From IMG/VR virus record IMGVR_UViG_2778261299_000011: a stretch of 42,122 bases of DNA; one strand, written 5' to 3'. The DNA is from a virus (lineage: Duplodnaviria; Heunggongvirae; Uroviricota; Caudoviricetes). How positions within the stretch are numbered: position 1 is the stretch's first letter; each line of letters opens with the position of its first letter. This document shows, in pieces, positions 1-42,122 of this stretch. The notes under the pieces are model-generated. The model had not been told where the DNA came from. It did not search any database and saw only the letters and a list, made by a program, of their open reading frames with translations. The position numbers were made by a program, and so were the translations under genes.

Positions 1-1074
1 TCATTTGTCGATTTCAATTTTGTCCCATTCCCGTCCACGGCTGTCCCTATACCGCGCCGCCATTGAATCTGATTTATGCCCGAGAAGACGTTGAGCAAAC
101 TTATCGCCAGTCTGGTTCCGGTATAGCCTAGCTGACAGGCTACGCAGTTCATGGAATGTTGGCGGGTTTCCATCAAATGAGAGGCCAGATGCATTTCTCG
201 CCTTTGTAAAATACTTTGATACTGTTTTCGGGGAAAGCGGATCGTGATGCTTTGATGCGATTATAGTTTCACTGCTGCTGGCCTCCCTGCATTTCTGTAG
301 TGTATCAGCCAATGAGATATTGAGCGCGTCAATCGTTAGCGTTAGCGGAATGGCGAGTTTAGCCCCTGTTTTACTCTGTTTAATGTGAAGATGGTTGTCG
401 TTTATGTCTGACCATTTCATTCTGCACAAATCGCCGACTCTCTGCCCTGTAACGACGGCCAAATCCATCGCCAGCCTTAGCCAGATAGGGAGAGGTTCGG
501 CTGCATGGTAAATCTCGACATACTCATTAGCTGTCAGCCTTGAGCGCCTTACTTCTGACTTTGCTGTACGGGTTGCTGTTACCGGATTCGTTGCCACATG
601 CCCCTCAGCTATTGCTTCACGAAAAACGTCAACAAGGGTTGACCTGATTAATTTTGCGGAAGCTGCTTTACCTTCTGCTACGTAGGTGTTTAGCATTGCT
701 GCCACTTCTTTCGTTGATATGTCAGTGAGCGGTTTGTCCGGCAATTTTCTTCGGATTGCCCTGATTTTGCTGGCGTAGTCGAGTAGAGTTTTCGGCCTGA
801 TCCCCCTTTCGGTGAGGATTGTTTCATATCGGTCAAGCCACACATGAAGAGTGATTGCGTCACCGCCTTTAATTCTGTCTATTAGTGATTTGCGTCCGCT
901 GTCTGAGAGTAATTCAATATTGGCCTGTATTGCTTCAGTGATTGCTATCCTCCTGTCTCGGCCTAAACCAAACTCTTTACCCGTCCTTGGGTCCCTGTAG
1001 CAGTAATATCCATTGTTTCTTATATAAAGGTTAGGGGGTAAATCCCGGCGCTCATGACTTCGCCTTCTTCCCAT
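1..1074 (-). CDS. int: Lambda Int-family tyrosine recombinase (phage integrase), 357 aa
   Basis: Full ORF. MGRRRSHERRDLPPNLYIRNNGYYCYRDPRTGKEFGLG at the N-terminus and PTFHELRSLSARLY...LLGHKSD...Y near the C-terminus match my recollection of lambda Int closely. The stop codon is at 1-3, so the att site is outside the window. Confidence 0.95.
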   Translation of the reverse strand: MGRRRSHERRDLPPNLYIRNNGYYCYRDPRTGKEFGLGRDRRIAITEAIQANIELLSDSGRKSLIDRIKGGDAITLHVWLDRYETILTERGIRPKTLLDYASKIRAIRRKLPDKPLTDISTKEVAAMLNTYVAEGKAASAKLIRSTLVDVFREAIAEGHVATNPVTATRTAKSEVRRSRLTANEYVEIYHAAEPLPIWLRLAMDLAVVTGQRVGDLCRMKWSDINDNHLHIKQSKTGAKLAIPLTLTIDALNISLADTLQKCREASSSETIIASKHHDPLSPKTVSKYFTKARNASGLSFDGNPPTFHELRSLSARLYRNQTGDKFAQRLLGHKSDSMAARYRDSRGREWDKIEIDK

Positions 1075-1270
1075 TTCTGATCCTCTTCAAAAGGCTACCT
1101 GTTACTGGTCGATTTAAGTCAACCTTTACCGCTGATTCGTGGAACAGATACTCTCTTCCATCCTTAACCGGAGGAGGGAATATCCTGCATTCGCGCACCC
1201 ATCGACGAACTGTTTCAAGGCTTCTTGGGCGTCGCTGGCGAGCGTTCCACTCCTGAAGTGTCAAGTACAT
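1052..1270 (-). CDS. xis: Excisionase (lambda Xis-like, 72 aa)
   Basis: Internal ATG at 1270 gives MYLTLQEWNARQRRPRSLETVRRWVRECRIFPPPVKDGREYLFHESAVKVDL..., the lambda Xis sequence as I recall it. It overlaps the int start as in lambda. Confidence 0.9.
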   Translation of the reverse strand: MYLTLQEWNARQRRPRSLETVRRWVRECRIFPPPVKDGREYLFHESAVKVDLNRPVTGSLLKRIRNGKKAKS

Positions 1271-1294
1271 CGCAAAGTCTCCGCAATTACACGC

Positions 1295-1318
1295 AAGAAA
1301 AAGCCGCATTGATGCGGC
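1295..1318 (-). terminator. Candidate rho-independent terminator upstream of xis (minus strand)
   Basis: Perfect stem GCCGCAT-nn-ATGCGGC (1303-1318). On the minus strand it is followed by TTTTTCTTG. Confidence 0.45.
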
Positions 1319-1387
1319 GATGGTAGGTCTGGATATCATTGAGCAATGAACAGGCCTCATCGAGTGTGAGGCGGTGTAATTTCATGG

Positions 1388-1732
1388 TTAGTCCTTGCGT
1401 AGCTCGCTGATTCTTCTGTAAGTCTCTGGTGCTTTGTTTCCGTGTATCTTCATTTCAGACTTCAACAGAGCAACGAGGGAATCCCATTCGTTGAGGATTC
1501 CTTTGAATGCCGGAACGCGCTTTGCAACCTTGTTGAATGAATCTCTGATTTCTGGAATCTGCTCAACAAGTGCAACGCATCGTCTGAAATCGGCTGCGTC
1601 ATGGGGAGCGCCGAAGTGATGACCATAGATATTCTTTTTCAGTCCACATGCGATTGAGGCAAGAGTTGCGCTACTGATGCCGACATCGCCAGTCGATTGC
1701 CATTTCAAAACCTTCATAGCCAAATCTGACAT
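1388..1732 (-). CDS. Hypothetical protein (114 aa), early-left accessory gene
   Basis: ORF with ATG at 1732 preceded by GGAG (TTGGAGACAAGAAATG). Product starts MSDLAMKVLKWQSTGDVG... No motif recognised. Confidence 0.55.
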   Translation of the reverse strand: MSDLAMKVLKWQSTGDVGISSATLASIACGLKKNIYGHHFGAPHDAADFRRCVALVEQIPEIRDSFNKVAKRVPAFKGILNEWDSLVALLKSEMKIHGNKAPETYRRISELRKD

Positions 1733-1743
1733 TTCTTGTCTCC

Positions 1744-1768
1744 AATAAAAAACCGCCATCAGGCGGCT
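1744..1768 (-). terminator. Candidate rho-independent terminator (minus strand)
   Basis: Minus strand reads GCCGCC-TGAT-GGCGGT followed by TTTTTTATT. It overlaps the stop of the 55-aa ORF. Confidence 0.5.
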
Positions 1769-1926
1769 TGGTGTTCTTTCAGTTCTTCAATTCGAATATT
1801 GGTTACGTCTGCATGCGCTATCTGCGCCCATAGCATCCAGTGGTCATAGCAGTCATTGATGTTCTCTGCTTCGATAACTCTGTTGAATGGTTCTCCATTC
1901 CATTCACCTGTGACTCGGAAGTGCAT
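1759..1926 (-). CDS. Small hypothetical protein (55 aa)
   Basis: Below the ORF-track cutoff. ATG at 1926 is preceded by GGAGATGATAA. Product is MHFRVTGEWNGEPFNRVIEAENINDCYDHWMLWAQIAHADVTNIRIEELKEHQAA. Confidence 0.45.
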   Translation of the reverse strand: MHFRVTGEWNGEPFNRVIEAENINDCYDHWMLWAQIAHADVTNIRIEELKEHQAA

Positions 1927-2009
1927 TTATCATCTCCATAAAACAAAACTCGCCGTAGCGAGTTCAGATATAATTTCCACCAAAGGCAGTAGTTGCTTGA
2001 TGCTAAGAA

Positions 2010-2438
2010 TTATTCAATACCTATTCCTGTAATATCTTTTATCTTTTTCCTTGCAAAGCCTTTTGCTAGTGATTTTGAAACACTCATAAGTGTACTAATT
2101 CCCTCATCCTTAAAGTTTGTTTTTATAGCTTGCCAGACATCCTTTTGACGTAAGTCAGCAATAAAATCATGCCCTCTTGCTGTCAACCTCAGTGGTACTT
2201 CGATCCAACTATATCCAACACCTTCCCCTAACGCTTTGGACATTATATGACCGAACCCAGGTTTTCCATCAACCCTGACTATTAATTCGTAGTCACATAA
2301 TAATCGCATATGGAAAATAAAATCTTGGTCATATCTATTAAAGCCATTATCCTCTAGTTCACTAAGCATCGTGTCAGGGCCACGAGTTTTTTCGAATGCG
2401 ATAAGTAGATCTTTTAGATATTGCTGGTCTAATTTCAT
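2010..2438 (-). CDS. Hypothetical 142-aa protein, low-GC moron (possibly DUF2513-like winged-helix, from memory only)
   Basis: Full ORF, visibly AT-rich, with strong SD (GGAGGCGGCAATG). The 12-bp palindrome GTGACATGTCAC (2449-2460) lies just upstream. Confidence 0.6.
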   Translation of the reverse strand: MKLDQQYLKDLLIAFEKTRGPDTMLSELEDNGFNRYDQDFIFHMRLLCDYELIVRVDGKPGFGHIMSKALGEGVGYSWIEVPLRLTARGHDFIADLRQKDVWQAIKTNFKDEGISTLMSVSKSLAKGFARKKIKDITGIGIE

Positions 2439-2466
2439 TGCCGCCTCCGTGACATGTCACAGAGAT

Positions 2467-2727
2467 TTATATCATTAATTTTGTTTCGTGCCAGCCTTTG
2501 GTCACCCAGCATTGTGAGTCACCATTACACGGGCATGAATTAACAGGAACTCTCTCGCCGCACTTACCGCAACGTTTTCTGCTGATCGATTTTATACGCC
2601 AGCGCACACGTGCATCATCCTGGCGGCGCGGATACTTCCGGTATCTTTTTACGCGATATTCCCCTTCAATGGCACATACAAGAAGAGAGCCATCCACAGG
2701 AGTGATTGAGGAATCGACAACCAGCAA
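2467..2727 (-). CDS. UmuD/LexA-type S24 peptidase C-terminal fragment fused to a Cys-rich tail (86 aa); possible remnant
   Basis: MLVVDSSITPVDGSLLVCAIEGEYRVKRYRKYP parallels UmuD [33 protein letters not shown]. The upstream Ser-nucleophile region is absent, with a stop immediately 5' of the ORF. The tail carries CGKCG...CPC. Confidence 0.45.
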   Translation of the reverse strand: MLVVDSSITPVDGSLLVCAIEGEYRVKRYRKYPRRQDDARVRWRIKSISRKRCGKCGERVPVNSCPCNGDSQCWVTKGWHETKLMI

Positions 2728-2780
2728 CGCTTAATTATCTATAGTGTCGTATTTGCTTCATAAAATATGGCGAATAACAC

Positions 2781-2815
2781 AAAGCCCGCAGCAGCTCATT
2801 GTGCGGGCTTTTCTT
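2781..2815 (-). terminator. Stem-loop terminator downstream of the secreted-protein gene (usable in both directions)
   Basis: GCCCGCA (2784-2790) pairs with TGCGGGC (2802-2808). TTTTCTT follows on plus and TTTGTGTT on minus. Confidence 0.6.
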
Positions 2816-2880
2816 ATACCTACTTCCTAGAGATAATTCTATGGAGGCATTAAATCAATACTGTCATTGGTAATATCATA

Positions 2881-3495
2881 TTATCTAAAAGTCTTTCCAC
2901 TTTTAACATCTAGGTATATTCTGTTCGACAACGTCATTCCTCCGCAATATGTGAAATAGATGTTTTTACCCTTATTGCTTGATGCCATCCACCCTCCGAT
3001 TTCCTTAAAATCGCTTTCCGTGCAGACCCCTTCATTTATTAACTTCCTAGCTGCCGAAGAAAACTCTTTTTTGTATATACGGTAGTCATCAGATCCTTTG
3101 ATTAAAGTATCATCTCCGCTCGCATTTTCAGCAGGATCTGATGGCCTTTCACTGCTAAGATCACTAAGTTTAACCCATTCTGAAAACTTGCCATTAACGA
3201 TTCCATTTTTTCTTGTGCAGGATTTATTACCTTCTTTAATATATTCGCTTTCCCCTCCAACACATGAGGCTGAATATGGCTCAGTTATACGAACCCATTC
3301 ACCTTTTTTTTCTAGAAAATCTACGCCTTCCCTGAAAAATAGTTTCCCAGCCACTCCACATTTACTTGAAGGGCAGGTATGTCTTTCCGTTCGATCAACA
3401 ACAACCCATAGTTTTGATTCATTTTTTGCCATTGCCGATGGTATTTGAGATGAGACAATTAACGTAAGCCCTAAAATTAGTATTGATTTTTTCAT
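2881..3495 (-). CDS. Secreted protein with N-terminal signal peptide and SH3b-like N-domain (204 aa), low-GC moron
   Basis: MKKSILILGLTLIVSSQIPSAMA is a signal peptide. WVVVDRTERHTCPSSKCGVAGKLFFREGVDFLEKKGEWVRI resembles bacterial SH3 domains. The gene is AT-rich and has its own terminator. Confidence 0.7.
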   Translation of the reverse strand: MKKSILILGLTLIVSSQIPSAMAKNESKLWVVVDRTERHTCPSSKCGVAGKLFFREGVDFLEKKGEWVRITEPYSASCVGGESEYIKEGNKSCTRKNGIVNGKFSEWVKLSDLSSERPSDPAENASGDDTLIKGSDDYRIYKKEFSSAARKLINEGVCTESDFKEIGGWMASSNKGKNIYFTYCGGMTLSNRIYLDVKSGKTFR

Positions 3496-3793
3496 TGTAA
3501 TTTCCTTTTACTTTTTACAAAGCGTTTAATCATGGCTGATTATCTCTAAGCGTAGTAACAGCCTTGTGCGAAACATGTTACCAAATCGCCATTTCAGTGT
3601 ATCCGCAGTTAGGCTGCCACTTCAAGGATTCCTAATTACATGGTACGTAAGCGTAAAATCCCGTTGGTTGGCTGGTAATAACTCTGATCAAATCTCCCTT
3701 GTCTTTTGCTCTTACGTATGCAGCTCTTGTGTATTCAACCCAGGCCTCCAGTTCAGTAATACGCTTACTTCCATCCGAGATAACACCTTCTAC

Positions 3794-4045
3794 TCACGCT
3801 GCTCGTTGAGTTTTGATTTTTGCTGTCTCCAGCTCAACACGCAGTTTCCCCACCGTTAGCGCAATATCCTCGTTCTCCTGGTCGCGGCGTTTGATGTATT
3901 GCTGGTTTCTTTCCCGTTCATCCAGCAGTGTCAGCACAATCGATGGTGTTACCAGCTCATGGAAAAGGTCCGCGTCAAATCCCCAGTTGTCATGCATTGC
4001 CTGCTCTGCCGCTTCACGCAGTGCCTGAGAGTGAATTACGCTCAC
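3794..4045 (-). CDS. Ead/Ea22-like protein fragment (83 aa), ends at an in-frame TGA
   Basis: ...LLDERERNQQYIKRRDQENEDIALTVGKLRVELE is a coiled-coil typical of Ea22-like proteins as I recall. The same frame stays open for 53 more codons after the TGA (see findings). Confidence 0.65.
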   Translation of the reverse strand: MSVIHSQALREAAEQAMHDNWGFDADLFHELVTPSIVLTLLDERERNQQYIKRRDQENEDIALTVGKLRVELETAKIKTQRAA

Positions 4046-4263
4046 TTCGAACCTCTCTGTTTACTGATAAGCTCCAGATCTTCCTGGCAACTTGCACAAG
4101 TCCGACAACCCTGAACGGCCAGGCGTCTTCGCTCATCTATGGGATCGCCACACTCACAACAATGAGTGGCAGATACAGCCTGGTGGTTCAGGCGGCGCAT
4201 TTTTATTGCTGTGTTGCGCTGTAATTCTTCAATTTCTGATGCTGAATCAATGACGTCTGCCAT
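4042..4263 (-). CDS. TraR/DksA-type C4 zinc-finger protein (73 aa; lambda orf73-like)
   Basis: The CCECGDPIDERRRLAVQGCRTCASC four-Cys motif. Size and position match the lambda exo-xis region orf73. Confidence 0.8.
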   Translation of the reverse strand: MADVIDSASEIEELQRNTAIKMRRLNHQAVSATHCCECGDPIDERRRLAVQGCRTCASCQEDLELISKQRGSK

Positions 4264-4361
4264 CTTCCATTAATTCCTGAATTGTTGGTTAATACGCTTG
4301 GGGGTAAAGGCGAGCAATAAAAAAGGAGCCTGTAGCTCCCTGATAATTTTGCTTTTCATGT

Positions 4362-4577
4362 TCATCGTTCCTTAAAGACGCCGTTTAACATGCCGATTGC
4401 CAGGCTTAAATGAGTCGGTGTGAATCCCATCAGCGTTACCGTTTCGCGGTGCTTCTTCAGTACGCTACGGCAAATGTCATCGACGTTTTTATCCGGAAAC
4501 TGCTGTCTGGCTTTTTTGATTTCAGAATTAGCCTGACGGGCAATGCTGCGAAGGGCGTTTTCCTGCTGAGGTGTCAT
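4362..4577 (-). CDS. Lambda exo-xis region small protein (orf61-like, 71 aa)
   Basis: Internal ATG at 4577 gives MTPQQENALRSIARQANSEIKKARQQFPDKNVDD... Assigned by position between the orf73-like and orf63-like genes. Confidence 0.6.
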   Translation of the reverse strand: MTPQQENALRSIARQANSEIKKARQQFPDKNVDDICRSVLKKHRETVTLMGFTPTHLSLAIGMLNGVFKER

Positions 4578-4653
4578 TGAACAAGTCCCATGTCGGCAAG
4601 CATAAGCACACAGAATATGAAGCCCGCTGCCAGAAAAATGCATTCAGTGGTTG

Positions 4654-4845
4654 TCATACCTGGTCTCTCTCATCTGCTTCTGCTTTCGCCACCATCATTT
4701 CCAGCTTTTGTGAAAGGGATGCGGCTAACGTATGAAATTCTTCGTCTGTTTCTACTGGTATTGGCACAAACCTGACTCCAATTTGAGCGAGGCTATGTGC
4801 CATCTCGATACTCGTTCTTAACTCAACGGGAGATGCTTTGTGCAT
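4654..4845 (-). CDS. Lambda exo-xis region small protein (orf63-like, 63 aa)
   Basis: 63-aa [40 protein letters not shown]... in the lambda orf63 position. Confidence 0.6.
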   Translation of the reverse strand: MHKASPVELRTSIEMAHSLAQIGVRFVPIPVETDEEFHTLAASLSQKLEMMVAKAEADERDQV

Positions 4846-5009
4846 ACAGCCCCCCCCCGTTTATTATTTATCTCCTCAGCCAGCCGCTGTGCTTTCAGGG
4901 GATTTCGGATAACAGGAAGGCCGGGAAATACCCAGCCTCGCTTTGTAACGGAGTAGACGAAAGTGATTGCGCCTACCCGGATATTATCGTGAGGATGCTT
5001 CATCGCCAT
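4818..5009 (-). CDS. Lambda orf60a-like small protein
   Basis: [49 protein letters not shown] matches my recollection of lambda orf60a. It sits directly downstream of exo. Confidence 0.6.
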
Positions 5010-5680
5010 TGCTCCCCAAATACAAAACCAATTTCAGCCAGTGCCTCGTCCATTTTTTCGATGAACTCCGGCACCATCTCGTCAAAACTCGCAATGTACT
5101 TTTCATCCCGCTCAACCACGACATAATGCAGTCCTTCACGCTTCATACGCGGGTCATAGTTGGCAAAGTACCAGGCATCTTTTCGTGTCACCCACATGCT
5201 GTACTGCACCTGGGCCATGTAAGCCGATTTTATGGCCTCGAAACCACCGAGCCGGAACTTCATGAAATCCCGGGAGGTAAACGGGCATTTCAGTTCAAGG
5301 CCGTTGCCGTCACTGCATAAACCATCGGGAGAGCAGGCGGTGCGCATACTTTCGTCGCGATAGATGATCGGGGATTCAGTAACATTCACGCCGGAAGTGA
5401 ACTCAAAGAGGGCTCTGGCGTCGTTCTCGTACTGTTTTCCCCAGGCCAGCGCCTTAGCGTTAACTTCCGGAGCCACACCGGTGCAAACCTCGGCAAGCAG
5501 GGTGTGGAAGTAGGACATTTTCATGTCAGGCCACTTCTTTCCGGAGCGGGGTTTTGCTATCACATTGTGAACCTCTGAAGCGGTGATGACGCCGAGCCGT
5601 AATTTGTGCCACGCATCATCCCCCTGTTCGACAGCTCTCACGTCGATCCCGGTACGCTGCAGTATAATGTCCGGTGTCAT
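5000..5680 (-). CDS. exo: Lambda exonuclease (Red alpha), 226 aa
   Basis: Full-length match by eye to lambda Exo ([65 protein letters not shown]...). Confidence 0.95.
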
Positions 5681-6462
5681 GCTGCCACCTTCTGCTCAGT
5701 GGCTTTCTGTTTCAGGAATCCAAGAGCTTTCACTGCTTCGGCCTGTGTCAGTTCCGACGATGCGCGAATGTCGCGGCGAAATATCTGGGAACAGAGCGGC
5801 AATAAGTCGTCATCCCATGTTTTGTCCAGGGCAATCAGCAGAGTGTTAATCTCCTGCATGGTTTCATCGTTAACCGGAGTGATGTCGCGTTCCGGCTGAC
5901 GTTCTGCAGTGTATGCGGTATTTTCGACAATGCGCTCGGCTTCATCCTTGTCATAGATACCAGCAAATCCGAAGGCCAGACGGGCACACTGAATCATGGC
6001 TTTATGACGTAACATCCGTTTGGGATGCGACTGCCACGGTCCGGTGATTTCTCTGCCTTCGCGGGTTTTGAATGGTTCGCGGCGGCATTCATCCATCCAC
6101 TCGGTAACGCAGATCGGATGATTGCGGTCCTTGCGGTAAATCCGGCATGTGCAGGATTCATTGTCCTGCTCAAAGTCCATACCATCAAACTGCTGGTTTT
6201 CATTGATGATGCGGGACCAGCCATCAACGCCCACCACCGGAACGATGCCGTTCTGCTTATCAGGGAAGGCGTAAATTTCTTTCGTCCACGGATTAAGGCC
6301 GTACTGGTTGGCGACGATCAACAATGCGATGAACTGCGCATCGCTGGCATCACCTTTAAATGCCGTCTGGCGAAGAGTGGTGATCAGTTCCTGTGGGTCG
6401 ACAGAATCCATGCCGACACGTTCAGCCAGCTTCCCTGCCAGCGTTGCGAGTGCTGTACTCAT
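5677..6462 (-). CDS. bet: Lambda Beta recombinase (Red beta), 261 aa
   Basis: [66 protein letters not shown]... matches lambda Bet. ATGA overlap with exo. Confidence 0.95.
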
Positions 6463-6467
6463 CCGTT

Positions 6468-6884
6468 TTATACCTCTGAATCAATATCAACCTGGTGGCG
6501 AGCAATAGTTTCAACCATGTACCGGATGTGTTCTGCCATGCGTTCCTGAAACTCAACATCGTCATCAAACGCACGGGTAATGGCTTTTTTGCTGGCCCCG
6601 TGGCGTTGCAAATGATCGATGCATAGCGATTCAAACAGGTGCTGGGGCAGGCCTTTTTCCATGTCGTCTGCCAGTTTTGCCTCTTTCTCTTCACGGGCGA
6701 TCTGCTGGTAGTGACGCGCCCAGCTCTGAGCCTCAAGACGATCCTGAATGTAATAAGCGTTCATGGCTGAACTCCTGAAATAGCTGTGAAAATATCGCCC
6801 GCGAAATGCCGGGCTGATTAGGAAAACAGGGAAGGGGGGTAGTGAATGCTTTTGCTTGATCTCAGTTTCAGTATTAATATCCAT
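6468..6884 (-). CDS. gam: Lambda Gam (RecBCD inhibitor), 138 aa
   Basis: [68 protein letters not shown]... matches lambda Gam. Confidence 0.95.
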
Positions 6885-6982
6885 TTTTTATAAGCGTCGA
6901 CGGCCTCACGAAACATCTTTTCATCGCCAATAAAAGTGGCGATAGTGAATTTAGTCTGGATAGCCATAAGTATTTGATCCAT
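6818..6982 (-). CDS. kil: Kil (host FtsZ-inhibiting killing protein)-like, 54 aa
   Basis: Internal ATG at 6982 gives [47 protein letters not shown]..., lambda Kil as I recall it. Confidence 0.7.
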
Positions 6983-7115
6983 TTTTTGGGACTCCTGGCT
7001 GATTAAGTATGTCGATAAGGCGTTTCCATCCGTCACGTAATTTACGGGTGATTCGTTCAAGTAAAGATTCGGAAGGGCAGCCAGCAACAGGCCACCCTGC
7101 AATGGCATATTGCAT
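6951..7115 (-). CDS. cIII: CIII (FtsH/HflB inhibitor), 54 aa
   Basis: Not in the ORF track (<60 aa). Hand translation from ATG 7115 gives [54 protein letters not shown], which is lambda CIII. Confidence 0.85.
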   Translation of the reverse strand: MQYAIAGWPVAGCPSESLLERITRKLRDGWKRLIDILNQPGVPKNGSNTYGYPD

Positions 7116-7187
7116 GGTGTGCTCCTTATTTATACATAACGAAAAACGACTCGAGTGAAGCGTTATTGGTATGCGGTAACGCCGCGC

Positions 7188-7556
7188 TCAGGCGGCTTTG
7201 ATAGTCATATCATCTGAATCAAATATTCCTGATGTATCGATATCGGTAATTCTTATTCCTTCGCTACCATCCATTGGAGGCCATCCTTCCTGACCATTTC
7301 CATCATTCCAGTCGAACTCACACACAACACCATATGCATTTAAGTCGCTTGAAATTGCTATAAGCAGAGCATGTTGCGCCAGCATGATTAATACAGCATT
7401 TAATACAGAGCCGTGTTTATTGAGTCGGTATTCAGAGTCTGACCAGAAATTATTAATCTGGTGAAGTTTTTCCTCTGTCATTACGTCATGGTCGATTTCA
7501 ATTTCTATTGATGCTTTCCAGTCGTAATCAATGATGTATTTTTTGATGTTTGACAT
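7188..7556 (-). CDS. ea10: Lambda Ea10-like protein, 122 aa
   Basis: MSNIKKYIIDYDWKASIEIEIDHDVMTEEKLHQINNFWSDSEYRLNKHG... with lambda ea10 size and position between cIII and ral. Confidence 0.8.
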   Translation of the reverse strand: MSNIKKYIIDYDWKASIEIEIDHDVMTEEKLHQINNFWSDSEYRLNKHGSVLNAVLIMLAQHALLIAISSDLNAYGVVCEFDWNDGNGQEGWPPMDGSEGIRITDIDTSGIFDSDDMTIKAA

Positions 7557-7574
7557 CTGTTCATATCCTCACAG

Positions 7575-7602
7575 ATAAAAAATCGCCCTCACATTAGAGG
7601 GC
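7575..7602 (-). terminator. Rho-independent terminator in the pL operon (minus strand)
   Basis: Minus strand reads GCCCTC-TAATGT-GAGGGC followed by GATTTTTTAT, immediately upstream of ea10. Confidence 0.55.
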
Positions 7603-7738
7603 AAAGAAGATTTCCAATAATCAGAACAAGTCGGCTCCTGTTTAGTTACGAGCGACATTGCTCCGTGTATTCACTCGTTGGAATGAATACACAGTGCAGT
7701 GTTTATTCTGTTGTTTATGCCAAAGATAAAGGCTACCA

Positions 7739-7939
7739 TCAGGCAGCCTTGTTGTTCTGTTTGTCAAGTTCTCTGGCAATCATTGCCGTCGTTCGTATTG
7801 CCCATTTATCGACATATTTCCCATCTTCCATTACAGGAAACATTTCTTCAGGCTTAACCATGCATTCCGATTGCAGCTTGCATCCATTACATCGTTTGAA
7901 TTGTCCACGCCATTGATTTTTATCAATAGTCGTAGTCAT
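7739..7939 (-). CDS. ral: Ral restriction-alleviation protein, 66 aa
   Basis: MTTTIDKNQW.GQFKRCNGCKLQSECMVKPEEMFPVMEDGKYVDKWAIRTTAMIARE..KQNNKAA matches lambda Ral. Confidence 0.85.
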   Translation of the reverse strand: MTTTIDKNQWRGQFKRCNGCKLQSECMVKPEEMFPVMEDGKYVDKWAIRTTAMIARELDKQNNKAA

Positions 7940-8009
7940 ACGGATAGTCCTGGTATTGTTCCATCACATCCTGAGGATGCTCTTCGAACTCTTCAAATTC
8001 TTCTTCCAT
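7923..8009 (-). CDS. Tiny acidic ORF (28 aa, lambda orf28-like position)
   Basis: Hand translation gives MEEEFEEFEEHPQDVMEQYQDYPYDYDY, overlapping the ral start. Supported only by position. Confidence 0.3.
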   Translation of the reverse strand: MEEEFEEFEEHPQDVMEQYQDYPYDYDY

Positions 8010-8152
8010 ATATCACCTTAAATAGTGGATTGCGGTAGTAAAGATTGTGCCTGTCTTTTAACCACATCAGGCTCGGTGGTTCTCATGTACCCCTACAGCG
8101 AGAAATCGGATAAACTCTATTCACCCCTACAGAGAGCAAAAGAGAAACGCCG

Positions 8153-8734
8153 ATGAACAACTCATGGTGGCAGGAACTAATGCATTTTTTCCTGCAAGGA
8201 ATGACACTTAAACAGTTGATTCATATGCTAATCATTCTGATCATATTGATTATTGTTATGCCGGTAAGCGTAAAAGAATGGATAAACCTGCATAATCCAG
8301 AAATCCTTCCTCATTACTGGATGTATTACATCCTGTTGTTTTGCGTTAGCTATGTGCTTAACGGCGTTGTTAATTCCGCTTATCACGCTGTGACTGAAAG
8401 AATTGAGGTATCCGCTGCTCAGAAGCGCAAATCTAAAGAAGAAAAATATGTGCAAGATTTGTTTGATTCATTAACTCTTGGAGAAAGAGCGTATTTGGCA
8501 TTCGCTGTAGCCGCTAATAACCAGCTACAAACGGAAAAGGGAGCTCATGAATCAATTTCATTGCTCAAAAAAGGACTCCTCGTTCGAAGGCCTCCTGCTG
8601 TTGGATATCCTGATACCGACCGTTTCGTTATCCCTGAAAGCTATAGACATGAGTGCTACATTAGGTTTGCCGGGAAGGCAGACAGCCTTATGGATGAACT
8701 TATCGCTCAGGATAAGCATGGCAAAAACAAGTAA
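8153..8734 (+). CDS. sieB: Superinfection exclusion protein B, 193 aa
   Basis: N-terminal TM segments (LIHMLIILIILIIVMPV, YWMYYILLFCVSYVL). Plus-strand orientation between ral and N and length match lambda/P22 SieB. Confidence 0.8.
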   Translation: MNNSWWQELMHFFLQGMTLKQLIHMLIILIILIIVMPVSVKEWINLHNPEILPHYWMYYILLFCVSYVLNGVVNSAYHAVTERIEVSAAQKRKSKEEKYVQDLFDSLTLGERAYLAFAVAANNQLQTEKGAHESISLLKKGLLVRRPPAVGYPDTDRFVIPESYRHECYIRFAGKADSLMDELIAQDKHGKNK

Positions 8735-8750
8735 TTAGCAAATGAATTTA

Positions 8751-9023
8751 TCATCTCGCCGTCAGTTGTTTTGATTTCCGGTAGCCTGCCGCGTAAATGG
8801 CTACGTTTGGCAGGCAAATACTTCCACTGCATTCATCTGCCTTCTTGCAGCGAAGGCTTCCGAGTGATGCTGCTTTGTCTGCTCTGACGCAACCAGAGAG
8901 CTTTAGCGCAATTTTTCGCGCCAGTCGCTGTTCTTGCATTGCCTGCTCACGTTGAGCCTGTCTGCGTGCTCTGCGGCGATTTCTGGCGTTATCGTTAGCC
9001 AGATATGTAATGACTACTGCCAT
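8751..9023 (-). CDS. N: N-family transcription antiterminator, 90 aa
   Basis: Arginine-rich motif NARNRRRARRQAQREQ near the N-terminus. The C-terminal ...AIYAAGYRKSKQLTAR resembles P22 gp24/phage 21 N. It is the first gene after pL-nutL. Confidence 0.8.
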   Translation of the reverse strand: MAVVITYLANDNARNRRRARRQAQREQAMQEQRLARKIALKLSGCVRADKAASLGSLRCKKADECSGSICLPNVAIYAAGYRKSKQLTAR

Positions 9024-9130
9024 GTTGACCTCCGATGATTGACTTTGGCGGTGACGCGCCGGGTGCTTATCTTCCGGTTGCCGTCGTGCAGCTGCACTTC
9101 ACGTCACCCCAAAGCCAACTACTCTTTGGT

Positions 9131-9171
9131 TCCCGCATTTCGGCGGGACAATCCCATCAATGTTAAAGAGC
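9131..9171 (-). promoter_or_regulatory. nutL (boxA + boxB)
   Basis: Minus strand reads GCTCTTTAACA (boxA, 9161-9171) then TCCCGCCGAAATGCGGGA (boxB hairpin, 9131-9148). The identical boxB occurs at nutR on the plus strand. Confidence 0.75.
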
Positions 9172-9214
9172 CTGCCAATCTGTTCCGTTTGGCTACCAGC
9201 GTCCTGCTGATGAC

Positions 9215-9300
9215 TTAAATTTAAGATTTCTTTAATTGTTGGTCAAGGGTGTTTTGAAGAAAACTTAAATTTTATTGCGAAGTTTAAGTTTTGCTTTGAT
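9215..9300 (-). promoter_or_regulatory. pL promoter and OL operators (P22-type 18-bp sites)
   Basis: Minus strand has TTGACC (rc of 9241-9246), 17 nt, then TAAATT (rc of 9218-9223). Operator-like sites are ATTTAAGATTTCTTTAAT (9219-9236) and TTTGAAGAAAACTTAAAT (9253-9270), plus a third near 9282-9300. Confidence 0.65.
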
Positions 9301-9310
9301 TTTTAAAGGA

Positions 9311-9335
9311 AAGAAAAAAAGGGGCGAATGCCCCT
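9311..9335 (-). terminator. Terminator immediately after the repressor gene
   Basis: Minus strand reads AGGGGC-ATTC-GCCCCT followed by TTTTTTTCTTTCC. Confidence 0.55.
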
Positions 9336-9985
9336 TATGGAAGGTTTGCTATTTTTGCATCGACAACTACACCGATGATTTTGCAGTTCCCGTTGATCTC
9401 AATCATCGGATATTGTGGGTTAAGTGGTTTTAGAAACCTTCTACCAGCATCAATAACTAACTTCTTGAAAGTTGCCTCGTTTTCTCCTTCGAGCTTTGCC
9501 ACTACCAGCTTCCCATTACGAGGTTCTACTTCAGGATCAACAAGTATTATCATCCCTTCCGGGATGCTAAGACCGGCTGGAGCCGTCATCGAATCACCCT
9601 TTACGTCCAGCCAAAACGAATCTTCTGAACAATCTACGGTTGTATCGTACCAGTTATCTATTGCACGCTTATGATATGGCTCTACAGCTTCCATCCAACA
9701 TCCTGCGCTTACCCAACTAATTAGAGGATACGAACCTCTTGGATCATGCCTGCTGTGATAGGCAATGTTTGAAAGACTATCTTCTCCTTTCAACAAGTAA
9801 TCAGGGGAGCACTGTAAAGCCTTGGCTAAAGCCAATAGGTTTTCGCCATTGGGCTCAGTTTCAGAACGCTCCCATTGGGAAATAGCAACATTAGACACGC
9901 CAACCATCTTGCCAAGGGCAGCCTGCCTAATCTTAAGTTCTTTTCTGCGAGCGCGAATACGCTCACCCATCAGTTGTGTATTCAT
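9335..9985 (-). CDS. cI: Prophage repressor, P22 C2-type (HTH + S24 autopeptidase), 216 aa
   Basis: MNTQLMGERIRARRK.LKIRQAALGKMVGVSNVAISQWERSETEPNGENLLAL.KALQCSPDYLL... and GDSMTAPAGLSIPEGMIILVDPE...FKKL match my recollection of P22 C2 nearly throughout. Confidence 0.95.
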   Translation of the reverse strand: MNTQLMGERIRARRKELKIRQAALGKMVGVSNVAISQWERSETEPNGENLLALAKALQCSPDYLLKGEDSLSNIAYHSRHDPRGSYPLISWVSAGCWMEAVEPYHKRAIDNWYDTTVDCSEDSFWLDVKGDSMTAPAGLSIPEGMIILVDPEVEPRNGKLVVAKLEGENEATFKKLVIDAGRRFLKPLNPQYPMIEINGNCKIIGVVVDAKIANLP

Positions 9986-10051
9986 AGTTAAGACATCTTA
10001 AATAAACTTGACTTAAGATTCCTTTGATAGATAATTTAAGTGTTCTTTAAT
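9986..10051 (+). promoter_or_regulatory. OR3-OR2-OR1 operators with pR (and divergent pRM)
   Basis: Three 18-bp sites: AGTTAAGACATCTTAAAT (9986-10003), ACTTAAGATTCCTTTGAT (10011-10028) and ATTTAAGTGTTCTTTAAT (10034-10051). pR is TTGACT (10008-10013), 17 nt, then ATAATT (10031-10036). Confidence 0.8.
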
Positions 10052-10065
10052 TTGGTGGCGAGTCT

Positions 10066-10251
10066 ATGTACAAGAAAGATGTTATCGACCACTTCGGAAC
10101 CCAGCGTGCGGTAGCTAAAGCGTTAGGCATTAGCGATGCAGCAGTCTCTCAGTGGAAGGAAGTCATCCCAGAGAAAGACGCCTATCGACTGGAAGTCGTT
10201 ACAGCTGGCGCCCTGAAGTATCAAGAAAGTGCTTATCGCAAAGCGGCATAA
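10066..10251 (+). CDS. cro: Cro repressor, P22-type, 61 aa
   Basis: MYKKDVIDHFGTQRAVAKALGISDAAVSQWKEVIPEKDAYRLE..., P22 Cro as I recall it. Confidence 0.9.
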   Translation: MYKKDVIDHFGTQRAVAKALGISDAAVSQWKEVIPEKDAYRLEVVTAGALKYQESAYRKAA

Positions 10252-10258
10252 GCAAATT

Positions 10259-10301
10259 GCTCTTTAACAGTCATGGTCCTTATTCCCGCCGAAATGCGGG
10301 A
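10259..10301 (+). promoter_or_regulatory. nutR (boxA + boxB)
   Basis: GCTCTTTAACA (10259-10269) then TCCCGCCGAAATGCGGGA (10284-10301), identical to the nutL boxB. Confidence 0.8.
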
Positions 10302-10359
10302 ATACAACGCGCATCAGTTGGTGCGTATAACTTCTTATTTGTTAAGGAAATACTTACAT

Positions 10360-10638
10360 ATGCAACTTACAAGTACTCGCAAGAAAGCGAATGCAATCAC
10401 AAGCAACATCCTGAATCGAATTGCTGTACGTGGTCAGCGAAAGGTTGCTGATGCATTAGGGATTAATGAATCGCAAATTTCGCGATGGAAAGACAGCTTT
10501 ATCCCAAAGATGGCCATGCTTCTGGCTGTGCTGGAGTGGGGTGTTGAAGACGAGGAATTAGCAAAGCTAGCAAAGAAAGTAGCCATGGTGCTGACAAAAG
10601 AAAAGCCTCAAGACTGCTGCAACAGTTTTGAGGCCTGA
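10360..10638 (+). CDS. cII: CII-type lysogeny activator (P22 C1-like), 92 aa
   Basis: ATG 10360 follows AAGGAAATACTTACAT. Product is MQLTSTRKKANAITSNILNRIAVRGQRKVADALGINESQISRWK.. with an HTH. The N-terminal part of track ORF 10273 covers nutR and is rejected. Confidence 0.85.
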   Translation: MQLTSTRKKANAITSNILNRIAVRGQRKVADALGINESQISRWKDSFIPKMAMLLAVLEWGVEDEELAKLAKKVAMVLTKEKPQDCCNSFEA

Positions 10639-10672
10639 TGTAGAAAGACTGGATCAATCCACAGGAGTCATT

Positions 10673-11572
10673 ATGACAAATACAGCAAAAATACTCAACT
10701 TCGGCAGAGGTAACTTTACCGGACAGGAGCGTAATGTGGCAGATCTCGATGATGGTTACGCCAGACTATCAAATATGCTGCTTGAGGCTTATTCAGGCGC
10801 AGATCTGACCAAGCGACAATTTAAAGTGCTGCTTGCCATTCTGCGTAAAACCTATGGGTGGAATAAACCAATGGACAGAATCACCGATTCTCAACTTAGC
10901 GAGATTACAAAGTTACCTGTCAAACGGTGCAATGAAGCCAAGTTAGAACTCGTCAGAATGAATATTATCAAGCAGCAAGGCGGCATGTTTGGACCAAATA
11001 AAAGCATCTCAGAATGGTGTATCCCTCAAAACGAGGGAAAATCCCCTAAAACGAGGGATAAAACATCCCTCAAATTGGGGGATTGCTATCCCTCAAAACA
11101 GGGGGACACAAAAGACACTATTACAAAAGAAAAAAGAAAAGATTATTCGTCCGAGAATTCTGGCGAATCCTCTGACCAGCCAGAAAACGATCTTTCTGTG
11201 GTTAAACCGGATGCTGCAATTCAGAGCGGCAGCAAGTGGGGGACAGCAGAAGACCTGACCGCCGCAGAGTGGATGTTTGACATGGTGAAGACTATCGCAC
11301 CATCAGCCAGAAAACCGAATTTTGCTGGGTGGGCTAACGATATCCGCCTGATGCGTGAACGTGACGGACGTAACCATCGCGACATGTGTGTACTGTTCCG
11401 CTGGGCATGCCAGGACAACTTCTGGTCCGGTAACGTGCTTAGCCCGGCCAAACTCCGCGACAAGTGGACCCAGCTCGAAATCAACCGTAACAAGCAACAG
11501 GCAGTCGTGACAGCCAGCAAACCAAAACTCGACCTGACAAACACAGACTGGATTTACGGGGTGGATCTATGA
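10673..11572 (+). CDS. O: Replication initiator O (lambda O), 299 aa
   Basis: MTNTAKILNFGRGNFTGQERNVADLDDGYARLSNMLLEAYSGADLTKRQFKVLLAILRKTYGWNKPMDRITDSQL... matches lambda O and contains the ori iterons. Confidence 0.95.
   Translation: MTNTAKILNFGRGNFTGQERNVADLDDGYARLSNMLLEAYSGADLTKRQFKVLLAILRKTYGWNKPMDRITDSQLSEITKLPVKRCNEAKLELVRMNIIKQQGGMFGPNKSISEWCIPQNEGKSPKTRDKTSLKLGDCYPSKQGDTKDTITKEKRKDYSSENSGESSDQPENDLSVVKPDAAIQSGSKWGTAEDLTAAEWMFDMVKTIAPSARKPNFAGWANDIRLMRERDGRNHRDMCVLFRWACQDNFWSGNVLSPAKLRDKWTQLEINRNKQQAVVTASKPKLDLTNTDWIYGVDL
11031..11160 (+). repeat. ori-lambda: four iterons plus AT-rich region, inside O
   Basis: ATCCCTCAAAACGAGGGA, ATCCCCTAAAACGAGGGA, ATCCCTCAAATTGGGGGA and ATCCCTCAAAACAGGGGGA (11031-11117), followed by AAAAGACACTATTACAAAAGAAAAAAGAAAAGATTATT. 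Confidence 0.9.
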
Positions 11573-12270
11573 AAAACATCGCCGCACAGATGGTTAACTT
11601 TGACCGTGAGCAGATGCGTCGGATCGCCAACAACATGCCGGAACAGTACGACGAAAAGCCGCAGGTACAGCAGGTAGCGCAGATCATCAACGGTGTGTTC
11701 AGCCAGTTACTGGCAACTTTCCCGGCGAGTCTGGCTAACCGTGACCAGAACGAACTGAACGAAATCCGCCGCCAGTGGGTTCTGGCTTTCCGGGAAAACG
11801 GGATCACCACAATGGAACAGGTTAACGCAGGAATGCGCGTAGCCCGTCGGCAGAATCGACCATTTCTGCCATCACCCGGGCAGTTTGTTGCATGGTGCCG
11901 GGAAGAAGCATCCGTTATCGCCGGACTGCCAAACGTCAGCGAGCTGCTTGATATGGTTTACGAGTATTGCCGGAAGCGAGGCCTGTATCCGGATGCGGAG
12001 TCTTATCCGTGGAAATCAAACGCGCACTACTGGCTGGTTACCAACCTGTATCAGAACATGCGGGCCAATGCGCTTACTGATGCGGAATTACGCCGTAAGG
12101 CCGCAGATGAGCTTGTCCATATGACTGCGAGAATTAACCGTGGTGAGGCGATCCCTGAACCAGTAAAACAACTTCCTGTCATGGGCGGTAGACCTCTAAA
12201 TCGTGCACAGGCTCTGGCGAAGATCGCAGAACTCAAAGCTAAGTTCGGACTGAAAGGAGCAAGTGTATGA
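11569..12270 (+). CDS. P: Replication protein P (DnaB loader), 233 aa
   Basis: MKNIAAQMVNFDREQMRRIANNMPEQYDEKPQVQQVAQIINGVFSQLLATFPASLANRDQNE... matches lambda P. ATGA overlap with O. Confidence 0.95.
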   Translation: MKNIAAQMVNFDREQMRRIANNMPEQYDEKPQVQQVAQIINGVFSQLLATFPASLANRDQNELNEIRRQWVLAFRENGITTMEQVNAGMRVARRQNRPFLPSPGQFVAWCREEASVIAGLPNVSELLDMVYEYCRKRGLYPDAESYPWKSNAHYWLVTNLYQNMRANALTDAELRRKAADELVHMTARINRGEAIPEPVKQLPVMGGRPLNRAQALAKIAELKAKFGLKGASV

Positions 12271-12557
12271 CGGGCAAAGAGGCAATTATTCATTACCTGG
12301 GGACGCATAATAGCTTCTGTGCGCCGGACGTTGCCGCGCTAACAGGCGCAACAGTAACCAGCATAAATCAGGCCGCGGCTAAAATGGCACGGGCAGGTCT
12401 TCTGGTTATCGAAGGTAAGGTCTGGCGAACGGTGTATTACCGGTTTGCTACCAGGGAAGAACGGGAAGGAAAGATGAGCACGAACCTGATTTTTAAGGAG
12501 TGTCGCCAGAGTGCCGCGATGAAACGGGTATTGGCGGTATATGGAGTTAAAAGATGA
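12267..12557 (+). CDS. ren: Ren (Rex-exclusion escape protein), 96 aa
   Basis: MTGKEAIIHYLGTHNSFCAPDVAALTGATVTSINQAAAKMARAGLLVIEGKVWRTVYYRFATREERE... matches lambda Ren. Confidence 0.85.
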   Translation: MTGKEAIIHYLGTHNSFCAPDVAALTGATVTSINQAAAKMARAGLLVIEGKVWRTVYYRFATREEREGKMSTNLIFKECRQSAAMKRVLAVYGVKR

Positions 12558-12582
12558 CCATCTACATCACTGAGCTAATAAC

Positions 12583-12611
12583 AGGCCTGCTGGTAATCGC
12601 AGGCCTTTTTA
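12583..12611 (+). terminator. tR2-type rho-independent terminator
   Basis: AGGCCTGC-TGGTAATC-GCAGGCCT followed by TTTTTATTT, between ren and ninB as in lambda. Confidence 0.8.
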
Positions 12612-12630
12612 TTTGGGGGAGAGGGAAGTC

Positions 12631-13071
12631 ATGAAAAAACTAACCTTTGAAATTCGATCTCCAGCACATCAGCAGAACGCCATTCAAGCTATCCAGCAAA
12701 TCCTTCCAGACCCAACCAAACCAATCGTAGTAACCATTCAGGAACGCAACCGCAGCTTAGACCAGAATCGAAAGCTTTGGGCTTGCCTTGGTGACGTCTC
12801 TCGTCAGGTTGAATGGCATGGTCGCTGGCTGGATGCAGAAAGCTGGAAGTGCGTTTTTACAGCAGCATTAAAGCAGCAGGACGTTGTTCCTAACCTTGCC
12901 GGGAATGGCTTTGTGGTAATAGGCCAGTCAACCAGCAGGATGCGTGTAAGCGAATTTGCGGAGCTATTAGAGCTTATACAGGCATTCGGTACAGAGCGTG
13001 GCGTTAAGTGGTCAGACGAAGCGCGACTAGCTCTCGAATGGAAAGCGCGATGGGGAGAGCGGGCTGCATGA
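12631..13071 (+). CDS. ninB: NinB (Orf) recombination mediator, 146 aa
   Basis: ATG 12631 gives MKKLTFEIRSPAHQQNAIQAIQQILPDPTKPIVVTIQERNRSLDQNRKLWACLGDVSRQVEWHGRWLD..., lambda NinB family. Confidence 0.9.
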   Translation: MKKLTFEIRSPAHQQNAIQAIQQILPDPTKPIVVTIQERNRSLDQNRKLWACLGDVSRQVEWHGRWLDAESWKCVFTAALKQQDVVPNLAGNGFVVIGQSTSRMRVSEFAELLELIQAFGTERGVKWSDEARLALEWKARWGERAA

Positions 13072-13508
13072 CTATCAAATCAAATACGCCAGCACACGAC
13101 AAGGACTGCTGGCAAACGCCGCTTTGGCTTTTTGATGCACTGGATATTGAGTTTGGATTCTGGCTGGATTCGGCAGCGAGCGACAAAAATGCTCTGTGCG
13201 CTCACTGGTTAACTGAGGCCGACGACGCGCTAAATTCTGAGTGGATAAGCCACGGTGCAATCTGGAATAACCCACCGTACAGCAATATCAGGCCGTGGGT
13301 GGAAAAAGCCGCTGAGCAGTGCATACAACAGCGACAGACGGTAGTGATGCTTGTGCCAGAGGATATGTCTGTCGGATGGTTCAGCAAGGCTCTGGAGAGT
13401 ATTGACGAAGTTCGCATCATCACTGATGGACGGATTAATTTTATCGAACCATCGACAGGGCTGGAGAAGAAGGGAAACAGCAAAGGTTCCATGCTGCTGA
13501 TTTGGTGA
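13068..13508 (+). CDS. Phage N6-adenine DNA methyltransferase (Dam-like), ending at an in-frame TGA
   Basis: ATG 13068 (ATGA overlap with ninB). Product starts [35 protein letters not shown] and carries the catalytic NPPY ([10 protein letters not shown]). The frame continues open for 28 codons past the TGA (see findings). Confidence 0.8.
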
Positions 13509-13591
13509 CCGTTCATCAGTCCTCGACGGATGTTTACTACCGTATCCAAAGCGGCATTGATGGCGATCGGGCAGGGCGTCAGGAGGGCAGC

Positions 13592-13774
13592 ATGAGACGA
13601 CAGCGACGAAGTATCACCGACATCATCTGCGAAAACTGCAAATACCTTCCAACGAAGCGCTCCAGAAATAAACGCAAGCCAATCCCAAAAGAATCTGACG
13701 TAAAAACCTTCAACTACACGGCTCACCTGTGGGATATCCGGTGGCTTAGAGAACGTGCGAGGAAAACAAGGTGA
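13592..13774 (+). CDS. ninE: NinE, 60 aa
   Basis: ATG 13592 gives [59 protein letters not shown], lambda NinE. Confidence 0.75.
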
Positions 13775-13941
13775 TTGACCAAAATCGAAGTTACGAACAA
13801 GGAAGTGTCGAGCGAGCTTTAACGTGCGCTAACTGCGGTCAGAAGCTGCATGTGCTGGAAGTTCACGTGTGTGAGCACTGCTGCGCAGAACTGATGAGCG
13901 ATCCGAATAGCTCGATGCACGAGGAAGAAGACGATGGCTAA
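13771..13941 (+). CDS. ninF: NinF, 56 aa (GTG start)
   Basis: Hand translation gives (V)[55 protein letters not shown], lambda NinF-like. GTGA overlap with ninE. Confidence 0.65.
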
Positions 13942-14545
13942 ACCAGCGCGAAGACGATGTAAAAACGATGAATGTCGGGAATGGTTTCACCCTGCATTCG
14001 CCAATCAGTGGTGGTGCTCTCCAGAGTGTGGAACCAAGATAGCACTCGAACGACGAAGCAAAGAACGCGAAAAAGCGGAAAAGGCAGCAGAGAAGAAACG
14101 ACGACGAGAGGAGCAGAAACAGAAAGATAAACTTAAGATTCGAAAACTCGCCTTAAAGCCCCGCAGTTACTGGATTAAACAAGCCCAACAAGCCGTAAAC
14201 GCCTTCATCAGAGAAAGAGACCGCGACTTACCATGTATCTCGTGCGGAACGCTCACGTCTGCTCAGTGGGATGCCGGGCATTACCGGACAACTGCTGCGG
14301 CGCCTCAACTCCGATTTGATGAACGCAATATTCACAAGCAATGCGTGGTGTGCAACCAGCACAAAAGCGGAAATCTCGTTCCGTATCGCGTCGAACTGAT
14401 TAACCGCATCGGGCAGGAAGCAGTAGACGAAATCGAATCAAACCATAACCGCCATCGCTGGACTGTCGAAGAGTGCAGGGCCATCAAGGCGGAGTATCAA
14501 CAGAAACTTAAAAAACTGCGAAACAGCAGAAGTGAGGCTGCATGA
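13934..14545 (+). CDS. ninG: NinG / Rap-like recombination endonuclease, 203 aa
   Basis: [50 protein letters not shown]...CISCG...H...[11 protein letters not shown] matches the lambda NinG family. Confidence 0.9.
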
Positions 14546-15213
14546 ATATCTACGAAAGAATTGATGGCAGCAAATACCGAAATATTTGGGTAGTTGGCGA
14601 TCTGCACGGATGCTACACGAACCTGATGAACAAACTGGATACGATTGGATTCGACAACAAAAAAGACCTGCTTATCTCGGTGGGCGATTTGGTTGATCGT
14701 GGTGCAGAGAACGTTGAATGCCTGGAATTAATCACATTCCCCTGGTTCAGAGCTGTACGTGGAAACCATGAGCAAATGATGATTGATGGCTTATCAGAGC
14801 GTGGAAACGTTAATCACTGGCTGCTTAATGGCGGTGGCTGGTTCTTTAATCTCGATTACGACAAAGAAATTCTGGCTAAAGCTCTTGCCCATAAAGCAGA
14901 AGAACTTCCGTTAATCATCGAACTGGTGAGCAAAGGTAAAAAATATGTCATCTGCCACGCCGATTATCCTTGTGACGAATACGAATTTGGAAAGCCAGTT
15001 GATCATCAGCAGGTAATCTGGAACCGCGAACGAATCAGCAACTCACAAGACGGGATCGTTAAAGAAATTAAAGGCGCGGACACGTTTATCTTTGGTCATA
15101 CGCCAGCAGTGAAACCACTCAAATTTGCCAACCAGATGTATATCGATACTGGGGCAGTGTTCTGCGGAAATCTCACATTGATTCAGGTACAGGGAGAAGG
15201 CGCGTGGGCATAA
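14542..15213 (+). CDS. ninI: Lambda-type Ser/Thr protein phosphatase (metallophosphoesterase), 223 aa
   Basis: [53 protein letters not shown]...[11 protein letters not shown] matches lambda PPase almost throughout. Confidence 0.9.
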
Positions 15214-15692
15214 GAGAACTAAACCTCACCAAAGAACAGCATGAGTGGCTGAATGGCTGGCTTGAACTGTGGGGCGCATGGGTTTATTCAGGTCGTCTGG
15301 AAAAGCGCATGAGCAGCGTAATAGCGAAGTTCATGGAGAGCGTAGAGCCGGGAAGAGTTATGACAAGGCCAATGTGTAATGATGATGATGGAATGTTGAT
15401 TTCTCAGGTCGTCGATTCCGTCATGTACATTGACAAGAAAGCCTTTGGAATCCTCCTCAGCTACTACGCTCATGGCTCTTCCAAGCACGCCATTGCATCT
15501 TACTATCATCGCGTCGCAAGACCTCGCAAGATGTTATGCCGTGGCGGCGGGCGCATTCAAAAACCATCGCTCGCAACCTGTCGACGGGAAGTTGACGAAA
15601 TCCTTAATGCCTCGTTGTTTATGATTTACCCGGTTCTGGATAGTGCGTTTAAAAATCGGAAACGTGTAGAGAAAATTAAACATGTAGCATAG
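15204..15692 (+). CDS. Q: Late-gene antiterminator Q family, 162 aa (GTG start)
   Basis: Last gene of the nin region and directly upstream of a TTGACA promoter and tR'-like terminator. The sequence resembles non-lambda Q alleles (phage 21-like size). The family call is by position plus recollection. Confidence 0.75.
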
Positions 15693-15698
15693 AACGTG

Positions 15699-15735
15699 TT
15701 GACATCATTGAGCAAATGAGCAACACTATTGGCAT
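15699..15735 (+). promoter_or_regulatory. pR' late promoter candidate
   Basis: TTGACA at 15699-15704 lies 6 nt after the Q stop. The -10 candidates AACACT/CACTAT lie at 15722-15729. Position is equivalent to lambda pR'. Confidence 0.45.
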
Positions 15736-15736
15736 A

Positions 15737-15780
15737 AGCTGCCGTTAGTGACTCTTAAGTTGCAACGGTGGCTTTTTTTA
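15737..15780 (+). terminator. tR'-like terminator (target of Q antitermination)
   Basis: AGCTGCCGTT (15737-15746) pairs with AACGGTGGCT (15764-15773; two G-U pairs), followed by TTTTTTTATTT. Confidence 0.65.
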
Positions 15781-15783
15781 TTT

Positions 15784-15858
15784 GGGTCAGTCGTATAAAG
15801 GTCATTACGGAAGGCTGTTAACCTTCTTATCGTGGTTCGAGTCCACGCTGTCCCGCCA
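15784..15858 (+). tRNA. tRNA-Asn (anticodon GUU), somewhat degenerate
   Basis: Hand fold: acceptor GGGTCAG/CTGTCCC (one T-T mismatch), a 3-bp D stem, anticodon stem GAAGG/CCTTC with loop CTGTTAA, T arm CGTGG-TTCGAGT-CCACG, discriminator G and encoded CCA. Confidence 0.6.
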
Positions 15859-15863
15859 AATAT

Positions 15864-15939
15864 GCTGGTTTAGCTCCAATGGTAGAGCAGTCGCCTTGTA
15901 AGCGAATGGGTAGCGGTTCAAGTCCGTTAACCAGCACCA
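15864..15939 (+). tRNA. tRNA-Thr (anticodon UGU)
   Basis: Hand fold: perfect acceptor GCTGGTT/AACCAGC, D arm GCTC-CAATGGTA-GAGC, anticodon loop CTTGTAA, T arm AGCGG-TTCAAGT-CCGTT, discriminator A and encoded CCA. Confidence 0.85.
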
Positions 15940-16181
15940 TAACTGAGCCGTAGCCACTGGCTATCCTGAATTCATCAGTGATAGTTACGCTGCGGCATTC
16001 TACGCATGACCTTCGTGAAAGCGGGTGGCAAGAGGCTGCGCTAACAACCTCCTGCCGTTTTGCCCGTGCATATCGGTCACGAACAAATCTGATTACTAAA
16101 CACAGTAGCCTGGATTTGTTCTATCAGTAATCGACATTATTTCTAATTAAATAGAGCAAATCCCCTTATTGTGGGTAAGAC

Positions 16182-16505
16182 ATGAAGATGCCAGAAAAAC
16201 ATGACCTGTTAGCCGCCATTCTCGCGGCAAAGGAACAAGGCATCGGGGCAATCCTTGCGTTTGCAATGGCGTACCTTCGCGGCAGATATAATGGCGGTGC
16301 GTTTACAAAAACAGTAATCGACGCAACGATGTGCGCCATTATCGCCTGGTTCATTCGTGACCTTCTCGACTTCGCCGGACTAAGTAGCAATCTCGCTTAT
16401 ATAACGAGCGTGTTCATCGGCTACATCGGTACTGACTCGATTGGTTCGCTTATCAAACGCTTCGCTGCTAAAAAAGCCGGAGTAGAAGATGGTGGAAATC
16501 AATAA
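16182..16505 (+). CDS. S: Holin S (S107/S105 dual start ATGAAGATG)
   Basis: [67 protein letters not shown]... matches lambda S. The upstream leader also matches lambda. Confidence 0.95.
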
Positions 16506-16965
16506 TCAACGTAAGGCGTTCCTCGATATGCTGGCGTGGTCGGAGGGAACTGATAACGGACGGCAGAAAACCAGAAATCATGGTTATGACGTCATTGTAG
16601 GCGGAGAGCTATTCACTGATTACTCTGATCACCCTCGCAAACTTGTCACGCTAAACCTCAAACTCAAATCAACAGCAGCCGGTCGCTACCAGCTTCTTTC
16701 ACGCTGGTGGGATGCCTACCGCAAGCAACTTGGCCTGAAAGATTTTTCTCCAGAAAGCCAGGATGCTGTAGCGCTGCAGCAGATTAAAGAGCGTGGCGCT
16801 TTACCGATGATTGACCGCGGCGATATTCGTCAGGCAATCGACCGTTGCAGCAATATCTGGGCTTCGTTGCCGGGGGCTGGTTACGGTCAGTATGAACATA
16901 GAATCGGTGACCTGATTGCCCGATTTAAAGAAGCGGGTGGGGTGGTAAATGAAGCTGAGATATAA
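16489..16965 (+). CDS. R: Endolysin R (lambda lytic transglycosylase), 158 aa
   Basis: [56 protein letters not shown]... matches lambda R. Confidence 0.95.
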
Positions 16966-17341
16966 GCTGGTTATTGTTGCCTTCTTTGTTACCGTCATCG
17001 GTTCTTTTATCTGGTCTGCCGGGCATTACTACAGCAAATATCAGCACGAAAAGGAGCGTGCTGATGAGGCTGTACGAAATGCTGAATCTGCAACAGCCAT
17101 TACCAGTAACGTCCTGCAATCTCTGCAAATCATCAATACAGTTATAGAGGCTAACCAGCATGCAAAACAGCAGATCGCACTGGAGTCACAGAGAACCCAG
17201 GAAGATATCAAAGTGGCTGTTTCGGGTGATGATTGCGCTGTTCGTATCGTTCCTTCTGGCGCAGTTAAGCGGTTGCACGAATACGCGAACGGTATACGTG
17301 TCGGTGCCGGTCGTTCCGTTACCAGCCAGTCTGACGGATGA
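16949..17341 (+). CDS. Rz: i-spanin Rz (non-lambda allele), 130 aa
   Basis: N-terminal TM (LVIVAFFVTVIGSFIW), then a coiled-coil periplasmic domain. Located directly after R. Confidence 0.85.
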   Translation: MKLRYKLVIVAFFVTVIGSFIWSAGHYYSKYQHEKERADEAVRNAESATAITSNVLQSLQIINTVIEANQHAKQQIALESQRTQEDIKVAVSGDDCAVRIVPSGAVKRLHEYANGIRVGAGRSVTSQSDG

Positions 17342-17504
17342 AACACCCCAGCCAGATTTACCCGACCCGTTTACGTGGGGAGCTAGCCTTAACCTGAATG
17401 TTGCGTTGTTGTCAGCGTTAGCACAGTGCAACAGGGATAAGGCTGATATCAGGGCTTTTGAGAAAAACAGGGCAGCACAAACCAATGGCACGATTAAACG
17501 TTAA
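17229..17504 (+). CDS. Rz1: o-spanin Rz1 lipoprotein (overlapped architecture), 91 aa
   Basis: A +1-frame ORF inside Rz starts MIALFVSFLLAQLSGC (lipobox LSGC) and is proline-rich afterwards. It extends 163 nt beyond the Rz stop. Confidence 0.7.
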   Translation: MIALFVSFLLAQLSGCTNTRTVYVSVPVVPLPASLTDETPQPDLPDPFTWGASLNLNVALLSALAQCNRDKADIRAFEKNRAAQTNGTIKR

Positions 17505-17670
17505 AGTTATCCCACCAGACAGCGAAACGATGAACGGGATTTTTGCAGAGATTGAACGTAAATATGCGCATCAGCCGATGACGCCAAAAGTTATCGATGA
17601 AATGCAACGCGAAGCGGCGCGCCTTGTACGGCGAGCGACAAACACGAAGGTTACGTTCGTTCGGGACTGA
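17485..17670 (+). CDS. Hypothetical 61-aa protein
   Basis: ATG 17485 gives MARLNVKVIPPDSETMNGIFAEIERKYAHQPMTPKVIDEMQREAARLV... No motif recognised. It overlaps the Rz1 end. Confidence 0.4.
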   Translation: MARLNVKVIPPDSETMNGIFAEIERKYAHQPMTPKVIDEMQREAARLVRRATNTKVTFVRD

Positions 17671-17802
17671 CATTACAGAAGCTCCTTTGATAAGGGGCTT
17701 CGATAATGTCACTAAGAGGAAAAATTCATGGCAAAACCGGACTGGGAGGCCATCGAAACGGCGTACCAGTGGCGGGTGAAGTATAGGGCATCTATTTATT
17801 CA

Positions 17803-18351
17803 TCATTTGAAAAAAGAGTTGTCCGGATAGGTTTCAATAACGGTTATGTTTGAAAGACGCGAGGGGTTAACCGTGAACTCATTTTCACCAAGATAACGAC
17901 TGTGGGCATTGGGGCCAGCTAATATAGAACAGGCTGGAGCTTCAGCTCTTAACAGCAAACCTGGTGATTTGTATGCATTCAATCCACGACCAAACTTCTC
18001 GGCGACTGAAATGTCCGTTGTCCAGCAAAATCCAATGAGTCCTTTATCGAACCTGTCTTTATTTTCCCCCCGATAAAGTACAAGGCTGTCACCATCATAT
18101 GTTGGCAATAAGAGCGTTAATAGTTTGAGGAGAATTGAGTCGTCGTTGATCTTTTCACGTATAAAGGCCCCAGACTCAACCCATTGACTATGGAATGAAT
18201 TTTTCATGGCAATTGATACTGGCTTTGCGTTATCGATGCTTTTGATAAACTCAACCCATCTGTTCCGACTGTGAATGTAATCAAGAAATTTCCTCTCATC
18301 GGACACCTTCGATTGAGGGCGGTTATAAGCTGCGAAATCTTCTAACTTCAT
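17803..18351 (-). CDS. Moron protein with ADP-ribosyltransferase-like R-[ST][ST]-ExE signature, 182 aa
   Basis: ATG at 18351 is preceded by GAGGAAATT. Ordered motifs are LVLYRGEN, GFCWTTDIS and YLGENEFTVNP. It lies on the opposite strand to the flanking late genes and has lower GC (25/60 at 18061-18120). Confidence 0.6.
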   Translation of the reverse strand: MKLEDFAAYNRPQSKVSDERKFLDYIHSRNRWVEFIKSIDNAKPVSIAMKNSFHSQWVESGAFIREKINDDSILLKLLTLLLPTYDGDSLVLYRGENKDRFDKGLIGFCWTTDISVAEKFGRGLNAYKSPGLLLRAEAPACSILAGPNAHSRYLGENEFTVNPSRLSNITVIETYPDNSFFK

Positions 18352-18370
18352 AATTTCCTCAGGTATATCA

Positions 18371-18922
18371 ATGGCACTCACCGACAAGCAAGAAATGTTC
18401 TGTCGCGAGTACCTCATCGATTTAAACGCCACGCAAGCGGCTATTCGGGCGGGGTACAGCGCAAAGACAGCTAACCGTACCGCATCCGAAAACCTGTCAA
18501 AACCTGACATACAATTCAGAATCGCTGAACTGAAAGCGCAACGCAATGATCTTGTTGGTATTAATGCAGAATATGTACTTAATCGCCTTATTGAAATCGA
18601 CCAGATGGATGTGCTCGACATTCTCCTGCAAAACGGTGAGCTAAAGCCCATTAAAGACTGGCCTAAGGTATGGCGCACAACGCTATCAGGAATGGATGTC
18701 GTGGAGATGGTATCCGCAGATAGCGCCGCACTTCTGAAGAAAATCAAATGGCCTGATAAGGTTAAAAACCTTGAGTTGCTTGGGCGTCATGTTTCTGTTC
18801 AGGCGTTTAAAGACAACGTCAAAAATGAAGTGACTGGCGCTGATGGAGGACCAGTCAGAACAGAAATTACCAACTTAACGCCGGAGCAGGCTGCAGAGGC
18901 GTATAGAAAAATGATGGGCTAA
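18371..18922 (+). CDS. Terminase small subunit (P27/Terminase_2-type), 183 aa
   Basis: [52 protein letters not shown] is the hallmark N-terminus of this small-terminase family. Located directly upstream of terL. Confidence 0.85.
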
Positions 18923-18924
18923 GT

Positions 18925-20547
18925 ATGCCGTTACCATTCCCCTTCGATTTTAAACATCCTGATTACCAGATGGTTTTTGAATGGCGGATGGAACGCCTAC
19001 AGCGCATTCGCCAGAATCCTGAAATATTGCCCGTATTGAAGCAGTTTTACCGAACCAATCCGGCTCAGTTCATCATCGACTGGGGCATGACAACGGACCC
19101 GCGTAATATTGATTATGGCCTGCCGGTGACCATTCCGTTTTTACTCTTCCCTAAGCAGGAGGAGTGGATCCACTGGATTATGGAACGCTGGGGCAATCGG
19201 GAGAATGGTATTACCGAAAAATCCCGTGAAATGGGGCTCAGTTGGACCGCGATCGGACTGGCCTGCTCGCTTTGTCTCTTCAACAAAGAAATGGTTATCG
19301 GTTTCGGCTCCCGTAAAGAGGAATACGTCGACAGCACTGGTGACCCGAAAGCATTGTTCTGGAAGGCACGCAAGTTCGTGGAAACGCTACCTGTAGAGTT
19401 TCGCGGTTCGTGGAGTGAGAAGAAGCACGCGCCATATATGCGTGTTGAGTTTCCTGAAACTGGTGCCGTTATCAAAGGCGAGGCTGGCGATAATATTGGT
19501 CGTGGTGACCGTACCACGCTTTATCTGGTTGATGAGGCTGCATTCCTTCAGCGTCCTCTGCTGATTGATGCGGCGTTGTCACAAACGACGCGTTGCCGTA
19601 TCGACCTGAGTTCAGTTAACGGCATGGCTAACCCGTTCGCTCAGAAGCGTCATGGCGGGAAGATACCGGTATTCACATTCCACTGGCGGGATGATCCTCG
19701 CAAGGATGAAGAGTGGTATCGCAGGGAATGCGAGAAAATCGATAATCCGGTGGTGGTGGCACAGGAACTTGATCTGAACTACAGCGCATCAGCGGAAGGC
19801 GTTCTGATTCCATCCGAATGGGTACAGGCTGCCGTTGATGCGCATATCAAACTGGGTATCCAGCCAACAGGCAAACGACTTGGCGCGATGGATGTCGCCG
19901 ACGAAGGCAGGGACAAAAATGCCTTTTCCACCCGTCATGGCTTCCTCCTGGAAAATGTGCGGGAATGGTCCGGTGTGGGCAGCGACATTTATCAGTCCGT
20001 CGAGAAGGTTTTCGGCTTTTGCGAACAGGACAACCTCGAAGAGTTTCGCTTTGACGAGGACGGGCTGGGCGCTGGCGTTCGCGGCGATGCACGCGCTATC
20101 AACGAACTGCGTAACGCTGCGCGTCGACCGTCAATACTTGCCACACCGTTTCGAGGTAGTGGCGCGGTATTTGATCCGGATGATGAAGCTGTTCGCGGGG
20201 ACAACGGGCAAGCCGCACGTCTGAACAAGGACTTCTTCGCTAACGCCAAAGCCCAGAGCTGGTGGCGGTTACGTAAACTTTTTCAGAATACCTGGCGCGC
20301 CGTGGTTGAAGGTATGGCTTACAACCCGGACGAAATCATCTCAATCAGCAGTAGCATGGCACTCAAAGATAAACTCATCATCGAGCTTTCGCAGCCGACC
20401 TATTCCATTAATGGTGTGGGAAAAATCGTTATTGATAAACAGCCTGATGGAACCCGATCGCCAAACCTTGCCGACTCGGTGATGATCAACTATGCCCCAA
20501 TGAATTCAGCCCTGAACATCTGGGAACTGCTAGGGAGACAGGCCTGA
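18925..20547 (+). CDS. Terminase large subunit, 540 aa
   Basis: Size and position fit. A Walker-like region (GFGSRKEE...), the [10 protein letters not shown] Walker B-like motif and a C-terminal nuclease-type region are present. Confidence 0.9.
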
Positions 20548-22016
20548 TGGCACGAAACAAACAAGCCCTGCGGCGAACTGCGCAGGCCACAGCTGATGGT
20601 TATGAGAATTTTATTGCCCGCGTAGGGATACAGACGCCTAACCAGCACTCAGCATCGACCTACCGGGCTAACTTCACCAGCCGCAACCGCATGCTGGTGG
20701 AATGGTCCTATCGTTCGTCCTGGATCATCGGCGAAGCGGTCGACGCTATCCCGGACGATATGACCCGGAAAGGCATTCGCATCACTTCGGAGATTGACGC
20801 CAAAGACCGTGGCACCCTGGAAGCGCAGCTGGATGAGTTGCAGATCTGGGATGCGCTGAACGACGTGCTGAAATGGTCGCGCCTCTACGGCGGCGCGGTC
20901 GGCTTCATCATGATCGAGGGGCAGGCACCAATGACCCCGCTGCGGCTCGAAACCATTGGAGAAGGCAAGTTTAAGGGCATTCTCCCGCTCGACCGCTGGA
21001 TGATTAACCCGGTCCTGACCCGCCGCATTAAAGAGATGGGGCCGGATCTCGGCAAACCTGAGTTTTACGACGTGGTGACCACTGCCACGGGCATTCCAGC
21101 CTGGCGCATCCATCACAGCCGCCTGATTCGCTTCGACGGGGTGACGCTGCCATTCCAGCAGAAGATGACCGAAAACGAATGGGGAATGTCGGTTGTAGAG
21201 CGTATCTGGGATCGGCTTACTGCGTTCGACAGCGCCACTGTCGGCGCGGCGCAGCTGGTCTACAAAGCGCATTTGCGTACCTACAGCGTGGAGAAGCTAC
21301 GCGAGCTTATCGCACTTGGTGGTCCTGCGTATGAAGCGTTGCTGAAGAATATCGACCTGATTCGACAGTTCCAGAGCAATGAAGGCATGACGCTCATGGA
21401 CTCGCGGGATAAGTTTGAAACGCATCAGTACAGCTTCAGTGGTCTGGATGACATCCTATCGCAGTTTGCAGAACAGATTAGTGGCGCTGTTGGTATTCCA
21501 CTGGTGCGGTTGTTCGGACAGTCCCCGAAAGGATTTTCTACCGGTGATGCAGATCTTGCCAACTATTACGACCGGGTGAGCTCATTGCAGGAGCGCCGCT
21601 TACGGCTGCCGATGCGCCGGATACTGGACATTATGCACCGCTCGGAACTCGGTAAGCCACTGCCGGACGATTTCACGTTTGAGTTTAACCCGCTATGGCA
21701 AATGTCTGACGTTGACCGCTCAACGGTGGCCGTAAATACCACCAACGCGATCAGCACCGCGCTGGGCGACGGATTGATGACGCGTAAGGCGGCAATGACC
21801 GACCTGCGCGAAAACTCTGACGTCACCGGCATCGGGGCATCCATTACCGACGAGGACATAGAGAATGCCGAAGACGAAGCGCCGCCAGGCATCGGCGAAC
21901 TTGGCGACAACCCGCCAGAGTCGCCAGGCGGAGATCCGATATCGAACGAGCCTACGGCAGATAGCGCGGGCGGTCGGGGATATCGTAAATGGGCGCTACG
22001 ATGGTTCAAACGATAG
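20547..22016 (+). CDS. Portal protein (DUF1073-type, from memory), 489 aa
   Basis: Follows terL with an ATGA overlap. Size and an acidic, Pro-rich C-terminus are typical of portals. Confidence 0.8.
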   Translation: MARNKQALRRTAQATADGYENFIARVGIQTPNQHSASTYRANFTSRNRMLVEWSYRSSWIIGEAVDAIPDDMTRKGIRITSEIDAKDRGTLEAQLDELQIWDALNDVLKWSRLYGGAVGFIMIEGQAPMTPLRLETIGEGKFKGILPLDRWMINPVLTRRIKEMGPDLGKPEFYDVVTTATGIPAWRIHHSRLIRFDGVTLPFQQKMTENEWGMSVVERIWDRLTAFDSATVGAAQLVYKAHLRTYSVEKLRELIALGGPAYEALLKNIDLIRQFQSNEGMTLMDSRDKFETHQYSFSGLDDILSQFAEQISGAVGIPLVRLFGQSPKGFSTGDADLANYYDRVSSLQERRLRLPMRRILDIMHRSELGKPLPDDFTFEFNPLWQMSDVDRSTVAVNTTNAISTALGDGLMTRKAAMTDLRENSDVTGIGASITDEDIENAEDEAPPGIGELGDNPPESPGGDPISNEPTADSAGGRGYRKWALRWFKR

Positions 22017-22638
22017 CGTCACCGAAATCATGGATGCGCTGGAGCGCTACAGCGAAATCATCACCCCCTGGGCGACGAAGGTTGCTGAGAACTTTACCGC
22101 CGACATTGCGCGCCAGAATGAAAAGCAGTGGCGTCAGCACAGCCGGAACATCAGTGCAGAGCTGCGCAACATGGTTGACCGCGCCCCGGTAGGCCAGGTG
22201 ATGAAATCCATCGTTGCCGAGCAGATTAAGTACATCAAATCGCTACCTCTTGAGGCCGCCGATCGGGTGTATGACATTCAGAACAAAGCCATCGAGGCCG
22301 TTGTGACTGGTGGCCGCGCTGAGCCATTCGCGAAAGAGATAGCTGCGTCCGGTGACGTGTCACGCTCACGAGCGAACCTTATCGCCCGTACCGAGCTTGG
22401 ACGCGCAACCGGCGCGCTCGATCAGGCGCGTGCGCTGTCAATCGGCTCGAATGGTTATATCTGGCGTACAGCCGAAGATGGCGACGTCCGGCATTCTCAT
22501 CGGGAGATGGAAGGTAAGTTTGTCGAATGGGGCCGACCTCCAACGCTTGACGGTATGACCGGTCACGCTGGTGAGCTGCCGAACTGCCGCTGTTACAAAG
22601 AAATCGTCTTCCCCAACCCTCATTCTTATCTCGCCTGA
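21865..22638 (+). CDS. Head morphogenesis protein (Mu F / SPP1 gp7 family), 257 aa
   Basis: The C-terminal region ...ARTE.GRA...WRTAEDGDVRHSHREMEGKFVEW...PNCRCY is the Mu F-like signature. ATG 21865 has a GAGGA SD and overlaps the portal 3' end by 152 nt. Confidence 0.75.
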   Translation: MPKTKRRQASANLATTRQSRQAEIRYRTSLRQIARAVGDIVNGRYDGSNDSVTEIMDALERYSEIITPWATKVAENFTADIARQNEKQWRQHSRNISAELRNMVDRAPVGQVMKSIVAEQIKYIKSLPLEAADRVYDIQNKAIEAVVTGGRAEPFAKEIAASGDVSRSRANLIARTELGRATGALDQARALSIGSNGYIWRTAEDGDVRHSHREMEGKFVEWGRPPTLDGMTGHAGELPNCRCYKEIVFPNPHSYLA

Positions 22639-22652
22639 ATCGCAGGTAAACC

Positions 22653-23873
22653 ATGAAATATTTTTTCAATACCCGGCTGGGGGAAACCCGCTATCAGCTG
22701 GCTGACGGCTCGCTGCTGTGCAAAGACGTGCCGATAGGTCGAACGGGTAAGCAGCTCTACGGCGCTGCCGATCTGCCAAACCTCAAACCCGACAAGCTCG
22801 GTGAGATAGTCGTAACGCGTTCTCCTGAGCAGGTATTCCATCCGGCCACGCTCGCCTCATTCGAAGGGATGAGCATCACGATCCTGCATCCTGAAGATGA
22901 AAACGGGAATGTGCGGCTGGTAAATCCCGAGAACTGGAAAGAGCTTGCTGTCGGGCATCTTCAGAATGTGCGGCGCGGGACGGGTGAGCTGTCTGATTTG
23001 ATGCTGGCTGACCTTATCGTCAAAGACGAAAGCGCCATTCAGCTTATCGAAGATGGCCTGCGTGAAGTGTCGTGTGGCTATGACGCGGAGTACGAGCAGA
23101 CCGAGCCAGGTAAAGCCGAGCAGGTCGATATTACCGGAAACCATGTGGCTCTTGTCCCTAAAGGCAGAGCCGGAAATCGTTGTGCAATTGGAGACAGAGA
23201 CACAATGGCAAATCAAAAGAAAAGCTGGTGGACCCGCATGCGCACGGCCATCAAAACGGGTGACGCTGATACCATGAACGAACTGGTGGAGTCGGCTCCC
23301 GCATCGGTTACAGGAGATGAGGGGGATTTGCCGCAGGGCGTTAATCTCAACATCAACCTGTCCCCGCAGCAACCGCTACCGGACAAAGCACCAGAGATGG
23401 GCGGAGGTCCAACCGGCGACAGTGATGATGACCTCAAAACATTACTGAAAGCCCTGCTGGCTAAGCTGGAAGGAAATACCACGGGCGATAACGATAATAA
23501 ACCTGACGCTAATCCGACCGGTGACGGCGAGGACGATGAAGAGGAAACCACGATTACTGGTGACTCAGCCTGGCGTGCCGAAGTTATCGTTCCGGGTATC
23601 GATCTGAGCCGTAAGATGAAACCGACCGCGTTCAAACGCGAGGTTCTGGCTTCCGCTGACAAAACGCTGGTTCGCCAGATAGTCGGTGATGCGGATATCC
23701 GCAAATTACCGAAACAATCGGTCGACATGGCGTTTAATGCCGTGTCTGAGATTGCCAAAGGGCAAAACACCCGCGCCACCACCGGCGATGCACAGCGCCC
23801 AAACATGGGCATGACCAGTATCGCTTCCCTGAACAAACAAAACGCTGAATTCTGGGCAAACCGTAAAGGGTAA
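22653..23873 (+). CDS. Scaffold / prohead-protease-like protein (DUF2213-type, from memory), 406 aa
   Basis: Lies between the MuF-like and capsid genes. It has a conserved-looking N-domain (…SFEGMSITILHPED…SCGYDAEY…) and an acidic low-complexity C-terminal half typical of scaffolds. Confidence 0.6.
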   Translation: MKYFFNTRLGETRYQLADGSLLCKDVPIGRTGKQLYGAADLPNLKPDKLGEIVVTRSPEQVFHPATLASFEGMSITILHPEDENGNVRLVNPENWKELAVGHLQNVRRGTGELSDLMLADLIVKDESAIQLIEDGLREVSCGYDAEYEQTEPGKAEQVDITGNHVALVPKGRAGNRCAIGDRDTMANQKKSWWTRMRTAIKTGDADTMNELVESAPASVTGDEGDLPQGVNLNINLSPQQPLPDKAPEMGGGPTGDSDDDLKTLLKALLAKLEGNTTGDNDNKPDANPTGDGEDDEEETTITGDSAWRAEVIVPGIDLSRKMKPTAFKREVLASADKTLVRQIVGDADIRKLPKQSVDMAFNAVSEIAKGQNTRATTGDAQRPNMGMTSIASLNKQNAEFWANRKG

Positions 23874-23876
23874 AAA

Positions 23877-24383
23877 ATGAATAATGTATTTCTGTACCGG
23901 ATGCCTGTTGGCATTGCCGGGGCTGTTTCTCGCCCGCAGGACTTAACCGTCGAACCGGTGGTCCTTAAATCCGATAACGCCTTTGCTGCCTATGGCCTGG
24001 CTGGTAAATACGATGATGACGGTTTTTTCGTGCCGCTGGCAGATGGTGATACCGCAGACAAGGTGAAGGGGATCTACGTGCGCCCTTATCCGACCACTTC
24101 GCAGCCGGACATGGTTCGCCAGGTGGGGAGTGGCAAGAACTTCCCGGGCGACGCCATGAAGCGTGGCTACGTGACCGTTAATCTCGGTTCTGATTTTGAT
24201 GCCAGCACCATCAAAAAAGGCGACCCGGTATACGTTGTCGTCTCCACTGATGAATCCATCAAAGTGCCGCTGGGTGGATTCATGTCCACGTCAGTCAGTG
24301 GCAAAAACGTGGTGCTGACCAACGCTGAATTCACAGGTGCCGGTGATGCTAACGGCAATGCAGAAATTTCCTGGAAGATTTAA
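23877..24383 (+). CDS. Capsid-associated protein (decoration/cement-like), 168 aa
   Basis: Tightly packed immediately upstream of the major capsid gene. The call is positional. Confidence 0.45.
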   Translation: MNNVFLYRMPVGIAGAVSRPQDLTVEPVVLKSDNAFAAYGLAGKYDDDGFFVPLADGDTADKVKGIYVRPYPTTSQPDMVRQVGSGKNFPGDAMKRGYVTVNLGSDFDASTIKKGDPVYVVVSTDESIKVPLGGFMSTSVSGKNVVLTNAEFTGAGDANGNAEISWKI

Positions 24384-24394
24384 GGAACAGACGA

Positions 24395-25336
24395 ATGATT
24401 ACTTTTGATCAGGCAACCGTTGACAGCTCTGGTGCCTTTCTCATCGGGGAGCTGGAGCGACTCGACCAGACGCTGAACCTGCCACTGGTGGGGTACACCT
24501 GGACCCGCGATATTCAGTTGCGTGAAGATGTCTCTATCGCAGATGACATTTCCAGCTGGACGAATACCAGCTTCGCCGCTGCGGGTACTGGTGCAAATCC
24601 GAATGGCAAAAACTGGGTAGGCAAAGACTCAACCGCTATTGCTGGCGTAAACGTGGATATCGGCAAATCCGGTAACCCGCTGAACCTGTGGGGGATGGAA
24701 CTTGGCTGGACGGTCATAGAATTGCAGGCTGCTCAGCAGGTCGGACGCCCGATCGATACGCAGAAGTATGACGGGATGCAACTGAAATGGCAGATGGATA
24801 ACGATGAACAGGTGTATGTTGGCGATTCCGCATTAAACCTGAAAGGCCTTGTTACCCTGAACGGCGTGCCTGTCAACAACGCTGCCAAAACGTGGGCAAC
24901 CTCAACACCGGACGAAATCCGCGCAAGCATTAACCAGGTGCTGTCTGATGCGTGGGCCGCTTCCGGTTACTCTGTGGTTCCGCGTGATTTGCTGATCCCG
25001 CCTGAGCAGTTTGCTCTGTTGTCCAGCATCATCGTTTCATCTGCGGGTAACCAGTCCCTGTTGACGTACCTTCAGACCAACACCATCAGCTATCACCAGA
25101 ACGGTGTTCCGCTGAATATCCGCGCGGTTAAATGGCTGAAAGGCCGTGGTGTGGGGAATAAGGATCGCATGGTTGCGTACACCAACGATAAAAAATACGT
25201 CCGCTACCCGCTGGTTCCGCTTCAGAGCGTGCCGGTGCAGTATCGCGGTCTGTATCAGATCGTCACTTACTACGGCAAGCTGGGTGCAGTCGAGCCAGTG
25301 TACAAAGAAACCATTTCGTACGTTGATGGCATTTAA
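24395..25336 (+). CDS. Major capsid protein, 313 aa
   Basis: Position after the scaffold, size, and a strong stem-loop directly downstream. Family (DUF2184/P22-coat-like) is from memory only. Confidence 0.7.
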   Translation: MITFDQATVDSSGAFLIGELERLDQTLNLPLVGYTWTRDIQLREDVSIADDISSWTNTSFAAAGTGANPNGKNWVGKDSTAIAGVNVDIGKSGNPLNLWGMELGWTVIELQAAQQVGRPIDTQKYDGMQLKWQMDNDEQVYVGDSALNLKGLVTLNGVPVNNAAKTWATSTPDEIRASINQVLSDAWAASGYSVVPRDLLIPPEQFALLSSIIVSSAGNQSLLTYLQTNTISYHQNGVPLNIRAVKWLKGRGVGNKDRMVAYTNDKKYVRYPLVPLQSVPVQYRGLYQIVTYYGKLGAVEPVYKETISYVDGI

Positions 25337-25343
25337 CAGCCAT

Positions 25344-25364
25344 ATGGCCCCCTGGCGGGGCCAT
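25344..25364 (+). other. GC-rich stem-loop after the capsid gene (mRNA stabiliser/attenuator candidate)
   Basis: ATGGCCCC-CTGGC-GGGGCCAT forms a perfect 8-bp stem with no U-tract. Confidence 0.5.
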
Positions 25365-25377
25365 TAAGGATGACCCG

Positions 25378-25599
25378 ATGGCAAAAAATAATGCAGTAAT
25401 ACACGTACATACCCCGTTTGTGCTCACGCTTCCCGACGGTTCGCGGCGCGAGTTTGTTAAAGGCCGTCATGCTGTGGAGGAAGACGTTGCCACGCACTGG
25501 TTCACTCGTGCGCACGCGGAAGTATCCGTTGGCAAAGCCACAGACGCGCGTAACGAGGTAAAAAATGCCAAAGAATCAAAGTCTGCCAGCGGTAAGTGA
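25378..25599 (+). CDS. Hypothetical head-module protein, 73 aa
   Basis: ORF in operon register with a Lys-rich tail. No motif recognised. Confidence 0.4.
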
Positions 25600-25972
25600 T
25601 TTTCGCCGCGACTTCCCGCAGTTTGCTGACCCTGCCAAATATCCCGAAGCGCAAATCCAGTTTCGTCTGAATCTGGCCGATGAACTGCTGAGCGAAAACG
25701 TCACCGGAAAAAAGTTGTTTCCGTACTTTGCCGGGTTGTTCGTTGCGCACTACATGACGCTCTGGGCGGCAGACAGCCGGGCGATGCTGGCTGGTGGTCC
25801 GGGCGGTTCAACCAATGGTGTTCAGTCCTCAAAGTCCGTGGATAAGGTAAGCGTCAGTTATGACACCAGCGCGACGCTGAATCCTGATGCAGGTTTCTGG
25901 AATAACACCCGATATGGCGCTGAATTTTATCAGTTGATCACGATGTTCGGTGCAGGCGGTCGCCAGCTATGA
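25565..25972 (+). CDS. Head-tail connector/adaptor protein (DUF4054-like, from memory), 135 aa
   Basis: Operon position after the capsid gene, overlapping its neighbours. Confidence 0.5.
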
Positions 25973-26523
25973 GTTTCAAAAGCGGTGTAACAACGAGGGT
26001 GGATAACGCTCAGGCCATTCTGGATGCGCTCAGGTCGTTAACCAAAAAAGATGTGCTGGTCGGCATCCCTTCGGAAGACAGCGAGCGGGATGATGTTCCG
26101 TTTGGTAATGCGGGCATCGGTTACCTCAACGAATACGGCTCACCGGCGCAAAACATCCCGCCACGACCTCACCTGGTCCCCGGCGTTAAATCGGTAGAAG
26201 AACAGACAGTGCCGCAGCTCAAAGCAGCGGCGCAGGCTGCGCTTGATGGTAATGCGGCGGGTGCGGAAAGAGCGCTCAACCGTGCCGGAACGCTGGCCGC
26301 TAATGGCGTCAGGCGTTACATGACCATTACCGGCTTTACGCCGCTTGCTGACAGTACTGTTGAAGCCCGGGCTCGTCGGGGGCGCAAGGGGGCAACACTG
26401 GAACTTACCCGGCGTGCTGCTGGCGAATCCCCGGGAACCGAACTGGCGAAACCATTAATTGACACCGGGCAATATCGCAGAGCGATTACCCATGTAGTGA
26501 GGGATAAAGATGCCGACTCTTGA
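25969..26523 (+). CDS. Head-tail joining protein (HK97 gp10-like), 184 aa
   Basis: ATGA overlap with the preceding gene. ...VLVGIPSED....[21 protein letters not shown] resembles the HK97 gp10 family. Confidence 0.5.
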
Positions 26524-26899
26524 TGTAACAGATGTGCTTTTTGACCCCGATTTTTGCGACTTCAATTTGTGGGTAACACGCCGAGTGCAAACGGTTGATG
26601 AGGACGGGATCGGCAGCGACAGTGAAGTTAAAAAGCAGTTTGCCGGAGTCGTAACTGTTGATCGCTCTCTGGAAAACCGCCGTATGCAGGCAGGGCAGGT
26701 AATCAGCGGTGCAATTCTGATTGTGACGACTGAGCGACTGACGCAGGGACAGACTGGCCGTGATGCCGATATCGTGACGTATCAGGGTCGTGATTATCGT
26801 GTGACCTTCGTCGACCCGTATACAGCTTATGGGGCCGGATTCGTTCAGGCGCATTGTGAGTTGATGCCGTTTGATGGGGGAACTCCGGTTGAGCAATAA
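26510..26899 (+). CDS. Neck/tail-completion protein, 129 aa
   Basis: Overlapping operon ORF. The call is positional. Confidence 0.45.
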   Translation: MPTLDVTDVLFDPDFCDFNLWVTRRVQTVDEDGIGSDSEVKKQFAGVVTVDRSLENRRMQAGQVISGAILIVTTERLTQGQTGRDADIVTYQGRDYRVTFVDPYTAYGAGFVQAHCELMPFDGGTPVEQ

Positions 26900-27437
26900 C
26901 ACCAGTACAGAGCGCGGATGGTTAATACCAACCAGTGGCGATCCGGATTATGACGAAGCGCTCGACAGGCTGTTAAGCCAGTGGATGCGTAACGTTTCCG
27001 GCCTGTCTGCCGGGATGGTTCGCCCGCGCTGGCAGAAAGAGCAGCCGCCACTGCTACCGGTTGAAACGAACTGGTGTGCGTTTGGGGTTATCGGATGGTC
27101 AGGTGATGACAGTCCGGCATTCACCAGACAGACCGATAATGGCTCTCAGCTCTGGCGGCATGAAACGATTGAGTGTATGGCTTCGTTTTATGGACCGGCG
27201 GGGATGGTGTATGCGTCCCGGTTTCGTGACGGTATATCTGTGCCGCAGAACAATGCAGCACTGAATGCGCTGGGGCTGTCTCTTGGTGATTACACAGGTC
27301 TGACTCCCTTCCCTGAACTTATTAATCAGCAATGGGTCCGCCGCTACGATATGACGGTGCGTCTGCGCCGGAAGGTTGTGCGCGAGTACGGTATTAAATC
27401 GCTGGTGGAAGCACCAGTCATCTTTTTCGGAGATTAA
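26871..27437 (+). CDS. Neck/tail-terminator-like protein, about 182-188 aa (start uncertain; TTG 26889 possible)
   Basis: Overlapping operon ORF directly upstream of the sheath gene. Confidence 0.45.
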   Translation: MMGELRLSNNTSTERGWLIPTSGDPDYDEALDRLLSQWMRNVSGLSAGMVRPRWQKEQPPLLPVETNWCAFGVIGWSGDDSPAFTRQTDNGSQLWRHETIECMASFYGPAGMVYASRFRDGISVPQNNAALNALGLSLGDYTGLTPFPELINQQWVRRYDMTVRLRRKVVREYGIKSLVEAPVIFFGD

Positions 27438-27440
27438 GCT

Positions 27441-28586
27441 ATGGCACAGGGCTTGCCTGTATCAAACGTTGTTAATGTTGATGTGATCATGTCGCCGCGT
27501 GCAGCATCAGGGCGAAATTTTGGTGCATTACTCATTCTCGGCCCGTCCACAATAATTCCGGTAAGTGAGCGCATTCGCCGTTATTCTGCCGCGGAAGATA
27601 TTGGAAAAGATTTTGGCGTGGAATCACCAGAATATAAGGCTGCGCAGGTGTTTTTCTCACAATCACCGAAACCTCAGGAGGTTTTTGTTGGTCGTTGGGT
27701 GAAAACGAAGGGAGACAGCGAACAGGCCACGCCTGAGACGCTGGAGCAGGCTGTGAATGCCATGCTCGATTATACTTCATGGTATGGGCTGGGGATTGCA
27801 GACGATGAAGATATTCCGGATGCAGACTGGCTGAAAGTGGCTGCGGCGATCGAATCCTCTTCTGTAAGCCGTATTCTGGCGATTACGACAAGCGATGAGA
27901 AATGCCTGCAGACTGCATCCAGCGATGATTTGGCATCAAAACTGAAAACCGCCGGATATTCACGCAGTTTTATTCAATATTCATCGGGTAATAAATACGC
28001 TGCGTTATCTGCATTTGGCCGGGCATTCACGGTTAATTTCAATGGCAGTAATACCGCGATTACGCTCAAGTTTAAGCAGGAGCCGGGTGTCGGGTATGAA
28101 ACACTGACAGTCAGCCAGGCATCGGCACTTGATGCAAAAAACTGCAATGTGTTCGTGTACTACCAGAATGATACAGCTATCCTCCAGCAGGGAGTGATGG
28201 CTAACGGCGATTTCTTTGATGAACGCCACGGCCTGGACTGGTTACAGAATTATGTGCAGACCAACCTCTATAACCTGCTTTATACCAGCACCACGAAAGT
28301 TCCCCAGACTGAAGCCGGTATTACCCGACTGTTATCAAATGTTGAAAAATCACTGGATCAGGCCGTTCAGAATGGACTGATTGCTCCGGGCGTATGGAAC
28401 GGGGGCGACCTTGGCCAGTTGTCATCAGGTGACACGCTGCCCAAAGGTTATTACGTATACGCCCAGCCGCTGGATGAACAGGCACAATCAGAACGTGAAG
28501 CCCGTAAGGCTCCGGTGATTCAGGCTGCAATAAAACTTGCAGGCGCGGTTCATTACGCTGACGTACAGATTAACGTTGTTCGCTAA
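27441..28586 (+). CDS. Contractile tail sheath protein (DUF3383-type, from memory), 381 aa
   Basis: Sheath-tube-chaperone-tape measure order. Size is consistent with a sheath. Confidence 0.7.
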
Positions 28587-28596
28587 GGGGAAGTGA

Positions 28597-29037
28597 ATGT
28601 CTACCTATTCTTTTATGGATGTCACTGCGACGCTGACCGGGCCGACCGGTTCGATTGACCTCGGGTACGGTTCTGCAAGTTCTGAAGAGGGGATTGTGGT
28701 TGCGATGGGCGGTCCTAAAAACACCATGACCATCGGTGCTGATGGCGAAGTGATGCACAGTCTCCATGCAGATAAAAGCGGGACGATTACCGTTAACCTT
28801 CTGAAGACATCACCGACAAATAAAAAATTGTCGCTGGCGTATAACGCACAGAGCCAGTCTTCGGCCACATGGGGGAATAACGTTATTGTGATCCGAAACA
28901 AGGTCAGCGGCGACATCATCACGGCACGTAGTGTTGCGTTCCAGAAACAACCGGATAATGCCAACGCTAAAACCGGTAATACGATGCCGTGGGTGTTTGA
29001 CTGCGGCAAGATTGACCAGGTTCTCGGGGAGTTTTAA
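28597..29037 (+). CDS. Tail tube protein, 146 aa
   Basis: Lies immediately after the sheath gene, with typical size. Confidence 0.65.
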   Translation: MSTYSFMDVTATLTGPTGSIDLGYGSASSEEGIVVAMGGPKNTMTIGADGEVMHSLHADKSGTITVNLLKTSPTNKKLSLAYNAQSQSSATWGNNVIVIRNKVSGDIITARSVAFQKQPDNANAKTGNTMPWVFDCGKIDQVLGEF

Positions 29038-29040
29038 TAC

Positions 29041-29493
29041 ATGGAATTCGAAATCAAAGGCGTGAAATATCGCGCGGCAAAACTCAGCGTTTTTGATCAG
29101 CTGAAAGTGATCCGCAAACTTCTGCCGGTGCTGGCAGGAATGATGTCAGATTTCGGGAGCATTCGCTCCCGTTTGCCTGCTGATGGCAAAATCGACACCG
29201 TGAAATTCGAGCAGTTAAAACCGGTGTTTGAAACCATGCTCCCGCGTATCGCTGAGGAACTGTCTTCCCTGACCGAAGATGACACCAGTGCGATTATTCA
29301 TCCCTGTCTTGCGGTGGTATCGCGGCGTCATATGGACGGATGGGTTCCGGTATTTACCCAGGGCGAACTGATGTTTGATGATATTGACTTGCTGGTCATG
29401 CTGCATCTGGTGGCGCGGGTGGTCGCCGATTCGCTGGGAAATTTTTTGCCTACACCCCTTACCAGCACGACGCAGAGCCTGCAACAGGGCTGA
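29041..29493 (+). CDS. Tail assembly chaperone (short form); -1 frameshift form would extend to 29681
   Basis: Located upstream of the tape measure gene. The slippery heptamer G GGA AAT lies at 29436-29442, with an open -1 frame to TGA at 29679-29681. Confidence 0.7.
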   Translation: MEFEIKGVKYRAAKLSVFDQLKVIRKLLPVLAGMMSDFGSIRSRLPADGKIDTVKFEQLKPVFETMLPRIAEELSSLTEDDTSAIIHPCLAVVSRRHMDGWVPVFTQGELMFDDIDLLVMLHLVARVVADSLGNFLPTPLTSTTQSLQQG

Positions 29494-29670
29494 CGTTTAA
29501 CAGCCTGCCGGACGGGCTGTCTTACCTTCTCAATCCGGTTGACGCTGGGTTAATTCCTTATACAGCACTTAAAGATGGCTCTGTCGATTTGTACGACATT
29601 GCTCTCTTGAATGACCATCTGGCGGTAAAAGCGGATAACCAGCGGCGCATTGAGAAATGGAGAGAGGATA

Positions 29671-31659
29671 ATGAACGCTGAAACTATTAAAGATTTCCTC
29701 GTCTCGCTTGGCTTCAGTGTGGATGATGCAGGAGCGAAAAAGTTCGGTTCTGTCCTCGCCGGTACAACTGCAAATGTCATCAAAATGGGACTGGCCGTTG
29801 AAGGAGCTGCGCTGTCCGTGGTGGCCTTCACGGCTAAGATCGCCTCCGGCCTGGATAATCTTTACTGGGCGTCACAGCGCACCGGCGCGACAGTCCAGGG
29901 AATTCAGTCTATTGGCTATGCGGTTTCGCAGGTTGGCGGCAGCGTGGACGCTGCGCGCGGGTCACTGGAGAGCCTTGCCCGTTTTATCCGTAATAACCCC
30001 GGGGCTGAGGGATTTCTGAATCGTCTGGGGGTACAGACACGGGATGCCAGCGGTAACATGCGTGACATGGCCGCTATTTTTACAGGTGTAGGACAGAAGC
30101 TCAGCGGCATGCCGTATTACCGGGCTAACCAGTATGCGCAGATGCTGGGCATTGACGAAAATACCCTTATGGCGATGCGCCGGGGTGTGGGTGGTTTCTC
30201 CGGGCAGTACAGCGCAATGGCGAAAGCTATCGGCTTCAATGCTGACGAGGCGGCCAGAAGCTCCAACAAATTTATGACCTCCCTGCGTGAGTTTAGCGCG
30301 ATGGCAGGCATGGCCCGTGACAAAATCGGCTCTAATCTTGCGGGTGGGCTTGCGGGTTCGCTGGACACCCTGCGCCGCCATATCCTGGACAACTTCCCTC
30401 GTATCGAGCAGACCCTGACGAAAGCCATAAAAGGCATTCTGGCGCTCGGGGATATTATCGGGCGGCTGTTCTTCAGACTGATTGAAGGAACATCAGGCCT
30501 CATCACCTGGTGGCAATCGCTGGATAAGCAAACGCGGGAGTTGATCTCGCTGTTTGGTGCACTGACGATTGCGCTGCGCATTCTGAACAGTACGTTCTGG
30601 ATGTCGCCGATTGGCCTCATTACCGCGCTGGCGGCGGGTATTGCCCTCCTGTGGGAGGACTATCAGACCTGGAAGGAAGGCGGCGACAGCCTGATTGACT
30701 GGGGCAAGTGGAAACCGGAGGTTGATGCCGCGCTGAAGATGGTTCGTGACCTTAAAACGACCGTTAACGACCTGGTGAAAGCGCTGGCGAAACTGCTCAA
30801 TATTGACCCCAAATCATGGTCCCTGAAGTGGGATTTCAGCAACTTCATCGACCAGATGGGCGAATTCAGCAAAATGCTGAACATGATCGCCGACCTGCTC
30901 AACGCTATCAAAGATGGCCGCTGGGCTGATGCCGTCAGCATCAGCAAACAGATACTTAATCAGGGCAGCGAAAATCCGTCAGCGATGCCGATGGTTACAG
31001 ACAGCGCTAACAGTACTGCCGACTGGATTAAAGAGCACTGGGGATTCGATCCCCGCAGTGTGGGCCGGACGGTACGCGGCTGGTTTGGTGATGATGAGCC
31101 GGAACAATATGCACAGGCTACGAAACGAGGAGAACGGAATAACAATCCGGGAAACCTTAATTTTGCTGGTCAGGCAGGGGCTTCTCTTGAACGCCCGGGC
31201 GGGCGATTTGCCAGATTTGAAACTGCTTTTGATGGATTACGGGCTCTTGCTCGTCAGTTAATGCTGTACGCCGGACGGGGAATAAACAGTGTGGAGAAAA
31301 TTATCTCTACCTGGGCACCTGCGTCTGATAATAACAACACAACTGCGTATATCAGGGCTGTATCGCAACGACTGGGAGTGGATCCCCGGGCTGCCCTGAA
31401 TATGAGCGATCCGCAAACCATGTCAGCATTGATGAGCAGCATTATCCAGCATGAAAATGGAAGAAATATCTATTCTCGAGAGCTGATTAATAAGGCTGCC
31501 GTGGCGGGAATTAGTGGCAAAATGACAGAGGTTAACCAGCAAAATACTTACCACATTTACGGTGGCGGAGATCCGCACGCTGTCGGTAATGAGGTTGCAC
31601 GTCGGCAACAGTCTGCAAATGCTCAGGTCATGCGAAGTAATCAGGTGAGGGTGGGTTAG
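29671..31659 (+). CDS. Tape measure protein, 662 aa
   Basis: ATG 29671 follows GGAGAGAGG. The product is long, Ala/Gly/Leu-rich and helical with central hydrophobic segments. The C-terminal ~170 aa (…ERNNNPGNLNF…IIQHENG…) looks like a separate globular domain. Confidence 0.85.
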   Translation: MNAETIKDFLVSLGFSVDDAGAKKFGSVLAGTTANVIKMGLAVEGAALSVVAFTAKIASGLDNLYWASQRTGATVQGIQSIGYAVSQVGGSVDAARGSLESLARFIRNNPGAEGFLNRLGVQTRDASGNMRDMAAIFTGVGQKLSGMPYYRANQYAQMLGIDENTLMAMRRGVGGFSGQYSAMAKAIGFNADEAARSSNKFMTSLREFSAMAGMARDKIGSNLAGGLAGSLDTLRRHILDNFPRIEQTLTKAIKGILALGDIIGRLFFRLIEGTSGLITWWQSLDKQTRELISLFGALTIALRILNSTFWMSPIGLITALAAGIALLWEDYQTWKEGGDSLIDWGKWKPEVDAALKMVRDLKTTVNDLVKALAKLLNIDPKSWSLKWDFSNFIDQMGEFSKMLNMIADLLNAIKDGRWADAVSISKQILNQGSENPSAMPMVTDSANSTADWIKEHWGFDPRSVGRTVRGWFGDDEPEQYAQATKRGERNNNPGNLNFAGQAGASLERPGGRFARFETAFDGLRALARQLMLYAGRGINSVEKIISTWAPASDNNNTTAYIRAVSQRLGVDPRAALNMSDPQTMSALMSSIIQHENGRNIYSRELINKAAVAGISGKMTEVNQQNTYHIYGGGDPHAVGNEVARRQQSANAQVMRSNQVRVG

Positions 31660-32246
31660 TGGATATTCTCTCTACACTTTTTCATCAGCAGAGCAGAAAA
31701 ATAGGAATGATTGTTCCCAGTGTTGTTATTTCAGAGAAGCATACAGATATGCTTGAAATAACAGAGCATCCGGTAGAGGTCGGGGCCGCTGTCGCTGATC
31801 ATGCCTATAAAAAACCGTCAGAAGTGGTGATGGAGGTTGGTTTCGCCGGTGGCGGCGCATTGCTGGCTTTTGCCAGTAATCTGACGGCTACCAGCCTGCT
31901 CGGCCTGAGTCCTCAGCAGACGTATCAGGAGCTACTGGATCTGCAGGAAAGCCGTATCCCCTTCGATGTGGTAACCGGTAAACGACTGTACAGCAACATG
32001 TTGATCCGGGCGCTGGAAGTGACGACGGACAAGACAACCGAAAACGTCCTGTCCGCCGTCCTCACCCTGAGGGAGGTCCTTATCTCCCGGACGCAGCAGA
32101 TTACCGTCGCGGATAAAACCAACATGAAGGAAGGGGCCAGCACGTCGGCGGTACAGAATAGCGGCAACAAAACCACAAAGCCTCCAGATACTTCACTGCT
32201 GAAAAGCATCACGGGTAACGTGGCGTCATTACTGGGAGGCGGCTAA
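31659..32246 (+). CDS. Tail/baseplate assembly protein, 195 aa (GTG start overlapping the TMP stop)
   Basis: Operon register only. No family recognised with confidence. Confidence 0.45.
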   Translation: MDILSTLFHQQSRKIGMIVPSVVISEKHTDMLEITEHPVEVGAAVADHAYKKPSEVVMEVGFAGGGALLAFASNLTATSLLGLSPQQTYQELLDLQESRIPFDVVTGKRLYSNMLIRALEVTTDKTTENVLSAVLTLREVLISRTQQITVADKTNMKEGASTSAVQNSGNKTTKPPDTSLLKSITGNVASLLGGG

Positions 32247-32548
32247 TGACAATTCAGGAAATTCCGCTGACAGCGGACAACCAGCAGTTCAGCATCGTCT
32301 TGGGTGGTGTCACTTGGCAGATTAGCATCATATGGCGCGATCCTTACTGGATTATGGACCTGCAGAACGACAGAGGGGAGCCGGTAATCTCCGGTATTCC
32401 TCTCGTCACTGGCGCTGATCTGCTGGCGCAGTACGCCTGTATGGGACTTGGTTTTAAGCTGGTGGTGGTCTGCGATGACAACACACAGGATTATCCCACG
32501 AAAACTGATCTGGGCGGCCTCAGTCATTTACTGGTATCAACGGAGTAA
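32246..32548 (+). CDS. Small tail/baseplate protein, 100 aa
   Basis: ATGA-type junction with the preceding gene. The call is positional. Confidence 0.45.
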   Translation: MTIQEIPLTADNQQFSIVLGGVTWQISIIWRDPYWIMDLQNDRGEPVISGIPLVTGADLLAQYACMGLGFKLVVVCDDNTQDYPTKTDLGGLSHLLVSTE

Positions 32549-32550
32549 GC

Positions 32551-33612
32551 ATGTCACAGAACTGGATGAGACATTTCGAGCTGCAGCTTGTGGACGGGAA
32601 CGGTCAGGGAATTGAGCTAAGTGATTTCAAAGTCACCTTTACGATCGACTGGTTCAACATCAGCAGCGCGTCCCGGGTAGGGACTATCAAAATTTATAAC
32701 CTCTCGGCAGATACTGTGAACCGAATCACCGGGCAGGAATTTTCGAAAGTGCGTCTGATTGCCGGTTACGACGGTGTCGCGCCAGAGGTGTCAGCAAGCG
32801 ACGTAGGGACCGTGCGGGAAGTTGACGCGGCGGACGTGGGCCAGAGAGATGGCCGCAACTACGGACTGATTTTCAGCGGTGAAATTCGCTACTCGGTCAC
32901 AGGAAAAGACAGTCCGGTTGATACCTACGTCCTGATTCAGGCAGCAGATACTGATCTGGCTTTTGCCACCAGTATAACCTCACAGACGCTGGCTGCCGGT
33001 TACACGGTCGCTGATGTGAACCGTGCGCTGATGAAAGACTTCGAAGCCAAAGGCGCGACCGAAGGCCTGACGCCTGAAATGCCTGCTACTGTATTCCCCC
33101 GGGGGCGGGTACTCTTTGGCATGACGCGGCATCTTATGGATAACGTAGCCGGTCAATGTGGCGCAACATGGCAATTCGTGGACGGTCAACGCCAGATGGT
33201 GGAGAATAACGAATATGTTCATGAAGCGATTGTGCTCAACAGCGCTACCGGGCTTATTGGCATGCCGCAGCAGACTATCGGTAACGGCGTAAACGTCCGC
33301 GCGCTTATTAATCCGAACATCCGGGTTAACGGACTCATTCAGCTGGATCAGGCTTCCGTGTATCGTACCGCCTTGTCGAACAACGATATTGCGATGGCTG
33401 GTGGTCAGATCACCGACCAGAACACGGATGGAAATATCACGCTAAGCGGCACCACATCGCAGCCTGCCAGCATCGCAACGGATGGCGTTTATATTGTGCG
33501 CGGGATTATGTACACTGGCGATACAAGGGGCCTGGCGTGGTACATGGATATGATGTGCGAAGCGCGTGGCGCGGCGGATCTCCGCACTCAGGACTCGCTT
33601 AACCGGGGGTAA
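32551..33612 (+). CDS. Baseplate hub-like late tail protein, 353 aa
   Basis: Position between the tape measure block and the spike gene. Size is typical of Mu gp44/P2 gpD-type proteins, but the family was not verified. Confidence 0.5.
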   Translation: MSQNWMRHFELQLVDGNGQGIELSDFKVTFTIDWFNISSASRVGTIKIYNLSADTVNRITGQEFSKVRLIAGYDGVAPEVSASDVGTVREVDAADVGQRDGRNYGLIFSGEIRYSVTGKDSPVDTYVLIQAADTDLAFATSITSQTLAAGYTVADVNRALMKDFEAKGATEGLTPEMPATVFPRGRVLFGMTRHLMDNVAGQCGATWQFVDGQRQMVENNEYVHEAIVLNSATGLIGMPQQTIGNGVNVRALINPNIRVNGLIQLDQASVYRTALSNNDIAMAGGQITDQNTDGNITLSGTTSQPASIATDGVYIVRGIMYTGDTRGLAWYMDMMCEARGAADLRTQDSLNRG

Positions 33613-33614
33613 AT

Positions 33615-33956
33615 GTGAAAGCCTTAGCCATTTTAATTGTTGCCTTTATGTCATTTGGGGCATCTGCAAGCGGTTACACCGCTTATTGTGGACCTTACAC
33701 CATCACTGCAAGGTTGGGGGAAATGGACATGATTAACGGTGAACGCGTCACATCTCAGAAAATTACAAATCTTGGTGCTGATGGCATTAAGATTGATATG
33801 GGGCTAATGCCTGCCAAAGACGGCAACAACTACGGCTTTGAATACATTCGTCGTCCGGGTACCGAAACGCGCTTCCTGAACGTCCAACTGCTGCAGAACA
33901 GCATGGATGCGCCGAAAATCATCGGCTCTTTCCCGTGTAAAAAGGTTTCTGGTTAA
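33615..33956 (+). CDS. Small secreted protein (signal peptide), 113 aa, GTG start; moron
   Basis: MKALAILIVAFMSFGASASG is a signal peptide. GGGGG lies 5 nt upstream of the GTG. It is not a recognisable virion component. Confidence 0.55.
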   Translation: MKALAILIVAFMSFGASASGYTAYCGPYTITARLGEMDMINGERVTSQKITNLGADGIKIDMGLMPAKDGNNYGFEYIRRPGTETRFLNVQLLQNSMDAPKIIGSFPCKKVSG

Positions 33957-34022
33957 CCAAAAGTTACATTTCTGCATAGTGTTGAGTTTGTTCACATTCA
34001 CTAAATAATGATTTTTTATCGC

Positions 34023-34111
34023 TTGCTAGGTGGTTGCATGATCACTAAACTTTGCGAACTTTTAGCGCTCAGCTAACTTTGAATAAGTGGTGTATAGTCG
34101 TTTAAAACGAC
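34023..34111 (+). promoter_or_regulatory. Candidate moron promoter and palindromic operator
   Basis: TTGCTA, 17 nt, then TAAACT (34023-34051). A perfect palindrome GTCGTTT-A-AAACGAC lies at 34097-34111, just upstream of the SD AGAGGG. Confidence 0.4.
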
Positions 34112-34124
34112 AGAGGGATTGGGT

Positions 34125-34697
34125 ATGGCGATTAGCTACGCATTTGCGCTGGCAACAATTACACAACAAATGAATCAGGTTCAGGAAGCTGTTAACGGTG
34201 CTTTCAAACCCCTGATCTCTAATGCTTGTGAACTGCCACAACGATTAGATGCTGAAGAGGCATTTCGTCGTTGTACCGCGATTGCTGCACGCGCTCAAGA
34301 AATCGAAAATACCGCGAAGGAAGGCATGTCTCATCTCGAAGCTTTTCGAAATGGAAGAATCATTGTTGATGAGCTTCCGGAAGGGTTTTTATCCCATCTC
34401 GAAGGTCTTGCCAAGGCATGCCGAAATGCTAAAGGACATTTAGTGGATATGTTCTCTGAAGCGGAAAGGTCCCCTATGTGGCAAGGCCATCTGCAAATGT
34501 TGCGCCCATTAAAACGCAAATATGTTCGTGCGTTGACCGCCGTCGAGAACACTGCAACTCAGTTGGCCGCTGAAGTTAGGCAATCGCAGCCTTTCCAGGC
34601 TGAACTCTTGTCAGATAATGTTACCCGTGAAGAGGCGATTGAACTGATCTCAACATCGCATAAGATGCTGGGAGCCGACGCCCCTAAATGGATGTGA
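34125..34697 (+). CDS. Unknown 190-aa helical protein, putative partner/antitoxin of the downstream YafO-like protein
   Basis: ATG 34125 follows AGAGGGATTGGGT (the track start TTG 34119 is also possible). The stop lies 1 nt before the next ATG. No motif recognised. Confidence 0.6.
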   Translation: MAISYAFALATITQQMNQVQEAVNGAFKPLISNACELPQRLDAEEAFRRCTAIAARAQEIENTAKEGMSHLEAFRNGRIIVDELPEGFLSHLEGLAKACRNAKGHLVDMFSEAERSPMWQGHLQMLRPLKRKYVRALTAVENTATQLAAEVRQSQPFQAELLSDNVTREEAIELISTSHKMLGADAPKWM

Positions 34698-34698
34698 C

Positions 34699-35115
34699 AT
34701 GGCAAAAGTCAGTATCACGGGAGAATTGCGTCATTTAGCTGCAGCACATAAGTATGCTCAAATGCTTGCCGATTATATTTCAAAGGGTTCCCAGTTCTGG
34801 TGTTTTGGTTCGTTAGGCGGTTTTGAACGTAACTATGATGCGATGGCTGCCAACATCAGGAAAATTCACTTAAAGCTACCTGGCGATAAACCCTGGCCTC
34901 CAGAAGCATCTCTGAGTGAACGGACATGTGATAATTTTTTGGTATATGCTCAGCATCTTTATATCGATGAACACTATCAGATATTGGCAATCATCAGCCC
35001 AAACGCTCATCAGCAAGCTGATTCGATGCTTCCCCGGCTGATAAAATTAGCAGAGGAAACCTTCATAGAACTTCCTCCTGATGAACTCGAAAAATTGAAA
35101 ACCTACGATTCATAA
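34699..35115 (+). CDS. YafO-family toxin-like protein (ribosome-dependent mRNA interferase family), 138 aa
   Basis: Ordered motifs shared with E. coli YafO as I recall it: IRKIHL/VAHIHL, PWPP/PFPP, SERTCDNFLVYAQ/SRTNDEAHLVYCQ, QILAIISPNAH/WLLIAILKPEPH and LAEETF/MAEAF. Confidence 0.65.
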   Translation: MAKVSITGELRHLAAAHKYAQMLADYISKGSQFWCFGSLGGFERNYDAMAANIRKIHLKLPGDKPWPPEASLSERTCDNFLVYAQHLYIDEHYQILAIISPNAHQQADSMLPRLIKLAEETFIELPPDELEKLKTYDS

Positions 35116-35140
35116 ACCCGCCACCCGGCGGGTTTTTTGC
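35115..35140 (+). terminator. Strong rho-independent terminator closing the moron
   Basis: AACCCGCC-ACCC-GGCGGGTT followed by TTTTTTGC, overlapping the stop codon. Confidence 0.85.
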
Positions 35141-35157
35141 TTTCTGGAGCCTACTAA

Positions 35158-35913
35158 ATGGCAGTATCTGACCAGACCCGCAGCGGCGACCTTGCTGAAA
35201 CATTCAAATCTGAACGGGAAACAACAAAGAACCAGATCCGAGTCGCTTTGCCTGGCATCGTCCAGTCATTCGATCCTGACGCTGTGACGGCGGTTGTGCA
35301 GCCTTCTATCCGTTCGGTTGAAACGGATAACGACGGCAATCGCGTTACCAAAAATTACCCGCTGCTGGTGGATGTGCCAGTGGTATTCCCGCGCGGCGGA
35401 GGATGCACGCTAACGTTCCCGGTTAAAGCCGGTGATGAATGTTTGGTGATTTTTGCCGATCGTTGTATTGATTTCTGGTGGCAGAACGGCGGAATACAGG
35501 AGCCTGTTGATGACAGAATGCATGATTTATCGGATGCGTTTTGTATTGTAGGTCCCCAGTCGCAGGCGCAGAAAATCAGCGGAATCAGCACCAGCGCCGC
35601 GCAACTGCGTACTGATGATGGCGCTGCGTTTGTGGAAGTGGCCGCAGGCCATAACATCACGGTTCAAACCCCCGGCGCGCTGACGGCGACAGCAGAAGGA
35701 GGAACCACGATCACATCACCCACCATCACGCTAAACGGCAACGTGACAATAAACGGGAATCTTTCTCAGGGGATGGGCGAAAGCGGCGGCACCGCGACGA
35801 TGCTTGGCCCTGTCACGGTGACTAACGATGTAAAAGCTGGTGGTAAGAGCCTGATGACGCACACGCACGGCGGAGTACAGACCGGCGGCGGTAACACAGG
35901 AGCGCCTAACTGA
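35158..35913 (+). CDS. Baseplate central spike (Mu gp45 / gpV-type), 251 aa
   Basis: An OB-fold-like N-domain (…VALPGIVQSFDPD…VQP…), a beta-helical repeat region (ITSPTITLNGNVTINGNL) and the tip motif MTHTHGG (HxH metal site). Confidence 0.8.
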   Translation: MAVSDQTRSGDLAETFKSERETTKNQIRVALPGIVQSFDPDAVTAVVQPSIRSVETDNDGNRVTKNYPLLVDVPVVFPRGGGCTLTFPVKAGDECLVIFADRCIDFWWQNGGIQEPVDDRMHDLSDAFCIVGPQSQAQKISGISTSAAQLRTDDGAAFVEVAAGHNITVQTPGALTATAEGGTTITSPTITLNGNVTINGNLSQGMGESGGTATMLGPVTVTNDVKAGGKSLMTHTHGGVQTGGGNTGAPN

Positions 35914-36266
35914 TGCGATACAGACGTGAAGACGCCGTTGGCGATTACACCTTTGGCAGCGGTGATGACACCTGGCTGATTAACTCACCGGAGGCCGTGG
36001 CGCAGGCGGTAAAAACGCGATTCGAATTGTGGTATGGGCAATGGTTTCTCGACACCACTGAGGGGACTCCGTGGATCCAGTCCGTACTCGGTAAGCAGAA
36101 GCCGGAAACCTACAACCTGGCGATCCGTAAGCGCATCCTCGAAACGCGGGGCGTTAAATCAATCCTCTCTTTCAATACGACGGTGGATACCACGACCCGA
36201 CGTGTCATGTTTTCCGCTGAAATCGACACTCTTTATGGAATAACGACTGTTACATCGGAGGCGTAA
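35913..36266 (+). CDS. Baseplate wedge protein (gp25/GPW-position), 117 aa
   Basis: ATGA junctions on both sides. The call is positional. Confidence 0.5.
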   Translation: MRYRREDAVGDYTFGSGDDTWLINSPEAVAQAVKTRFELWYGQWFLDTTEGTPWIQSVLGKQKPETYNLAIRKRILETRGVKSILSFNTTVDTTTRRVMFSAEIDTLYGITTVTSEA

Positions 36267-37465
36267 TGGCTCTGAACCTTGATTCTCTTGGTTTATCTGC
36301 AAAGGTAACCGCAGAGGGGATCAGTGCGCCTGATTATCAGACGATACTCAGCACCCTGATTAGCTATTTTCAGCAGATTTATGGCAGTGATGCCTACCTC
36401 GAACCGGACAGCAAAGACGGCCAGATGGTGGCTCTGATAGCGCTGGCGATTCATGATGCCAATAATATGGCGATAACTGTCTACAACTGTTTTTCACCGG
36501 CAACCGGCTATGGGGCTGCACTGACCAGCAACGTGAAAATAAATGGTATTTCACGTAAAGGTGCGACGAACTCTACGGTTGATTTGCTTCTTACAGGAAC
36601 TGCCGGAACAACCATCATTAATGGCAGCGTGAAAGACAGTAATAATGTGATATGGCGTTTGCCTGCTTCAGTGGTGGTCGGCGTGGATGGTACAGTGATG
36701 GCGACCGCAACATGTTCTGTCAGTGGTGCAGTGGCGGCGCTGGATGGAACTATCACTGAAATTAATACGCCAACCCGTGGCTGGGTTTCGGTAACCAATC
36801 CTGCTGCGGCTACTGTGGGCACTCCGGCAGAAACTGATGCGGAGTTACGTATCCGCCAGTCGCAAAGTGTTGCATTGCCATCAATAACCCCATTTGAAGC
36901 ACTGGATGGTGCTGTTTCTAATGTTACCGGTGTAACCCGCCACAAACTCTATGAAAACGATACTGGTTCGGAGGACGGTAACGGGTTACCACCACACTCT
37001 GTTGCTGTAATTGTGGATGGCGGTGATGTGACGGATATTGCTCAGGCTATCAGAGGGAATAAAGGTCAGGGGACAGCCACTCACGGTACAACATCCGTTA
37101 CGGTTCCGGATAAATACGGCAATCCCCATGTAATCAAATTCTCGCGTTCCAGTGATGTACCTGTTTATGCCCGGATTAAATTAAAAGTTTTTACGGGTTA
37201 TACCTCACAGATAGGGCAGCAGATCCAGCAGGCTATTTCCGACTATATCAATAGTCTGACGATTGGTGATTCAGTCCTTTTAAGTCGCATTTACTCACCG
37301 GCCAATCTTGGCGTGGTGAGTGGCGGGAATGCACGCTATTACGATATTCAGGAACTGACGATTGGGAAATCCCCGGGGGCTTTGTCGTCATCAAACATTG
37401 ATATCAGATACAACGAATCTGCGTCCTGTACCCCGGAAAATATCGTTATAACGGTGGAGTCATGA
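36266..37465 (+). CDS. Baseplate J-like protein (Mu gp47/P2 gpJ family), 399 aa
   Basis: Size and position fit, and the N-terminal region is typical of the baseplate J family. Confidence 0.7.
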   Translation: MALNLDSLGLSAKVTAEGISAPDYQTILSTLISYFQQIYGSDAYLEPDSKDGQMVALIALAIHDANNMAITVYNCFSPATGYGAALTSNVKINGISRKGATNSTVDLLLTGTAGTTIINGSVKDSNNVIWRLPASVVVGVDGTVMATATCSVSGAVAALDGTITEINTPTRGWVSVTNPAAATVGTPAETDAELRIRQSQSVALPSITPFEALDGAVSNVTGVTRHKLYENDTGSEDGNGLPPHSVAVIVDGGDVTDIAQAIRGNKGQGTATHGTTSVTVPDKYGNPHVIKFSRSSDVPVYARIKLKVFTGYTSQIGQQIQQAISDYINSLTIGDSVLLSRIYSPANLGVVSGGNARYYDIQELTIGKSPGALSSSNIDIRYNESASCTPENIVITVES

Positions 37466-38142
37466 GCAAATACACCGAACTAATCACGAACTACCACGCC
37501 ACCAAACCTAAATTTCTTGCGCATGTTGATCTGATGACCCGGCCGCTTATTGATGTTGCGGCTGCCACCAGAGGGCTGATTACTGCATTTGATATTGACT
37601 CTGCGGTTGGTGTGCAACTTGACATTCTGGGATTGTGGATCGGACGTAGCCGTGTTGTCAGCCAGCCTATCTCAGGTGTCTATTTCAGCTGGGATACCGA
37701 CGGGCTTGGATATGATCAGGGGGTATGGCAGGGGCCATATGATCCTGATTCTGGATACATGTATCTCAGCGATGAAACTTATCGTGTCATTCTTAAAGCG
37801 AAGATTGCGATTAATAACTGGGACGGACGGAATGATTCGCTTCCGGCAATTCTTGACGCGGCAACAGCAGGATCCGGGCTGCGAATGCAGATTGTCGATA
37901 ACCAGGACATGACGATATCGGTCTGGGTCTTTCCTGATACTGATATTTCAGATGTATCGCGTGAGTTAATTGCTGCAATTAAACAGGGATATCTCACAGT
38001 AAAAGCCGCCGGGGTGTGGGCGGGTGGCATTGAAACACCTTCGGTGGAAACCCCATCGGAAGGTTCAAAATTTTTTGGTTTTGATATGGATAACGAATTC
38101 ATCAGTGGTTTTGATGTAGGGGCATGGGGAGTATTACTCTGA
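37462..38142 (+). CDS. Baseplate/tail-fibre adaptor protein (DUF2612-like, from memory), 226 aa
   Basis: Lies between the J-like and tail-fibre genes, with overlapping junctions. Confidence 0.55.
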
Positions 38143-38960
38143 TGGCAAAAAATGACTTTAAAGCATTCGCAACGGGTAAAAATGCCAATGTTATGTCGCA
38201 GGAGGAATGGGAAGCGTTGCCTGCGCTTTTATCCGGATTTACAGCAGGGAAAGCATCCAGTGCGCAAGTCAATAAGGTTATTCGGCAGGCCAGCTTTATT
38301 GCTGCAGCTCTGGCCCAGTTTGTAAGTGACAAAACGCAACGGGATGTGCTTGATAATGGTGATCTGCCCGGTTTTGTTGAATTGCTGGGATCGGGGTTTG
38401 CTGTTGAATACCTGAGCCGCAAGAATCCGTTTGGTGATATCAAATCGGATGGCACGGTGAAAACGGCTCTCGAAAACCTTGGTTTGGGAGAAGGCTCAGC
38501 ATTACCTGTTGGGGTGCCTGTTCCGTGGCCTTCAGCCACTCCGCCAACAGGCTGGTTGAAATGCAATGGTGCGGCTTTTTCTGCTGAAGAATATCCCAAA
38601 CTGGCAAAGGTTTATCCGACAAATAAATTGCCTGATTTACGTGGTGAGTTTATTCGTGGCTGGGATGATGGGCGTGGTATTGATGCTGGGCGTGCTTTAT
38701 TGAGCCTTCAGGCTGGAATGCTGGAAAAACACCGCCATATGGTTGTAGCCAACGATGGGTATGATTCAAAAGAGGAATGGGAACTGGCGGCAATCTTCAG
38801 AAAAGCATATACGCAAGGCCGGGGGCTTGATGCTGCCGATGCCGGAGGGACTCTGATTCCATCACCAACGCTACATACACGAGGGAGTATTGGTAACACA
38901 GGTGGGAGAGAAACCCGTCCACGAAATATTGCATTTAACTATATCGTGAGAGCTGCGTAA
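38142..38960 (+). CDS. Tail fibre protein (constant N-part + currently expressed variable C-part with phage tail-collar domain), 272 aa
   Basis: ATG 38142 (ATGA overlap) gives [33 protein letters not shown]. The collar-domain motif is [38 protein letters not shown]...[19 protein letters not shown]. The invertase crossover site lies inside the gene at 38467-38492. Confidence 0.85.
38467..38492 (+). repeat. Left 26-bp invertase crossover site (pix/gix-like)
   Basis: CTCTCGAAAACCTTGGTTTGGGAGAA. Its reverse complement TTCTCCCAAACCAAGGTTTTCGAGAG shares its first 14 nt with the right site. Confidence 0.75.
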
Positions 38961-39562
38961 TGGATAAAGCCGTATTAAATAGCGAACTTATTGCCACGAA
39001 GGCGGGGAATATTACCGTCTATAACTATGATGGTGAAACACGGGAATATATTTCTGAATCAACTGAATATCTTGCTGTTGGCGTCGGTATTCCCGCACAT
39101 TCGTGTTTAGATGCTCCTGGTTCATATAAGTCAGGTTATGTGTCCTGTCGAACTCTGGATTTGAGATCATGGGAATATGTGCCAGACCATCGCGGTGAAA
39201 TCGTCTATAACACCGAAACGGGGGACTCAAAAGAAATCACAGTGCCGGGAGATTACCCTGAAAAGACAACCACTATTGCTCCGTTAACACCATACGATAA
39301 GTGGGATGGTGAGAAATGGGTGACGGATACCAAAGCGCAACATAACGCAGCAGTGGAAGGGGCTGAACTGCAACGCCAGTCACTGATTGATGATGCCATG
39401 TCTTCCATTGTTCTGATTCAACTAAAATTGCAGGCCGGGCGGAAGCTGACGCAGGCAGAAACCACCCGACTTAACGCTGTGCTGGATTACATTGACGCGG
39501 TGACGGCAACAGATTCCAGCACCGCGCCGGATGTCATCTGGCCTGAACTGCCGGAGGCGTAG
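38960..39562 (+). CDS. Tail fibre assembly protein (Tfa/U), 200 aa
   Basis: ATGA-type overlap with the fibre gene. The C-terminal ...LNAVLDYIDAVTATDSSTAPDVIWPELPEA is the Tfa hallmark. Confidence 0.85.
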   Translation: MDKAVLNSELIATKAGNITVYNYDGETREYISESTEYLAVGVGIPAHSCLDAPGSYKSGYVSCRTLDLRSWEYVPDHRGEIVYNTETGDSKEITVPGDYPEKTTTIAPLTPYDKWDGEKWVTDTKAQHNAAVEGAELQRQSLIDDAMSSIVLIQLKLQAGRKLTQAETTRLNAVLDYIDAVTATDSSTAPDVIWPELPEA

Positions 39563-39977
39563 GCCATTCAATATCTGGCGCACTGGAGGTATCAACCAGT
39601 TCCAGTGCGTCCAGATAATCCAGCCACAAATTATATTGCGCCAGTTCGTCACCTTTCAGACGACCAATAGCGGCTTTACCGGGCCATTGCTTACTGTTCA
39701 TGTATTCGTTGGCCTGGTTAATTAGTAGCTGTCTTTCTGATTCAGTAATTTCAATAAGCTCTTCATGAGTAGGTGGAGGAATATCTGCCCACGCAGGCAG
39801 CCCATCATCTCCGGCAATACGGATTTTTCCTTGTGGCGGTTCAGCCATAAACTCACTGATAATATTTTGATTTACTTCCTTAGCGTCTGATAAATCCCAT
39901 CCCTCTGATTTATATTTATCAATCATATCCACAGGAAAAAAAGCATTATGCCTTGCGCTATAAACATATTCGTTCAT
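39534..39977 (-). CDS. Alternative tail fibre assembly protein (U'), 147 aa
   Basis: ATG 39977 follows AGGGTG. The C-terminal ...YNLWLDYLDALELVDTSSAPDIEWPTPP is the Tfa hallmark. Convergent with U. Confidence 0.8.
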   Translation of the reverse strand: MNEYVYSARHNAFFPVDMIDKYKSEGWDLSDAKEVNQNIISEFMAEPPQGKIRIAGDDGLPAWADIPPPTHEELIEITESERQLLINQANEYMNSKQWPGKAAIGRLKGDELAQYNLWLDYLDALELVDTSSAPDIEWPTPPAVQAR

Positions 39978-39997
39978 ATAAATCACCCTGAATAAAA

Positions 39998-40369
39998 TTA
40001 CTCACCAACAGCCCACCAACTGTAATTCATCGATACCGTGTCGCTGGTTGATGACGTTCTGTAAGCAGAATTAAAGCCGGTTAACGTTGGGCCTTCTGCA
40101 GTCATCACGAACCCTCGCCCAGCGCCTAAAGGCGCACCGCCATCACCAGAATGAGTAAGCATGGCGCAGTCCGCTTTTTTGGGGAAAGGGATGCTGAATG
40201 TAATTCTCATTGTTTGCGTCGATAATGTCGGCGTAACCGCACCACGACCATATTGCAGGATTTTCCCGTTGGGTAATTTCATCCATCCATCACCACTGGC
40301 AAAAGAGGCCATGTCCGGTATCTGATTTCCCCCTGTCCCCACATCCCGTTTTGCCGCTTCTCCCAAACC
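39998..40369 (-). CDS. Alternative tail-fibre C-terminal segment (Sv'), silent in this orientation
   Basis: An open frame with no start of its own begins within the right crossover site (…NVGLGEAAKRDVGTGGNQIPDMASF…WWAVGE). Inversion would fuse it to fibre codons 1-~115. Confidence 0.75.
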   Translation of the reverse strand, partial: GLGEAAKRDVGTGGNQIPDMASFASGDGWMKLPNGKILQYGRGAVTPTLSTQTMRITFSIPFPKKADCAMLTHSGDGGAPLGAGRGFVMTAEGPTLTGFNSAYRTSSTSDTVSMNYSWWAVGE

Positions 40370-40383
40370 AACGTTTATGAAAA
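40358..40383 (+). repeat. Right 26-bp invertase crossover site
   Basis: TTCTCCCAAACCAACGTTTATGAAAA, in inverted orientation relative to 38467-38492, with a 12-bp identical core GGTTTGGGAGAA. Confidence 0.75.
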
Positions 40384-40437
40384 TGCAGAAATAATGAGCA
40401 AATGGCATCATTCCTGCTTTTGTCAGGGGGATCTACC

Positions 40438-40546
40438 ATGCTTATTGGCTATGTACGCGTGTCAACAAATGACCAGAACACAGATCTACAACGTAATGCA
40501 CTGAACTGTGCAGGATGCGAGCTGATTTTTGAAGACAAGATAAGTA
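40438..40546 (+). pseudogene. pin: Truncated Din-family serine invertase (pin), first 36 codons only
   Basis: MLIGYVRVSTNDQNTDLQRNALNCAGCELIFEDKIS is identical, as I recall, to the e14 Pin N-terminus. Homology and GC content then break. The catalytic Ser is present, but about 150 residues, including the HTH, are missing. Confidence 0.85.
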
Positions 40547-40608
40547 GTGCTATGGGGGTTAGGCATTATAATTGGTTGTTAAAAATCAATAAGTTTTGTA
40601 TTGTTGTG

Positions 40609-41142
40609 ATGATATTACCATCATGTTACAAGGTGTGGATTTTGGCGAAGTTACTATATGTAAAACCTATAACGATAAAAAAAGCAAATGAATTTGTTTC
40701 TATTTATCATCGACACCATCGACCAACGTCAAGGAATTCGGGCAGATGGGCTATAGCTGCCTACCACATAGATTCTGATGAATTGGTTGGTGTAGCGATA
40801 GTTGGAAATCCCGTATCTGCAACGTACATGGATGGTGTGACGGCAGAGATTACACGATTATGTGTCAGTGACAAATCTCCAAAAGGAACTTGCTCCTTTC
40901 TGATTAGTCGATGTAGCACAATCTGGAAAATGATGGGAGGAGAAAAAATTATTACCTATACTCTAAGCAGTGAAACAGGCGCATCTTTAAAAGGTGCTGG
41001 GTGGCAGTTAGTTGGGACTGTACATCCTCATAATCGTTGGGCCGATAAAGCAAAGCAGGATGGAATAATTAGGGATAATTTAGAAATATATAAACTGAAG
41101 AAATTTCGTTGGGAATGTTTACTCGGGGAGGTTCTAATATGA
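40609..41142 (+). CDS. GNAT-fold-like small protein (XF1762/Mom-type pattern), about 166-177 aa; start uncertain (ATG 40609, or TTG 40642 with AAGGTG SD)
   Basis: KPITIKKANEFVSIYHRHHRP, VGVAIVGNPVS, EITRLCVSD, CSFLISRC and IITYTLSSETGASLKGAGWQ match the pattern of a small phage/prophage acyltransferase-fold family from memory. The gene is AT-rich. Confidence 0.6.
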   Translation: MILPSCYKVWILAKLLYVKPITIKKANEFVSIYHRHHRPTSRNSGRWAIAAYHIDSDELVGVAIVGNPVSATYMDGVTAEITRLCVSDKSPKGTCSFLISRCSTIWKMMGGEKIITYTLSSETGASLKGAGWQLVGTVHPHNRWADKAKQDGIIRDNLEIYKLKKFRWECLLGEVLI

Positions 41143-42122
41143 GAGTTATGGCAGCGTTTAGCTCTGATTCCAGAGAACAATATAAAGCTGATATATTCAA
41201 GGTGTTAAGTTTGCCAAAAGGTGATGTCATTCATTTTAGATACAAAAAGAAATATGTTGAGGCTTGCATTTATCAACAACGGCAAGCGATAGTTGGTAGT
41301 GATGTATTCATTTATTTTTCGCAAGGAAATACAATGAATGAAAATAAAAAATTGATCCATAAATCAATTAGGAAGGCGAAAATAATTTCGTTTGACTGGA
41401 GTGATATGACCGAACTTTATCATGTTCGGATGATTCTTGGGGATTTTATTAATGCTGAAATTTGTAATCAGGGAGATGATGGGCTTTTCTTAAAATATAT
41501 AGAATGTAACGATTCTGATTATTATAGCAACTGGAAAAGTAGGGTGGAAGAAGTTAGGTGCGCATTTCCTGATATGATGTTTTTTTCTATTGATGGTATC
41601 CTTGACTCTCTAGGAAGAAGAGTTATTCCGAAATACAACCCTCAAAGTAAAGGGTGTTTCTATGAAGTATATCATGGTGATAGGTACACTATAAATATAA
41701 AAGTAGCGAATCTTGATGGAGCTTCTAAAAAATTACTTATAAATTGTAGTCCTGATGATGTTGTGATTGCACATTGTAATCCTATAGAATCATCTGTTGA
41801 TTATGATGATATTTATATTCCACTTAATATCAAAACGTTGCCTTTTTTTAAACACTCAAACTTTTTATCATATAAAGTAATTAATGTAGAAAGTGACGGC
41901 ACTAGTGGGAATTCTAATGGTGAAATTAAAGGGGGTGGGGTGGGTAAAAATGTTGACTTTGATATGTATACAGTGGCACAAGAACTATGTCTGAGACTTA
42001 ATTTAAAAAGTGCTATTATGTTTGGATTGTTATGTTTGATGGCTTTTTTGGCAATGGTATTCGTTAGTGATAAAAATACAATGATTGTTTGGCCCTATAT
42101 TAAAATAGGTATGTCGGCTATT
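41139..42122 (+). CDS. Unknown large protein, at least 328 aa, 3'-truncated by the window end; hydrophobic helix near residue 300
   Basis: Hand translation from ATG 41139 (ATGA overlap with the previous stop) is open to the last base. Product starts MRVMAAFSSDSREQYKADIFKVLSLPKGDVIHFRYKKKYVE and includes ...AIMFGLLCLMAFLAMVFVSDKN... It is absent from the supplied ORF track. Confidence 0.65.
   Translation, partial: MRVMAAFSSDSREQYKADIFKVLSLPKGDVIHFRYKKKYVEACIYQQRQAIVGSDVFIYFSQGNTMNENKKLIHKSIRKAKIISFDWSDMTELYHVRMILGDFINAEICNQGDDGLFLKYIECNDSDYYSNWKSRVEEVRCAFPDMMFFSIDGILDSLGRRVIPKYNPQSKGCFYEVYHGDRYTINIKVANLDGASKKLLINCSPDDVVIAHCNPIESSVDYDDIYIPLNIKTLPFFKHSNFLSYKVINVESDGTSGNSNGEIKGGGVGKNVDFDMYTVAQELCLRLNLKSAIMFGLLCLMAFLAMVFVSDKNTMIVWPYIKIGMSAI

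What the first reader, a model, noticed from the sequence alone, without database searches (positions are those of the whole stretch)
33957..35145. Self-contained promoter-operator-two-gene-terminator moron inside the baseplate operon: a YafO-like toxin with a non-canonical 190-aa partner
Seen: tail genes are packed with overlaps or gaps of a few nt from 29041 to 33612 and again from 35158 onward. Between them lies a 168-nt non-coding gap, the longest in the late operon. It holds a candidate promoter (TTGCTA-17-TAAACT, 34023-34051) and a perfect palindrome GTCGTTT-A-AAACGAC (34097-34111) next to the SD. Two ORFs then follow, 1 nt apart (TGAcATG), and a textbook terminator (35115-35140). The 138-aa product shows the ordered YafO-family motifs: IRKIHL, PWPP, SERTCDNFLVYAQ, QILAIISPNAH and LAEETF. 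The upstream 190-aa protein looks all-helical and contains nothing I recognise. Established: YafO is a ribosome-dependent mRNA interferase, and its cognate antitoxin YafN is a ~95-aa Phd/YefM protein encoded upstream. Morons with their own promoter and terminator are expressed from the lysogen. Inference: this is a lysogen-expressed toxin-antitoxin-like or abortive-infection module. Its neutralising or sensing partner is twice the usual size and unrelated to YafN, and may be autoregulated through the palindrome. Placing it in a tail operon also forces late transcripts to read through a strong terminator, which requires Q-modified RNA polymerase.
Basis: partly seen in the sequence, partly recalled or inferred. 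Interest (0 to 1): 0.8.

Follow-up and report, generated by a model that had tools for sequence, protein, structure and literature searches.

The report
Prophage cargo: YafO-type toxin, new partner
A lambdoid E. coli prophage carries, in a swap-in slot of its tail genes, a two-gene cassette that pairs a YafO-family RNA-cutting toxin with an uncharacterised 190-aa helical protein that always accompanies it; this is probably a toxin-antitoxin or anti-phage module with a new kind of antitoxin, but nothing has been tested experimentally.

Summary
It comprises a 168-nt gap, gene A (34125-34697, 190 aa), gene B (34699-35115, 138 aa) 1 nt downstream, and the strongest + strand terminator of the tail region.

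B belongs to Pfam YafO_toxin (62.6 bits, cutoff 25). Its model (pLDDT 94.9) matches only RelE/HigB/YafQ-fold toxins.

A has no Pfam, NCBIfam, PADLOC, PDB or BFVD relative. It models as a plain five-helix bundle. Its family is tiny: 14 representatives among 1.84 billion proteins.

Every A homologue I located on DNA, down to about 21% identity, lies directly upstream of a YafO-family gene or its remnant. The pair appears in at least seven genomic contexts, six of them prophage slots, including just after cI.

In E. coli this slot is variable: 36 of 318 genomes carry A-B, and the others carry unrelated cargo. So it is a moron, not a structural component.

Two corrections. The terminator belongs to the slot backbone, because it is shared by every cargo type. 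The "operator" palindrome is perfect only in this lineage; elsewhere it keeps T·G pairs on the + strand, which favours an mRNA hairpin.

Verdict: a probable toxin-antitoxin-type, lysogen-expressed module with a new antitoxin family. It is a new variant of a known kind. Function is untested.

The parts
33615..33956 (+). 113-aa signal-peptide protein. It is the left neighbour of the cargo slot and is not part of the A-B cassette.
   Evidence: ORF list. Matches phrog_3443 at E 2.4e-46 with unknown function, and has no Pfam hit. Present upstream of different cargos in SEN34, YP3 and E. coli prophages. Replaced in L122 and L004.
33957..34124 (+). 168-nt non-coding region holding the cassette's promoter-like site and 5' leader.
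   Evidence: The last ~80 nt are conserved at the nucleotide level with cassettes in unrelated phage contexts.
34023..34051 (+). Promoter-like site TTGCTA-17-TAAACT. The predicted transcript start is about 34057-34059.
   Evidence: Sequence. It matches 8/12 consensus positions, below the scan threshold. Equivalent TTGAAG/TTGAAA-17-TACACT sites sit at the same position in diverged cassettes. The function is inferred.
34062..34076 (+). Leader hairpin H1: TTAGC-GCTCA-GCTAA.
   Evidence: The core 5 bp pair in 16 of 16 distinct leaders. Changes on both sides occur (TTAGC/GCTAA to CTAGC/GCTAG and to TTATC/GATAA). The Pantoea and Serratia lineages have a different hairpin at the same place.
34097..34111 (+).
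   Evidence: 91.7% of cells are paired. One stem position is U·G in 10/16 and U-A in 6/16. A second is U·G in 4/16. Predicted in the minimum-energy fold of most leaders.
34113..34118 (+). Shine-Dalgarno GAGGGA for gene A.
   Evidence: Sequence. Conserved as AGAGGG/AAGGGG in homologous leaders.
34125..34697 (+). Gene A: a 190-aa all-helical protein of an unnamed family, the putative antitoxin or partner.
   Evidence: Matches phrog_35514 (unknown function) at E 7.6e-93. No Pfam, NCBIfam or PADLOC hit. AF2 model has pLDDT 77.5 and five helices. Only generic helical-bundle matches were found. There are 36 clusters at 90% identity and 14 representatives in 1.84e9 proteins.
34699..35115 (+). Gene B: a 138-aa YafO-family (RelE/BECR-fold) putative mRNA endoribonuclease toxin.
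35114..35141 (+). Intrinsic terminator (AAACCCGCC-ACCC-GGCGGGTTT plus T-run). It is the right border of the cargo slot.
   Evidence: Best + strand terminator in 28-40 kb: 9 pairs, 6 of them G-C. Conserved behind unrelated cargos in SEN34, vB_EcoM-606R2 and E. coli prophages.
15204..15692 (+). Context: Q-family antiterminator gene of the same prophage.
   Evidence: Pfam Phage_antitermQ at 87.4 bits. That it allows read-through of the terminator at 35114-35141 is inferred from lambda Q biology.

Best explanation
The region is a moron: an optional two-gene cassette sitting in a variable cargo slot between the baseplate-hub genes and the spike gene of a lambdoid prophage with a SEN34-like myovirus tail.

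Gene B encodes a YafO-family, RelE-fold endoribonuclease toxin. Gene A encodes its dedicated partner, a five-helix protein of a new, very small family. A most likely binds and neutralises B, as a type II-style antitoxin does.

The pair is probably transcribed in the lysogen from its own weak sigma-70 promoter. The product would be a ~1.1-kb bicistronic mRNA with a ~65-nt leader bearing two conserved hairpins. A and B are translationally coupled (UGAcAUG), and transcription stops at the slot terminator, so the tail genes stay silent.

When A is lost or outcompeted, for example after transcription shut-off by an infecting phage, free B would cut mRNA and arrest translation. That would give abortive infection or exclusion that protects the lysogen population. 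During the prophage's own lytic growth, Q-modified polymerase reads through the terminator.

Shown here: family and fold of B, novelty of A, strict A-B linkage, mobility of the pair, variability of the slot, leader conservation, and presence of Q.

Inferred: neutralisation by A, expression in the lysogen, the trigger, and the defence role.
For: B:
- Pfam YafO_toxin at 62.6 bits against a cutoff of 25.
- BLASTP to K-12 YafO gives E 5e-7 with shared H57/R75/T76/H104/E119.
- The YafO family is classed as a BECR-fold mRNase with antitoxin-toxin gene order (PMC11980606).

Linkage:
- All 55 A loci scored have B downstream with exactly 1 nt between stop and start.
- The Serratia lineage (A ~36%, B ~49% identity) has the same arrangement.
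- A remote lineage has B at 39% identity. Its partner's homology to A is shown by hhalign at 97.7% probability, E 1.6e-12. Those genes overlap by 1 nt or are spaced by 2 nt.
- A diverges faster than B in 20 of 22 diverged pairs, as antitoxins usually do.
- One E. coli genome keeps A intact with B frameshifted.
- No hidden canonical antitoxin ORF was found.

Mobility and moron status:
- About eight flank clusters were found among the first 53 loci. The contexts identified by gene content are the baseplate hub/spike slot, the tail-chaperone/TMP slot, after the TMP, the nin region, a second baseplate-J slot, directly after three different cI-type repressors on the same strand, and one non-phage island.
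- 36 of 318 E. coli genomes with the slot carry A-B, and the others carry unrelated cargo.
- There is a GC dip over the cassette.
- The promoter-like site and leader travel with the genes.
- The terminator is strong.
- Q is present in the window.
Against: - There is no experiment of any kind. Toxicity of B, rescue by A, complex formation and transcription in the lysogen are all untested.
- A has no recognisable DNA-binding or known antitoxin fold, and it is twice the usual antitoxin size.
- Neither protein matches any PADLOC defence model.
- The promoter is only 8/12 to consensus.
- The leader fold is not more stable than shuffled sequence, z 0.52.
- One Logan contig has A frameshifted by a 1-nt deletion with B intact. 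If that is real and not an assembly error, it argues against A being essential for neutralisation.
- In the Pantoea and Serratia lineages the second leader hairpin is followed by a T-run, like an attenuator. This complicates simple constitutive expression.
Confidence: 0.6

Rival explanations
1. This would be a classical autoregulated type II TA. A (or the A-B complex) would bind the DNA palindrome at 34097-34111, and perhaps the one at 34062-34076, as an operator and repress the cassette promoter.
For: Two inverted repeats lie between the promoter-like site and the SD, and both are conserved as inverted repeats across lineages. Changes on both sides in H1 fit a DNA palindrome as well as an RNA stem. 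The N-terminal 50 residues of A are its most conserved part and could be an unrecognised DNA-binding element.
Confidence: 0.15
2. This would be a prophage-maintenance (addiction) or stress-response TA with no role against other phages. A would be unstable and B stable, and cells that lose or silence the prophage would be arrested.
For: The A-B anatomy is the same as for any type II TA. YafO itself was described as a stress-linked chromosomal toxin (papers cited in PMC11980606). There is no match to known defence systems.
Against: The pair sits at classical lysogenic-conversion and exclusion positions (after cI as rexAB does, in the nin region, in tail-operon moron slots) in many unrelated prophages. 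Integrated prophages gain little from post-segregational killing. Neither point is decisive.
Confidence: 0.15
3. This would be a lytic-cycle tool rather than a lysogen function. B would degrade host mRNA late in infection, with A timing or restraining it, and both would be expressed mainly from the Q-dependent late transcript.
For: The cassette is co-directional with the late operon in every phage context. The promoter is weak. A leader terminator-like hairpin in the Pantoea and Serratia lineages would make expression depend on antitermination.
Against: A late-expressed translation toxin would harm virion production. The pair also sits next to cI and in the early nin region. A promoter-like site and a terminator bracket it, as for lysogen-expressed morons. 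It is dispensable in most relatives.
Confidence: 0.07

Closest known systems
E. coli K-12 YafN-YafO type II toxin-antitoxin system (dinB-yafNOP operon)
   Same: The toxin belongs to the same Pfam family, PF13957, with 25% identity and shared H57/R75/T76/H104/E119. The gene order is partner first, toxin second, with near-abutting genes. K-12 has 2 nt between yafN and yafO.
   Different: The partner is 190 aa and all-helical, with no similarity to the 97-aa YafN. B scores only 31.4 bits against the 153-bit cutoff of the NCBIfam YafO equivalog model. The pair is prophage cargo with its own promoter-like site and leader, not part of a chromosomal SOS operon.
RelE/HigB/YafQ ribosome-dependent mRNA interferases (BECR-fold RelE/ParE superfamily)
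   Different: There is no sequence-level hit to any solved structure. B carries extra helices (138 aa against ~90-110). The partners of those toxins are RHH-, HTH- or Phd-type DNA-binding antitoxins, which A is not.
Phage morons and lysogen-expressed exclusion genes (lambda rexAB after cI; HK97/lambda-type tail-operon morons; P2 cargo hotspots)
   Same: The cassette is optional between genes that are adjacent or hold different cargo in relatives. It has a promoter-like site upstream, a terminator downstream and lower GC. A remote A-B lineage occupies the position directly after cI on the same strand.
   Different: There is no sequence relation to RexA/RexB or to any PADLOC defence model. Here the terminator is a fixed feature of the slot shared by all cargos rather than brought in by each moron.
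Catalogued but uncharacterised YafO_toxin partners in E. coli pangenome surveys
   Same: A survey of E. coli TA loci reports 6 YafO_toxin clusters with 13 partner clusters, of which only 8% are known antitoxins (PMC10790755). PGAP already names B 'YafO family toxin' and A 'hypothetical protein'. PHROGs holds both as families of unknown function.
   Different: I did not find this pair described, named or tested in the papers searched. The strict A-YafO linkage across contexts and the conserved leader were worked out here.

Membership tests
YafO toxin family (Pfam PF13957) | Score above the Pfam gathering threshold over most of the domain. | tested here: met
   62.6 bits against a cutoff of 25, covering residues 35-120 and profile positions 12-98 of 101. 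The remote pair members also pass, at 59.8 and 69.1 bits.
YafO toxin family (Pfam PF13957) | Equivalence to E. coli K-12 YafO (NCBIfam equivalog PRK09885). | tested here: not met
   31.4 bits against a cutoff of 153, and 25% identity to K-12 YafO. B is a family member but not an ortholog-level equivalent.
YafO toxin family (Pfam PF13957) | RelE/BECR fold with conserved His/Arg residues. | tested here: met
YafO toxin family (Pfam PF13957) | mRNA cleavage and growth arrest on expression. | not testable with these tools
   This needs expression and primer-extension or RNA-seq assays.
YafN-YafO type system (Phd/YefM-type antitoxin partner) | The upstream partner is a YafN/Phd/YefM-family antitoxin of about 95 aa. 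| tested here: not met
   A compared with YafN gives no significant alignment. A has no Pfam or NCBIfam family. No small ORF in the cassette has an antitoxin domain.
Type II toxin-antitoxin system (generic) | Two small co-directional genes that are tightly spaced or overlapping and conserved as a pair. | tested here: met
   A 1-nt spacer in 55 of 55 loci. A 1-nt overlap or 2-nt spacer in remote lineages. The pair is conserved in at least seven genomic contexts.
Type II toxin-antitoxin system (generic) | The antitoxin carries a DNA-binding domain and autoregulates through an operator. | tested here: inconclusive
   No DNA-binding fold was recognised in A. The inverted repeats behave more like RNA stems, with U·G on the + strand. 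Binding itself is untested.
Type II toxin-antitoxin system (generic) | Direct protein-protein neutralisation of the toxin by the antitoxin. | not testable with these tools
   No multimer prediction or experiment was available. The only indirect support is the faster divergence of A and a genome with B frameshifted but A intact.
Phage moron | Present in some phages and absent in close relatives at the same position. | tested here: met
   36 of 318 E. coli genomes with the slot carry A-B. The others carry DUF4282, DUF2335, HMG-box or other cargo. SEN34, YP3 and 606R2 carry different cargo.
Phage moron | Own promoter upstream and terminator downstream, with atypical composition. | tested here: inconclusive
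   A strong terminator and a GC dip are present. The promoter is only 8/12 to consensus, though its position is conserved. The terminator is shared by all cargos of the slot. Transcription has not been measured.
Known anti-phage defence systems (PADLOC-DB v2) | Match of either protein to a defence-system model. | tested here: not met
   No hit at E <= 1 for A or B, nor for the remote pair.

The most novel reading that the evidence does not exclude
A-B would be a previously unrecognised prophage-borne abortive-infection system. In it the five-helix protein A is not just an antidote but the sensor. It would hold the YafO-type RNase inactive until a component of an invading phage (or the collapse of host transcription) releases it. 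The conserved two-hairpin mRNA leader would provide RNA-level control of the pair, which in some lineages would take the form of an attenuator.
Probability: 0.25. Interest if true: 0.65.

Novelty: new variant of a known kind. Interest (0 to 1): 0.45.

Why it matters
YafO is one of the least understood RelE-type toxins. It has no solved structure, and only the YafN partner has been studied.

This work shows that a whole branch of the family is wedded to a different, uncharacterised helical partner. That branch moves between classical lysogenic-conversion slots of enterobacterial prophages.

The result gives a concrete, small and cloneable candidate for a new antitoxin fold. It may also be a new prophage defence module, found in about 0.7% of complete E. 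coli genomes.

It also documents a tail-operon cargo hotspot with a fixed terminator. That hotspot could be mined for further accessory genes.

This is a candidate rather than a discovery. TA-like morons in prophages are common, so the surprise to a specialist is moderate.

Tried and rejected
- Structural role for A/B: rejected. The slot is variable and the pair occurs outside tail operons.
- Known defence system: no PADLOC hit.
- Known RNA family in the leader or terminator: the only Rfam match is a sub-threshold chance hit on the terminator.
- Hidden canonical antitoxin in small or antisense ORFs: none.
- SEN34_21 (138 aa, same slot, same length as B) as a B homologue: rejected. It is an unrelated membrane-anchored protein.
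- Terminator as part of the cassette: rejected for this slot, because all cargos share it. A related terminator followed by GCTTTCT does follow A-B in other contexts. The direction of that relationship is unresolved.
- Thermodynamic support for the leader structure: not significant, z 0.52. The RNA reading rests on pair patterns only.
- The genome-contig scan returned just 3 loci.
- Literature searches for this pair found only catalogue-level mentions.
- A-B co-folding could not be run with the tools.
Full report
**What is there**

- The 113-aa ORF ends at 33956, and 168 non-coding bases follow.
- Gene A starts at the ATG at 34125, 6 nt after GAGGGA, and ends with TGA at 34697.
- Gene B starts at 34699 and ends at 35115.
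- An intrinsic terminator follows directly. Its stem spans 35114-35135, with 9 pairs of which 6 are G-C, plus a T-run. It is the top + strand terminator in 28-40 kb.
- TTGCTA-17-TAAACT is at 34023-34051. It matches only 8 of 12 consensus positions, so the scan did not list it.
- GC falls to 0.43-0.48 over 33600-35200, against 0.52-0.57 in the flanking tail genes.

The window is a complete lambdoid prophage. It encodes:
- a lambda-type integrase (1-1074, - strand);
- RecT;
- SieB (8153-8734);
- a cI-type repressor (9335-9985, - strand);
- O, P and NinG;
- a Q-family antiterminator (15204-15692);
- a holin;
- a SEN34-like (Brunovirus) head and contractile-tail module.

**Gene B**

- B passes the Pfam YafO_toxin model at 62.6 bits against a cutoff of 25.
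- It aligns to E. coli K-12 YafO at 25% identity, E 5e-7.
- H57, P65, R75, T76, P101, H104 and E119 are invariant across the B lineage and YafO.
- It fails the ortholog-level NCBIfam model, at 31.4 bits against 153.
- This agrees with the published placement of YafO in the BECR-fold RelE/ParE superfamily (PMC11980606).
- PGAP already names the protein 'YafO family toxin' in E. coli genomes.

**Gene A**

- A has no Pfam, NCBIfam or PADLOC match.
- It has no significant PDB sequence match and no similarity to YafN.
- PHROGs holds it as family 35514 of unknown function.
- The family is very small. There are 36 clusters at 90% identity among 5.8 billion sequences. A full HMM search of 1.84 billion representatives gave only 14 hits.
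- No DNA-binding fold is recognisable.
- Conserved features include C35, C50, W119 in an E-x-S-x-x-W motif, and a C-terminal S-H-x-x-L ... W189. These persist in the remote homologues.

**Linkage of A and B**

This is the strongest result.
- In 55 loci, B follows A with exactly one base between stop and start.
- The same holds in a Serratia lineage, where A is ~36% and B ~49% identical to the window.
- A still more remote lineage has B at 39% identity and a 194-aa partner. That partner is homologous to A by profile-profile comparison, at 97.7% probability and E 1.6e-12. Its genes overlap by 1 nt.
- The two weakest hits of the HMM search (E ~1e-4) also sit directly upstream of PF13957 genes.
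- A diverges faster than B in 20 of 22 diverged pairs.

Three decayed copies were found.
- One E. coli genome has B frameshifted with A intact.
- One Salmonella locus has remnants of both genes.
- One Logan contig has a 1-nt deletion in A with B intact. This may be an assembly error.

**Mobility**

The pair occurs in the following contexts:
- the baseplate hub/spike slot (this window and 27 other loci, with A identity from 62 to 100%);
- between the tail chaperone and tape-measure genes of siphovirus-type prophages of Pantoea and Serratia;
- after the tape-measure gene of Flyfo siphovirus Tbat2_3;
- in the nin region of a Klebsiella lambdoid prophage;
- in a second baseplate-J-adjacent slot;
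- directly downstream of, and co-directional with, three different cI-type repressors, which is the place rexAB occupies in lambda;
- once in a non-phage island.

**The slot**

In complete E. coli genomes, 318 of 5426 match some part of the query region and 36 carry A-B. The other occupants hold a DUF4282 protein, a DUF2335 protein, an HMG-box protein, an unrelated 243+142-aa pair, or other unknown genes. SEN34, Yersinia phage YP3 and vB_EcoM-606R2 carry yet other cargo.

All of these cargos except that of YP3 are followed by the same terminator and the same GCTTTCTGGAGCCTAC before the spike gene. Only the terminator loop varies. The terminator is thus a backbone feature of the slot. It presumably insulates the downstream tail genes from cargo transcription in the lysogen. 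Late transcription must pass through it, which is plausible for Q-modified polymerase (established for lambda Q) since a Q gene is present.

**The leader**

About 80 nt upstream of A travel with the genes into unrelated contexts. A -35/-10 pair with 17-nt spacing recurs at the same position, as TTGCTA/TAAACT here and TTGAAG or TTGAAA/TACACT elsewhere.

Two hairpins follow.

H1 (34062-34076) pairs in 16 of 16 distinct leaders. It changes on both sides in several lineages. The Pantoea and Serratia lineages have a different hairpin at the same place.

- In the set of distinct leaders, one stem position is T·G in 10 of 16 and another in 4 of 16.
- The T·G is always oriented to give U·G on the mRNA strand.
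- The + strand folds better than the - strand in all 18 leaders examined.

Together with the lack of a DNA-binding fold in A, this favours an mRNA hairpin abutting the SD over a DNA operator.

The evidence here is modest.
- The sequences are few and related.
- The fold is no more stable than shuffled sequence, z 0.52.
- The leader is G+U-rich.

In Pantoea and Serratia the second hairpin is followed by a T-run and looks like an attenuator. I cannot explain this.

**Mechanism and comparison with known systems**

The best-supported reading is a toxin-antitoxin-type pair. B is a YafO-type mRNA endonuclease and A is its dedicated neutralising partner. They would be expressed from the prophage in the lysogen, with a probable role in excluding or aborting other phages.

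This works like YafNO and other RelE-type type II systems. It is not a member of the YafN-YafO type, because the partner test fails. It is in no defence catalogue I could search.

A survey of E. coli TA loci had already noted that most YafO_toxin partners are unknown (PMC10790755). The existence of non-canonical partners is therefore not new. The specific family, its strict linkage, its mobility among prophage slots and its leader were established here. I found no paper describing the pair.

**Verdict**

Function is untested. The finding is a new variant of a known kind and is of moderate interest.

Noticed in passing
window 38124-41142: This is a Mu G-segment-like invertible tail-fibre region. 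A fibre gene (38124-38960) and an assembly gene (38960-39562) lie on the + strand. A second assembly gene (39534-39986) and an alternative gp53-like fibre C-terminus (39998-40411) lie on the - strand. The block is inverted relative to the E. coli EC17CM13 prophage. The adjacent ORF 40402-41142 has only the first ~36 residues of a resolvase/invertase, then runs into a weak Mom-like segment. The invertase may therefore be disrupted and the switch locked.
   Followed up: partly
window 33615-33956: A 113-aa protein with an N-terminal signal peptide (phrog_3443, no Pfam) sits between the baseplate hub gene and the cargo slot. It shares the low GC of the cassette. It is conserved upstream of different cargos, but is replaced by an HMG-box protein or a 111-aa protein in some relatives. 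SEN34 annotates it from an internal ATG as 78 aa.
   Followed up: partly
L003 3097-3222 and 4026-4148 (Yersinia phage YP3): In YP3 the cargo gene in the same slot is flanked by a direct repeat of about 120 nt. The repeat includes the ribosome-binding region, and there is no GC-rich terminator. This suggests a different way of acquiring cargo, by duplication or recombination.
   Followed up: no
L059-L061 (about 70 nt upstream of gene A), L005 and L053 (5913-6003): In the Serratia and Pantoea versions of the cassette, the second leader hairpin is a GC-rich stem followed by 5-7 T's just before the SD. It therefore looks like an intrinsic terminator or attenuator inside the 5' leader.
   Followed up: partly
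L121 about 2170-2200; L123 about 2130-2160; window 34046-34056: Unrelated cargos of the slot share a -10-like TA(A/C)ACT followed by (C/T)TGC with the A-B leader, for example GGTAAACTCTGCG and TTACACTGCAC. This hints at a common promoter/start module among these morons.
   Followed up: no
window 8153-8734: A SieB (superinfection exclusion B) homologue, Pfam 79.5 bits, lies in the immunity region near the cI-type repressor gene at 9335-9985 on the - strand. It is a second likely lysogen-expressed exclusion function in the same prophage.
   Followed up: no
L123 2208-3367 (E. coli OkiPb01696): Another two-gene cargo (243 aa + 142 aa, abutting) occupies the same slot. The second protein gives only a faint HEPN_IX PADLOC hit, E 0.0094. 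It is possibly another toxin-type pair.
   Followed up: partly

Follow-up and report, generated by a model that had tools for sequence, protein, structure and literature searches.

A tail-fibre inversion switch with a truncated invertase gene occurs in both orientations among related Escherichia coli prophages

Invertible tail-fibre segments are a textbook case, and it has been known since the 1980s that the invertases Gin, Cin, Pin and Hin can complement one another. In the Hin system of Salmonella, sites of 26 bp, each made of 12-bp half-sites around a 2-bp core, work together with a Fis-dependent enhancer in the 5′ end of the invertase gene; this enhancer is 65 bp long, has a Fis site at each end with TAATG between the sites, and lies ~99–100 bp from hixL (PMC3798978). 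For the P segment of the E. coli K-12 prophage e14 (stfP-tfaP-tfaE-stfE-pinE-mcrA), the crossover sites have been defined experimentally and the inverted repeats are quoted by Kirigo et al. (NAR 2025, PMC12529663), according to whom PinQ of the Qin prophage inverts this segment in trans. The same study found the P segment locked in a K-12 pinE deletion although pinQ was present, and linked the P-segment flip to defence against phage T2 via a chimeric StfE2 protein (PMC12529663). In phage Mu, the G segment and its invertase gene are arranged as S-U-U'-S'-gin-com-mom.

Here we analysed a 42,122-nucleotide stretch of viral DNA (the window, at its full length), in which an e14-like switch is found beside a truncated pin gene. 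The layout is that of e14, with a baseplate J-type gene, a wedge gene, a constant fibre part and a segment holding two convergent sets of fibre tip and chaperone. Both 26-bp crossover sites are base-for-base those of the K-12 e14 P segment (positions 4779–4804 and 6606–6631 of the e14 sequence L034), and the inverted repeats at which PinQ acts on e14, TTGGTTTGGGAGAAGG, are the same as those of the window. The region from pixR to the 5′ part of pin is 95% identical across 188 nt, and a non-phage gene follows pin in each case (mcrA in e14). Unlike in e14, however, pin of the window is cut short at codon 36 and runs into a Mom-like module, and the prophage looks complete (42 kb, from integrase to cargo). 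It lies between torS and torT, whereas e14 lies at icd. The fibre tips of the window reach no more than 85–90% identity to those of e14, or are different.

The likeness to Mu concerns the order gp47-gp48-S-U-U'-S'-invertase followed by a Mom-type DNA-modification gene, the distance from gixR to the start of gin, which equals that from pixR to the pin ATG (67 bp), and the first 108 nt of gin, which are strongly conserved in the stub of the window, both predicted Fis cores included. In contrast to the window, Mu makes its own Gin, and its fibre and G segment (3 kb) are larger. In addition, the Mom-like gene of the window abuts the invertase stub, with com absent, and its product passes the cut-off of the XF1762 family but not that of Pfam Mom. 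The construction of the sites and the position of the predicted enhancer, assigned by homology only, resemble those of the Hin system, in which the two-Fis-site enhancer lies ~100 bp from the nearer site; Hin, however, controls a flagellin promoter, whereas the switch of the window controls fibre tips and its cognate enzyme is missing. In this respect the window is the reverse case of PinQ and PinR, orphan invertases that lack a segment of their own. Because the e14 target in K-12 keeps its own pinE and the target in the window has none, trans action would be obligatory here.

Table 1. Features of the fibre switch, the pin stub and the adjoining cargo module (positions in the window).
Feature	Position	Strand	Remarks
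Sc, constant N-terminal tail-fibre part	38142–38480	+	~113 codons; outside the invertible segment, unchanged in both states
pixL, left crossover site	38467–38492		CTCTCGAAAACC TT GGTTTGGGAGAA; core dinucleotide 38479–38480
Invertible segment	38481–40369		1,889 bp; exactly inverted from core to core in L019 (0 differences)
Sv, fibre C-terminus, Collar domain	38481–38960	+	Pfam Collar, E 9.6e-15
Sv chaperone (U / TfaE-like)	38960–39562	+	200 aa; Pfam Caudo_TAP, E 1.6e-29
Sv' chaperone (U' / TfaP-like)	39534–39977	-	147 aa; Pfam Caudo_TAP, E 3.4e-31
Sv', alternative gp53-like fibre C-terminus	39998–40369	-	silent now; Pfam Gp53-like_C, E 7.6e-13
pixR, right crossover site	40358–40383		TTCTCCCAAACC AA CGTTTATGAAAA; core 40370–40371
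pin stub	40438–40545	+	first 36 codons of a PinE-type DNA invertase (MLIGYVRVSTNDQNTDLQRNALNCAGCELIFEDKIS)
Predicted Fis-dependent recombinational enhancer	40459–40522		assigned by homology
Junction and upstream leader of the cargo	40546–40641	+	conserved part from ~40572
XF1762-family / Mom-like protein	40642–41142	+	166 aa; native TTG start
Second cargo gene	41139–42122	+	function unknown; 344 aa in full, continuing 51 nt past the end of the window

Each of the two crossover sites (Table 1) consists of 12-bp, imperfectly symmetric half-sites around a 2-bp core, and the sites lie in inverted orientation. As 26-mers they are unique to this pair in the window, even at ≤7 mismatches. The inner half-sites together with the core form a perfect 15-nt inverted repeat, TTGGTTTGGGAGAAG (38479–38493 on the plus strand and 40357–40371 on the minus strand), which has just two matches at ≤2 mismatches in the 42-kb window, against 0.12 expected by chance; a repeat finder gave the pair 20-nt arms that are 95% complementary. 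The TT of pixL and the AA of pixR are one core read on opposite strands, and because these dinucleotides match, exchange between the two sites yields an inversion.

The segment holds Sv and tfa on the plus strand, converging on tfa' and Sv' on the minus strand. The N-terminal 120 residues of Sc match the tail-fibre PHROGs 11303 and 1396. Sv, which also matches PHROG tail fibre and tail collar fibre families, is the currently expressed tip and is fused to Sc as a 272-aa ORF (38142–38960). The Sv' ORF reaches 40411 through a short StfE-type head (MMPFAHYFCIFINV) located outside the invertible segment, and inversion of the segment in silico joined Sv' to Sc in frame, giving a 236-aa fibre. The two tips come from unrelated families, which is consistent with different receptors for the two fibre forms; the two fibres would probably give different host ranges.

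The pin gene itself keeps the conserved serine-10 and nothing else of the enzyme, and a stub of 36 codons cannot encode a recombinase. Pfam Resolvase matches residues 3–38 only, and DNA homology to intact pinE stops at 40544/40545. In tblastn, 36 residues were matched by Gin and 42 by both PinE and a 190-aa recombinase, the last six of the 42 falling beyond the DNA breakpoint. The reading frame stays open past this breakpoint and continues in frame to 41142, for a total of 234 aa. A full-length small serine invertase (~184–193 aa, with a catalytic domain and a C-terminal HTH) is absent beside the sites. Searches of the whole window by tblastn with PinE, Gin, PinQ and the 190-aa relative found no other serine recombinase, the stub being the only match, and the stub alone was matched by PinE in three related contigs (L015, L006 and L002). 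No intact invertase and no 3′ remnant of pin lies beyond the cargo, which has chromosomal torT immediately after it, or intS and tRNA-Arg in the other sublineage. As pin is a stub and no other invertase exists in or beside the prophage, the prophage therefore cannot switch alone. A preliminary description made from the letters of the window had already reported the inverted sites with their shared core, the two convergent sets between them, in-frame fusions in both orientations, the 36 remaining codons and the inability of the prophage to switch by itself, and all of these stand.

Comparison of assemblies and contigs between strains, not of reads from one culture, revealed the opposite orientation in relatives of the window, which with its segment flipped in silico matches an E. 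coli contig (L019, GCA_012370755.1) without a single mismatch or gap along 9,981 nt. This relative carries the same 234-aa pin'-XF1762 reading frame as the window. In a second sublineage, located at another integration site, L002 with its segment flipped equals L006 across 19,685 nt with 0 differences, and in a third pair (L012 and L009) the flanks have 0–1 differences and the segment is inverted. The flipped-state fibre predicted in silico was an exact public protein for 5/5 sublineages tested, and the numbers of contigs in the present and the flipped state were 32/37, 17/22, 6/2, 10/2 and 33/115 in five sublineages; the exact 236-aa flipped fibre of the window is on 37 public contigs. The truncated pin was confirmed in 8 of 8 flipped-state contigs checked for the lineage of the window, as well as in L002, and the exact fusion reading frame of this lineage is indexed in 612 blocks of a public assembly collection. 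One junction between pin and the cargo is common to all truncated loci, with ≤1 mismatch in 101 nt. Therefore, the truncation is older than the flips, and the exact inversions occurred after pin had been truncated.

With pin truncated, both sites intact and both fusions in frame, we infer that a trans-acting invertase is the agent of the flips. We propose, with a probability of roughly 0.8, that the locus is a non-autonomous switch of the e14/Mu type, which retains the cis elements but relies for inversion on trans-acting invertases encoded by co-resident prophages. An illegitimate join would have swapped pin from codon 37 onwards for a two-gene module (a Mom-like protein and a protein of unknown function), and the element can no longer make its own invertase. 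It still has the cis parts of the switch, namely the two e14-identical 26-bp sites, their matching cores and, within the 108 bp left of pin, the enhancer-homologous region. An invertase of the Din family, encoded by another prophage in the same cell, could then bind both sites, assemble with Fis at the stub enhancer and invert the 1,889-bp segment, which would exchange the expressed tip and chaperone between the Collar-type set (Sv and tfa) and the gp53-like set (Sv' and tfa').

Candidates for such an enzyme are present in carriers of the cargo. In a survey of six complete E. coli genomes with the cargo (the host of the window itself is a draft assembly), all six held at least one further serine-recombinase-like locus, and five a PinE-type one. 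Extra loci found with a PinE-type 3′ probe numbered 3, 3, 3, 2, 2 and 0; the extra loci are blastn counts with a composite query and are recombinase-like, so that some could be resolvases rather than invertases. The carrier genome without a PinE-type locus, 09A19CPO009, has one PinQ-type locus. A PinE-type match was found in 4,693 of 5,426 E. coli genomes. Given the locked state of the K-12 pinE deletion, trans action at native expression may be weak; alternatively, that deletion presumably also took out the enhancer.

The stub corresponds to the part of the gene that, in hin and gin, contains the Fis enhancer. It contains just two 15-mers of the form G-N13-C, at 40459–40473 (GTGTCAACAAATGAC) and 40508–40522 (GTGCAGGATGCGAGC), and both are kept in Mu gin and in a full-length relative. 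These predicted Fis cores are centred ~96 bp and 145 bp from the centre of pixR and are 49 bp apart from centre to centre, compared with a Fis-site spacing of 48 bp in hin. A literature search found no mapped pin enhancer; the homology and geometry suggest that the stub may work as one. We can tentatively speculate, at somewhat less than even odds, that its role as the enhancer is what has preserved the stub, and that the element is an orphan host-range switch free-riding on the invertases of co-resident prophages.

Real flips could also have been made by RecA-dependent homologous recombination between the short inverted repeats, as the product would be the same by sequence and the repeat is perfect over 15 nt and 95% matched over 20 nt. 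Efficient RecA-mediated exchange in E. coli usually needs roughly 23–27 bp, and a repeat of 15–20 bp is under the usual length. Moreover, these repeats are genuine invertase sites with the same sequence as in e14, flips are seen repeatedly, in two to three sublineages at least, with both states common, and the carrier genomes contain compatible recombinase-like loci, all of which makes this route improbable compared with site-specific inversion by an invertase acting in trans.

The truncation of pin, the lack of an invertase in or beside the prophage and the locking of the P segment by the pinE deletion in K-12 (PMC12529663) would also fit a switch frozen on the collar fibre, the orientation being a fossil of the moment of pin loss. 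The preliminary description had favoured this, with the prophage locked on the collar fibre and the cargo fixed at the cost of host-range variation. At the population level the first claim fails and the second is not supported: the same pin'/cargo junction is found with the segment exactly inverted and zero other differences in two sublineages (window and L019; L002 and L006), both fibre fusions are present as exact proteins for 5/5 sublineages, and the shared junction shows that the truncation predates the flips. We therefore regard a frozen switch as very improbable in general, although it could hold for a single host without a compatible invertase. The evidence favours instead the proviso of the same description, that a Pin-like enzyme might act in trans.

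These prophages are mosaic, the segments differ by 6–12% between sublineages, and L009 compared with L012 shows a segment that is partly replaced; the opposite orientation might have come in by homologous recombination with an intact-pin relative. Such a donor, however, must have matched the 1.9-kb segment and 8–18 kb of flanks without a single base of difference, the right-hand crossover must have been confined to the 188 bp between pixR and the junction, and the event would have been needed at least twice. A site-specific flip is by far the more parsimonious account, which leaves import with very little credence. Although many carriers are short-read draft assemblies, assembly artefacts are scarcely credible as the source of the orientation differences, as the repeat of 15–26 bp is shorter than assembly k-mers, so that contigs span it, and the flipped state is found in the chromosome-level assembly of MEI1A-0323 and in dozens of independent contigs.

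The first cargo protein scored 168.9 bits against NCBIfam XF1762_fam (cut-off 50) and matched PHROG 1384, ‘Mom-like DNA modification protein’, at E 3.4e-37, whereas its Pfam Mom score of 23.5 bits is under the cut-off of 27.1; on these profiles it belongs to the XF1762 family and is only Mom-like. Orthologues in relatives have 164–166 aa and a GTG start at the aligned position. The leader aligned to the upstream regions of a Klebsiella oxytoca locus (L028) and of a contig from an uncultured sample (L031), with a conserved CACAAGGTGT before the cargo start codon; that the leader shares the frame of the pin stub is due to chance. The native XF1762 protein thus has 166 aa, and the name ‘XF1762 family protein’ given to relatives by NCBI automatic annotation covers the 234-aa fusion with the pin stub instead. 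A promoter and terminator scan of 40300–40720 found none. The second cargo gene corresponds to phrog_30351 (652.6 bits, function unknown), had no match in Pfam, NCBIfam or PADLOC, and lies 3′ of the 164–166-aa XF1762-family gene in all checked relative loci where that gene was called. A sub-threshold PADLOC match of the cargo to SduA (E 0.0046) was disregarded.

In single genomes of K. oxytoca and Serratia marcescens, the module lies between icd and a prophage integrase and has no pin fragment, and the remaining relative contigs checked for the module likewise lack one. The cargo occurs six times in complete E. coli genomes, with the stub each time, and no ancestor in which this cargo follows an intact pin was found there; in a phage collection, the search for such an ancestor gave only a weak match to a Vibrio phage. 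The preliminary description spoke of a cargo insertion; the event is better described as replacement of the 3′ end of pin, and of whatever lay downstream, by the two-gene module.

The mechanism proposed for the flips is a modest variant of a well-known system and is not new. Mildly new are a natural and widespread prophage lineage that has no invertase of its own and yet switches, and a truncation that spares exactly the part of pin doubling as the (predicted) cis enhancer. If the stub does survive as the enhancer, the element would mirror, on the substrate side, the orphan invertases PinQ and PinR, and would be a natural ‘invertase-null, enhancer-intact’ allele, whereas engineered whole-gene pinE deletions presumably lack the enhancer. 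In that case, cargo could displace the invertase gene with phase variation kept, if roughly the first 100 bp of the gene were spared. A switch should not be called dead in an annotation just because the invertase gene beside its invertible segment is truncated. Which hosts such phages can infect may depend on the other prophages of the lysogen and, if the stub is an enhancer, the fibre carried by the released phage would depend on them as well.

The distal end of the Mu/e14-type contractile-tail module occupies 35-42 kb of the window (Table), and its two 26-bp crossover sites lie exactly where the preliminary description had placed them. Taken together with the core, the inner site halves give an inverted repeat, perfect over 15 nt, that occurs at only these two places in 42 kb, where 0.12 chance matches would be expected; the repeat finder returned the crossover repeat as a 20-nt pair at 95%. 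In K-12, the e14 P segment has two crossover sites with exactly the same bases as the two 26-mers; its flanking repeats have been given as TTGGTTTGGGAGAAGG and CCTTCTCCCAAACCAA (PMC12529663), and judged by this identity the window sites are bona fide PinE sites. The fibre fusions are in frame in both orientations, as had been claimed, with 272 aa in the present state and 236 aa after in-silico inversion of 38481-40369.

Features of the tail module and its invertible segment
Feature	Position	Strand	Site sequence (half, core, half)
Spike gene and sheath-initiator gene	within 35-42 kb		
Baseplate J/gp47	36266-37465		
Wedge gene, DUF2612	37462-38142		
Short tail-fibre gene	38142-38960		
Left 26-bp site (pixL)	38467-38492		CTCTCGAAAACC TT GGTTTGGGAGAA
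Right 26-bp site (pixR)	40358-40383		TTCTCCCAAACC AA CGTTTATGAAAA
Sv, Collar domain, with Caudo_TAP chaperone	between sites	+	
Second Caudo_TAP chaperone with Gp53-like_C fibre tip	between sites	-	

The silent fibre tip (39998-40411, minus strand) has its own short ORF head, MMPFAHYFCIFINV, which is coded outside the segment between pixR and pin, the same arrangement as stfE in K-12. Because this head lies outside, each orientation also makes a second, headless fibre-tip ORF; the equivalent e14 chimera, StfE2, has been reported to block adsorption of phage T2 (PMC12529663). Elsewhere in the tail module, 34119-35115 holds a 138-aa YafO-toxin-like gene (PF13957) and a 192-aa ORF between baseplate genes, and this is a second variable cargo slot, as DUF2335 or different small genes occupy this place in other sublineages.

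The pin gene starts at 40438, and its product is reduced to 36 codons (MLIGYVRVSTNDQNTDLQRNALNCAGCELIFEDKIS), as first described: nucleotide homology to intact pinE genes, including those of O157 Sakai prophage Sp1, strain STEFF_1, K-12 e14 and many sequenced phages, ends at 40544/40545. With PinE, Mu Gin, PinQ and a 190-aa relative as tblastn queries, no other match appeared anywhere in the window, which covers the prophage from the integrase (1-1074) to the cargo. No intact invertase lies just beyond the cassette; the source contig (L015) is identical to the window and has torT directly after the cargo. Together, these results demonstrate that pin is truly truncated. The junction between pin' and the cargo is common to all cargo loci, with at most one mismatch in 101 nt, which indicates a single ancestral truncation.

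From the loss of the invertase, the preliminary description had concluded that the switch is frozen, and this claim is refuted by three pairs of loci that carry the same pin'/cargo junction and differ by inversion. A locus from E. coli GCA_012370755.1 (L019) matches the in-silico flipped window at every one of 9,981 nt, without mismatch or gap. In another sublineage, adjoining intS and tRNA-Arg, the locus of strain MEI1A-0323 (L002) with its segment flipped is the same as a second locus (L006) at all 19,685 nt compared, of which ~8 kb are chromosomal. In the third pair (L009 8090-8115 and L012 8099-8124), the flanks show 0-1 differences and the segment is both inverted and partly exchanged: only 1,406 of ~1,820 segment nucleotides match, the fibre tip is replaced and one inner half-site is a variant (GGTTTAGGAGAA), as if whole cassettes had been swapped at the crossover sites. 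For each of the five truncated sublineages tested, an exact-sequence look-up recovered from public data the fibre fusion of the present state as well as the one predicted for the flipped state; the contig counts (present/flipped 32/37, 17/22, 6/2, 10/2 and 33/115) are affected by clonal sampling, and the truncated pin is confirmed for the displayed contigs of the window's lineage and for L002. All eight displayed flipped loci of the window's lineage carry the 234-aa pin'-XF1762 frame at torS/torT. The shared junction, the exact flipped pairs and the presence of both fusions show that inversion, exactly at the crossover cores, took place after the loss of the invertase and on two or more independent occasions.

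Gin, Cin, Pin and Hin are able to complement one another. A composite query, consisting of the cargo (which ranks six carrier genomes first) and the invertase 3' parts absent from the stub, revealed further recombinase-like loci in every complete E. coli genome with the cargo (n=6). PinE-type probes found 3, 3, 3, 2, 2 and 0 extra loci in these genomes, a count of loci only, among which some may be resolvases; the genome with none has one PinQ-type locus. PinE-type 3' sequences are present in 4,693 of 5,426 complete E. coli genomes. PinQ of the Qin prophage has been shown to invert exactly these sites in trans, from another prophage, and deletion of pinE in K-12 locked the P segment despite the presence of pinQ (PMC12529663). 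This locking could mean that action in trans is weak at native expression, or the deletion of the whole pinE gene could have removed the enhancer as well. The segment most likely works like an e14 P segment served by a trans-acting invertase.

The stub itself may contribute to such inversion. The Hin enhancer is 65 bp long, with a Fis site at each end, and lies ~99-100 bp from hixL; TAATG is one A/T-rich stretch between its Fis sites (PMC3798978). The stub contains only two G-N13-C 15-mers (40459-40473 and 40508-40522), centred ~96 and 145 bp from the centre of pixR with CGTAATGC between them; conservation of both extends to Mu gin and to one full-length relative. The distance from crossover site to invertase start is 67 bp in the window and in Mu. 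As the stub ends at 40545, ~20 bp past the second core, the truncation took away the enzyme and, judged by homology, left all of the enhancer-like stretch in place, and this predicted enhancer would act in cis when an enzyme is supplied in trans.

The cargo slot (40642-42122) after the invertase mirrors gin-com-mom in Mu (L027 4593-6103). NCBIfam assigns the first cargo protein to the XF1762 family (168.9 bits), and PHROG 1384, 'Mom-like DNA modification protein', matches it (E 3.4e-37); the protein's score against Pfam Mom, 23.5 bits, is under the cut-off of 27.1. The second gene encodes 344 aa (phrog_30351, without known function; no PADLOC match) and follows the XF1762-family gene wherever the latter is called in the relative loci examined. 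Relatives were found in one Klebsiella oxytoca genome, in one of Serratia marcescens and in several short contigs from a read archive; contig L031 holds the partner protein recorded by NCBI from Hafnia alvei. In both complete genomes, icd, the e14 attachment gene, flanks the module on one side and a prophage integrase on the other, and none of the relative loci examined has a pin fragment. The preliminary description spoke of a cargo insertion; a better account of the event is that the module, with ~70-95 bp of its own leader, replaced the 3' end of pin. Where called, the XF1762-family protein has 164-166 aa in relative loci; three translated orthologues (Klebsiella oxytoca, L031 and the Serratia-type L033) start with GTG, and in two aligned loci the start coincides with TTG 40642 of the window, behind a conserved CACAAGGTGT. 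The native protein is predicted to be the 166 aa from this TTG. The NCBI pipeline labels the 234-aa in-frame run-on from the stub (40438-41142) 'XF1762 family protein' (WP_000905006.1), and the exact sequence is indexed in 612 blocks of a public assembly collection; given the orthologue lengths and starts, this fusion is most likely an accident of frame picked up by annotation pipelines.

The hosts of L015 and L019 share ~10 kb of prophage without a difference, whereas their neighbouring torT, torR and torC genes show 26 differing positions in ~2.3 kb (L019 10408-12268), which points to a recent move between E. coli backgrounds, by horizontal spread of the prophage or by recombination at the torT-torC locus. 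In E. coli LH10-b-1, the torS/torT prophage lacks the sheath-to-fibre genes, and a foreign cassette (L010 7165-9974, equal to L005 3056-5865) adjoins the pin stub. This cassette carries three Collar-type fibre tips, one chaperone, extra pix-like sites such as TTCCCCCAAACCAACGTTTTTATGCG and, in opposite orientation, a full-length invertase (190 aa) that shares 75% identity with PinE; homology to the window restarts exactly at pixR. The arrangement looks like a site-specific exchange between crossover sites of two different prophages. In several strains, heavily deleted remnants of this prophage (L018, L020, L022-L025 and L003/L011) retain only the integrase (some with the excisionase), part of the baseplate J or wedge gene, the fibre switch and the cargo; in L003/L011 (PK8568) the left crossover site is also gone. 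K-12 has a comparable remnant in e14. Selection may explain why the end with switch and cargo survives again and again, acting either on the cargo or on some function derived from the fibre, for example the StfE2 adsorption block (PMC12529663).

Its layout and sites place the segment among the Din-family host-range switches of the e14 P / Mu G / P1 C class, and a difference in host range between the two fibres would be predicted from this class. An own invertase is one defining feature of the class, however, so that the window switch, which lacks one, is filed as a non-autonomous variant rather than a standard member. Complementation in trans is itself old knowledge, and what replaces the frozen switch is the expected behaviour of a well-understood system. 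The new element, a modest variant, is an invertase-less segment that still flips in nature and whose stub coincides with the predicted enhancer.

Follow-up and report, generated by a model that had tools for sequence, protein, structure and literature searches.

A rare two-gene cassette at the end of an Escherichia coli prophage pairs an XF1762-family, Mom-related gene with that of a predicted membrane-anchored PUA-like protein and is probably a phage-conflict system

The question raised by this locus is what has replaced the body of the invertase gene pin, and what the replacement does. In the window (the whole stretch of DNA analysed, 42,122 nt), the open reading frame starting with ATG at 40438 matches PinE (184 aa) without a difference up to and including codon 36 and is unrelated to it from there on, the identity ending at 40545/40546. 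Megablast against 5,426 complete E. coli genomes agrees: 2,100 genomes match just the first 145 nt of positions 40400-42122, which puts the end of homology at 40544, and only six carry that stretch as a whole. The GC content is 0.496 for positions 1-40545 versus 0.347 for 40546-42122. A first-pass annotation of this DNA had described pin similarity for 36 codons with a break at about 40546, and had counted 21 G or C in 60 nt at 41161-41220 against 32 in 60 at 38461-38520; the break is reproduced, both counts are exact, and its view of the insert as acquired DNA is borne out. AT-rich, rare and bounded by a single fixed junction, the cassette is foreign and was horizontally acquired. It is a two-gene accessory module, and its insertion deleted codons 37-184 of pin. 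The pin remnant and both cassette genes, with their domains, lie on the plus strand.

The pin remnant (40438-40545) comprises the first 36 of 184 codons, its 36 residues identical to PinE, and its upstream promoter region has been kept. A Din-family serine invertase (Pin) needs complete catalytic and DNA-binding domains of about 184 aa, of which residues 1-36 are left, and the Pfam Resolvase match is confined to residues 3-38 of the reading frame. Since the remnant is in frame with gene 1 and no stop intervenes, positions 40438-41142 read as a chimera of 234 aa, which is how NCBI annotates them (WP_000905006.1); the RefSeq 234-aa "XF1762 family protein" is a Pin-XF1762 chimera, i.e. an annotation error. 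The native start of gene 1 is a TTG at 40642 with the Shine-Dalgarno sequence AAGGTG (40629-40634) ahead of it. Homologues begin at the same position with GTG, their starts reading M-A-K-L-I-Y-V-K-P, and seven of them keep the N-terminus MAKLIYVKPIT. Between junction and start, the stop-free leader of the cassette (40546-40641) continues the frame of the pin remnant, and from about 40578 onward it can be aligned with that of a Klebsiella oxytoca cassette. A TATAAT at 40567-40572, correctly located in the earlier reading, falls outside the aligned part and fails as promoter evidence: the best -35 hexamer matches two of six positions at 16-18 nt spacing, there is no TG extension, the closest homologous cassette lacks it, and the promoter scan makes no call. 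This one TATAAT compares with 1.9 expected per strand from base composition, and the 12 promoter-like sites over the whole region with 10.2 expected; the motif is no more than chance. Rfam found no RNA element (E<=0.1) in the cassette or in the DNA to its right.

The host prophage, which combines lambda-type early genes with a myovirus tail, is integrated between torS and torT and carries the cassette between its tail-fibre genes and attR. We set the right end of the cassette by the distribution of flanking DNA across genomes: the 150 nt 3′ of gene 2 occur solely in cassette genomes and are followed by a lambda-like attP P arm and then by the host torT upstream region. Extension beyond the window, using the identical cassette of strain WAT (L001, 12740-13774), recovered the full gene 2, which encodes 344 aa (328 codons inside the window and 16 beyond) and ends in ...FYFFNKK. 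The additional genes once suspected past the window edge are not there; downstream of gene 2 come only the lambda-like attR arm and host torT. Alignment with a prophage carrying an intact pin, proposed as a way to define both insertion ends, served for the left one only. In strain ETEC-2264 the match ends at that very pin codon and does not pick up again further on, the ETEC-2264 prophage being integrated at a different attachment site.

What kind of protein does gene 1 encode? By profile matching, gene 1 (40642-41142, 166 aa, TTG start) is assigned to the XF1762 family and is predicted to be a Mom-related, minimal Mom-type transferase, in agreement with the first-pass annotation. It scores 168.9 bits against NCBIfam NF045478 (curated cut-off 50; E 5.6e-50) over the full length of the profile (positions 2-143 of 143), and matches PHROG 1384, "Mom-like", at E 2.9e-38; Mu Mom falls in the same PHROG at 7.8e-84. 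The peptide motifs quoted earlier are found in the translations. Mu Mom (PF25680; PHROG 1384) is a tRNA-dependent N6-adenine carbamoylmethyl transferase which uses Gly-tRNA-Gly, as recently shown; its crystal structure is that of a GNAT (PMC13219725). Residues H58, R111, S124, D149 and R151 of Mom are essential. A GNAT fold of gene 1 is inferred through this homology. The invariant residues H23, R72 and S85 of gene 1 align with Mom H58, R111 and S124 in hhalign, a weak match (E 0.002-0.02), and the Arg-to-Ser spacing is 13 residues in both proteins. The region of Mom D149/R151 lies beyond the confident alignment, with the invariant E111 of gene 1 as a candidate equivalent, and Mom Y59 stands opposite R24. 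After the catalytic Ser, gene 1 has 81 residues whereas Mom has 117, and the profile match ends before the HTH-like insertion of about 35 residues (Mom 175-209), which is missing from gene 1 (166 aa versus 241 for Mom) and which Mom requires to modify double-stranded DNA (PMC13219725). Against Pfam Mom (PF25680), gene 1 reaches 24.9 bits over profile positions 2-132 of 202, under the gathering score of 27.1; its partnered relatives straddle that threshold (27.4 in L011, 19.1 in L027). Since the insertion is missing and the score lies below the Pfam Mom gathering score, Mom-like DNA modification is a lead for gene 1 rather than a membership. Searches of PDB sequences with gene 1 by phmmer and hmmsearch gave chance lectin matches only and did not retrieve Mu Mom. 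Fusions of Mom-family domains to restriction nucleases have been predicted (PMC7824862).

The position of gene 1 is likewise reminiscent of Mom, immediately 3′ of a Gin/Pin-type invertase at a prophage end. As the first-pass annotation had proposed, this post-invertase slot is a cargo position: com-mom occupies it in Mu, and the effectors NleG and EspJ do so in a lambdoid EHEC prophage that is likewise integrated at torT. Unlike in Mu, com is absent, and the membrane protein to which gene 1 is coupled has no counterpart in Mu. Short XF1762 relatives are far commoner than Mom, and their substrate and role are not described in the searchable literature. Unpartnered examples such as phi1026b gp66 of Burkholderia, Kapi1_007 of E. 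coli and that of ZF40 of Pectobacterium share family and size with gene 1 (31-47% identity over most of the length). In contrast to gene 1, they belong to the early/replication regions of true temperate phages; one has a DNA methyltransferase and a ParB-like gene as neighbours, and none has a gene 2 homologue. The partnered proteins are far tighter, with 57-83% identity to the window protein across distant bacteria.

Kinship with Mom, the com-mom position and the unpartnered genes in phage early regions, one of them next to a DNA methyltransferase, together suit a counter-defence role, in which gene 1 would modify phage or lysogen DNA against restriction, as Mom does, and gene 2 would serve as regulator, localiser or antidote; conceivably, gene 2 could also be an ASCH-type amidohydrolase that erases the mark. 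It would further fit this reading that Mom is toxic and tightly regulated, its over-expression being lethal in E. coli (PMC7261163). We nevertheless regard counter-defence as unlikely, given that gene 1 lacks the very insertion essential for DNA modification by Mom, that the membrane anchor of gene 2 has no obvious anti-restriction role, and that gene 2 occurs in one of 50,697 phage records only, itself an integrated element, and in none of 72,556 plasmids. Moreover, the pair turns up in defence islands of the chromosome, next to Gabija and within Druantia, settings in which there is little reason for mobile DNA to protect itself.

Gene 2 begins within the stop of gene 1 (ATGA, 41139-41142), and both this overlap and the 328 codons running from it to the window edge had been noted before. 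The protein was called unrecognisable at that time. A confident AlphaFold model now resolves it into a PUA-like beta-barrel, an Ig-like sandwich and a C-terminal two-helix membrane hairpin. The first domain (residues 1-146; 41139-41576), predicted to be cytoplasmic, has a PUA-like beta-barrel fold in the model and carries an invariant motif, AFSSDxRxxYKADI...HFRYKKKY...R78...T91...H95...W132. Its best Foldseek matches are of the protein-binding Lon-N type, not base readers, and Pfam finds no EVE or ASCH domain in gene 2. The Ig-like beta-sandwich (residues 148-249; 41580-41885) is a variable part of the protein and is followed by residues 253-291 (41895-42011), consisting of a linker rich in Gly, Ser and Asn (253-271; pLDDT below 50, length-variable across the family alignment) and a short strand leading to the anchor. 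The transmembrane-like helix reported earlier corresponds to the hydrophobic segment AIMFGLLCLMAFLAMVFV, residues 292-309; Kyte-Doolittle peaks delimit this first helix, a short loop and the start of a second helix (about 320-341), of which residues 292-328 lie in the window (42012-42122), and the AF2 helices span 289-310 and 318-341. The C-terminal FNKK is nearly invariant in the family alignment. We therefore picture the gene 2 product as a cytoplasmic protein that would be tethered to the inner membrane by its C-terminal hairpin, although no pore-forming feature can be recognised in the hairpin, which may serve as an anchor only. Gene 2 founds a hitherto unannotated family, which numbers 582 cluster representatives at E<=1e-3. 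Variants without the hairpin or split into two parts exist. Fusions of the N-domain to other effectors were sought by profile search, which gave just short or split forms of the gene 2 family; an 868-aa fusion (P0118) has a multi-TM tail without a Pfam match.

A membrane anchor next to a putative transferase raises the alternative of lysogenic conversion of the envelope. Charged tRNA is a substrate of the FemX and MprF-type synthases, whose folds are of the GNAT type. FemX has been discussed alongside Mom (PMC13219725). By analogy, gene 2 might hold an aminoacyl-tRNA-dependent transferase at the inner membrane, where a lipid or cell-wall precursor would be aminoacylated as by MprF or FemX and the surface or phage receptors altered, a reading we consider improbable. 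That cargo genes at prophage ends often remodel the surface, and that the N-domain resembles the protein-binding Lon-N type, would be in line with such a role. Yet gene 2 offers a hairpin only, with neither a periplasmic domain nor a flippase-like body, its TM-less variants exist, and envelope-biosynthesis genes are linked to it in no locus; furthermore, Arg, Lys and aromatic side chains abound among the invariant N-domain residues, a composition suited to a ligand that carries phosphate.

The first-pass annotation had also expected the two genes to travel together, and the comparison across genomes agrees. Of some 50 loci that could be assessed, drawn from at least seven bacterial lineages, about 46 have an XF1762 gene directly upstream of the gene 2 homologue, often with a 4-nt overlap between the genes. 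The arrangement is seen in 12 of 14 loci from genomes, in 30 of 32 from metagenomes and viruses, and in six of seven contexts of another set, as well as in a Vibrio PM2-like prophage and in an organism that reads UGA as Gly. The exceptions have another candidate writer, namely a Mom-YunG fusion (L010) or DruA (L033), or no detectable partner (L034 and L066). Gene 1 and gene 2 thus form an essentially obligate, translationally linked pair. Both are under purifying selection (dN/dS 0.03 and 0.13, respectively), with gene 2 evolving about twice as fast (30-70% identity to the window copy, versus 57-83% for gene 1). A truncated pin, a chimeric annotated product and presence in only six E. coli genomes could be taken to mean that illegitimate recombination wrecked pin and left a non-functional chimera. 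However, neither frame is broken, the cassette keeps its native start and Shine-Dalgarno sequence, and the pair is conserved in at least seven lineages with the low dN/dS values just given, so that inert debris is highly improbable.

A tight operon of often overlapping genes, carried on mobile elements, could also be a toxin-antitoxin or addiction module that stabilises its element, with gene 1 acting as a GNAT toxin on charged tRNA (like TacT, AtaT or ItaT) or on DNA and gene 2 neutralising it, or with the roles reversed. Mom-type enzymes bind aminoacyl-tRNA (PMC13219725), the lethality of over-expressed Mom points in this direction too, and combinations of GNAT and PUA-like domains have been proposed as toxin-antitoxin-like modules (PMC7641849). 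The organisation of the locus speaks against it: in known GNAT pairs (TacAT/AtaRT) the toxin gene is preceded by a small one for an RHH or HTH antitoxin, whereas none precedes gene 1 and the partner is downstream, 344 aa long and membrane-anchored. Gene 1 is, moreover, widespread without gene 2 and is therefore not obligately toxic. In the Vibrio prophage gene 1 is frameshifted and gene 2 intact, and L040 shows the reverse; since each gene is found intact with the other disrupted, neither alone is obviously lethal. We consider a toxin-antitoxin function improbable. The lethality of Mom over-expression (PMC7261163) nevertheless counts against the defence reading developed below, as an addiction or antidote role would fit it just as well.

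The neighbourhoods of the pair direct attention to defence. Gabija GajAB lies 0.9 kb downstream of it in L025, in L011 it is flanked by Shedu SduA and a TIR protein, and elsewhere its neighbours include HEPN_Toprim_N, a DUF4365-peptidase and Fic; the pair further occurs at the ends of four unrelated prophage types and on an ICE-like element with a TrwC relaxase. Gene context thus suggests that the cassette is probably an undescribed phage-conflict system, and probably a defensive one. Counting against the defence reading, recognisable defence neighbours were present in only about five of some 20 loci with flanks examined, and no PADLOC model matches: in PADLOC-DB 2.0, gene 2 had no match and gene 1 just a chance-level one to SduA (E 0.009). 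Neither PADLOC nor the searchable literature describes a system of this composition, consistent with what had been supposed at the outset. A tight XF1762 clade locked to a new PUA-like membrane protein recurs in very distant bacteria and in defence-type neighbourhoods.

In one locus (L033), a type I Druantia operon with linked druA, druB and druC is interrupted between druA and druB by a gene 2 homologue, which stands directly after druA, where the partner of XF1762 would sit. This is a single case. The two closest DruA relatives (L041 and L075) carry canonical operons without gene 2, so that a recurrent DruA and gene 2 arrangement was rejected. Homology of DruA to XF1762/Mom was not detectable with low-diversity profiles (hhalign, 24 columns only, E 0.007, probability 5%). 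The window differs from type I Druantia (DruA-E) in having no Dru genes in the annotated homologous locus. An adenine-modification signal in PacBio data has been reported for Druantia I (bioRxiv 10.1101/2024.04.14.589459).

Among predicted systems, GNAT-EVE or (PIN)-GNAT-EVE and ASCH modules (Bell, Wolf & Koonin 2020) also couple an acyltransferase to PUA-superfamily domains and are often found in beta- and gamma-proteobacterial prophages or near restriction systems (PMC7641849). Their GNAT belongs to another clade, is fused to EVE and goes with a separate ASCH protein, whereas the cassette has a separate Mom-clade enzyme and a PUA-like protein with Ig-like domain and hairpin. In PUA-Cal-HAD, a PUA-like domain senses a modified mononucleotide, m6-dAMP, an adenine nucleotide freed from the host's own marked DNA (bioRxiv 10.64898/2026.01.15.699771). 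Here the likeness, an N-terminal PUA-like sensor joined to an effector, is one of architecture; the effector there consists of a calcineurin-like phosphoesterase and a HAD phosphatase, and it is a housekeeping enzyme rather than the system that makes the mark (Dam m6A).

These comparisons shape the best explanation we can offer for the cassette, held tentatively and at somewhat less than an even chance: a host-protecting writer with a membrane-tethered reader, by which the prophage would bring about superinfection exclusion or abortive infection. Gene 1 would perform Mom-like chemistry, transferring an aminoacyl or acyl group to the exocyclic amine of a nucleobase, with a charged tRNA as donor by analogy with Mom. 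Because it lacks the DNA-binding insertion of Mom, its substrate may be non-duplex (nucleotide, single-stranded DNA or RNA), or gene 2 may be needed to present the substrate. The PUA-like domain of gene 2 would read the mark made by gene 1, and the membrane hairpin would convert binding of the mark into a membrane effect. In the version that we favour, the writer would mark the cell's own nucleic acid, and phage-induced degradation would free marked nucleotides which bind the PUA-like sensor and lead to membrane collapse, in parallel to the sensing of m6-dAMP by PUA-Cal-HAD. So specific a scheme, an anti-phage system with a self-written alarm mark in which a tRNA-dependent Mom-type writer is joined to a PUA-like sensor that kills or arrests via the hairpin, is in itself unlikely. 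If true, the gene 2 homologue after druA would also point to DruA as a writer of an analogous kind, which could help to explain the adenine-modification signal of type I Druantia and would open a possible route to the function of DruA. As a clonable two-gene system native to E. coli, the cassette can be used to ask what XF1762 enzymes modify, and whether a self-made base mark can serve as an infection alarm.

Upstream of the cassette, the prophage retains a 1.86-kb invertible tail-fibre segment. Its right inverted repeat, a crossover site without assigned strand, lies at 40357-40376 and has its partner at 38474-38493; the arms are 20 nt long and 95% complementary, and between them tail-fibre and assembly genes stand in opposite orientations. 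The invertase acting on these crossover sites is now truncated. The insertion thus came at a cost to the phage, which lost the invertase and hence its own host-range switching by tail-fibre inversion.

The AT-rich cassette that starts at 40546 in place of the body of the pin invertase gene is a foreign, selected and obligately paired module, which combines a Mom-type enzyme (gene 1, 40642-41142, plus strand) with a membrane-tethered cytoplasmic protein carrying a PUA-like pocket (gene 2, from 41139, plus strand). The observation made in the first-pass annotation was real, and the cassette is now better defined than could be seen at that stage. At the junction, the ORF from ATG 40438 is identical to PinE of E. 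coli (184 aa) over its first 36 residues and has no match beyond, just as the 36-codon similarity had been read before. Only the first 145 nt of 40400-42122 are matched in 2,100 of 5,426 complete E. coli genomes, and the homology therefore ends at 40544; the entire stretch occurs in just six of these genomes, at 98.8-99.8% identity, and in none of the phage records searched. The GC content falls from 0.496 for the sequence through 40545 to 0.347 for the rest of the window, and the earlier 60-nt GC counts of 21 and 32 proved exact on recount. Since the Pin remnant and gene 1 share a frame without an intervening stop, RefSeq annotates a 234-aa “XF1762 family protein” (WP_000905006.1, 40438-41142); this is in fact a chimera in which Pin residues 1-36 are joined through a leader of 32 codons to the genuine protein of 166 aa. 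The native start of gene 1 is TTG 40642, with AAGGTG just before it; seven homologues from other species have the same start position, reading MAKLIYVKPIT, and the codon is GTG in the four whose DNA was aligned. The ATGA overlap of the two genes (41139-41142) and the 328 codons of gene 2 open to the window edge were both seen again, and gene 2 extends 16 codons further. The TATAAT at 40567, noted before just inside the junction, does not count as evidence for a promoter: it lacks a -35 element and a TG extension, is not called by a promoter scan and is absent from the nearest homologous leader. The stretch holds one such hexamer, against 1.9 expected per strand from base composition.

The missing end of the cassette is provided by strain WAT (L001), which carries an identical copy and in which gene 2 is 344 aa long. 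The first 150 nt past gene 2 are present in cassette-bearing genomes only, the following 127 nt, common to many E. coli prophages, form an attP P arm of the lambda type, and the final 72 nt ahead of torT are found in essentially every E. coli. This distribution therefore limits the cassette to about 1.78 kb, with a GC content of 0.34 and two genes only; instead of the additional genes suspected past the window, the attP-type arm and then torT follow. A GC-rich hairpin (AGCCG-N7-CGGCT, L001 13773-13789) overlaps the gene 2 stop codon and was scored terminator-like on the minus strand only. The right attachment arm (L001 13925-14051, about 200-330 nt past the window end), which is very similar to the lambda attP P arm, is common to O157:H7 prophages and the DE3 prophage region of BLR(DE3). 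Therefore, prophages with different tails share the torS-torT integration module. The prophage studied here is integrated between torS and torT and combines a lambda-type early region (int, xis, exo, bet, gam, cIII, cI, cro, cII, O, P, nin, Q) with a contractile-tail morphogenesis module. Its cassette lies in a cargo slot with tail-fibre genes on one side and attR on the other. The same slot carries nleG and espJ, genes for type III effectors, in a lambdoid prophage integrated at this site in an EHEC strain, and com-mom occupies the equivalent position after gin in Mu. The invertible tail-fibre segment (38494-40356), whose alternative genes for fibre and assembly proteins are oriented in opposite directions, is intact, including the 20-nt inverted repeats that serve as its crossover sites (38474-38493 and 40357-40376). 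The invertase lacks codons 37-184, so switching needs a Pin/Gin-type enzyme from elsewhere in the genome.

The two genes travel together over large phylogenetic distances. Six out of seven diverse homologues of gene 2 directly follow an XF1762 gene of 161-166 aa on the same strand, often with a 4-nt overlap, while the upstream protein of the seventh (472 aa) consists of a Mom domain (28.7 bits, over threshold) and a YunG domain. A scan of species-representative genomes identified 14 gene 2 loci from Gamma- and Alphaproteobacteria, Desulfobacterota, Bacteroidota, Bacillota and Chloroflexota, plus Luteimonas, 12 of them with XF1762 directly upstream. Metagenome and viral scans added 32 loci (XF1762 upstream in 30; one of the others is too near a contig end to judge and one lacks XF1762). 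The pairing is one-directional: XF1762 genes without gene 2 are common in the early regions of temperate phages, where one adjoins a DNA methyltransferase gene. Even in very distant bacteria, partnered XF1762 proteins remain 57-83% identical to the one in the window, compared with 30-70% for gene 2 in the same loci. For one locus pair of moderate divergence, dN/dS was 0.03 for gene 1 and 0.13 for gene 2, and these low values indicate that both genes are functional. The pair even occurs in an organism reading UGA as Gly (L037-L039 4506-5726, metagenome scaffolds ERZ286339xx), where gene 2 encodes 241 aa without the membrane hairpin; in-frame TGA codons fall in both genes exactly at the conserved glycines of the homologues, which therefore assigns the host to genetic code 25 (Gracilibacteria/Absconditabacteria type).

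Gene 1 belongs to NCBIfam XF1762 (168.9 bits, cut-off 50), a family of which we found no mention in the literature searched, and matches PHROG 1384, “Mom-like DNA modification protein” (2.9e-38), which includes Mu Mom itself (7.8e-84). It is a relative of Mom, but it stays below the Pfam Mom threshold (24.9 bits, cut-off 27.1), covering only profile positions 2-132 of 202. The profile alignment with Mu Mom is weak (E 0.002-0.02) yet consistent, with the invariant H23, R72 and S85 aligned to H58, R111 and S124 of Mom and the Arg and Ser 13 residues apart in both proteins. Mom acts on double-stranded DNA only with an HTH-like insertion of about 35 residues (175-209) (PMC13219725). No gene 1 residues align there, and 81 residues follow the catalytic Ser, compared with 117 in Mom; gene 1 therefore amounts to a minimal Mom-type core. 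A common chemistry with Mom is plausible, and the substrate may be the same or another.

Gene 2 had been called unrecognisable, and this holds at the level of Pfam, NCBIfam and PADLOC, where it has no match; its sole match is PHROG 30351 (function unknown). A word-seeded search collected 28 clusters of relatives and an exhaustive profile search 582 representatives at E<=1e-3 (142 at <=1e-30); among the 150 of these 582 matches listed, nearly all are 320-350 aa and align end to end. The N-terminal signature (AFSSDxRxxYKADI, followed by HFRYKKKY, R78, T91, H95 and W132) is almost invariant in the alignment; a variable middle and a conserved C-terminus (...FYFFNKK) come after it. One library representative, P0118 (868 aa), joins a complete gene 2-like protein to about 530 residues of a multi-pass membrane protein without a Pfam match, which may reflect either a true fusion or an error of gene calling. 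In structural terms gene 2 is recognisable: the confident AlphaFold2 model (pLDDT 85.9, pTM 0.82) predicts that residues 1-145 form a beta-barrel with helices and residues 148-249 a beta-sandwich; then come a disordered linker (253-271) and two long helices (289-310 and 318-341) that coincide with the only hydrophobic peaks. As a signal peptide is absent and basic residues lie on either side of this hairpin, the first 288 residues are probably cytoplasmic. Likenesses listed for the barrel include Lon N-terminal domains (7.3), YTH (6.6) and ASCH domains (5.5), among the latter the N4-acetylcytidine amidohydrolase YqfB (5.3), as well as McrB N-domains and VcaM4I. Foldseek returned the same superfamily with the Lon-N type first (E 3.7e-4, TM 0.5), and because of this agreement we regard the predicted PUA-like fold class, within which gene 2 lies outside every described family, as solid. 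The ligand of the modelled pocket may be a base, a nucleotide or else a peptide; most of the invariant residues are Arg, Lys, His or aromatic ones, which may suit a phosphate-bearing ligand.

The pair is found on mobile elements and in defence neighbourhoods. It adjoins the integrase in Klebsiella and Serratia lambdoid prophages at the icd site and in a PM2-like Vibrio prophage, terminates a P2/HP1-like prophage of Morganella, lies within 1-2.5 kb of the ends of IMG/VR prophage contigs, and also occurs in an element with a TrwC relaxase and an integrase. Gene 2 homologues were found on none of 72,556 plasmids. In one locus, Gabija gajA-gajB follow 0.9 kb downstream; in another, the pair is flanked by a TIR-domain gene and a Shedu sduA gene. 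Other neighbours are a HEPN_Toprim_N protein, a DUF4365-papain fusion and a Fic protein. Furthermore, an inserted gene 2 homologue separates druA from druB in the type I Druantia operon of a Bacillota MAG (JAKSCU010000362.1, L033 2742-8754), where the DruA match has a score of 5.4e-114 and DruB and DruC share 66-70% identity with their counterparts in a canonical operon; the two nearest canonical operons (L041, L075) lack the insertion, so this represents a single event. DruA there occupies the slot normally taken by XF1762, and profile comparison did not bring out homology between the two. The earlier proposal of an acquired conflict module is supported as far as foreign origin, pairing and the cargo position are concerned, and the function of this apparently undescribed pair is one that we infer from context.

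This context suggests a writer-reader system, in which gene 1 would put an acyl or aminoacyl mark on a nucleobase, the PUA-like domain of gene 2 would recognise it, and the hairpin would turn recognition into a membrane effect, so that a superinfecting phage is excluded or aborted. A sensor domain joined to a membrane-spanning effector is a familiar abortive-infection design. Three other readings rank lower: that the cassette provides self-protection as Mom does, gene 2 serving as the regulator or the eraser; that it is an addiction module; and that it modifies the envelope at the membrane in a tRNA-dependent way. Taken jointly, they seem less likely because gene 1 lacks the DNA-binding insertion, gene 2 occurs in one phage record only, itself an integrated element, and is devoid of any periplasmic or transporter-like part, some neighbourhoods of the pair lie outside mobile DNA, and natural variants exist with either gene alone broken. 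In one of these (L017, PQ189382.1, Vibrio PM2-like prophage, 1485-3005) gene 1 is frameshifted and gene 2 intact; in the other (L040 4500-5985) gene 2 is split into two ORFs and gene 1 is intact. The most specific version of the writer-reader model is borrowed by analogy from PUA-Cal-HAD, whose PUA-like domain binds m6-dAMP freed from the host's own methylated DNA on infection (bioRxiv 10.64898/2026.01.15.699771), whereas here the mark would come from the cassette itself. Couplings of GNAT enzymes with PUA-superfamily domains (PMC7641849) and fusions of Mom domains with restriction nucleases (PMC7824862) were predicted earlier.

A YunG domain (PF24585) was observed twice near gene 2 homologues without an XF1762 partner, once fused to the C-terminus of a Mom domain (L010 4557-5972) and once as a separate divergent gene beside a transposase-like ORF (L034 3528-3941, minus strand). 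Each copy has a Gly-Gln-Cys motif with a His further along, a combination that may point to a Cys-His hydrolase or transferase.
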